This document shows, in pieces, positions 1 to 64,000 of a stretch of DNA of 64,000 bases. This DNA comes from Orbicella franksi. Taxonomy: Eukaryota. Below the pieces are notes generated by a model. It had not been told where the DNA came from and ran no database searches. It saw only the letters and a list, made by a program, of their open reading frames with translations. How positions within the stretch are numbered: the stretch's first letter is position 1; every line of letters begins with the position of its first letter. Made by a program: the position numbers and the translations under genes. The stretch lies in contig OZ116699.1 in NCBI GenBank assembly GCA_964199315.1, forward strand, positions 992,001 to 1,056,000, read 5' to 3'.

Positions 1-3000
1 CTGCGGCCGGCTTTCTGCTGTAGCATTAACACACACGAAAACATCAATTACACTAAGTAAACCCTACCAAGTAAGATGATCCTCGGCGGATATGGAAAAG
101 ACTTTTGTCTTTGTTTAAAAATAAAAGCAAATCCTCGGTGTTTTTAACATATTGTGTTTCTCCAAATATCGTAATTGGTGCTGAGACAGAAATGGTCTAT
201 TCGGTTCCCTGACGGTTATTCGATCATTCCGAGAAAAAAAGGATTCGAATATTTTGAGCTTTAAGAAAAACTGCGATTTATCTGAAGCTTTGTGGTCAAT
301 GTTTTAGCTTTATTTGCGTTCATAATGTATTTAGTTTAAAATCGTAAATGCTTTCTGCAGATACAGATAATCATTTTACAACATCTTTATTGCAGCGGAA
401 AGTATATTTCTTGTCGGCAATGGTGTGTCAACGAAAATCTTTTTTCATAAACGTACTGATGAGAATTTCTTTACTTTCATGCATCATTTGATTTTGACAT
501 AAACACCACTTTTACCTTTAAAAAACCGGCTAAAAAAAAAATTCGCTAAATGATTTCGCGAAATTAAAAAAATAGACCATAAAACACAATTTAAAAGCAA
601 CTGTTCCAAACAATGGACTATTCCGAAATAATAGAACAAGAACTTGAAAATTGGGAACATGAACATTTCGCCGCATGATTAGCCTGTTTGTGTTAAAACT
701 GGTATGAAATAAGTATTTTACTTAAGTCACGAGATCAGTTGGGCAATTTTCCTGAAGGCTATGTCTAAGGACTATAAATTATTGTGACAGCTATATGTTA
801 CTTAGAAAGACTGTAGCATAGCTAGAAACAACAACGATTCAACTCTGACTCTGCTCAAATCCCGTTTTGTTGCAAACAATTCTGTTTCTAACGACCATTT
901 TGGAAGGGAAGATTCCTTACAAGTTGCTATAAATAATTAACAGAAGACAAGGACCCCTCAAAACCCGAAATACGCTTTTGCCAATTCTTAAATCTGCTTA
1001 GGCGGTGTTCGACAAAACTGTTGAAGGGTTCTTTTTCCGACGAGGACATGACGCCTGTATGTGATAAATTAAATAAAATTATTTACAGCACAATTGCCAC
1101 CGCAAAACGGTGAGTGCATGGTTCAATGGTATCATATAAATAGAAAGTAAAATGTTGCTTGCCTTACTCAGCTAATATACCTTGTTACTTTGCCCCCTAA
1201 ATCGTCGATTAAAGCCAGCAGAAACGATTCAAATTGCTCCAACATAAGTGCGTTGCTAATTATTCGCGAATACATAAATGGAAAATATTGCTTTACGTTG
1301 TGGACAACTCGGCAGTCTAGGTGCACTTATCAGCTGGACGCAAGGCGGGAGGTCAATAGGTACAAGTATAAACCTTAAGGGATATACTGAACGTAAATAA
1401 CAATTTTCCTTTAAAATGTATATTCATCTGATAGCAAGACTTACCTTGCCTTCAGACAATTTTGGGGAAGAAACGGGGCTCTGCTATCACCAAACCCAGT
1501 CAATGTTTGCCTGATTATCTTTGATTCAAAATACGCAAAACGGAAGTACTCCTAAAGCATAAATATGAAATGTGTCAGTGACATAATAAATTGATTTTTT
1601 TTCTGGCCGTGTGTTTACACGAGACACTTTCAAACGCAAATAGTAAGAAGAATAATACAGATATTAACAGTCATCTGGGGCGTCTAAAGTGTCTAGAATG
1701 CCAAAATTGGTCTGTAAAGTTTGCGACTCTCATTAAACACTGTGGTAATAAAAACATATTGACACTGCGAATAACTTGTGTCTCAGCTTGTAAGTATATA
1801 TAATATGCATCGTCGTCAGCCTGAAATATCAGTTCAGGGTAACAATAGACAAGGTATATATGGCTAGCAATATCGCTTGCAAACTAACTAGGAATGACAT
1901 TGCTCTCGAATTGAGAAAAAAATATGGACATTGATAAGGTTTTGCGACTGGCCATTAGCCTTGAATTAATTTATTATTCAAAACAATTTTCTGAAAAAAA
2001 AATATCAAATTTCGTGGGGATGTTTTAAAGGGCCGTGTAAACACCCTTAGATACAGCCAGTCTCGAGCATGCGTTAACGATTTGCAACCCCAATCAAAAT
2101 GCGGTAGCCTTGTTAAGAAGCAGGAATAATTCAGAGGAACTTTCTGCCGCGGACTGAAAATGACGGTTGCTTTAAAGTTTTTAATGTGAAGGTGGGAACA
2201 GACCAATTTTTAAACAAACTGATTCTTTTATCACTATATTATCTTCACTGGCGACAAGCCTTTTAGGGCTAAAGACATCGAAAATTATACGTCTAAAATT
2301 TTGTGGGAATAATCAGACCATGGCGCACGTAATATGTCAACAACTTGTACGATACGCGTGGCTACTCTTAGGGTTTTAGTTCAATCTACTTGTGAGACCT
2401 GTGTTATGCGTATTTTCTGTTTAAAAACTAAAAGAAATCATCAAACACGGCTCTTCTGCTTATATATCAATTTGTTCTGAGTCATGTCTTCCTCGTCAGG
2501 CGAATTTTGCTTTCTAATCTTTCTTGGTTTCTCGCCGGGCACGAAACTTGAGAAATTGATATGAAAATTATAAGAAGAGGAACGGAGAGAAAATTATAAG
2601 AAGAAAATTGTAAGAAGCGATTGCCTATAGAAATAATTTATTTTCCAAAGCTTTTCATCTTACCCATCTTCCCCTCCCTCGCACATTCTTCTCTTAACCA
2701 TCCATCTGTCATCGCCTGGATCAAGTGGCTGATAAAAGATGACCCATATAGGCCAATGAGAAGAGTTGACGACCTCGAAAACCTTTTACCAGGAAAAAGA
2801 AAACAGTGGCCACCCAGAGCAACGTGCATCAGCCACTAGGGGCATCAGCCTGTCTGAAAAGGCAACGTTTTGCAAAAGCATTTCTTTTAAAATGGTGGGA
2901 AAAGTCAATCTGCATGGATGATATTGAGCGCTGATTCTTTAATGACAAACAGTTTATCTCAGATCTCCTTTGCCAGTTGTAAATACCCGGAACAAATTGC

Positions 3001-3351
3001 CCAGAAACCAGTGGCGTTACGATCAAGTCGGAATGAATAGGGACTTCGATCTGTATACAGCAGAAACGTTTTATCCGCTGGGAAAAACACCGCTTTAGTC
3101 GTGTTATTGAGATAAAACGTTTTGTAGAAGCCCTGGAGTCTTCCAAATGTTTCAAATTTCATTAGCAAGTTCAGCGTATTATGAAATATTTATACAGTCA
3201 ATTGTAAGATTTGCAAGATTTCTATGTGGAAACGTAATGATACGTGTCATTAGTGCACAGGCAAGGAGCTAAATTTTAGGAGCAGAACGATCACAAGGTT
3301 GCGTTTTTAGTACTCTTCTGGTGTAACAGGGATATTATATATTATTAAAAA

Positions 3352-3387
3352 ATGATGATGATGATGATGATGATTATGATTATGATT
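3352..3387 (+). repeat. (GAT)n/(GATTAT)n microsatellite
   Basis: ATG/GAT triplet run followed by GATTAT units, read directly from the sequence. Confidence 0.9.
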
Positions 3388-3984
3388 GCTTTTTTTATCA
3401 GGTTCGCCTCATAGAACCGGCGCCTGTTATATATGGTAAGTACCTAATTCAAAACTTACAGCTACTACACTATACAAGCTCTCGGGTACTTGAACTCTCG
3501 GGTACTTAAGATGGGAAGGATTTTGCGTGTTTTGGAGCATTTGCTGTACAAGTAAAAAGCGCAAGCCAGCCCACGGGCCGAAAGTCAAGGGTGGCAGTCT
3601 AATGCTTTGCAATTTAGGCGTATAACACCTTTGACAGCTGTAAGACATATTCAACAACAACTTTGCACTACCTTTGACACGAAACAGTGGCAACTTTGCA
3701 CCAACTTTGCACTACCTTTGACACGAAACAAGGCAGCAACTCCTTTAACGAAAGACAAAGTCGGTCTTTAATATCTTAAACTATAATATGCAAGGGCGAC
3801 TCATAGGCCACGGCGATATTTCTCGTCCATAGAAGCTCTAACACATTGACCAATGGGAAAAACGTACTTCTTTTAATATATAAACAATTATTATTGTTGT
3901 GGTTTTGTTTATTCTTTCAGCAGCGGTCGTTACCTCTTTATTGAATTCGCCACGGCGACTCAACACGGTGACGGGATGAAACAG

Positions 3985-4330
3985 GACTAACGTCCCCATA
4001 GATATCCTCCCCATCATTACCCAACCAGCCCATGAAAAGTTGTGCCACACCACCAGGGTCTACGCCCCCTACTCTTTACGAACAGCAGTGTGGGTTCTTC
4101 TATTTAGCGCAAGGTTTAGAACAGTGAAAGAGCTTTGAGATGGGCCCTACGGTTTTTTGTCCTTATCCTAGAAGACTGGGATGTCTAACCATTTGTAGAT
4201 GTCACAACAAAGTTAGCACATTCTTCTCAGTTATTTTAAGACCATAATAGTGTTGGTTCGGCCGGGATGCGAACCCACGACCTCCTGCTCGGCAGACCGC
4301 CGCTTAACCAATTGAGTTAACCGGGCGGCG
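3985..4330 (-). mobile_element. tRNA-derived SINE with Nin/Deu-like central domain
   Basis: The minus strand starts with a tRNA-like head containing Pol III box A (AACTCAATTGGTTAAG) and box B (GGTTCGCATCCC). A core follows: GGATAAGGAC..AAACCGTAGGCCCC..AAGAACCCACAC..TTCG.AAAGAGTAGGGG. I recognise this core from memory as resembling the Deu/Nin domain of cnidarian SINEs. Family name not verified. Confidence 0.75.
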
Positions 4331-4959
4331 TTCAACATAAACACCAGTACTGTTGGTCATGCTTTTAAAGTTCACAGGCATTGATTTTGAAACCACTTTC
4401 TGCTCTTCCACTCAACTATAAAGCATCTTGCCTTTTTAGGGATGGAAAATTATCGTTGCCACGCGTTCAAATGAGGGTGATGCAGAGTCCGTTTTCGAGG
4501 ACGCAGTATTTGAAACAGGAAAAAATACGTGCCATACGAATGCTATTATAAAGGTACTGAAGCTGGTACTTTGTCGTATATATAGTGTGTTATACACAAC
4601 GGGATATGCCCCATCGTAAGCTAAAGACAAGTAGAGCAATTAGCAGTTAATTAATATGGCAGTACCTTCTGTTTAGGATAGTGTGGAGTGGTGCTTTAAG
4701 CACCAAAGGCTGGTATTATATCGTAAGATGCGGCGAGTACCAGCACAGGCACAGCCAGATTAATCGATAATTACAATTGCGACTCAATAATTAGATATAT
4801 TATATACAGTATATATCTAGGCACCCAGTGCACAAATCAATATTTTGCCATAAAGAACGATACTAATAATAGGTATATTTAACAATTAGTTAACTAAAGC
4901 TAAGTATGATGTGAAAAATTGTGCATATCGATGTGATCTTCTGATAATTCTTCACATCA

Positions 4960-6103
4960 TACGAAAGCCGAATTCAATAATTGAATCTCACTCATATCAG
5001 TTTTCCTTTTTCTCGCGCATCCTCGCGCGTTTACCGATGTGCCACACTCGCGTTTTCGGTCTTCGAATCCTAAACTATGCTTACTGGGTTTTGAAAGATG
5101 CCATTTTTGGCCCTCGACCATATAACTACACATGTGTTTCCTAAGTAGAATTCTAACGAATTGATCAGTAAGCGGGTTCGAGATTCTAGCCAATGACATT
5201 TTTCTTTCTTTTGGCGCTTTTTCGAGCGCTTACCGATGTGCCACACTCGTCTTTTCGGTCTTGGACTCCAAAACCATGCTTACTGGATTTTGAAAGATGC
5301 CATTTTTGCCCCTAGCTCATATAACTTTACATGTGTTTCCTAAGTAGAATTCTAACGAATTGGTCAGTAAGCGGTTTAGAGACTCTAACCAAATGACATT
5401 TTTCTTTCTTTTGGCGCTTTTTCGAGCGCTTACCGATGTCCTACACTCGCGTTTTCGGTCTAGGAATCCTAAACTATGCTTACTTGGTTTTGAAAGATGC
5501 CATTTTTGGCCCTCGGTCAAATTACTACACATGAGTTTGCTAACTAGAATTCTAAGGAATTGGTCAGTAAGCGGGTTAGAGATTCTAGCCAATGGAATTT
5601 TTCTTTCTTTTGGCGCTTTTTCGAGCGCTTACCGATGTGCCACACTTGCGTTCTCGGTCTTGGAATCCTAAACTGTGCTTACTGGGTTTTGAAAGATGCC
5701 ATTTTTGGCCCTCGGTCAAATTACTACACGTGTGTTTCCTAACTAGAATTCTACCGAATTGGTCAATAAGTGTGTTAGAGATTCTAGCCAATGACATTTT
5801 TCTTTCTTTTGGCGCTTTTTCGAGTGCTTATCGATGCGCCACACACGCGTTTTCGGTCTTGGAATCCTAAACTATGCTTACTGGGTTTTTAAAGATGCCA
5901 TTTTAGGCCCTCGGTCAAATTATTACACATGTGTTTCGTAAGTAGAATTCTAACGAATTGGTCAGTAAGCGGGTTAGACATTCTAGCCAATGACATTTTT
6001 CTTTCCTTTCGCGCTTTTTCGACCGCTTACCGATGTGCCACACTCGCGTTTTCGGTTTTGCAATCCTAAACTATGCTTACTGGGTTTTAAAAGATGCCTT
6101 TTT
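4960..6103 (+). repeat. ~199-bp tandem satellite, block 1 (about 6 units)
   Basis: The GAATTCTA(A)CGAATTGG anchor recurs at 5148, 5347, 5547, 5746 and 5945 (spacing 199-200 bp). Units are similar along their whole length. Confidence 0.95.
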
Positions 6104-7749
6104 AAACTCGTGGATACGCGAAGCGTAGAAACGTGTTTGTTGCGGGGACTCCGATATGCAAATGTATCACTCACTCACTCACTCACTCAGGTGTAGACAC
6201 TGCTCGTAATTAGTCGGCCCGAACGAGAGCGCCCGAGTCCGACGCCATGTTGGAATAGTAACCGTGCAGTCAGTGCGAGCCAACTACTCAATGCGTGCAT
6301 CGTGCCAGCCCGAATATTGATGATTTTGTAGCTTTTACACGACCATTAATATTAGGTGTTTCGCTAAATTGAAATGGAGTCGACTTCGAATGTTCGAATT
6401 AGTACTATGGCCAACTTGACGGCTGAATTTCAGGAGCGTTTGAGTCGTTCAGGCGTTCAAAATGACCAGGAGATGTGCATTTGTTTGCTGGAAAGTGACC
6501 TGAAAAGCTAATGTGGTAAGCTTTGATGAGAATGTGTCTTATTCCTCGACCTTAATGAGCTTATATGAGCGAAATGAAACAACTTTTAATGAACGAAACA
6601 GCTATTGAATACAAGACAAACATCGGCACCGTTGTATAATATTGTAATTTCATTTTTATAATTTAGTAACATCTAAAGCTGAGGCCAGCCGAAATATCGT
6701 TTTAACTCTACGACGTTGTGTCAACCTTGCAGTAGTGACGTATTATCGTTTTACTTTTCAAGTTTGGCTGATTGAATCTGCTGTGAGATCCAACGTTCAA
6801 TCAAGCAAGGCCTTCGTTCACCGCTTTGCAGTTTAAACTCTTAAGTTTTTCATGTTGAGTTGTCCATGTTCGACTGGCATCGAGTTTTGTTTAGATTAAA
6901 GTTGTGTTCTCTATACTTGTCTTGTTTATTTTAGTACATTGATCTGAACTCTAAGTGGGATGTGAAATGCACAAAAACTTGGAAAGAAACTCCCAAATAC
7001 TTGATTCTGATAAGCTTAAATGATTTTTACCCTGTCTTTTGTTTACACTTTTGCTTCCTGATTGAAAAGATAACAAAGGGAAAGAAACCCCCTGTGAGCT
7101 TGTCCCCAATTATTAGTCAATACTAAATACATTGACACTTCAATGAAGCTGTTATTATTATTGTTGGAACACATATTTATGGTCGACAGATTTGTCGGAT
7201 CAACACTGAAAATGCTTGCAAAAGAGTCTACTTATTTTGATGTATTTTAAGTTCAATATATATATAAAGACAAGCGCTCCCATATTGGAAAAGAAGTGCT
7301 GTCTCATAAGAAACCTTATCTATACAACCTTGAATGAAATGCAATGAAAAACGTTTGTGACCTCGTACGACTTGAGTACATGCAAATTTTTCCAGCCGGC
7401 AGATCAACATCAAGATCTTGGTGTGAGGGAAGGGGGGGAGGGGGGGAGAGTACACTATGATTTGTTGGGCAGGAGTGTCCTCTGTGACCCAAGAACCCTT
7501 AGTCTTTATCACTCCATGTTTTGCTGCAATTTTGTCACCCTAGCTATTCTGGACGTATATCTTTGTGATATGTGTGCCAAAAAAAGCCAACGAAAAGAGC
7601 CTACACTTTGTGAGTTAAGTGCGACCTTGCATGGTACAAACCCGGCTTGTTTTAACAGCATTTAATAATACACTAGTAATTGCAAGTTCACCAATATGTT
7701 TCATTTCTAGATTACCTAATCCACGAGTTTGGCCATAGGTCTCCTTTGA
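6104..7749. mobile_element. 1.65-kb insertion splitting the satellite; putative non-autonomous Helentron (HINE/DINE-like) element
   Basis: Perfect 12-bp inverted repeats: AAACTCGTGGAT at 6104-6115 and ATCCACGAGTTT at 7719-7730. Adjacent hairpin TACGC-GAA-GCGTA, a (CACT)5 microsatellite at ~6168-6188, and T-runs on both sides at the satellite's TTTTT site. The insertion itself is seen directly; the class assignment is inference. Confidence 0.55.
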
Positions 7750-10700
7750 TTTTCCCCTCGGTCAAATTACTACACATGTGTTTCTTAACTAGAATTCTAA
7801 CGAATTGGTCAGTAAGTGTGTTAGAGATTCTAGCCAATGACATTTATCTTTCCTTTGGCGCTTTTACGAGCGCTTACCGATGTGCCACACTCGCATTTTC
7901 GGTCTTGGAATCCTAAACTATGCTTACTGGGTTTTGAAAGATGCCATTTTTGGCCCTCGGTCAAATTACTACACATGTGTTTCCTAACTAGAATTCTAAC
8001 GAATTGGTCAGTAAACGAGTTAGAGATTCCAGCCAATGACATTTTTCTTTCTTTTGGCGCTTTTTCGAGCTTTTACCGATGTGCCACACTCGCGTTTTCG
8101 GTCTTTGAATCCTAAACTATGCTTACTGGGTTTTTAAAGATGCCATTTTTAGCCCTCGGTCAAATTACTACACATGTGTTTTTTTAAGTAGAATTCTAAC
8201 GAATTGGTCAGTAGGCGCGTTAGAGATTCTAGCCAATGACATTTTTCTTTCCTCTCGCGCTTTTTTGCCCGCTTGCCGATGTGCGACACTCGCGTTTTCG
8301 GTCTTGGAATCCTAAACTATGCTTACTGGGTTTTTAAAGATGCCATGTTTGGCCCTCGGTCAAATTACTACACATGTGTTTCGTAAGTAGAATTCTAACG
8401 AATTGGTCAGTAAGCGGGTTAGAGATTCTAGCAAATGACCTTTTTCTTTCTTTTGGCGCTTTTTCGAGCGCTTACCGATGTGCCACACTTGCGTTTTCGA
8501 TCTTTGAATCCTAAACTATGCTTACTGGGTTTGGAAAGATGCCATTTTTGGCCCTAGCTCATATAACTACACATGTGTTTTCTAAGTAGAGTTCTAACGA
8601 ATCGGTCAGTAAGCGGGTTAGAGATTCTAGCCAATGATATTTTTCTTTCTTTTGGCGCTTTTTCGAGCGCTTACCGATATGCCACACTCGCGTTTTCGGT
8701 CTTGGAATTCTAAACTATACTTACTGGTAGGAATTAGGTAGAATTCTAGCAAATTGGTCAGTAAGCGGGTTAGAGAGTCTAGTCAGTTACATTTTTCTTT
8801 CTCTTGGTGCGTCTTCGCGTCTTTAAGGATGTGCCACACTTGCGTTTTGGATCTTGCCATCCTAAGCTGTGGTTAATGGGTAAAAAAAGATGTCAGTTTT
8901 GGCCCGCTATCAAATCTCCACATCCTTCTTTCACGCGTGGTATTTTATCGACTTGGAAAGTCTTTGTGTTGGAGAGTCTCGCCAATGTCATTTTTATTTC
9001 TTTTTACGCACTTTTACGTGTTTAGCGATGTACCTTAATGGCGACATTGGAGGTTTAAGTATCCCAATCTACGCTTAATGAGCCTTTGAAAGATACTAGT
9101 TTTGATTCCAAAACTGTGTTTTACCCGTAGAATTCTAATAAATTCGACATTGCGTTATGTGGAGATTCTTGCCCTCGTCATTCTTTTCTTCTTGCCCGTC
9201 TTTGCGCGCTTAGTAATGTGTCGCAGTCGCGGTTTCGGTCTCGGAATCCTAAACTATTCTTAATAGGACTTTTAAACATGGTAGTTATGGGCCTCATTCA
9301 AATTTTTAAACGTCCGTTTTGTGGTTGGAATCCTTTCGAATTAGACAGTGCGTTGATTGGAGATTTTCCTACGAATCGTTATTCTTTCTTTTCGTGCGTC
9401 TTCGCGGGTTTAGCGATAAGCCACACTCGAGTTTACGCCTTTGGAATCCTAAACAATGCTTATTGGGTTTTTCAAAGGTGCCACTTTTGGCCCTTATTCA
9501 AATCTTTACACTTCCTTTCCTCGGGTAGCATTCTATCAAATAAAACAGTACGTTGATTAAAGATTCTACTACAAGTAATTTTTCTTTATTTTCGTGCGTC
9601 TTCGTGGGTTTTACGATGTGCCACACTCGCCATTTCGGTCTAGTAATCCTAAACTATGTCTAATGGATATTTGAAAGATGCCAGTGATGGTCCTTGGTCA
9701 AATCACCACTCGTGTGTTACACTAGTAGAATTCTAACGAATTGCACAGTCCGTGTGTTGGAGATTCTAGCCATTGCATTTTTTTTTCTTTTGGCGCTTTT
9801 TCGTTCAGTAATGTGCTACACTTCCGTTTTCGGTCTTTGAAATGGCTTTGACATATGCCAGTTTTGGCCCTCCGTCAAATCTCTATACCTGTGTTTCACG
9901 CGTGGCATTCTCTCCTTCGCGGCCTCGCATGCTTCGCGGCTTCGGAATCCTGAAGACGTGTACAAAAGGATTTCCCATTTTCTTATTTACAGCCGGAATT
10001 TCTTTTTCTCGCCCCTTTTTTTTAAATTTTCTCTTCCCAGGATCCTGCTACTGGGCTTAAAGCTTTATTGAAATATGCCAATTCTGGCCCTCCTTCGAAT
10101 CTCGACCCGTTAATTACAAGCGTGGAGATTTTATTGTCTACAGTGCGTTTTTTAAATGTTCTCAGTTATGTCATATTTCCCTCTTTTCGCGCATCTTTGC
10201 ACCTGTAGGCATTTTATACAGTCGCGTTTTCGGTCCCGCAGTCCTAAACTATGTTTAATGGATTTTTGAAAGATGACAGTTTTGGCCCACCGTTAAATCT
10301 CCACACGCGTGTTTCACAGGTGGAATTTTAACGCATTGGACAGGGCTTAGGTTGGAAATTCGCGCTCATGTTATTTTTCTTTTTTCTCGCACGTGCGCGT
10401 TTAACGATCTGCCACACTTGCGCTTTTGGTCTCGGGTTCCTTGAGACGTGCACGAAAAGATGTCTCATTTTTGCCCTTGTCATTTTTTCTTCTTCTTGTG
10501 TATCTTTGGACTTTTAGCAATAAGCCACAGTCGCGTTTTGGGTTACGGAATTCTAAAGTATGTTTATTAGTTTTTGAGAGATGCCAATTTGGCCCTCCGT
10601 GAAATCTCCACACGTTTGTTCAATGCGTAGAATTCTATCAAGTTGGACAGTGCGTGGGTTAAAGATTCTTGCCCATGTCATTTTTTTTCTCGCGCATTCC

Positions 10701-11170
10701 TCGCGCGTTTAGCAATGTGCCACACTAGCGTTTTCGATCTTGGGGTCCTTGTGATGGTTGCGACAGATTTCCTTTTTTCTGAGATTTTGCAGTCCTAACG
10801 GCGTTTAAGGCGTCGTTTAATCTGATTTACGGGAGGAAGTTCTTTCACTCGCTTCTTTTTAAATTTTTGGCTGTTTTTCTCTTTCAAAGAATCCTCTAAT
10901 GCGCTTAAAGCTTTTTGAAAAATGCCAGTTTTGGTCCTTCTTTAGATCTCTACGCGTGAAAAACTTGAAAATTTCTCGAAAAGGACAGTGCGAGGGTTGG
11001 AGATTCTCGCCCATCTCATTTTTTTTTGCTCGCGCAACCTTGCGCGTTTAACGATGAGCCACACTTGCGTTTTTGGTCTCGGGGTCCTTGAGACGTGCAC
11101 GAAAAGATTTCTCATTTTCCAAGATTTTGCGTTCCTTGCCGCGTTTAAGGCGTAGTTTAACCTCATTTAC
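7750..11170 (+). repeat. ~199-bp tandem satellite, block 2 (about 16 units, degenerating rightwards)
   Basis: Anchor at 7792, 7991, 8191, 8390, 8589, 8741 (shortened unit), 9130 and 9728, with more diverged copies to ~11170. Confidence 0.9.
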
Positions 11171-11695
11171 AGGAGGAGGTTCACCTCCCTTTATGCTCCG
11201 TTTGTTGCGTCATTTGCCAACCAAGCCATTTTCTCTTTTGTTTTGTTTTTTTTAATTTATTTTTGGGTTGTTCCCAAGCTTCAAACCCTCCATATATATA
11301 TATATCTTCAAGTGACTCTGACATCCTAATCAAGCCCCATAAAAACGTCTCTGAACAACTTGATAGTGACTCCGGAAATAGCCATCTCGGTGAAGATATA
11401 TTTTTTATCGTTTTTATTTTTTAACGGACTAAATCGATCGACTAACTTTTACGCGAGAAGGTGGAGACGAGAAAGGAAACGTTTAATGAGGAACACCTGA
11501 ATGAAGGTAAAAACAAAAAAAGCAGTCATGAAAATGTACTCACAAACCTTTTTCCTCTGGTATGGGAATTGTTACTCGTAGGATAAAAGAAATGTAATTA
11601 CATTTTGTAATCGTGAAAATCTGGGTTTCATGAACTAAGTTCTCAACGAGCTAATGCCATTTCAACCAAACGGTTTTAAATCTTAATAATTAAAG

Positions 11696-11880
11696 GACGT
11701 TTCGACATCCTCGGGTGTCATTGTGAAGCAAATATGTAGGTTAGTTCTTGCATTGTAAATAGTTTTCTTGTCACTTAACGTATTTTGCCACTTTATGGGC
11801 ATAACTGTAGATCTATTTATAGTGCAAGAACTAACCTACACATTTACTTGACAATGACATCCCAAGATATCGAAATGTCG
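11696..11880. mobile_element. Imperfect inverted repeat made of two decayed Penelope-like tails
   Basis: Arms of ~65 bp with a perfect 18-bp core: TGTAGGTTAGTTCTTGCA at 11735-11752 and its complement at 11823-11840. Each arm ends in TGAC..(G/A)TC-GAAA(C/T)GTC, resembling the hammerhead-derived tail of Penelope-like elements but with a broken CTGANGA core. Confidence 0.55.
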
Positions 11881-14003
11881 TTTATTTATGTCGCTAATTT
11901 TTGTGTTAAAAATCTTCCCTCCCGCCTAACTTGTTCGGTTTTAAATCTTGCACCAAATTAACTAAAACTCCTTTAATTTTATCAAATAAAAACTAGAGCG
12001 TTTCTATTTTTCTGTCACTTCTAATTAAATTTAAAACGTTTAAAAACGAAAACCGAAGGACTGAGAAAGGTTGCAAACGAAACGTTTTTATTATTTTTTT
12101 TACAGACAAGGGCAAAATGAAATTTTTCTCGACAAGTATTTACACTGAATGAAGGAAACCAGAGCGATATCCTTCTTGATGTTAATGGCATTAAAATTGC
12201 TTATGCAGCTGATCTCTGACATAAACGTCATCTACGAGACAATTAAAACAATGAAGGTAATGTAAATAAAAACGAAAAACTAGCAAAATGTTTGTTTTTA
12301 CATAAAGCCCAACGATAGGCGTGAGGAACAGTTTATTATAAATGAAAAAGGCTCGTTTTCGAACGAATATTTTGTTCTTCTCCAGTTATCACATTCTGCA
12401 AGTTCAAAGGCTGATTTGTAAAGACTTTGCTCAAAGAGCCAGGAACTGCCATAATTCCAGGTTCGTAGGAGAACTAGTTTCCGAAAAGTGAGTATTAATT
12501 ACATGGTTTTTATTCTCAAATCAAAAAGAAAAAAGTGACCGTTTAGGTAAACTTGGTAAAATTAATAAGCGCTGTATTTTAATATCAGTAGTGCAAGCTA
12601 CAGAAGATAAGGTCGATATACCAGAAAATAGTTCCCGCTCAGAATAAAAACAAAACCCGTATTGAGCGATGTGAGAATTTTAGAGACTCTGTATCGAGGC
12701 TATAAATATACGTCTGAAACTGCCTCAGCCGACGTTACTAGAATCAGGAGCAATATAGAATAAATAAATCAGAATAAAATGGAAACACTCATTTTATGGA
12801 CAGAGTCCAACAGAGTCGCATGAAACAGATCACCTGGACTCAGTAAAGTAAGTTGCCTGTATTAATGATACAAGAAAAGTTCAATCATATAATCCTAAAT
12901 AAATGGTGAATGTTCTTTTTCTTGCCCACTGTATATAGAAAATTTATCACCTCGATAAATAAATTTATGCTGCTTGATTCCCTCAGACTAATCCCAGTTC
13001 CCGGCCGAGGGGTTTTCCGGTAATCCAGGACTTTTAATTCACTCGTATTTAAACAAGGGAAGCGCTGGCAGAGGCCTCTTTTGCTTCAAGCGCTCGACGA
13101 GAGAACAAGCCTCTCAGTTTCAGCTACGCTGAAGTCGCTCGTCCGCCCCGGACCAACAAACCAACATTTCTTTGTGAAGTCTTAACAATACCCTGCAAAC
13201 CAAGCTCAGCCAATACTGTGCCCGCCTTACATCAAAGATATATCCAGCTTAACGGATCAGATAGCGTAAGTACGTTTACAAACAGCTTCAATCTGTCATC
13301 TGCATATGCACAGATATTATTGCACTGCATCTATGCAAGCTTAGGTTGCTGTAGGATTCATCTACTTCCACCCTGCGCGATATGCAGTCCAGCGTTGGAA
13401 GTTAGCTCTCGGCCGCTCACCTATGCGAGTGTTAAAAGCATCGGGCGAGTATAAATCTTGGATCATTCACCCGTTTGCCGAGTACGATCATTTTTGAGAA
13501 ATTATTCAAGCTTAAATATCTTTCGCGATGCCCAAATAATTTGGGAATAATACACAACTTAGTGTTTCATATAATAGACAAAATGAAATGCGACTTCCTC
13601 GCAGTGATAACTTACAACACAGTACATGTGTATGAAGTGATACTGTTGGTCTGAAGTTGAACTGACAATAATTAGTGCATGATATCTTAAGATCGTGCCG
13701 ACAACTTGTTTACTCCAGTGTCTCGATTCCTGGGATAAATGCGAATTCAGCAGTGCCAGCTGTTCGTTTAACCATTTTCAGTCAAAACTACGGAAATGTG
13801 AAAATATTTTCAAAGATTGTCAAACGTTTATGATGAAAACGAGGATAAAAGAGTAAAATTGGTCCGCGATCACATAAATAGAACAACAAAGCTCGACACG
13901 AATCGAATTAGCACACTGGGCGTCCCAGATACTAAAAAAACGTATGGTTTGTGAATCATTGGGTAAATTCTTTTTTGGGGGGGAGGGGAGGGATCTTTCT
14001 AGG

Positions 14004-14047
14004 CATAGTTGGTAGAGTCCTTTCTAGAGTCCCCTCTACCAACTATG
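14004..14047. repeat. Short palindromic MITE remnant
   Basis: 14-bp perfect arms CATAGTTGGTAGAG / CTCTACCAACTATG around a 16-nt spacer. Confidence 0.7.
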
Positions 14048-15050
14048 TTCTGGGTGAGTGAAAATTACACTGAGCGAATTCATTTTGAGGGTCACTCACC
14101 CGAATGGCTAGTGCTGTAGAAATTTAATCCCCAACACTACAGTTCTGTGGGATTTACTAACTGTTTCAGTTTTCTTTGCTGCACTGGAGAGTGGGAATTG
14201 CTGCATGTCATATAAACTTTATCAAATTTGTAGGCTAGCTTATATCCCCACCAAAATTCAAACCTTAGTTTGCCATATGTTGCTTTAAATTATCTCTTAT
14301 GTTTACACTCCAATATTCAATTTCTACAATTCAACATTGCTCATTCACAATTTTATTTGCGTCTTCTGAGTTCAATGGTTCCTTAAATTTGTTTCATTTT
14401 TTAGATGGCAGCAGTCTAACGCGTGCTCGTATTCATCCGTGTTTCACGATCTCATTGGCTTTCCCTTTCATATGAAATTCCTTTTTTTCTCTTTTTTTTT
14501 TTGGTCACGCAAAACGTGTTCTTTTTCATAAAATAAAAGCCTTGCAGCAGGAGGCATTTTGGACGGCTCGCAAATGACATAACTTGGAGCGCGAACATTA
14601 TCTGTATGTTTGTTTTGTTTTGTTTGCTTATGGTATCAAATTCAAGGCAAATTCTTGTACAAATATTTTTTTAAAATCTGCGCCAGTTTATTTTCCTGTG
14701 TTAGCCATGTACGTCGTAATACATTCGATCACGTGTGACATTTGGGGAGATTATGTTTTGTTTGGTGTTAGCGACCACTAGAATATTATGGTACTTTACA
14801 ATTAAGAGACGAGGAGCTGGCGCGTCCCAAAGGGGGGACTACCAGATGAAAAAATTCATTCACTCAAGTTGAAAAATGATCACAAGCAATTATTTCTATT
14901 GTTTTTAAAATCTTTGAAAGTATCACTTTGTGTTTTGTTAGGATATTGTAATCTTTTAAAGGTTAACACGAGATGTTCTGGTACATTGTAAGAGTAATCC
15001 TCTTCACTTTGCTATGGAAGTTTCCAAGTGGTCTTATAGCTCTTATATAG

Positions 15051-16136
15051 TCAAGGATTGTTTAGGATAACAAACGCTCTCAGTTGAATCCTATCCCCGG
15101 GTGGGTTAGGATTCATAGTATCACCTTTACCACAAAATGGCTTCTTTAAGAAGATGCGGAAATCCTTCATCTGTACCACGTATATGATAAAATTAAGGGC
15201 GCCGTTTGAATAAAGCAGCCCACCGCTAAGACACCTTGTTATGAAATCTGTTTTAAAATCAAGAGAAGGCTTAGCTAACATTACATAGGTTGCATAATAA
15301 AGTAACGCGGAATATGGAATGATGAAAGCAAACGTCATAGCGATAAGAAGATACGTCCCACGGAGTTTAGTAGCTTTTAAGTTAGCCCTGATGGCGTTGT
15401 TCTTCTGAATATCTATACTTCTTTTTTGTCTTGACCATAAGGTCTTCGCAACGGAGATATTAATATAACTTAAAATAATACCAGGTATAAGATGCTGTAC
15501 TGAGGCATAACATACGGTTATTATTCTGAAAGTTAAATATCTGTTATCATATTTACAAATTATTGTAAAATGTGTATTGTTAAGATCGTATCTTATTCCA
15601 TTGAACGTTGCAGTTGGTCCTAAAACCACAACAAAACCTGCAAACCATGCAGTAAAAACTAGCTTGCGAACAGTAGAGACTCTGAAGGTGCGGGGCGCGG
15701 CACGAGTGGCTAAATACCTCTCCACGCTTATTACCATTAAATTATTCATTGTTATAGAAGGGAACAGTATGCCGAGAAATCGAACAATTTTACATTCCCA
15801 GCCATACTGAAACACATCGACCATAATCTGAATACAAACTAAAGGAAGTGCAATTATATTAGTAAGTATATCTGAAAGAGCTAAGCTCTTAATGTAAAAG
15901 TTGAAATTTCGTACAAATGGCGTGGACTGGATATGCGACACGCCGTTTTTCTTTAACGATATAAAGCAATACATTAGAATGTTGCCTACAAATCCTATTG
16001 CCCCTACAGACGCAAAAACTAAGACAAGAGCGAGTTTAGTGGCGAAGCCTGATGGTGTGAAGACGTAGACTTGACTTGTTACTTCTGTGGCGTTAAGGAG
16101 AGCAGACTGTTTATTGACAGAGAAGTTGGACATCAT
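15051..16136 (-). CDS. Class A (rhodopsin-like) orphan GPCR, probably peptide-receptor-like; 361 aa, single coding exon
   Basis: Seven hydrophobic segments. TM1 GN (GFVGN), TM2 LALSD, TM3 Cys (ECKIV) with ECL2 Cys (IICKY), SVERY for DRY, TM4 Trp (FTAW), TM5 Pro, TM7 NFIIY, and N-terminal N-glycosylation sequons. Confidence 0.95.
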   Translation of the reverse strand: MMSNFSVNKQSALLNATEVTSQVYVFTPSGFATKLALVLVFASVGAIGFVGNILMYCFISLKKNGVSHIQSTPFVRNFNFYIKSLALSDILTNIIALPLVCIQIMVDVFQYGWECKIVRFLGILFPSITMNNLMVISVERYLATRAAPRTFRVSTVRKLVFTAWFAGFVVVLGPTATFNGIRYDLNNTHFTIICKYDNRYLTFRIITVCYASVQHLIPGIILSYINISVAKTLWSRQKRSIDIQKNNAIRANLKATKLRGTYLLIAMTFAFIIPYSALLYYATYVMLAKPSLDFKTDFITRCLSGGLLYSNGALNFIIYVVQMKDFRIFLKKPFCGKGDTMNPNPPGDRIQLRAFVILNNP

Positions 16137-16433
16137 CTGCGATCCTTCCTAGTTGACCGTCTAAGGAGATAAACTATACCTGCTATAAAAAGCAACAAAA
16201 CAGCCTCAGCACCGCGACAACATCAATAACAAACCAACCAGTAGAACGGCATAACTAGTAAATAGTTACACTGCAAAAATAACACGGAAGTAAACTTAAT
16301 TAGTGATGAAGCCCTATTATCTGCTGTCTATGCTCACTTTAACCCGGTTTCGCTTTGTACTGATTGAATATTCAAAGATATACATTAAAATTATAAGTGC
16401 TAGTTTTGACAAACTTAAGAATGTGTCCATGAG

Positions 16434-16820
16434 AGAACCAGGCAGTTGGTGATGATACAGCTCAAATCATCGAGTTTGCTCAAACTTGGCACAAAAGTAG
16501 GGTTTGGTGAGTGAATTAGTAAAAGTAGTATAAGAAAGGCCTTGAGCTTTGCGCTTTGAGTCTGATCTACTTGTAGAACGTGATCCAGTACATGTCATTT
16601 TCACATGGCCTTTCTTGTTGTAGAAATACTAGACAAATGACAGCTAGTTAAATATGCATAAATAGGAGTCAAATGGCTATTTTTGCGGCGAGTACCCCCA
16701 ACTTGGAGGCAATAAAATATTTTGACCTACATTTGCCATAATCATTCACTCACCAAACGTAACATTTGTGCCAAGTTTGTGCGAAATCGGTGATTTGAGC
16801 CGTATCACCTGCCCGGTTCT
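16434..16820. mobile_element. MITE with ~85-bp imperfect terminal inverted repeats
   Basis: Left arm AGAACCAGGCAG..GATACAGCTCAAATCATCGAGTTTGCTCAAACTTGGCACAAA..TTTGGTGAGTGAAT matches the reverse complement of ~16740-16820. Confidence 0.85.
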
Positions 16821-17224
16821 GCCTTGTTTTCTCATAGGCTTTATCCTTCAAGTGCTGATATTTCCGAAAAGTACCCAATAAAATCCTACCGATGCCTATT
16901 TTTTGACCTTGTTTAGACCATGCAGATTATCGAAAGCTCATAGGAACGTCCAAACCAACATTCTATTCGACGACGGACGACGGGGCACGCATTTTAACAT
17001 TTCATCTGAGAAATGGGAAGAAAGATTTTGGGATAATAGACAGCACGTCAGGTCTTTCGTATTTTGGGAGTGTTGTTCTGTTTGCACTTTTTCCAGGCCA
17101 TTTGGCCACACAAAAACTACCAATCACAATCAAGAATTCTCGATCCGCCGAACGAGTATATAATACCAAAAAAATATGCCAGGTGCGGAGTGTTACCGAG
17201 CATTGGTCTCTACCACTCCATGTT

Positions 17225-17274
17225 ATCGGCAACTGATGAGATCCAGAAGGATCGAAACCGCGGTCTTGCCTGAT
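17225..17274 (+). ncRNA. Minimal type I hammerhead ribozyme
   Basis: Stem I GGCAA (17228-32) / TTGCC (17266-70), extended by ATC/GAT. Core CTGATGA (17233-39). Stem II GATCC-AGAA-GGATC. GAAA (17254-57). Stem III AC-CGCG-GT. Cleavage triplet GTC, with the predicted cut after C17265. Confidence 0.9.
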
Positions 17275-20074
17275 CTACAAGGCTACGAGCCTCCTAACAA
17301 AAGAGGGACTATTAACAGTCTCCAGAAAACCTGACAACATCGCAACTAAAAGCAATGACAACCACAACGTGGAGCTGGATGAACAATCATAGGAAGAACT
17401 CCTAAATTCAGAGCTTTTGCCTGAACAAAACCACACAACATCATAAGCAACACGCAAAACGGTCCACAGACTTGCGCGTGAACACCTACTTTTGCAGTTC
17501 CAGAACGAACAAACTGGAAGGACAAAAAGCTCGATGAAATTGATGCAAGAAGCATAAGAACGTCTCTTTAAGACAGACTCATAGCTTTCAACAAGGAAAG
17601 CGACAGCTATCTCTGGCGAAGCCAGACAAAGATAAATATGACACCCGTGATAACAAGCAGCATAACTTGCAACAGTCAATCAAACAGCCGGGCCCGGCGT
17701 AATAATACAAAATGCAAGTAACCAACATGCTCACGGAATATTTCAAACTTTGTCCCTCCAGAGCTAATATTTAGAGAGCTTAAAACATATCTTGCAATCA
17801 AATGAGCCAAAAAAAAAAAAAAAAAAATAGCACGTGGCCAAAAACAGAGGTGTCAAACTCAACAAATTACACGCCGATAACAGCGGAAACCACGCAGACT
17901 TATGACCTCTGACGGCTCTACTCTGGTGAAATGTCCTCCTAAAAACAGGATTATTGCTTAGCGAAATATTCAAAGATCACCCTATCGTACAATACAAAAG
18001 GGGCAGATCCTCAAAGATATACTAGTTCGAGCAAAACTCTCAAAGCGGCTATTACACGTGGATAGGAGTTGTGCAGGCCTGTCAATCCATTGTTATCACT
18101 GTCAAATTTCATTACAACAAGAGTAAATGCTGCTAGGAAAAGTCTAGTTCAACGAAGTAAAAATTCGTTTCTCCGACCGGCCCAGGCTAGGTCATCTCGT
18201 CTTATTCTTTTAGACACGCTCTGTAGCACTTTTCTCACTATACCAACTTATCATAAATACCTGATGTTCTCAAACGAACAGTGATGTTCAACACGCTTTT
18301 TGTCGGGTTTAGCATACAATATACTCAGTAGAAATCAATAGCGTTTTAAAGATTTTCTCGGGATAATCCGTTTATTGCTGTATATTTATTGCGTTTGTCA
18401 GTAACACACAGCGAACTAATCGAAATGTTTCGAGACCCAGTCGCCAGAAAGGATTGAAACATTGTGGCCTACTGCAATGTTCAAACTTTTAACTCATTGT
18501 AATTAACATTCGAATCAAATTTGAGTCAAACTGATTGGTGATTTGTGCAATAGCATTCTCTACCTGCTACTCTGGCGGACACGGCTAATGACTCTAACTT
18601 AGGCCTTTTCATAAGTATCACGTAAAATCGGTTAAATATCTTTCCGAAAATTCTCCAAAAAAAATGCTAAATATCACGAAACAATTTCTTAAAATCTCAA
18701 AAAACCCTCAAAATATTTCTTATCTTTGTTTCCTGAAAATGAGTAGAGGAAGACAATTCGAAGATTCAGGCGCCCTGATGTTACCAGGTTGTGCCACTTC
18801 CAAGCAATATATGAATACCAAAGAAAAACTCTTTCATTTAGGACAACCTTTGTTCACTTAAGTAATAACGATAAAATAAGATTTTTTCATGTTCGATCTC
18901 AGCAAAAAATCGACTCTTTCTGTAAATGCATTTGCGGTTCTCTTAAAAAATGCCAATCCAAAGCTCTTAACAGCAACGCTTGTTTTATTTCCATTGCAAA
19001 TATATAGCAGAGTTTCAAGAGAAAATTATAGTAATATTAAGCCAGATGGATTGTTTTCGTCGTGAAAATATCATCGATTAAACTAACGTAAGTTTATTCC
19101 TAGGAAGAGCAACAAATGAGTGTTTCTACCTTGGTATCGAAGAACTGTGTTTTCTACCACCGAATTGTTACGTTGTTCCCGTTGAATAGTGCATGCAAAC
19201 CTGAAAACTGTATCAGTTTGATAAATTTTACTGAGAATGATTGCAAAGGCAATATTTGCTTTATTCAATGTCTCAGCAAAACGGTTTAAGTTTTAAATTT
19301 TCAATATCAAAAATATCGCGGGGCGCTAAAGAATATTCTCACCACGAGCATGATTATTCTCAAGCACGGAATTTACCTTCTTTTCCTGTCGTGAAGTAGT
19401 TATGACGGGAACGCTTGTTACCCAGGCTGGATAACCTCATTGTTTGTTCCGTTCTCAGCATCATGTTGTCCAGTTTCCGATGGGTAGCATTTCGCACAGT
19501 TTCCTAACTAGCAGTTTTTTTTTTCCGAACCGGGGACGAAATTCCTTTTCAAGTGAAAAGGAGCTAAATACATCAATTGGCGAAAAGGTACGCTGATGCC
19601 TCATTAATATTGTCGTGGTCGAAGACTGGGCTCACTTTACGAGTAACTAACTTAGGAACTTTGCAGAAAATGAAATTGTACGACGGCCCCGAGGGTAAAG
19701 ATGTCACTTTTTCGGCATCATACACTGTATTAAAGAATAAAAGTGATACCTCGTAATACAGTAATATAGGATAAAGGAAATTGAAACTGAAGTTGTCGGA
19801 TGCTGGGCAACATACTGTGCAGTCATTGAAACAAGATATCGACCCCATTCAATAATTCGTGGAGAAAACTTTCATTAAGAAGATTTCATTAAGGAGATTA
19901 ATTTATTCACAATTGATAAACAACGGGAGGAATGTTTCAATGTCTTACACTTCCTTGTTTGAATATGTCAACATTTTAACCACGGATGCTCCACGTGATG
20001 TAAAGAGAAATGGAATATAGAAAACGTCTTCATTATGTCCATAAGTGTCTGATCACATATCATGGACTGCAGGC

Positions 20075-20175
20075 TACCGTAGAATTCCGAAAGTAACGGC
20101 CCCCGAAAGTAGCAACCCCTTTTGCCTGCTAAATCCGAAAGTAACGGGGGCCGTTACTTTCGGAATTCTACGGTA
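20075..20175. mobile_element. 101-bp MITE (TA-flanked, Tc1/mariner/pogo-like)
   Basis: Perfect 31-bp inverted ends (including the flanking TA) TACCGTAGAATTCCGAAAGTAACGGCCCCCG, with internal repeats of CCGAAAGTA. Confidence 0.9.
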
Positions 20176-22377
20176 TCAAAATTTATTATTATATGTTATA
20201 TAAAATATGCAATATGTTATATTCAACACCTGTTGAAAAGACATTCCACTCTGTTTTTAGTGATTAAAAATTCTTAACTTATATATTAAACACGAGAGAC
20301 CGTATTTTACCACACATCCAAACACCGAGAAGAGAATTGAAGATATGATGCGCAGCGGAGTGCTTTTGATGAACTTTGAGATGCTTGGAAATTTGATCAA
20401 ACACGTGTGTGGTCCTAAGTGTTTGATAAATCCTCGAAATCAAGACTAAAACAAAGTAGGAGATGGAGAATTAAAATCTTTAAAATGTATGCTATGATCG
20501 ATGTAAATCTTTGCTTAAACTTGATGAATTATTAATGAGTTTGAGAAGCATGTCATCTTGACTTGAAATTGTTTTCGCTACCTTTCGAACGATCTAGTTC
20601 ATTCTTACTCAGTTTGATCCTCCTCTCGGTACTCGCGATCGACGATGCGTGAGAGAATTAACCGTCGCAAGACACCAATAGAGAAAGAAATTTATCAAAG
20701 AGAAGCTGGGATTTGCTAAAATAAAATTATAAACATCAATAAATTGTTCAGAGATCCACAAAACTGGAAGAGGAAGACTTACTAAAAGGTAATAACTCGA
20801 TTCTAGCTTGTCAGTTTACGCAATGAGATTCTTACGCCAAGAAATAATGCAGCTTTTATATGTTTAGAAATCCTTTAACCCGTCCTTTATGATTTGTTTT
20901 TGTTTGGCCCTCAAAAAAGGTAAAGCAATACTTTCTCTCGAAAGGTGCTTGACGAAATCTTTTTGAAATGCGATCTATTCAACATTTCCCATTTCAAACT
21001 CGGCATTTTGAGTTTCCTCACTTAATTCACGTCCATCAAGACGAAATCTCCAAGCGGAATTCTAAATCCTTTTCAACGGTCTTTTTTTTAATCAGAGTGG
21101 ACTAAGCAAAGAGTATATTGGCTTCTCAGCTAGTTCTTATTTGCATGTTCTAGATACATGATGTTTTCCCTTTAAAATTTTTACTTAGGTTAAAGAGAAT
21201 AGGACTGAAGAGGTTTTTAAGAAAACCCTTCAGAACCTCTCTACTATTCTATATCTCTGATAAATTTAGCATAAGATATTATGTGGCCGGTCACTTTGCC
21301 ATGCCATTTGGTTGAAATTGTGTCAGAAATGGAATTGAAGGTTTTTCAGTTGTACTCTTAGAATCTTGGAAAATTGAGATAAAGTAAACACTTTAGAATT
21401 CGTAGACTAACAAAGAATGCATTTACATAACAAAACACCCGCGGAGTTTAATTTTTGTCCTCTACGAACCTAAAGGTGGTAGGATGAGCTTTTAATACAT
21501 AAAATGACGAAGAAAGTCACCAGGTACTCTCATTTAGGACACGGGATATAACATGGAGACACTAAACAAGAAAATAATCTTAAAAGGACGATTGTTCTCT
21601 AGGTTTTGTGTACCTTCCCACTTGTCTTAAAATTAAAAATGTAATTTTTCCCTATAGGTGTCATCTGCATGTAGGCAACAATCTTAAAAGAGATCTCTAT
21701 CTATTGAGGTGTCCCATGTTGGTTATAATTAAACTTTTACTCATTTCTGTACTATCGCAAAGCTTTCACCGCGTGAGAGATCAAGCTCATCTTTGCCTGA
21801 GAATAACTTCAAGAAACACTGTCAACATTTCGTTCAATTTTAGCTAATGAGCGGTGACAGTTGTTTTTCAGCTTGGCTTTTGTTTATACAAGTACCTTAA
21901 ACACCTGCATGACAGCAAACTGAATTTATATCACACCAAATTTGTTTCCAGTTGAGGTTATCGTCATTTTCTCTTAATCCATTCAACAGAAATTCAAGAC
22001 AACGGAACGTTCAAAGGAAGTCTTTTGTAATATGCCGCAAAAAATGTACGTCTTAGAACTCGGTTTACTGTGCAAGTAGAGCAGAATCCCGCTGGTAGGT
22101 ATATTCATCATTTTTTTAAAAGATATCTGATTTATTGCGGTTGTCTTTCTGGCAAAGTTTATAAATGATACCACCGAAGTGACAAATCATAATGCTCCCT
22201 AACAGACAAGTATTTTACGCCACGAAAACCAAATAAATTTCAATAGGGAAGTTCTCTTAGTTTGCTATTCTGTTTATATGTTTTAATTTCTCGTATAGGA
22301 TTAATATGGTGAAATAATTCCACTGCCCGAAGTTAGATGTACCTGGTGACTTAGGCGGTCTCTGCAAGCACAAAGAA

Positions 22378-25008
22378 ATGTTCCGAATTTATCTATTGCT
22401 GTTGTCGTCATCCCTTCACTTTGAATCAATTTCAAGTAACCCAAAACGATTCTATAAACCAGGAAATGTGACGCTGGGTGTTATACTTCCACTTCATGTA
22501 AAGAACTCGGAGGATAACTGTGGTGAGTTCTACGCTTTTGGACTGGGCTATATCGAAGCCATAACTTTTGCTATCGAGCGAATTAACAACAACCCCAACC
22601 TGCTTCCAAACGTCACACTGGGATTTGACATTAGAGACTATTGTGATACACCTGTCCTGGCCATGAAAACGGCCAACGATTTAGTGAAGAGCAATTACCT
22701 TAACGAGCTCTTTGAAAGGCAAAAAGATGGTGGCACGTCGAAACGGGACTTTATATTACTCGTTCGGAATTTAACAGCGCCCATCTCTGCAGTGATTGGC
22801 ACGGAAGACTCAAGCAGCAGTACTCTGGTATCCAGTCTGCTACAAGTGGCTGGTATTCCAACAATAAGCCCGTTCGCTACCAGCGAGGAACTAAGTTCAC
22901 CATACTTTAATGCATTCTTCCGCACGATACCACCAGATGGGGAGCAGGCGAAGGCCATGGTGGACATTATAGAGCACTATCGATGGACCTACATTGCAGC
23001 CGTGGCCATCGATCATTCGTACGGTCGTTACGGTTTACGAGCGCTGGAGCGTGAAGCGTACGACCGCAAAACGTTTTGCATCGCGTTTTCGGAGTATTTC
23101 ACGCGCTCCGGCTACAAAGGAAAAATAAAAACGATCGTGACAAAGCTAAAAGCGGCCGAAAATATTAAAGTGATTGTTCTCTGGAGCAACTACGAACCCG
23201 CCAAACGATTTCTAAGAGAAGCAACTGCACAAGGTTTGAAAGGACGTACATTCCTCATCAGTGAAGCCATTGCCGTTATAAGTCCTGAAGTTCTGGAAGA
23301 AAATTCTGCAATTCTCAAGGGAGCGTTAGGAATAAGGCCACATCTATTCATTGACAAGCCATTTGAGGAACATCTCAAAGGAATCACAGTCAAGGACACC
23401 AGAGCAAGCGCTAATCCTTGGTGGGAAGAGTTCTGGGAGGAACACCTTAATTGCTCATGGCATCCTAGATCACGAGACGCGTGCAATGGCGGGGCAAAAG
23501 TAGACGAACGCGCCTTTTCCAAAATACATAATGCTTTCATTCCTTATCTAACCGATGCTACATTCGCTCTCGCGAACGCAATCGATTCCATGATTAAATG
23601 TAAAGAGCCTAAAGGTCTGTTAGAGGATGGAAAATGTCCAGACATAAATTCCATCACCAAACCCGAGGACACACTGCTGTACCTCAGAAATGTCAGATTT
23701 CATGGAGTCACAGGGAAGATACAATTTACCAAACATGGCGATCCACTCAGTTCATCTTACGACATTGTGAACTTTCAAAGACAGGGCCAACACTATGCAA
23801 CTGTCAAGGTGGGAACTTGGACCGGAGGGACAACCCATAAACTTACAATCGACAGTGAACTGATCAAATGGAGCGATCGCTCACTGGACACTGAATGCCC
23901 AGTGTCAACCTGCAGCTACAGCTGTCCACCCGGAACTAAGCAGACTGTAACTGTGTCTTGCTGTTGGGAGTGCATCAAATGTCCAGTCGGTAGCATTAGC
24001 ACGCAGTACAGCTCGCCAAACTGCTCTCAATGCCCTGAGCAGCATATGTCTAACAAAGATGGCACTGCATGCCTGCCTCTACCAGTCATCAACATTCAAT
24101 GGACAGACACTACTGCTGTGGTATATATAGTACTAACAGCAGTCGGCTTATTTGGGACAAGCGTGACTTTCGCTATTTTCTTCAAGAATCAAAACACTCC
24201 GATAGTCAAGGCTTCCAATCGCGAACTGAGCTTCCTCTTGTTGTTTACAATCGCGTTGTGTTTCGTGTTGACTTTGCTCCACTTGATCCAGCCCACGACA
24301 ATTCTATGCTGCATTGTGTATCCCTGGAGGTATTTCATTAACACGGCGTGCGTGTCGATCCTGTTTCTAAAGACAAACCGTCTGGTCCGAGCATTTCAAA
24401 CTGATATCATCCCCAACTGGTTCAAGAGATACGTCGTGGACCGAAGGCGTCAATTTCTAGTTGTCCTTCTGCTGAACATTGTTGAAGTCATCCTCTCGGC
24501 ATTATGGCTCGCGCTGGATCCTCCCTGCGTGCACCACGAGATTCGCCCACAGACGCATCTGTTCCACACCTGCTTGCCATTTACAACCACTGTGGGAAAA
24601 ATTCTTAGAACAGTCATGTTCTCATACTTCATATTCCTCTCCTTATTATCAGCTATCTACGCCTTCAAAGCAAGACGACTGCCCGAGAATTTCAACGAAG
24701 CAAGATACATCGGGCTGGCGATGTATGTTTTGCTCATCTCCTGGGTGTCATTTTACCCAGTGGATTCGTCCTTAGAGGGGTTTTACACCACCATAGTGGC
24801 ATGCGCCACAGCCCTGGTCACCGCTTATGGACTGCTCTTGTGTATTTTCGCTCCAAAACTCTTTGTTATCATCTTTCATCCGGAGCAGAATACAAACGAG
24901 TTTATGAAAGCTGAAATCGGACATTTTTCATCAAACATCTCCGCGACACCAAAGATTCACATGAGGGTCCGCCCTGTCACTGGCATTGAAAATGACTGTA
25001 GTATTTGA
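22378..25008 (+). CDS. Class C GPCR, calcium-sensing receptor/GPRC6A-like; 876 aa, single coding exon
   Basis: Signal peptide; Venus flytrap domain (LLPNVTLGFDIRDYC, FFRTIPPD, NPWWEEFW); nine-cysteine domain (CSYSCPPG..SCCWECIKC..CSQC..C); 7TM with KASNRELS, KARRLPENFNEARYI and FAPKL. Confidence 0.97.
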   Translation: MFRIYLLLLSSSLHFESISSNPKRFYKPGNVTLGVILPLHVKNSEDNCGEFYAFGLGYIEAITFAIERINNNPNLLPNVTLGFDIRDYCDTPVLAMKTANDLVKSNYLNELFERQKDGGTSKRDFILLVRNLTAPISAVIGTEDSSSSTLVSSLLQVAGIPTISPFATSEELSSPYFNAFFRTIPPDGEQAKAMVDIIEHYRWTYIAAVAIDHSYGRYGLRALEREAYDRKTFCIAFSEYFTRSGYKGKIKTIVTKLKAAENIKVIVLWSNYEPAKRFLREATAQGLKGRTFLISEAIAVISPEVLEENSAILKGALGIRPHLFIDKPFEEHLKGITVKDTRASANPWWEEFWEEHLNCSWHPRSRDACNGGAKVDERAFSKIHNAFIPYLTDATFALANAIDSMIKCKEPKGLLEDGKCPDINSITKPEDTLLYLRNVRFHGVTGKIQFTKHGDPLSSSYDIVNFQRQGQHYATVKVGTWTGGTTHKLTIDSELIKWSDRSLDTECPVSTCSYSCPPGTKQTVTVSCCWECIKCPVGSISTQYSSPNCSQCPEQHMSNKDGTACLPLPVINIQWTDTTAVVYIVLTAVGLFGTSVTFAIFFKNQNTPIVKASNRELSFLLLFTIALCFVLTLLHLIQPTTILCCIVYPWRYFINTACVSILFLKTNRLVRAFQTDIIPNWFKRYVVDRRRQFLVVLLLNIVEVILSALWLALDPPCVHHEIRPQTHLFHTCLPFTTTVGKILRTVMFSYFIFLSLLSAIYAFKARRLPENFNEARYIGLAMYVLLISWVSFYPVDSSLEGFYTTIVACATALVTAYGLLLCIFAPKLFVIIFHPEQNTNEFMKAEIGHFSSNISATPKIHMRVRPVTGIENDCSI

Positions 25009-25464
25009 CTTGTATGCATTTGCAACTGAAATACAGAAATGCAAATGAGTTAATGATGTACAATCAAGGCCACTCTTAGTAGAACGAGACACTTGGTTAC
25101 AAAATGAGATACAGTGGAAGATTGATAAGAGAAAAGTGTCAAGTACTTGTTTGACAAAGGAGATCAAGATTGTGGGAGAATTGAATTGACGTGAAAAATT
25201 AGTAAGCTATTTCTTGTTCTTATGAGCTTTCATTTGACACCTTTGATGAGACCATCGCTAGTAGACATGGCATTATCATCAATTCAGAATGAAACTGATG
25301 CAATTAGCCTAAGAGCATCAAGCCACTCAACTCAACTGGGTCAATTCTGACGTTACATTACATTTTGGCAGCGCTCATGAGAGTTTAAAAATTACAAAGT
25401 GAAACAAATTGGACCTATTATATGAGGCATTGTTTACTACCACCTAAGTGACTTCAGATAACAT

Positions 25465-25897
25465 AATAGGCCCTTTGCAGCTAAGCCATCACGTGACCTA
25501 TTTTTCATAAAATTATGGGCTACAACTTAAAGAATGCCAGAAATGGAAAGAGCGCATCGAAAATATCAAAATGGCCAAGTTTGAGGCCGCCATCATTAAA
25601 GAAGGAGATTTTATGACGCTCCAAAGTTTTAAAAGAATAAGAAGATTTGTATGGAAAAAGTTGTTGGAGAGCAAGGCCTTGCTCTCCAGCAACATTTTCC
25701 ATACAAATCCTCTAAATTTTCTGAAAATTCAAACAGTCATATAAACTTACTCTTTAATTCCACGGGCCTCAAACTTGGCCATTTTGGTATTTTCGATGCG
25801 CTCTTTCCATTTCTGGCATTCTTTAAGTTAAAGCCCATAATATAGAAATTTTATAGGAAAAATCTGGTCACGTGACCCCAGCTGCAAAGGGCCTATT
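25465..25897. mobile_element. Foldback MITE (~430 bp, near-complete palindrome; PIF/Harbinger-like ends)
   Basis: Ends are AATAGGCCCTTTGCAGCT / AGCTGCAAAGGGCCTATT. The arms pair over most of their length, and the centre is GGAGAGCAAGGCCTTGCTCTCC. Confidence 0.92.
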
Positions 25898-27668
25898 CAC
25901 GCATAACTAGAGAATATTTTTAACTGCCAATCATATTAATCAATAAGGGAAAGTATGTTATACAAGTGCAGTATAGACAAATGAAACAACCTACTTAGAA
26001 ATTACCCCAAAACCACAGTTAGCCAATCAGAACCCTTGTCTACGTCATAACGTTTTCCTGCGATGTCAAGTCACTGTCCTGATTAGGATATTATTATTTT
26101 TCACCAAATTTGGCTGAATACTCAGTTGTACCTCTTTGGCACACCTCGGCAGCTTATTTGAACTCGTAATGAGTATCTTGGCTCGTCCCGCAAAATACGA
26201 TCCATGACTTGTCCAGACTCGCCTGATATCAAAATGGTATAAAATCAGTCACGAATGTAATTCAAGCTCACACAGTGGAGTACAAAAAATGTCTCAAATG
26301 AGGAAGAAAAAAACCCGGAAAACCCCTCCCACTATGAATGTTAACGTAGAGACATTCCGGTTTGAAACACAGGCCCCGACCTCCGGTATAAGCTTCCCCC
26401 GCTCCAGCCTTTTCACAGAATATTACGTTCTCATCTAATTGGCCTTATACCCGAGAATAATTATATATTGCACAGCTAGACGTTCAAACAATATGCGTAC
26501 CGACAATGTATTTTCGATCAGAGCCTTCAAGTAGGTTAATGTCAGCTCCTTTTGTTGTGTATTGAGCCCCGGGTTAGTATGGCATCATGAATACTGCTTG
26601 GGTGCTGTAGGAAACTGGTAAAACAGGCAACTTGAACTCTGGATTGCATATAAGATAGTGTGTAGAAGTTACCTGCTAGTAATTATAAGTCTGTTGTGAT
26701 TGTAGGTTATATAAACAAAGTTACAATATCGATACAAAAACGAAACTAGCTACTGATGACAAATGACGACAAGATTAACCAGAATAGGTCTGATGTATGA
26801 TTTAGTCACATGCTCAAATTTCGTCACCAAGCCTCGTTTATGCGAAATTTTCTCAAACCTCTGGCACCTTCGTGCTGTTTTCACATCTTTGCTCCTTTGG
26901 GAATTTTTCCATGATAAAATTTACAACTTGCATATTCTTAGAGACTTTGGTGATGAAATCTGCTTGTCTAATGTCATTATACATGAGGGCTAATAATATA
27001 AGATATAAAAGGTTAACAGTATGGTAGGTGAATTAACGTTATACAGTGAAGATCAATCATTAACACGTTTGCTGTCCTGTTAGAGCTATTTCTAAACTAG
27101 TGCGATAAATAATGTTAAAAATGTACAAAACATAATTGTACTTGTGTTTTGATCTTTTCCTTTGACCTACTTCAGTTCCAGTATGTTCTGTTGCTGGGGA
27201 TTTTGAAATATTCCGGAGATCCACGAGTCCATCACCTAAAGCGTGCAACTCCCATACTATGTCACGCGAAATAGGTCAGTTCCTATCAATCATGTTCCTA
27301 AGATCCACGCGTTTTCGGTCAGCGGGGTCCCTACGCCCTACGCTCTGACCAGGATTTTCTGGTTACAGTTAATCTGTGTGCATGCCTTTAAGTTCAATAA
27401 CGGTTTCTGACATGCGTAGAGAAAGCTCTACCGCTCCCTACTTCCTGCTCCTATCTAGCCATATTTACTGCGGACAAATAGCTCTTTTCCATTAAGTTTG
27501 TCTGAGTCACAGGGGATGTTTAATTTGGCTCAAATTTGTCAAAATTCCAAACAAAAATTTGAAAGCCAGCTTACCGTAATTATCAACCCGTGCATCCCTT
27601 CTCTGATAAAGCAGGCTGTTTCAGCCAATCAGAGTGCGCGTTGTATGGGAACTTTGTTATAATTCGCA

Positions 27669-27935
27669 TTAACCCATTGACGCCTGTGCCGGCCGTAACC
27701 GGTCGTGACGAGCGTTGGCCTTTGTTCCACTTCTGGCATCATCACCACTGACCAAAAGTGGCATAATCTATACTCAAGTTCTGCAAGAGTAAAAGATCTT
27801 TGCAATGATACCCAGATTAGAGTGATCGGCTCAATGGAGCCTGAAATATCATGCACGAAAATGCTCAGAAATTTGAGTGAAAAACTTGGAGTAAAATTTC
27901 CTGCGACTACATTTGGCTACTCAATGGTAAAAAAA
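27669..27935. mobile_element. Possible truncated piggyBac-like non-autonomous element
   Basis: Begins TTAA-CCCATTGACGCC, a piggyBac-style end. No matching right end found, so the right boundary is approximate. Confidence 0.3.
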
Positions 27936-28198
27936 AGTAGGTCCGCAATGCGAACATGTGTCTAGTGTGGGACTGATACTAGGAATTGATAGTTTACATG
28001 CAGATGTTGTTATGCCCTGAGAAATTTCTTGTGATTAATTTAATTGTGGGTTCTAAACATAGGTTTGTATTTTGTTATTATTCATTTCTATTATTGGGTT
28101 GAAAAGCTTAGTGTTGTAGTGTTGTTGCCCCATGCAGGCGTAAGAAATGGTTTTATCAATAACAACTCAAGGTCATTGATAATTGTTTATGCAAAGTT

Positions 28199-28520
28199 GA
28201 GTATCAGGTGTTTCTTTCTGCCACTTTTATATTTTGTTGCTTTTTTATTTTGTCGTTATTTTCCCTCGTTCCCACTATTTTTTTCCTTGGTGCCATAACA
28301 CGAATATGTCTCAAAATGAACTAACATATATACAAATGGAAACAGGTATGTCAGGATAGTTTTTTCATGCAGAGTGGAGTATCAGGTGTTTTCATACTTC
28401 GTTTCTTTTTTATTTCGTCGATATTTTCCCTCGCCCCACTAATTTTTCCTGGGTAACATAGCATGAATATGTCCCAAAATGAACTAACATATATTATACA
28501 TATGGAAACAGGTATGTCAG
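28199..28520 (+). repeat. Two-copy tandem duplication, period ~178 bp
   Basis: GAGTATCAGGTGTTT starts at 28199 and 28377. Both copies contain AAAATGAACTAACATAT..ATGGAAACAGGTATGTCAG. Confidence 0.85.
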
Positions 28521-28542
28521 AAAAAGTGGCAAAGCACTAGCA

Positions 28543-29136
28543 TTAGGAAACATTTCTGACTGGTTCTATAGAGTGGAATACCAGCAATGAGGTTCATCTC
28601 ACATTCGCATGCTTATCTGGCTAAAAAATACACCAGTACTTTTATTTCCTAATAAAATGATGATGATGCGATTTTCGAAGACTTTATTGATAGCAGTAAT
28701 TGTTGTCAATTGCCGGTTAATGCCCGGAACTGTAAAAGCTGGTTAACAGGCAGATTTACAGGCACTCTCATACCTGTAAAAAGAAATCAAACGATGAATG
28801 TCGATTTAATTACCCACAACCACCTATAAGTCAACTGAAATACTTTATCCCTTGGAGAATAATACACCTCGACACAACATAAAACAACACAAAGAAACCG
28901 GGAAAACTAAATTAAATGATTTGAAAGAAGGTGAATGTATTTAACATTTGAGGAACTGCTACTGAAGTTAAAAGTTACTGAAAGTAACTATAATTGGCTA
29001 TGAAATCAGCATGCATTAAACTCTCCAGCCACCTTTTTGACGCGACAACCATATGAATTAAGGATCAATAATTGTAATGTTACTTGTCCAGCTTAAGGCT
29101 TGGAGAGTAAATATGGACATCCAGTTTGTCCTCGAT
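28543..29136 (+). pseudogene. Decayed Helitron/Helentron Rep (HUH endonuclease) fragment
   Basis: Translation across frameshifts gives LGNISDWFYRVEYQQ*GSSHIRMLIWL (Rep motif 2), VNRQIYRHSHTCKKKSNDECRFNYPQPP, LNDLKEGE, QPYELRINN and KAWRVNMDIQFVLD. In-frame TGA at 28588-28590. Confidence 0.9.
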
Positions 29137-32100
29137 GGGGCCCGAGATCGATCTAAAACAGGAAAGTATCTTTTAAAGTATTACAGTCCTCCACGTTGAC
29201 GAGTAATCCGAAAGCCGTGGCTTAGTGAAAAAGTATTTCTTAAGAGAAACATAATAAAGGTTAATAAAAGATAGAAAGCACTGGTTTACTCACCACAATA
29301 CTCTCTTCCCGACTCCTTCTGTGAAACAGCGTGAAAGCAAAATATGTCTTGACCTCTCTCTTCGTCAATACTTCGACAGAAAACCAATGTGTCTTGAAGG
29401 GACGGTAATTTTCGTAGTGACGCTTATCTCGGATTTAGTGACGCTAACAAACCGCCTAAAGCAAAAATATTTAACCCTTTCTTCTCGAACACTTCAAAAC
29501 CACACTGCTCAGACAATTTCAAATGATGCTAATTGTCGTAATACGAAGATTTTGTGACGCCAAGAGGATTGGTCCAAATATTTGCTTTGACTGTTCGGGT
29601 GACCGCTCGAGTAGACTGACGAGTAACGGCGACATATCGATTTGGTTACGCATTCTTATTTGGGGTCTTCTTCTTCATGTAACTTGTCACGAAAGGAGAA
29701 TTCGTTGAAACTATTAGAGCAAGACGTCATATTTTGCCGTACATGAAGTAGTTACCTATCTTTTATTATCACTTTTACATTGTCTAGTGCTTTTGCACTA
29801 GAAACAAAAGTTGCTGGTCTCGATGATGCTTTCTCAGAATTTTTTGTACTGAAAGCAATCCCAGTAAAAGGTCAATCACTGCAGCAAAAAAGGGAAGAAA
29901 AGGAGTAAAAGGAAAGGAGGCACTGTTACCAGGAATCACTGCAGAAACTGTTTTCAACGTAATAATCTTAGCTGTTGTGTAACGACCCTACCCTCTACAA
30001 AACAAAAACAAATGCCAGGAATTTAAATTATCGCCGTATTTTGATGGGGGCTGTATTGTGGTACCCATGCCCTCTCGCGTGGATATAACGCCAGCGACTT
30101 GGAGCACGCGCAGTGGATCATTTTGGGTTGATGAACGGAGCTTTAAAAAACATATGGAGCATGGACAGAATCGTGTGTTTTCATTTGTAAAATACAAATT
30201 ATTCTGACAGTTTCGCTAAGTAGAGGTAACAGGGGAAAAGCAATTACCTATGAGTTAACTCAAGGTTTCAAATCGACCTAACTCGATAAATGACTTAATG
30301 AGGTCGTTAATCATCTGACATGTTGTGACGGCGAGATGAAACTTGCCCGGCGCTGCATTAATGTGCGTTTTAAAATACCTATTATTGTTAGGTAAAAAAT
30401 ATCTAATTACGCTGGACAAATCTATCTGGTCAGTCTTCAGTATCACTGCATGAAGTAGGACCTAATTCTTCAAACAAAATGAGCGCGGGCGCTTCTATTT
30501 CTGTTTTCCTCGTATCTTCACATTGAGCACCGCATCAAAGGTCCGCTGGAGGAGGGAGAGGGGGTTCTCAACTTTCAAGTTGAGTACTTCAGTAAATGTG
30601 CTGCAAATAAGAAATCCATCCAACAACCGCAGTTTGTAAACTTGCAGTTCAGTGATTGATTCAGTTCAGCGCTGTGCAGACAATGCCTTAAATTATTACC
30701 TAGCTAATTCAAGACAGAGTTTCTTGTGGCCAAGGTACATAATACCGTGAACTAGAAAGGACTTGTTTAACTTCCTGCCCACAGTACAAGTTTGGCGGGA
30801 GGGATATTTGTACTCGTTTCACAATCATTTCAGCTCTACTCAAGAGTGGAGTTGGATAATACAAAGCTGTATGGATCAATCTACGGAAAGGTTTTCATAT
30901 CATGTGTCAGATAACGGTTGAAAGTAAATTTGATGAATGAACCCTTTTCATTTTGGTTTAATTGGAAAACGTTTTACCCGTTTTGCCCTATAATCATTTG
31001 CCGCTAAACGTTTTGCATTTGTTAAAGAAAGCAGAAAAATGTTCGGTTTTGCTCAGTATTAAATTTAAAGTTGGCAACTCTGGTAAACAGCTCACTTCGT
31101 CTTTCTCGGTCTTGTTTCACAGTACTCGCCAAACTGTCTTAAGAAAGTAGATGAAATACAAACATTTTGAAGCCTTTAACGTCGCTAATTAGACAGGGCA
31201 AGCCAATAACAACACGTGAAAAGATTTCGAACCATTCTTCTCTTCGTTAAAACTGTAAGCATCCTCTTGTTGAGTGTAATTTGTTTCTTAAACCGCAGAT
31301 GACAAATTCCCAGTCTCAACGAGTGAAGAACCAGAGCTAAAGAGGAACACAGGCCCAGGAGGTAGTCCATTGTGGCAACACATGATTGAGTCACTAACAC
31401 AATGGCCGACCATTTTCTTCAATAATGTGAGTTTGTCTTTCTCTTTGACAAAAGAAAATTCAACAAAGCGCTGATTTGGTCGTTGAGTAAGGAACAATGG
31501 GCCCATGGGCCTCACTTAGATAAACACGTGGAAACTTTAATTGTCACTTGTTTTCTGCATAATCGCTTTAACATTACAGACGCGTCAATTGGTTTTGTGG
31601 CACGCTTCTGGGCTGATAGAAATGGACTCTTTTTCTGTGTCCTTGACCGCTGCATGCCTAGCACGCTTTTCATGGAACAGAATATATTGCTCTACATCAG
31701 CTGCGAGAGCAAACCAGATATTAGTTCCCTCGTTAATCCTCAAATTTGCACGCTAATACCTCAGTTGACCTTTTACAACAGGGAACAATTTACTCCTTCG
31801 TGCAATGCATGGCGCAAATTAAATTTGAATTTAGCCGGACAATGAGTTGGCACTTTTAACTTCTGGTGGGCCGGGAGGTTCTGTCGACTGTCTTTGATCA
31901 CAGCTTAAACCTCCATTTACGACAAAGACGACAAAATTATTCTTTAATTAATGTCACTCAAGCGTAGCCAAGAATCCTGATACTGGATTGTCCTCAAAGT
32001 TGAGTGAGTGACAATGAGTATCGAATCTTCTAGCTTCTTTTATCATGAATATTGGATGTTAATAACGCAATCGAGACCTGTAGTTTCTTATAAGCACTGT

Positions 32101-33621
32101 TTCTTTTTATGTTTTGTTTTTCGTATAACTTCATCTCGCCTTCACTCTTAATGTTTATCAAGTTGACAAAATGATATAAATTCAATTAAAAAGTCGTTTG
32201 TAGTATTTTTAGCAGTTGGTTTATTTCATTGTTTTGCCGTATTAAAGTTGACTTTACTTTAGGGGTAATATGTTCGGACGAAATTGTTCAATGTTTCTTA
32301 AAGTTGCTGGCACCTGACACCGTAGTTATGGCCCGAGGCAATCGTAACCTCTCCGTTAATGTATCTTGATATTTACAGTCACCTATATTGCACCTTCAAT
32401 GACTTTAAAGATTTCACGTCTCGATTAAAAATTCTAGACGCAACTTTAATTTACTTTAGTTTGAATTTTGCGTGTAAAATACTCTATGGATTTAAAGTGA
32501 AAGTTAGCCTGCCGAACGACGGATTATTTTTTTTCAGTGCGTCTAGGCGAAACTCCATAGTTTAAATAATAATACATAGTTCGTTATCATATTTCAATCG
32601 GAAAATAATAAATACCATTTTGAACTAAAATGATGATGAATAATCTTTTTTTTTTTAATCTAATGTTGCCTATGATTTACATTTTGGTTCTCGTTAGGCT
32701 CAAATTTAGGCATAATATTCAGGTTTCCGTCTTCTTTGTGCGTGGAATGTTAGTTAATACACACGCAGATATAGCAATTTTGTCTTAAAATTCGTATCGT
32801 ACCGGATCATCAGTTTAGTTAAGTTGCCAGATGTTGTAATGTATTTTTCTAGCCTTATGTTTGTTATAAACGCCTACGGTAACTACATCTTGATACAATC
32901 GATGTTTTTAATTCCAGTTTAACAATGCCCGGCCTTAGAACTCGGATCATTTCGTCAATTCTGCGGTAAAAGATGGTTCGCGAAAGCATTGTTACTCCGT
33001 GCAACTCTGCGCAAAACAACATGAGCACAGACAATTGTAAGCTCTATTAGATTACGGACCAGTCTTGGTAATTGCCAACAGTTTGGCTATTTTTCTCGTG
33101 GGAAATCCTCTTATGCTTAAGCGGAAACTACCCAGCGCATTAAAGCAACAATCAGAATTAAAACGCGGGCTTCAGTAAAGTTGATTTAAGACAAAGCGCG
33201 CCCAATATTCACTACACCCCCGCAGCTGATGAAGGCTTTCAAAAAAGAAGAAATTTTACACACACCAAATGAGTCAGGTATTCAAACGTGTTAAGAAGGA
33301 GGAAAGGAGATATTGACAGGGGTAATTATGGCACGTTTGGTTTAACAAGTCTCCAATTCGCCTTGATGAAATAGTGATTAGTTGCTAAGAACAGACAAAT
33401 CTACTTTGCACTCTGTACTAGCTCCTACAACGATGGAAATACACGCCTTGTGATTACTTATGCAACTGGAAATTTCACTTCGAAGCGGCTTTTTTGGAAC
33501 TCATTAAATTTATCATTTTGAACAGAATATTACCAATTAAAGTTGCTCTTTAAAAGCCACGCTTTGAGGAAACAAACTTGAGTGTGTGAACAAGGCCGCA
33601 AAGCATTGTGTCAATGACGGA

Positions 33622-33635
33622 GTTACCATGGCGAC
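33622..33635. promoter_or_regulatory. RFX X-box-like motif
   Basis: GTTACCATGGCGAC, close to the palindromic consensus GTTGCCATGGCAAC. CATTGT (Sox-type) motifs flank it at both sides. Confidence 0.4.
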
Positions 33636-36600
33636 AAACAAAAGCTTGTCATTGTGAAAGTGATCGATTTGCCGCGAAGAATTGAGTGATTGTTTGGCTT
33701 TCTTCTAAACTGCGAACTTCAAGCCTCCAATACTACAGTTTCGTTTTTATTAGTACTTTACAAAATTCATGTCATTTGCCCATGTACTCTGTCGAAAGAT
33801 GAAAGTTAACAGCCAGATTAGACGGCTTAACGACTTTCTAAAAATCCTTTATACCCGTTTTTAATCTCTTAAACTCCTCTTGCACCCCCTGCCAGCAACG
33901 AGGTTATTACCCAAGAATTATCTCGTGTGAAAATTTGGACCGAACTGTTGCCTGGTTTCGCGTTCTAACAAGGTTTGTTTTCAATCCAGTTCCAATTTGT
34001 GACGTTTGGCCTCTTCAAATATAATAAAACTCCCTTTGTGTTAAATCAGTGAGCTCTTGTAGGGAAGTATGACAACCTCATATACTGTCTCGTCGAAGAT
34101 TTTTTACAACGTATTCATCAGTATCACAACTTAGAATTTATCTTCCCTTATGTTATTTTGTACCGCAGACTGAATCAAAGCAATTGTATCATTTCTGTAC
34201 TGTTCAAATGTTTGCAATTAGCAGTTTACAGCAATGTGTCATCAGTAATCGAGAATATTTTTCATGGATTTTCTCCATACACACCGATTTTGCCACCTCA
34301 TTGTTAAATGGCACATGAAATTAACACACCAAAACATAAAAATAAATTAAGGAAGATTTTCAGTAGACGCATAACTTCTCATTCTATATTACGACGTGAT
34401 ACTTTAACTTTCTGCATAATTTCACCTTTAAATCTCTTATTATAAGTTCATTATACGAGGCACACTACCATAACAAGGAATTAGCTAGGCTCAAATCCGC
34501 TCAATTTTTTAATCTATAATTACACACATGTAGCCTTCACCCAACACACGAAAGTACAGTTCATCCAAGTTAGCTTTTTGTATTCATTTGCACTTCTTCC
34601 TTTGTTATTTCAGCACCTTCAAATTCCCTATTTTATGGAGGGCGTGTATGTTTCCTAAGACTTAATTTAATTAACTACAATAATTTTTTTTTTTCAGCGA
34701 TCACCTTGTTTAGGTAATTTTTGCCTTGAAAAGTTAAAATCATAAAATCTAGCAAAGACCTCAGATCTAGGATTAAAAAGTAAAAGGCTGCGAAGTTTCA
34801 GTGTTTGTCACGTTTCGTCGCGCTAATGATAATTTGGAATTGATCACGGTAACATTCAAAATGAATAAATTTAACAGTGTTTTTCTAATGGCTTTAACAG
34901 CAGTTCAATTTTCTTTTTTATCCCACGCGTTAGTTAATGGTCCTCGACAATTTTCTGTCGGCGATTAGGCCAAAAACTCGAAAAGAGAAACCTAAATATC
35001 CTGTGAATCAAAATAAACCAAAAGTTGCTGCTAATAAAGTTATGTCACTGAATGCCCGGCGCTAAATTCATTTCTAACGGATATAAATTTTTTATTAACC
35101 TGTGCATTAAGCCGATTTTATTCCCATTGCGTGGAGGCACAGGCTGTAAATGGCTTTTAAAGGCTAGATCATGCAAAATTAGTCGAAAAATTACAGCTCG
35201 ATAGAAATTTCATACGATTACTTGCGCTGCCTTAATTTCTTAAGAGATTTATTTTAGTTGACTCTTTCTTTACACCATACAAAAACACAAGTTGTAAACA
35301 TGCTTGCACAGATTATAGGTAAAATCTTTCGTTATTTATTTTCGATCGGCGATAGAAAAAAGATATGCCATTTCAGTGGCTTTCAAAGCTATTTTTTAGA
35401 TTAAAAATCGGCCACCACGAAAGAGGTCGCCTTGTTTGGCCCTCGCGCAAATTTTCAAAACAAGTGGTAAAAGCTTAAGTCTAAAACATTTACGATATTG
35501 TGTTTTAATGTACATAATTACAGATTGGAACATCCAAGAAATCATATGTGCTCTACTGGAACCATCTTTATGTATGCAACTTTGCCTGCTTTTAACTGAT
35601 CCTTAAAAAACTTAGTGCGACTTCGAAGTAAAAGCATTTTTAGAGCAATAAATTGCGAAACATAACAAAAACTTGTTCTATAGTGGAGAACTTTTATCAG
35701 CGAACTCGCTCCCTCATTTTGATCTGGGACCCGGATCAATTTATTCACACATCAATTCATACGTTTGCAAAATCTTTATTTCTTCATTTTTTCCAGCAAA
35801 GCTTTGTAAATTTACAACCCTCGAAGCTGGCAAGCAAATACCAGTATACATTACAGTGGATACTTTGAAAATCTATTATTTGTACAATACAACTTCAGAC
35901 AATCGCGCACCATTATATATAATTTCAGTTTTTACAGATCTTTTTTTGCATTTGTACACCTTATCATAATTCGTTTAAAGTTAGCTTAAGCTGTTATCTC
36001 AAAGTGCTTCCTCTATTCTGGATTCTTATCTATATATAAAGTTGTAATTTTGAAGGAAATGATACATTGCCGCCCGTATACAGAAAGTGTATTGTTCGCA
36101 TCGTTAGTGCAATGTTGGCCAAAAACCTTTAGTTATATTCTCACAACACCATTCAACTCAACAGGAAGAAACCGAAAAATATATATATATATGTTTAACC
36201 TTGTCTTCGTTAATTCTAAAGAGTGATAAACATCTTATTTCTCCTTAGAATATCCATACAGTGTCAAGCAAAAATGTGATGAGAACAATAAAAAATCATC
36301 AATTTTTGTCCTAATGTTTCACCGAAATCGAAGAACTTAGAATGTATCGAAAACTGTACAGGGGAATAAGGAATAAATTTTGACCCTGGCACTGTCAATT
36401 CCTCCGTTCCGGTACATACAAGAGTAGATTTAGTTTCTTAAAAGAGAGCTGTTCCTTCACACAACCCTGGGAGATTTTGATATTGTTCTTTGATTTTTAA
36501 GGCGGAGCATCGATTGTTCCAGAAACAAGCGATTGTGTTCGGCAAAACTTGAGCACTTAACTAGTGTCAAATCGAAGATGTTGCATACAAAAGTGGGTAT

Positions 36601-36674
36601 TACCTTTGGCTTAGATCTTCTGTTATAATTGTAATTTAAAGAAGCATTGTGCAGCGAACACATTTAACATAAGA

Positions 36675-37752
36675 TCACACCAAATGGTCGTTTTCTTCTT
36701 TCTGAATCTGTCCACTGCTTAACCCGTGGCATTCGCTGACGCTTATTCCAGAGCTTTTTGCTTGCGATGAAGCTTTTTCCTCCGCTTGCTGTCGCTTCCA
36801 CTTGGTCCTTCGATTCTGAAACCAGACCTTTATTTGTGTCTCGGAGAGATTTAAGAACGAGGCTAGTTGTTTGCGCTCTGTTCCGACGATGTAATGGTTC
36901 TTATCAAACGCGTTTTCCAAGTGAAGAAGTTGTGTCGGAGTAAAAGCTGTTCTGATCCTCTTTGGCCTGCGGCAGGCTACAAACCCTGCGAAAAATAAAA
37001 TAGTTTAGATTCCCCACAAGAAATAGTACAAAAAAATAGTTTTTCCAAGAAACGATTTTAGACCGAAGGCGCTCGCGTCTTCAGATTTCACGCGGCCACA
37101 CGGGTGCTTACGAAGAGTAAATTGGTGTTTTTCATCGAGAGAAAGTGATGGAAAATTATCATTACCAAAGTTAAACAAATTACAACTCTGCAGGAAAATG
37201 TGTTCTTATCTCCATCATGATCCCTGTATATGGCTCATAATTAATCTCACGAGAGTCTTCAACCATTTTCGAAAAATGTTGTGCTCTGAAAATTGTGAGA
37301 TAATCACTTTGAGGATAATTCTTGTGTAGAAAATACAGCTTTTTTGTTAGTTATTTTGCGAACAACGCTGTCCGAGACAGTGGGTGGCGGGACACTTCAA
37401 ATTTATAGATTGTGGTGACTGGCTTACCTAAGGAATTCAGATTAAGTGCTAGAGAAAAGAAGTTTCCATGTAGTTAGGAGAGTATCTTACCGCTATGTAG
37501 AGACCCGGCGGTGTAGCTGCAGTTCAGGTCGTGCACATATCGATGACTTGATGCACAGGGGTAGAATGAGAAGGAACCTGAATTGTAGGCGGACAGACTA
37601 TGCAGTGGATGCGAGTCGAAGCGTACAGCCATCGGGTAATCTGTTTGAGATTTGTACCCTGAATACGTTTGCTGGGTTGAAGGCTGAAGGGCCGAGTTGG
37701 GTCTGTACATGGAGTTAAGAAACGAAGATTGCGAACCTTCGTAAGCGTGCAT
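36675..37752 (-). CDS. Emx: Emx-class homeodomain transcription factor; 190 aa, 2 exons
   Basis: Exon 1 is 37752-37491 (donor GTAAGA, phase 1) and exon 2 is 36985-36675 (acceptor TTTTTCGCAG); the phases match. Homeodomain [60 protein letters not shown]. An in-frame stop lies upstream of the ATG. Confidence 0.95.
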
Positions 37753-37851
37753 CTTTGAAATTAAGATTTAACGTTTTCTTTAGCTGTGCGAGGTGCGCTC
37801 CACCCGAGTTCAGATGCAAAGAAGAGTGACTTCTCCTTAGAAGCAATCCAA

Positions 37852-37858
37852 TTATATA
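37852..37858 (-). promoter_or_regulatory. Candidate TATA box of Emx
   Basis: TATATAA on the minus strand, 100 bp upstream of the Emx ATG. Confidence 0.4.
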
Positions 37859-40800
37859 GCTTACAATTTAATTATTATTACAATACATTGTTCCCATTTT
37901 CAATTAATGACTTGGAACTAATTAAAAGCATAAGCAGCGAAAATTTACAAGCTGCCGGATGCCTCATTGTAATGAAAACTGTGAAATTTGAAAATGAGCG
38001 TTGAAGTGAAGTTTCCAGCAAAGAATAATAAACAGTGGCCAATTTGCGCCAAAGCAAACAGCTCATAAGGATCAGCAGCCGATATGATCGGCTAATTTAC
38101 GAATTCGCTTTTTATTGACGTCTTTGCTCTATTAAGCCAATGATAGCTGGAAACAGCTGATGAAAATTTCAAAGTGGGCGAAAATGCTTCTTTGAATGAA
38201 ATTAAATATAAACGCCACATTGCAGGACCGGATGTGTCCGACGCTGTTTCGTGCAAATTCTCCACTTCATAAAGTGAAGTATGGAACAAGTTAATCAAGG
38301 GAGAATCAAATTAACTTCCAGTTAAGGTTACGCGTCCGGGATTTGCTGTGTGTATAAAGGCAATAAAGGTGTCAGATGATTATTACAAATCCAAGAACGA
38401 GGTTGAGAATGAAAGTACAAATAATGATTTGTCAAAAAAGTTGTATGTGATCAGCACCTCGTTTACTCATTGTTTCGTTCGCTTTCAAGCGCAGAGCGAT
38501 GTTATTTTCAATGAAAACCACCATATGGTAAATCGAAAATAGCTTCATTACATTTTAATAAGCTCCCGTCGAATCTGTTTGGAAATCCACTAAATAATGA
38601 ATTTCACTTAAGCACAGAACTTTGGGGCATTAACGAGAAAATACGCCATTGTCGCGCGTTCAAATTGGAACTCTGAAAACTCCAGCTCGAAATGTCATAC
38701 CGATATGTTAAGAGATCTCGTTTTGCTAACTTCGTGGTCTTAATCTATTAGTGCTCTACAAAAGACAAGCTTTGTTTGTTTGGACAAAGATGGCCCGGGG
38801 TTTATAAAGAAAGGCATTCGGCCTTCACAGTTCATTTATTTAAGCTAAGTAAATTTCAATTAAGAAATATCCGGTAGCTCTTTGATACTTTCTCTTCATA
38901 AAATGCAAGTGTTAGAGAAATATTCCTGTCTTATTTTCGCCCAGCTAAAAACATCGAGCATTTTTTTCTTGTATTCTTTTCGAACACTATCACAACCCAA
39001 TTTTTTCAAGGAGTCGGAAGATGTTCTCGAAAAAGCTTTTAACTTATTTTTTGGCAGGCCAAGAAGCGTTTCGAGAAAAAAAAAAAAAAGCATTTTTCTC
39101 TTTAAAACATACAACAACAACTTACTCTATGCTAGTAAAAATGGTAAAGTGTATTCACTAGTTAGCACTTGTTATTTTTCAGACTGCGTTTTAATAAAAT
39201 CCTTAAATTTCTTCACACATTTCGCCTTTTACGCCGTTCAAAATTTAATGAGATTTAAAACATTTCCAGCCCTCTAAAAGGAAATCCAAAGTGATATTTT
39301 GATGTTTATGTATCCCATGATTATTTTCTTTTACACACTTGGACAGTGAGAAAAAACTCTACTTAAGGCCGTGGGATAAACGATGCTTTTGCGTAAAGTT
39401 GCGGTAATTTCGATGGAACAACAGGCTTATTACACGGTCGGTCTATACTGATCTAATGCGCGTGCAATACGGGTTATTTTGTCGCGCCCCAAATGGAATA
39501 CGAATTAGGTCATAACAGTGAGTTTTACGGTGAGATTATGCTGTTAAAGTTTGGGTAAATTATGTGAGATGACCTACTATCGTGAGTCAAAAGATAGGAT
39601 TGATTTTTTCATAATGGAACGAAACCAAAATAGATCCAGGGGGTATTGGGATGTATTGCCCGGGTGAAAAAATGCTACATTGAAAGTTATTATAATCTTA
39701 AAATCAATTCATAAAGAAGAATGCAGGGTCGAGGAGCAAACGTAAGTCGTCGCAACGTTGTGAATTTTTTTTTCGTCAGGTTTCACAGGACGTCCATTAA
39801 AATTCTACTTTTACACGAAATAAGAATCGATATTTTAATTGTGAACTTCATATTTTTTTGTTCACACAGGTGATGTAGAATTATTACTAATCAATCATGA
39901 CATCACGTCATAACTTTAGATTTTTATTTTCTCTTTGTCGAGAATCCGGTGACATTATCTGTGTTTCGTTAAGCAGTAAAAGGTTGAACGATTTTGAATA
40001 AAAGATTTATGATATATTGTAATCGAGTTAAATGCACCTATACGCGTCTTAAGGTTTTGTAGATCTCTATTTTCTCGCCATGGGAATCGACCATCTGTCC
40101 CTCTCTGTTTTTCAAACACACCCCTGTACATTTTTCATAAGCTTGTTTATACAAAATGCAAACATCTTCCAAACAGGACCATTTACCTTCACCATCATCG
40201 GCAAACGATGTTTAAAGTTTCTTAAAGCAGAATTAAAGGGAATTACATTTTTGACGAACCAATCTGGTTGTCGTGAAAGAAGCACCTTTGCCAAGTGCCA
40301 CGTTTAAAGTTTCAACTGTTCAAGCGGCCTGAGGTTTATGTACAAAACTAATGAAAACCGCCGTCCCTAGCCGACTAAAATATCAGGAAGTGGTCAAAAT
40401 ATAAATTGAATATTGGACCTCCACAGCTGTGGTTAAGTGAACACAGACAATAAGCCAGAACGTGCACCAATTAATTTTACTGAAAGATCAAATCAGCGTT
40501 CTTGCCGGCACTTTATATGTTCAAAGATTCCGTTTCGGAAAAGCCCAGCGCCTTAGTTAATATTTCTTCAAGGCAAACGAACTCGACACTCGATGCCAAA
40601 GTGTTCTTGATGTATAAGTTCTCCTTAAAATAGATACATTATCAAGGAAACAGGTGATGAGAACAGACTAATCAACACATCTAGGCCAGATTTACGAGAT
40701 GAACATTCAGACTCTCAAAACTAACAATTAAAGACCTTTATGTCGCCTCGAAAGGAGAATTCCTTTTTCGATCGAGTTTAACTGTCTGGGACTACTAGGA

Positions 40801-43800
40801 GAAAGTAGCAGTAGTAGTGGTAGTAGTAGTAATTTGATTTGGCGGTACAACATATCTTCGATGCAGGAGGAATGTTGAGAACAAGGGGTAAAATGGAGAA
40901 GATAATTTTTCTGTCAGTGACAGGCCTCCAGCTTCGGGGTAAAATTGTCTCCAGATGAAGAAGAGCGAGGAATAACTGATATCGAAATTTGTTTCTGCTA
41001 TTCTTTCCACAACCCTTTCCTTCCCCCCCCCCCCCCCCACCGCTTTCCACGATTTGTCACGTGACCAGAATTAAACATGACCTTAAAACCATGAAATAAA
41101 TAGAAACAATCAGGTACATGGAAGTTCGCATTGAACAAACTTGTTCCTAAATATTAACATTTTCTCTTCGCTATATTCAGTGTTTAATTTAATTTTTATT
41201 AAATCGCATACTAGTAATATTGAGGTATATATTCATCCCTTGCGTTGTTTTTACCTTCGAATTAAAAGTTCTGATTCGTGTAAAAGTATGGACGTTTCTT
41301 TTCTGTTGTGGTTGAAAATGAAGTGTGATAATTCGGTCACTTTCGCTATTGCTGTCAGTTAACTCCACGCTAAAAAATGCCTGCTTTTTTGTTGTAACAC
41401 TCTTCCATCATTTTTTTGATAACTTTTTTTTCCCTTTTATAAGAACCAGCAAATCGAAGTCGAGATGTGTTAGTCGAATCATTCAATAAATGATGAATTT
41501 TTAACACTGGCGGAAAATTACATTTCTTCAATTCCAAGGACATGAAAACACTGAAAAGTCTGTTAGTGTTTGAAGCTGTCAAAGTTGGACAACTGGAGGG
41601 CCGGTTTTTCGTTTATTTACTTAGTTTATTTTAATTTTCGTTTTTTCTAGTAACTCCAAGTGTTGCGTTCTTTCAGACTCATTTGAAACATTGCAGTGAT
41701 TCTGGCATGCAAAGTTGTCCAGCTAAAAATAACAGGCTAAAATGTTATCCATTAAAAAGTTGTTAAATTATATCACTGTTAAAAGTTCTAAAATTATTAC
41801 ATTTGGCGCGGCTTTCTAGCGTTGTTTTGAGCTAACGTCGCGCCGTCGTTTTATCGTTTTATGCAATTTTTATGGGTCACAATTATTTCAGATTTCCATA
41901 CTCTCCAACCAGTCTAGAACCTAAATCAACCTAAATCTTTGTTCATAACAAAGTTATCTACCAGGCTATAAATTTGTTATTCAAATTCATTAAAAGCGAG
42001 CCTTTGAAAGGAAAATAACCAGCTCTCAATTTCCTTTTTACGAATAGTTAAATATAACACCAATACAACGAACAATAAAACTATCCAAACGTAACCTTTA
42101 TTTAAAAACATAAACTTAACTGTAAAGATGACACATTTTTTAGACCACACGGAAAATAAAACTACACTTGTTTTCACTAAAATAACAAAGAAAATGGTGT
42201 AAAACAGAAAACACGAAAATAAAACAACGAAGAGGTTTGGCTGAGAAACTTAGCCATATAATTCTCTCACACTTTTCTCTAAAGGCTTGTTTGGCGTGAC
42301 GCTTCTTTTCTCGTAAGATATCGTGCTGTTTCGCTTGTAATCGTATTGTTTTCCAGCGTCAAGAGCTTCTTGTCTCGTGGATCGAAACTTCACACCCAGT
42401 TGCAATACAGGTATCACTGTTGTATTACACTCCAAACACGTGAAACCATCAACGATTTTAAAACGTCTTTGTGTCGTGGTGGTGTTAAGTTTGAATGCTA
42501 GCCTTTGTTCGGAAGTCCGGCATTGTGTTTAACAGCGTGAAAATGTTTCGCTCAATTGGTTTAAGTGATTTATGAGCGACCTTCTCACAGAACTCCTTAC
42601 CCTGTGTGAAAACCGTAAGCGATATCTCACTGTTGAAATTTATCTGTGATTATTCTATCTGTTTGCACAATCAGAAAACTCAAGTTGAAACAGTAAACAG
42701 AAAGATACCCACTTCACCAAGCTCAACATTTTCAGCGAAGTCATCGTGCATCCGGCTTTTGTGTAAATGGCAAAATTACAGGGTTGTCTGCGAGAAAGTG
42801 GTGCAGGCATTGTTCTAATAATAGCAAACAAAGACACTCGACAATCAACAACATTTGGTTTTATTGAACGTTCGATTGTTCGGAGTCACTATGATAGCAA
42901 ATTAACTCCCACGGGAAATTCTATTCCATTTTCATAATCAGCGAGGAAGGAAAAGTTCAAGGAAAAATGGAATAAAGAAGGAACAGACTATCGCAATATA
43001 GATCTCATTACAAACTGGACTTTTTTTTCTTTCATGAGGAGGCAAACTAGGGCTTTCGCTTCTTAAAAATATATTTGAAAAACGTGAATTAAAATAATAA
43101 AAGTCCACGCAAAACTCTATATTCTCTTATCGACTTTTTTTTTTTTGAATTTCAAAAATATGACATTTTTCCATGATGTGATTATTTATGAGGCCTTGGT
43201 TAGAAATCACGTGCATGATGCAAGACTCGGTGACGAGGGCGGATTTGAATTGCGGGGGTCCTGGGTTCCAAACATTTCTGCGTTTAAGTAATTAACCTGT
43301 TCGAGGGCCACGTTAATGGAAAAAGACAGCTGATGGTCTAAGACGCCACCCTCTCACAGGGCGAAGGGGAAGGCAATCACGACAAAGATAAGCCTAACTT
43401 CTTTTTCTTCAGAATATATTCTGAGCTTTTTACTCCCTCTCTTTGCCTTGAAGCGTTTTAATTCGATAACTAGCAAATCGATCCAGACTAACTTGCAGAG
43501 TTTCTTAAAAAGCGCCCTTTTGTATGTAGGTGAGCCTCTATAGTTCAACTGCGCCAACTAAAGCCGAGCAGCTAAACAGCAACATTCAATGACTAAGTAC
43601 GAGAGCGTATGTACTGAGTAAAATTCTCAAGTCTAAAAAAAGTTCTTGCCAACAATTGAAACATCTCTCCAGACAGTTTTACATTATTCATTCATGGCCT
43701 TAGTAGCCCGGCTATTTACATTTGCTCGAAGAAAACATCGCCCCGAAATGTTGAAATTTATTATCAGGTTCAAGCCAAGTAAATTGTTTTCCTTTTAACT

Positions 43801-46112
43801 TTTTCAGTGGAAAGTTATTTTCACTCTGTACGCCGGAGTTTCACCTGCTTTAATGCGGATACGTGAAGCTCGTACTCATTTTGCCATTTTATGTTCATCA
43901 CATCAGTGACTTAACAAGCAAAGTTAAGTATAAGCGCCTTTTAGCTTAATGGATCTATGAAATATTTACTTCATAATGTAATTTTCAAAACCTTGATAAT
44001 AGTTTTGTTGTATAAGATTATTCAGATTGCTCGTTCTTCCATTTTTAAGCCCGATTCACCGTCGCAGGTTGAATTAGTTAAAATACCGCTCGTTTATAAA
44101 TTTCTGGTGTAGTTTCCCCCGGTACTATAATTGACTTTTATTACAACATGGTTTTGAGATTACTACGAAGCTGTCGAAAAGCACTTAAACCTCTCCCCCA
44201 TTCCTCCTTCTGTGACATGACTTGAGACTTCGGGTCTCAAGTTACTAAAACCCCTCCGTACGTAGCACACTTCGCCTTACCTTTGGTTTTTGTGTGTTCA
44301 GAGGCTCGTCTTTTCATGTTTGTAATAACTTCTGCCTTTCTTTGGAAAATGTAATGCCGACTCACTTTGCAATGGAAGAGAGATTTTTAGTTCGTAAACT
44401 GTCAAAAACTTTATCTTCGAAGAGTCATTTTAGCGCTTTCATGTTCAAAATTGTCTTTGATTCACCTCACAAAATCATTCACAATTGAATGACTTAGCCG
44501 TGCGAAATATGAGGTCGCGGTCAAACCCTGAAACGATGGATACGGACACGGTGAGGCAAGATTCCAGCAATGGAAATGCAAACAAAATAGCCCGCGCCTA
44601 TATATTTAACAGTGGACAACTATAGCAGTGCGGCACAACGTACATTGTTCGTCAAGAGGGGTGAGGGGGGAGTTTCAAGAAAACTAAGGCTGTCATTTCA
44701 CCGAGTTCAAGTTTTATTTCGTTACGAGTGATCTCAGAAAGATTCACGCCTGTTTTTTAAAGCCGCCGTTTGCGCTTGCGCTCACGTTTTATCCAATTCA
44801 AAATCTTCTCTTGACAGAACTCACCAGCCACACCTTTGTTTCTGTCTACATGTGAGACTTTGATTATTATATTTTATTAGGAGAAAGTCGAAACGAAGGA
44901 AATCAGTGTGAAACATACTTTCAGGAACACAGCTTAGAAATAAGACAATAAGATTTCGCTTCACCATGCAACATCAATAATGTTGATGGCATCGAAAATG
45001 GCGGAAGTTGACTAGGGTCTTTTAGGTTCATGATAAGTTCGACGTTTGATTCAACTGAGTTCGTCCGACTGAATTTAGATCGATCTAAATTTGAATTAAG
45101 TTCGACGTTTGACCCATCGGTCCAGCTTTACCCGTTTGGATGCAATTTAGTTCGTCTTATTTGAAGTTCGTCGTTTTATCCGGGCCTAAAACATTTCTCG
45201 TCCATTTTAGGTTCTGTATTAGACAAAAAAGATTAACGAAGAGAAAAATATATACATTGTTGTCCATAAAACGTTAAATTCATCTCAACTGACAACTGGA
45301 AAGGACAGATGCCAAAAAGGGACGTCGCTAGCTCATATAAACAAATGTTTCTTTATTATTTTCAAAAAATAAAAAATACTTTTTTTATAAATTATTTGTT
45401 TGATTAAAATTAAATAAATACTTTACTGTATAATCTTACTTGATATCATGAGAAGTTTCAAGCCACAAATCTACGAGTTCTATGTTAATGTATGACTGAA
45501 AGTAGACAAAAGAAACTTAAAAATTCGATATAAAATAAATTTGATGTAATACATTTATCCTTGTGGTCATAAATTGTTATATTATAGACCTTGTCGCGGT
45601 TTCGGGCACCATATCTGGTACTTTATAGTTCACCACTAAACGTTGTCCGATTCTCACTGGCTTAAACTGATCGCGTGACGCGACAGTGCTCATCGGCGCG
45701 GAGAGACACTACACTTCCCGTATGAGGAAAATACCCGGATGGATATTACTCGTCCATGAAAATTTTTCTGTAAACAAGCGGGCTGATGGAAAAAATTAAA
45801 AGATTTATTGATTTGCATTAAGTGGGTTTTTGTCTGTTTTCTTTTTCAAATTTTACATTTGGCTTTCACGGCTTTCATCTAAGGAAGTTAAAATAATTTA
45901 ATATGATTTATGAACTGGCGCGCGAAAGAAAATTTAGTGGTGAACATTAAAGACATTACAGTGTTTACTTTATTGTTTAAAAAATGTTGGAAGTTCCAAA
46001 ATAGTATAAATTAGTAGCTAGTTGTAAAATCGTACCGAATAAAAGGATAAGTAACAAATACGTACATATCCTGTTAACTATTACTAAATCAAATTTCTTC
46101 ATCTAGCAAGCT

Positions 46113-58456: not shown

Positions 58457-60833
58457 AACAATAGACAACAGCATAGCATTTGCATTCCACTAACAAACCT
58501 CGTTTACGTCAGTTGTTTTTGAAATATGCGTGAGACTCGAATTTACACACTGAAAAACGCAGAAAAGAAAGCAATTTGTTTTGAAAGGATCAATCATTGC
58601 GATCAGCAGAGCTTGCTGAAATTTCAAGCTTTCCGTTGAAATTTTAGGAATGCTAAAATTTGTGCAACTTACCTTAGTTAACCATTTTGAGTTTGGCAGT
58701 GTTTTCGAGATTGCACCACTCGACACATTCACTTGACTTAACTGTACTGACTGTCAAAGACGGAGCTGAATTATACCGAGTGAAATGCGCAACGTATGTA
58801 CACTTACAGAACAATAGTTTTTGGAAACAGTAGGTTGCCAGGGCCATTTTGGCGGATCAACTTTCGACAACGACATTTAAATGGCATTAACTTTAATTAT
58901 AATTTATGAAAGGTCAAATGTAGACCATAGGTGAATCGATCATCTCCTTGTAGAGAGCAATTTACGTCACATCCAGTGGCGCAAAGCTCAGTTGAAGACG
59001 CACCCGGGAGGTGCGAGTACAAAAAAAGAGTCTCGTTACCAGGTCCCCACCTCGACCTCCTTCGAGGCCTCGAAGCGACCTCGTTACCAGTGAGTTTTAT
59101 TCCTTGGGGCTCTATTAAAAGGCAAGCCCTTGCATGTGAAGAATACCTGAATCCATGGGATTGGAAATTTCCCCTTTTAAGAGGCATGTCCATAGCAGAT
59201 CCTATGATTGCAAATGTAAAGGGTCCTACGGAAGATCAACGGCGCTCAGAGCCAAAAACAAAGCTAAATGGACGCTAACGTAAAGGGGCTTTGCAGACAC
59301 ACCCAGTGTTCATTTTTCCACATCATCCACATAAAACTGTGCGTATCGGGAGGGCCTCGTATTAGATGCAGGTTGACTCCAAACACTTAGAGAACTTGTG
59401 AATTTTAGCAATTGGTGAGGGTTTTGTTTTTTAGGGTGAAATTTTGAAGAAGATATTGGCTTTCAAAAGGCTGCTAATTTCAAATATTAGGTGGAAATGA
59501 GACATTCAAGTCGTGTTTTGTTTTATGTTTGTCTGTTTGATATGATATGACTAGAATGTTTTCATACAATCTCTCTGCTTTATATTATAAACTTAAATAG
59601 AATGTCATTCCTTGCATCAGGAAATATCAGTAACTTGGATCTTGCCTTAATGTAGGACAACTAGTTTCACAAACAAACATGTCACATTTAGCAAGGTCGG
59701 AGAATTAAAATTTACGACAATAATTGAGTAACAGAGGCAATAGCCAGCGTCAATGAGAAGTTTAATGATATATTCCAAGAAAACTCTACAAGCTACATTT
59801 GATCATTTATTTTTCAATAGACCTCGCACCTCGTGTAATATCTTCTACTTATCTTGTGACTATTAAAAAGACAATTAAATTAAACCAGGTCGCTTGTGAG
59901 TGTTCTGCCCCTCGTTGGAAATTAGGGCCGACATTATGCAATCATGAGAGCATTTACTTCATCTTCTCTTGGTTTCATTTAAATTTTCAACTCTTTAAGG
60001 TGGCTCGAAATAGGTATTTGACGCGCGTGGTTGGGTTTTAATTCTTCCCAACTGAACTAGAAAACGACACGAAGACTACACGAACGATGGGATAAAAAGT
60101 TAACAGTGGCCGCGCTGCACCGTGTTTCACTGCCGCTCGTCAATGAAATGGAGAAAAAGTCGGTCTTTGAAATTACAGGAAAATCGCTTGTAGAGGTGTT
60201 TTTCACCAAAAACGTTGCAGCTTGGTGACAACCAGCACGTGTTTGAAATAACGTAAAGAGTGGAGGTTTTGGAGGTCCAACTGATACGGCTCACCGTTGT
60301 TATAGTAGCAGATGTTCTAGAGAATATCGAGGAATCTGTGATGGCTACTCAGTAGTTTTCAGTGGAAATGTATCTGCAATATCATGATCCTAAGAAGTAT
60401 TTTATGACAGGTATTGCCGGCGGTCCATGAGCCTTTATCGGGTCTTGAAACCCATCTCGAGCCACTTCAATCTAATGGAACTAAAATGCCTATTTTCTTT
60501 TAGAAGAAACCGCTTTTAATGTGGAAAAATTCTTCACGTCTTTTAAAATTTCTGTGCACAGGAACATATGTCTATTTTTCACGAGTTGTTAGTGGTGGTT
60601 GACAATTAGCCTAACGTCGACCTATCCTGTGACAAATGCCATGTTTCTTTGACAGGAAGCTGAAAATGAAATTAGCTACTGGTTGATCGAAAAAATAAAT
60701 TTCTAAAGACCAACGATTAAAACCTTTGTATAGAGGCAGTTGATGGGGTATTGCTGATAGTTGACAATTGGTCTTCATTGTTACTGTCAGGTAACAAATG
60801 CCATGTTTCTTTGACTGGCAGCTCAGAATGAAA

Positions 60834-61523
60834 TAGGCTTTGGTAGATTGTGCTCGAAAAAAAAGCTTATTATGCTTTTAGCAGTGCTCATATTTTTTAG
60901 AAATTATGCCAAAATCATGCTACTTTCTGAAAATTATGCTCTCTGTCACCGAAGTTATGCTACTTGGATTTTAAGGAAAATAAAGATCGCCAGTAGCTTA
61001 ACTCTATCAATTTTGACTTTAATGAACATTCAGACAGTCCACCTTCCAGTCTTACAGTCTTCAGCTGTTTGGATCTGAGTTACCTCTTTCCTTGTACTTT
61101 CCAGTATTACTTTTAGGAACACGTTCTCTAGAGATTGAAGCTCTCGGTACGGCACTGGGAGTGCTGAAAGTGCTGGGAGTGGAATCAGTGGATGTACTCG
61201 AGGACGACGCCATCTTTGATCTAAGGCCTGAGGGGCCGAGCCGCCGAGCCATAAGCGTGGTGGCCTGAGGAGAGTCTCAGCCTCTCAGATATGTACGGGG
61301 TGACCTAGCTAGAGTCTTCCAGACCTCGATATTTTCCAATAACAATACAGAAGTAAAGTACAAACTGAATTATTCTAGAACTATGATGGGTTTTTTTTTT
61401 TTGTTTTCAAGGCATAAAAGCTCGGATTATGCTAGCAGTGCTAAACTGAAATAAAAGCTTTAAATTATGCTCGTTTTTCTAAATTATGCTAAAAATTATG
61501 CTAGCACAATCTACCAAAGCCTA
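60834..61523 (-). mobile_element. Non-autonomous hAT-superfamily DNA transposon (690 bp)
   Basis: Perfect 21-bp TIR TAGGCTTTGGTAGATTGTGCT. 8-bp TSD GAATGAAA at 60826-60833 and 61524-61531. About nine subterminal ATTATGCT-like motifs. Confidence 0.92.
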
Positions 61524-62137
61524 GAATGAAATGAGCAGATGAATTAAAAATGCTATAATTTCATTCAATAACAGAGAAATGGACAGAAATGGCTGATATC
61601 TGAGATTTGAACACCCCATCTTTAACCTTCTCCCTGCTCTCCGCGCGAAATTCAATTTGGGGTGGCCAAGACCGTTTTGAACGCTACAATCGGGGAGAAT
61701 CATGTTTACCTTGATTTTTTACCAGCATAATGATAACAATAATAACAACAACAACGACCTATCCTATTCCGGACATCGTGTAGCATGTTACGTCATATTA
61801 AGTTCTCCACCCAAGAATCGAGCTATTTTACTCCGCAAACCACAGTCTTGGCCAGTCACCATTTTGAATTTTGCAAGGAACCTGGTGCCAGATTCACGAA
61901 CCCTGCGCAAGAAAGATTCATCCTATGTATTATTTCTGAACAACACTATAACAGTAGCCCATTATTGAGTAACAGCACTTAAAATAAGTCTTAGCTAAAA
62001 ATGGCTTCGTGAATCTAGCCCCTGGAGACCAGGGATCGCATTCTTGCTTATGGTGCGTCTTACTGCTTAATCAAGCGCGCTAATCGCAACAATCAACAAA
62101 ACAAGACTTTAAGCCTAAAAAGCGTGGCTAACTGGTC

Positions 62138-63255
62138 TTAACACTGCGGGGACTTGAGAATAAAAGCTGCAATTTGGCCCATAGTGAGGTCCCACGGGGA
62201 ACCATCGCTGGTTCTCGAGGAAGACATAAAGGTAATTTTGACGCCAGAACAAAATGCACTTGCCATGCCATCAATTTGATACGCGCAATACTGGCCAGGA
62301 TCTGTAATCATTTTAGACGTGGCGGTGTATCTAATCCCGGGGTAAAGAGTGATTCCTTGAGAGAAAAGCACCTCAAAAGTAAGGCCATCATCACGTATAT
62401 TCATATAATGAGTGAACTTCCCGTTCCTCTCTGCGATCAAGTTGCTATTATTATACAAACGAATAAAGGCCTGCACATTAGCAGACTCGATATATCTTGG
62501 GTGGCCCACACCCCACATGCGGTAACCCAGCAGAGTGACCTCACCACTAGTCGTGAAGTCAACAGCATCCGTGTTGGCTCCGTTTGGACCTAGATATGGC
62601 TTTTGTGAAAGCCACCCGTTTCTTGATGGGATCCGGTTACAGTCACAAGAGGTTTCTGAAAAATAACCATGCAAAATGTTAAAACCAAATACTGTATTTC
62701 ACTATTTTGCCCCGTCATTTTTTCAGCACTACATATCCCCCCGCCCCCCGCCTCTCTCTCTCTCTCTCTCTCTCTTCCATCTTCCAACTTGCTACCCTCT
62801 TCCCTTCCCTTTCAGATGTAATAAAAGATCTTGTTTGCTTGCACAGAAACGTAATGCGTGTTCATTTATGTATCATATTTACGTACACTTGTATGTTTTG
62901 TTCCGCTACACTATAGCAGAGTTACAGAATGCAACAAAAAAACAGCTCTTACTTTGGACAGTTAAATAGGCAGATGCCGGAGAAGACCATCCAATAGCAT
63001 TGTAAGCCCTACAAGTGTACCTTCCAGCATCGGTTGGAGCACGGTGGTCCACTTTTCTAATAATGAGCGTTCTGTTGTCTTTGATCACGTACTGCACTCC
63101 TGGTTGAATGTTAGAGTCAAAATAGCCCTTTGGCCTTATCCATTTGACTTTTGGAGGTGGATTCCCAGTAACCGTGCAATTAAAAATTGCATCGTTTCGT
63201 TCATCCACAGTCTGTCGCGTTGGCGATACTTTCGCTTGCGGAGCAGACAATGATT
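62138..63255 (-). CDS. Ig (I-set) domain plus PHR domain protein, 5'-incomplete
   Basis: The Ig exon is 63255-62953 (acceptor TTCTTTCCAG, donor GTAAGA), with FNCTVTGNPPPKVKW..DAGRYTCRAYN. The terminal exon is 62655-62138 (acceptor TTTTTCAG), with CNR..DAVDF..VTLLGY..FEVLF..GQI as in BTBD/Highwire PHR domains. Both junctions are phase 1 and in frame. Confidence 0.85.
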
Positions 63256-63407
63256 CTGGAAAGAAAAAAATTCCACGTTCTCATTGTTTTATAACCTTGA
63301 TTAGAGGCCCTTCAGAGATTCTATATCAATGAAAGTAATCATTATTATCATCATCATCGTAATCGTCATCATATCATTATTATTATCATCATTATTGCCA
63401 CTACCTT

Positions 63408-63797
63408 TAAGCCCTGGCCAAACGAACTCGCAAGTAGCCGTAAGTTGAACTTGCATAGAGACTTGCGTTGGGTGGCCAAACGGACTCGCAAGTTTCCTCG
63501 CAAGTGCGCGCAACCCAAAAAAAAAACGTTATAAGACCACGTATCATGAATTTCATCAGCTGATAGGTTGCTATAAAACAATAAATGGACGTCACTAAAC
63601 TTGCGTTGACTTTGGTTGGGCGGCCAAACGGTGAGAAACTTGCGTCGACTTGCGTTCAAATTTGATCTGAACCAAAGTGAGCGCAAGTCATCGCAAGTCA
63701 ACGCAAATGGACGCAAGGCCTGGCCAAACGGAGTCGCGTGAAGACCCAAGTTTTCAACTTGCGTCTACTACGACGAGTCCGTTTGGCCAGGGCCTTA
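63408..63797. mobile_element. PIF/Harbinger-like MITE in the intron upstream of the Ig exon
   Basis: Inverted ends GCCCTGGCCAAACG(A/G)ACTCG flanked by TAA/TTA, with many internal CGCAAG/CTTGCG motifs. Confidence 0.85.
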
Positions 63798-63911
63798 GCC
63801 TTTCATAGAATACATTTTCATGGTATTGGCCATCCTCTCTGTGTTAGGATAGTTTTCTATATCCTCAATTTCCATATACGTTGTTGCGAAGAGAAAGCTT
63901 GAAAAGAATCA

Positions 63912-63983
63912 GGCTTGAACGGGATTCGAAACCATGACCTCTGCGATACCGGTGCAGTGCTCTACCAACTGAGCTATCAAGCC
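63912..63983 (-). repeat. tRNA-derived repeat head (pseudo-tRNA)
   Basis: Cloverleaf with a perfect acceptor stem (GGCTTGA/TCAAGCC) and D arm. The anticodon loop is CCGGTAT (no U33), and the anticodon and T stems have mismatches. Confidence 0.75.
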
Positions 63984-64000
63984 AACTGGGAGCTGGTCAT

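Follow-up and report, generated by a model that had tools for sequence, protein, structure and literature searches.

The stretch of DNA analysed (hereafter the window) comprises 64,000 nt of the coral Orbicella franksi (assembly GCA_964199315.1, contig OZ116699.1, positions 992,001 to 1,056,000 of the forward strand). It carries two receptor ORFs, located and oriented as the first-pass annotation had reported, and between them a repeat that contains a type I hammerhead ribozyme motif. The motif is situated outside any long ORF, also as annotated. The features are listed below, with positions numbered within the window.

15051-16136, minus strand: ORF of a class A (rhodopsin-type) 7TM receptor (7tm_1)
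17113-18102, plus strand: 5′-truncated copy of a 1296-bp non-coding Penelope-derived repeat, unit positions 318-1296 (blastn, 990 bp)
17120-17124, plus strand: CCAAT, read from the sequence; putative promoter-like pair with TATATAAT at 17157-17164
17157-17164, plus strand: TATATAAT, putative promoter-like element about 60 nt upstream of the ribozyme
17225-17274, plus strand: type I hammerhead ribozyme motif (Rfam RF02275 match, identity to the family consensus, covariation)
17228-17232 and 17266-17270, plus strand: stem I, GGCAA/UUGCC
17233-17239, plus strand: hammerhead core CUGAUGA, read from the sequence
17240-17244 and 17249-17253, plus strand: stem II, GAUCC/GGAUC, 5 bp, with loop AGAA
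17254-17256, plus strand: hammerhead core GAA (the GAAA at 17254-17257 includes the first nt of stem III), read from the sequence
17257-17264, plus strand: stem III octamer ACCGCGGU, predicted to pair between two molecules as an 8-bp helix (double hammerhead)
17263-17265, plus strand: cleavable triplet GUC, read from the sequence
17265/17266, plus strand: predicted cleavage site, between C17265 (the cleavage-site C) and U17266
17802-17828, plus strand: A-run in the element, longer than in the family consensus (compared with the L009 unit)
17953-18102, plus strand: 3′ terminal segment, the C-terminal end of an RT ORF (..KDILVRAKL in frame) plus about 60 nt, matching an RT-coding relative
22378-25008, plus strand: ORF of a class C receptor (ANF_receptor, NCD3G, 7tm_3)
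63911-63983, minus strand: tRNA gene (Rfam RF00005, 55.9 bits)

The nucleotides of a type I hammerhead core (CUGANGA, GAAA and a cleavable GUH) are all present in 17225-17274, and CUGAUGA, GAAA and GUC are found where the first-pass annotation had read them. Core position 7 is U, A or C across the relatives described below, as the hammerhead core allows. Both stems I and II had been called perfect. This is correct for the 5 bp of stem II, but stem I has a one-nt bulge and consists of 5+3 bp, with AUC/GAU pairs added past a bulged U. The octamer of stem III is its own reverse complement, as described earlier.

A search with hammerhead models had been proposed as a check, and it recovers the motif. 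The Rfam model Hammerhead_HH9 (RF02275) matches 17219-17284 with 33.4 bits and an E-value of 2.4e-6 in an E-value scan of 1.1 kb (16700-17800), though the score is below the HH9 gathering score of 52 bits. At gathering thresholds no hammerhead is listed for the whole window, the tRNA gene being the sole match, and none of 42 HH9 matches in the genome is over the cut-off. HH9 is the best-scoring model; like the window motif it has the core, a stem II of 4-5 bp whose loop is A-rich, and a stem III framed by GAAAC..GGUC. However, the outer stem I of the model is missing from the window motif, the stem III loop is shorter, and HH9 was defined on conserved intronic amniote copies, not transposon copies. 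For RF02275, about 30,000 candidates in the genome were counted at a rough first look. Four HH9-like matches on one strand, at exact 526-bp steps (G000:C1:44084196-44085843), represent a separate retrozyme-like tandem array.

The motif had been taken for a single copy in heavily decayed flanks (about 16900-17700). It is single in the window only. A comparison by blastn of window positions 15000-20000 with 19 other loci shows sharp common boundaries at 17113 and 18099-18103, with 95-99% identity between them. The repeat thus delimited, 17113-18102, has a 3′ end ambiguous by 1-2 nt, at 18101/18102, and the hammerhead starts 112 nt inside it. The window copy is 96.7% identical to the family consensus (38 copies), i.e., it diverges by about 3.3%, and all 50 nt of its hammerhead are those of the consensus. 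Stops in all frames of the flanks come from the non-coding nature of the family and not from the age of the copy. With a divergence of about 3.3%, an unmutated stretch of 50 nt is expected in about one fifth of copies, so the intact ribozyme does not require retention by selection at this locus. Thus, of the two origins that had been offered, a recent one is upheld and retention by selection is not; the copy is intact because the insertion is young, and not through service to the locus.

The window copy is solitary and lacks the first 317 nt of the unit, and being solitary it would release no unit by double cleavage. No target-site duplication was found, the longest word common to the 40-nt flanks being 4 nt. 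The order and spacing of CCAAT, TATA and hammerhead are repeated in the RT-coding relatives L029 and L043. At the other end of the element, unit positions 1147-1295 are 81-83% identical to the 3′ end of an RT-coding relative, and the corresponding segment of the window copy, 17953-18102, is probably the part recognised for reverse transcription.

The 33-nt ribozyme sequence is found in 64 copies in the genome, 39 of them exact and 25 with 1-3 mismatches; a reversed control pattern has no genome matches. A 201-bp probe around the motif gave 40 scored copies of 96-99% identity, out of 221 first-look candidates, on most of the large contigs (the assembly is 497 Mb). With a second probe, taken from the opposite end of the element, 40 further copies were scored out of 264 first-look candidates. 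Hundreds of near-identical copies with equally conserved flanks, it had been said in advance, would make the hammerhead an ordinary young Penelope tail. Many near-identical copies with equally conserved flanks are essentially what the genome contains. The repeat is indeed young, but the host is a non-autonomous derivative, and the ribozyme is in its 5′ part and not in a 3′ tail.

The family unit is 1296 bp, non-coding, with stops in all frames, a protein reading being limited to the final ~140 nt, which end in ..KDILVRAKL. A tandem array at G000:C12:25312030-25315949 consists of five units, with the ribozyme at steps of 1296, 1296 and 1295 bp, and L030 has four successive 1296-bp units. Insertions begin at unit positions 1, 143, 156, 229, 256, 294 and 318, and the 3′ end is common to all; other copies reach 170-321 bp further 5′ than the window copy. 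Head-to-head inverted pairs are common (e.g., L008, L013, L029), and arrays have a period of 1296 or, in the RT-coding relatives, of 3228. The published signature of Penelope-like elements (PLEs) combines 5′ truncation at differing points with a constant 3′ end, partial tandems and neighbouring inverted copies (PMC8557442, PMC4209133), and all of these are displayed by the family. In addition, the family consists of non-coding tandem repeats with a type I hammerhead per unit, as retrozymes do, whereas the solitary window copy does not have this arrangement.

Within the family the mean minor-allele fraction is 0.58% for the hammerhead, 2.3% for the sequence immediately flanking it and 1.6% for the remainder of the unit (38 copies, some of them picked by the ribozyme-containing probe, for which the flanks from the same probe are a partial control). 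Only 4.9% of 50-nt windows are as conserved as the hammerhead. Unit positions 1101-1200, near the 3′ end, are also quiet, at 0.56%. These values are suggestive of constraint on the hammerhead within the family. A sub-lineage has GUA in place of GUC (G000:C2:9472870, C4:12831209, C6:13798105, C6:17557787, C8:17130247, C9:21416804, C14:10446010); GUA also belongs to the cleavable GUH triplets, and the substitution seems to be diagnostic of a subfamily rather than a product of random decay. A sister hammerhead family, found at G000:C2:25068631-25071661 and at some 100 further places, shares stem I with this one and has the palindrome ACCAUGGU; its stem II loop (ACAUGGA) is longer, and some of its copies form arrays with a 1495-bp period.

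Two loci picked for their slightly divergent ribozymes, L024 and L029, match the unit only at 229-519 (76-77% identity) and at 1147-1295 (81-83%), and in these loci the two segments are 2.4 kb apart. In L029, on the minus strand, the tail of a previous copy is followed by the unit start, CCAAT and TATA, the hammerhead (with A at core position 7) and, 11 nt after it, an ATG. After the ATG come a basic, coiled-coil-like region of 349 aa, one stop, and an RT of 505 aa that ends in ..SYKRGRSLKDILVRAKL; the common 3′ terminus is about 60 nt past the RT end. The RT has an RVT_1 match of 2.3e-7, and a second RVT_1 match among the RT-coding relatives has 1.2e-9. The genome holds 3277 first-look candidates for the L029 RT. 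Seven other loci, from lineages with protein identities of 66-74%, have open frames of 684-900 aa that stop at the same point. The ORFs of 842-900 aa in L031, L033, L038, L041, L042, L043 and L044 all stop right after ..LKDILV(R/K)AKL, at the RT-EN linker. The coding relatives are about 3.2 kb long. In L043, tandem units of 3228 bp carry identical 900-aa ORFs, each with a hammerhead 25 nt before the ATG:

L043:4747-7446, minus strand: RT ORF of L043, with tandem copies at G000:C5:758518-769718

The distance from the hammerhead end to the ATG or open frame is 11-25 nt in L029, L036, L038, L041 and L043. Thus in the relatives, as in PLEs, a hammerhead is found in a repeated non-coding region beside an ORF. 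The L043 ORF also aligns with L056, a canonical 796-aa ORF of the same genome with RT, CxxC linker and GIY-YIG (36% identity over 612 aa, E 8e-120), and the alignment ends at the C-terminus of the L043 ORF. The RT ORFs of the relatives display an ADKG motif and the ..LKDILVRAKL linker. On the RVT_1 match, the L056 alignment, this motif and the linker, the RT of the autonomous relative is of the PLE type. When the 899-aa RT ORF was compared with PDB sequences, nothing matched at E up to 1.

Canonical PLE ORFs run on past the RT into a CxxC linker and GIY-YIG. No GIY-YIG was found by Pfam in the ORFs of the RT-coding relatives, which therefore differ from canonical EN+ PLEs. The 470-nt spacer of the coding relatives has no ORF, and tblastn of the GIY-YIG domain against it gave a best E of 5.9. 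The tandem junction reads on in frame past the linker, which had raised the idea that the first 430 nt of the unit are a decayed GIY-YIG region. This was rejected: the junctions of L029, of L043 and of the non-autonomous consensus were searched by tblastn with the linker plus EN of L056, and the best E was again 5.9. Among four RT lineages pN is 0.28-0.30 and pS 0.72-0.79, with saturation at synonymous sites and a dN/dS of at most about 0.15; the endonuclease-less ORF is therefore old and under selection. Copies of the RT clade are at internal chromosome positions. From these sequences, the host lineage is read as Penelope-like in its RT, its hammerhead and its insertion habits, and as encoding no endonuclease, and the 1296-bp family is read as a non-autonomous derivative that keeps the promoter-like/hammerhead region and the 3′ end.

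The canonical EN+ PLEs of this genome have a hammerhead-like motif of their own about 170 nt downstream of the ORF (L056:2478-2513, minus strand; L047:1967-2002, plus strand), with an 8-bp stem II, a GUA triplet and a non-palindromic stem III. Separately, L048-L054 (e.g., G000:C3:3545504-3548773) have at positions 1351-1809 an open frame of 153 aa with a GIY-YIG fragment. The frame is nearly identical at many loci and has minisatellite-like repeats on both sides, one of which translates as STEYNEV repeats. From its sequence this appears to be a composite repeat that captured a piece of a PLE endonuclease.

The hammerheads of eight lineages were aligned over 14 pairs (alignment A1) and compared with shuffled and slid controls. 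Pairing is maintained in 99.1% of cells, and changes on both sides are found in 6 of the 14 pairs, in stems I, II and III. Covariation of this extent was not reached in any of 500 shuffles, and slid controls give at most 2. Stem II, for example, is AUCC/GGAU, UUCC/GGAA, AAUC/GAUU or AUUC/GAAU in different lineages. The alignment thus has the three helices of a type I hammerhead, with helix I open, helices II and III closed, and covariation across the eight lineages. In stem III three palindromic octamers are present in the clade: ACCGCGGU, ACUGCAGU (L038, L043) and ACCAUGGU (the large sister family). When the four central bases were left free, a palindromic octamer was found in 89 of the first 100 matches listed, whereas 1/16 is expected by chance. 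The less common ACCGUGGU form corresponds to the G-U intermediate that CpG decay should produce. The joint change of the four central bases is predicted by an intermolecular 8-bp helix, whereas the loop bases of a monomer would vary freely.

Hammerheads in the pLTRs of PLEs work as dimers with weak in vitro activity (PMC4209133), and those of amphibian retrozymes act as dimers and cleave poorly alone (PMC7229834). Energy calculations for the window hammerhead point the same way. In the monomer the active fold has -10.2 kcal/mol and an inactive alternative -14.8, and stem III contributes +0.3 kcal/mol; thus the lone window hammerhead is predicted to misfold. The dimer has an MFE of -38.3 kcal/mol, compared with -29.6 for two monomers, and uses the octamer duplex. 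It should be noted that the dimer energy is a pseudoknot-free MFE with swapped stem I strands, as the textbook double hammerhead, in which stem I is intramolecular and stem III intermolecular, is a pseudoknot in concatenated notation. The palindrome variants and the covariation, both read from sequence, support the double-hammerhead model, and the dimer action that had been suggested for this motif is borne out to that extent.

Twelve RNA runs, which carry the label coral or coral metagenome and come from five or more studies, contain more than half of the element's sampled words. RNA from two raw-read poly(A) runs and two contig sets was mapped on window positions 16500-18700. Depth is confined to 17092-18127, and in the four data sets the unique flanks, 16944-17091 and 18128-18700, have zero depth. 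The raw reads number 43 of 12.9 million records in X24 and 5 of 10.1 million in X22, and both strands are represented. Some read ends are loose at 17113, running into the 5′ part that is absent from the window copy. Neither a pile of read ends at 17265/17266 or elsewhere in the element nor RNA joints in the element were reported, at a raw depth of only about 3-6; an active PLE hammerhead site likewise shows no RNA-seq ends (Frangieh et al., PMC11167929). Two contigs, X1#2 (17113-17317) and X3#9 (17114-17282), span the predicted cut uncut, although contaminating DNA could be their source. Reads seem to be cut at the A-run 17802-17828. Thus the family is present at a low level in RNA libraries, and the window locus is without visible transcription.

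Four readings of the window hammerhead can be weighed against these data. That it resembles the hammerhead consensus by chance and has no biological meaning would agree with an Rfam score under the curated gathering threshold, but the probability of this is negligible. The HH9 E-value is 2.4e-6, a pattern of core plus stem III has its one match in the window and none in 100 shuffles, and the motif is kept with compensatory changes in eight diverged element lineages, at a constant place before the RT ORF. On its sequence, therefore, the motif is regarded as genuine. The first-pass annotation had also proposed that it could cut a receptor transcript. An intact ribozyme, in sense to the class C ORF and separated by 1.1 kb from the class A ORF start, invites the idea of an exapted regulatory element that cuts an upstream or 5′-UTR transcript of the class C gene or acts on the class A gene. 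This proposal is not supported, and exaptation is very improbable. The ribozyme is one of at least 64 near-identical copies and is within a young repeat, its intactness is what the age of the copy predicts, and the flanks show no read depth. The class A gene is on the opposite strand, so its RNA would carry the inactive antisense of the hammerhead, and the class C ORF starts 5.1 kb downstream. In addition, the lone hammerhead is predicted to misfold.

A role within the family leaves more room for the window copy, which might be a live source, transcribed from its own CCAAT/TATA, self-processed and feeding the family RNA pool. Despite its truncation at 17113 the copy still has the promoter-like pair and the ribozyme, and 3 of the 43 X24 reads are at least 99% like the window copy. 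However the other 40 are only 95-99% alike and so derive from other copies, and the loose ends at 17113 continue into sequence that the window copy does not have. No depth is seen past 18127, though there is no obvious terminator at the element end, and the first 317 nt of the unit are missing. A live source is therefore unlikely, if somewhat less so than exaptation. The window hammerhead is, very probably, a passenger part of a mobile element, namely a young solitary 5′-truncated insertion of a 1296-bp non-coding Penelope-derived unit. The hammerhead is probably functional for the element lineage, not for the window locus. Against the passenger reading stands the fact that the coding relatives have no GIY-YIG, so that one defining feature of PLEs is missing. 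However endonuclease-less clades of PLEs are known, and the missing domain does not exclude membership of the superfamily. The annotation of the motif as a hammerhead of the Penelope/retrozyme kind is thus upheld by the family anatomy and the RT-coding relatives.

From this anatomy, together with published work on PLE and retrozyme hammerheads, the following mechanism can be proposed. The 1296-bp element has kept only two pieces of a ~3.2-kb Penelope-like lineage, the 5′ region with the CCAAT/TATA promoter-like pair and the hammerhead, and the last 150 nt with the RT ORF end and the 3′ terminus. Transcripts that start from the CCAAT/TATA of an upstream unit, or that arise by read-through of arrays, would hold at least two hammerheads. 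In vivo the palindromic stem III octamers may then pair intermolecularly to form a double hammerhead, and each RNA would be cut after the equivalent of C17265, giving unit-length RNA with 5′-OH and 2′,3′-cyclic phosphate ends. In coding elements the same cut would trim the RNA just ahead of the ORF. The unit-length RNA, in arrays possibly a circle, would serve as template, and a PLE RT acting in trans would copy it from the common 3′ end at a nicked target. Copying of this kind would leave a shared 3′ end, varied 5′ truncations and inverted partners. The non-coding 1296-bp unit would use the same two signals in trans. For the Poseidon PLE, reverse transcription begins internally and the hammerhead is protein-assisted (PMC11167929).

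Hammerheads in the pLTRs of PLEs were described in 2014 (Cervera & de la Pena, PMC4209133). The family described here is similar in that its hammerhead is of type I, with a short helix III and a small palindromic loop read as dimer-forming, and is placed ahead of the RT ORF in non-coding sequence that is repeated; numerous solitary copies of truncated elements and opposite-strand pairs a few hundred bp apart are also shared. In the terms of that paper the window motif is 'canonical metazoan' (2-bp helix III, 4-nt loop, 5-bp helix II) and differs from the strict 'min-HHR', in which helix III is absent and helix II measures 7-8 bp. The coding relatives differ from the PLE hosts of that study by having no GIY-YIG domain.

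Over 6000 type I hammerheads in 16 families are known from Acropora millepora (Cervera & de la Pena 2020, PMC7229834), and retrozymes have been argued to be non-autonomous PLE derivatives (Li, Clavereau & Pollet 2026 preprint, bioRxiv 10.64898/2026.07.22.740005). Similar to the animal non-LTR retrozymes of these two papers, the 1296-bp family is non-coding and non-autonomous, has a type I hammerhead, forms tandem arrays, and has sequence in common with PLE termini; such retrozymes are known from a stony coral, Acropora millepora. However they are about 170-450 bp long and the unit described here is 3-8 times longer and keeps a recognisable RT ORF end.

The coding relatives may be compared with other PLEs. 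Poseidon PAc of Anolis carolinensis (Frangieh et al. 2024, PMC11167929) also has a hammerhead at the pLTR-ORF junction and tandem loci, and the 3′ ends of its insertions are at a defined internal site of a multimeric RNA. Its ORF starts inside the hammerhead, whereas in the coral the ribozyme ends 11-25 nt before the ATG, and its protein has the GIY-YIG endonuclease that the coral relatives do not encode. Athena and Coprina (summarised in Craig et al. 2021, PMC8557442) are RT-only PLE relatives with hammerhead motifs, as the coral clade is. They are telomeric and carry reverse-complement telomeric repeats, whereas the copies of the coral clade are at internal chromosome positions and no telomeric repeats were seen at their 3′ end.

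Hammerheads with a palindromic stem III were already known in PLEs and retrozymes in 2014-2020, and the window copy adds one more family; little is at stake for the window hammerhead as given. A few modest points reach beyond it. We raise tentatively, as a reading that is possible but more doubtful than not, that the coding relatives are an undescribed PLE lineage that lost GIY-YIG long ago and persists under purifying selection (pN ~0.29, pS ~0.75), represented by over 3000 RT candidates within chromosomes and by tandem copies that are nearly identical, and that it spawned a 1.3-kb 'giant retrozyme' parasite. If so, an endonuclease-less PLE would thrive off telomeres, either with a nuclease borrowed from EN+ PLEs or with breaks as entry sites, and dimeric hammerheads would be the processing signal in common. 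The endonuclease-less host lineage also raises the question of the integration route. The double-hammerhead model had rested mostly on in vitro constructs, and the three stem III palindromes, together with covariation in stems I and II, give it clean comparative support. The direct tie between a 1.3-kb non-coding unit and RT-only PLEs is a concrete case for retrozymes as non-autonomous derivatives of PLEs.
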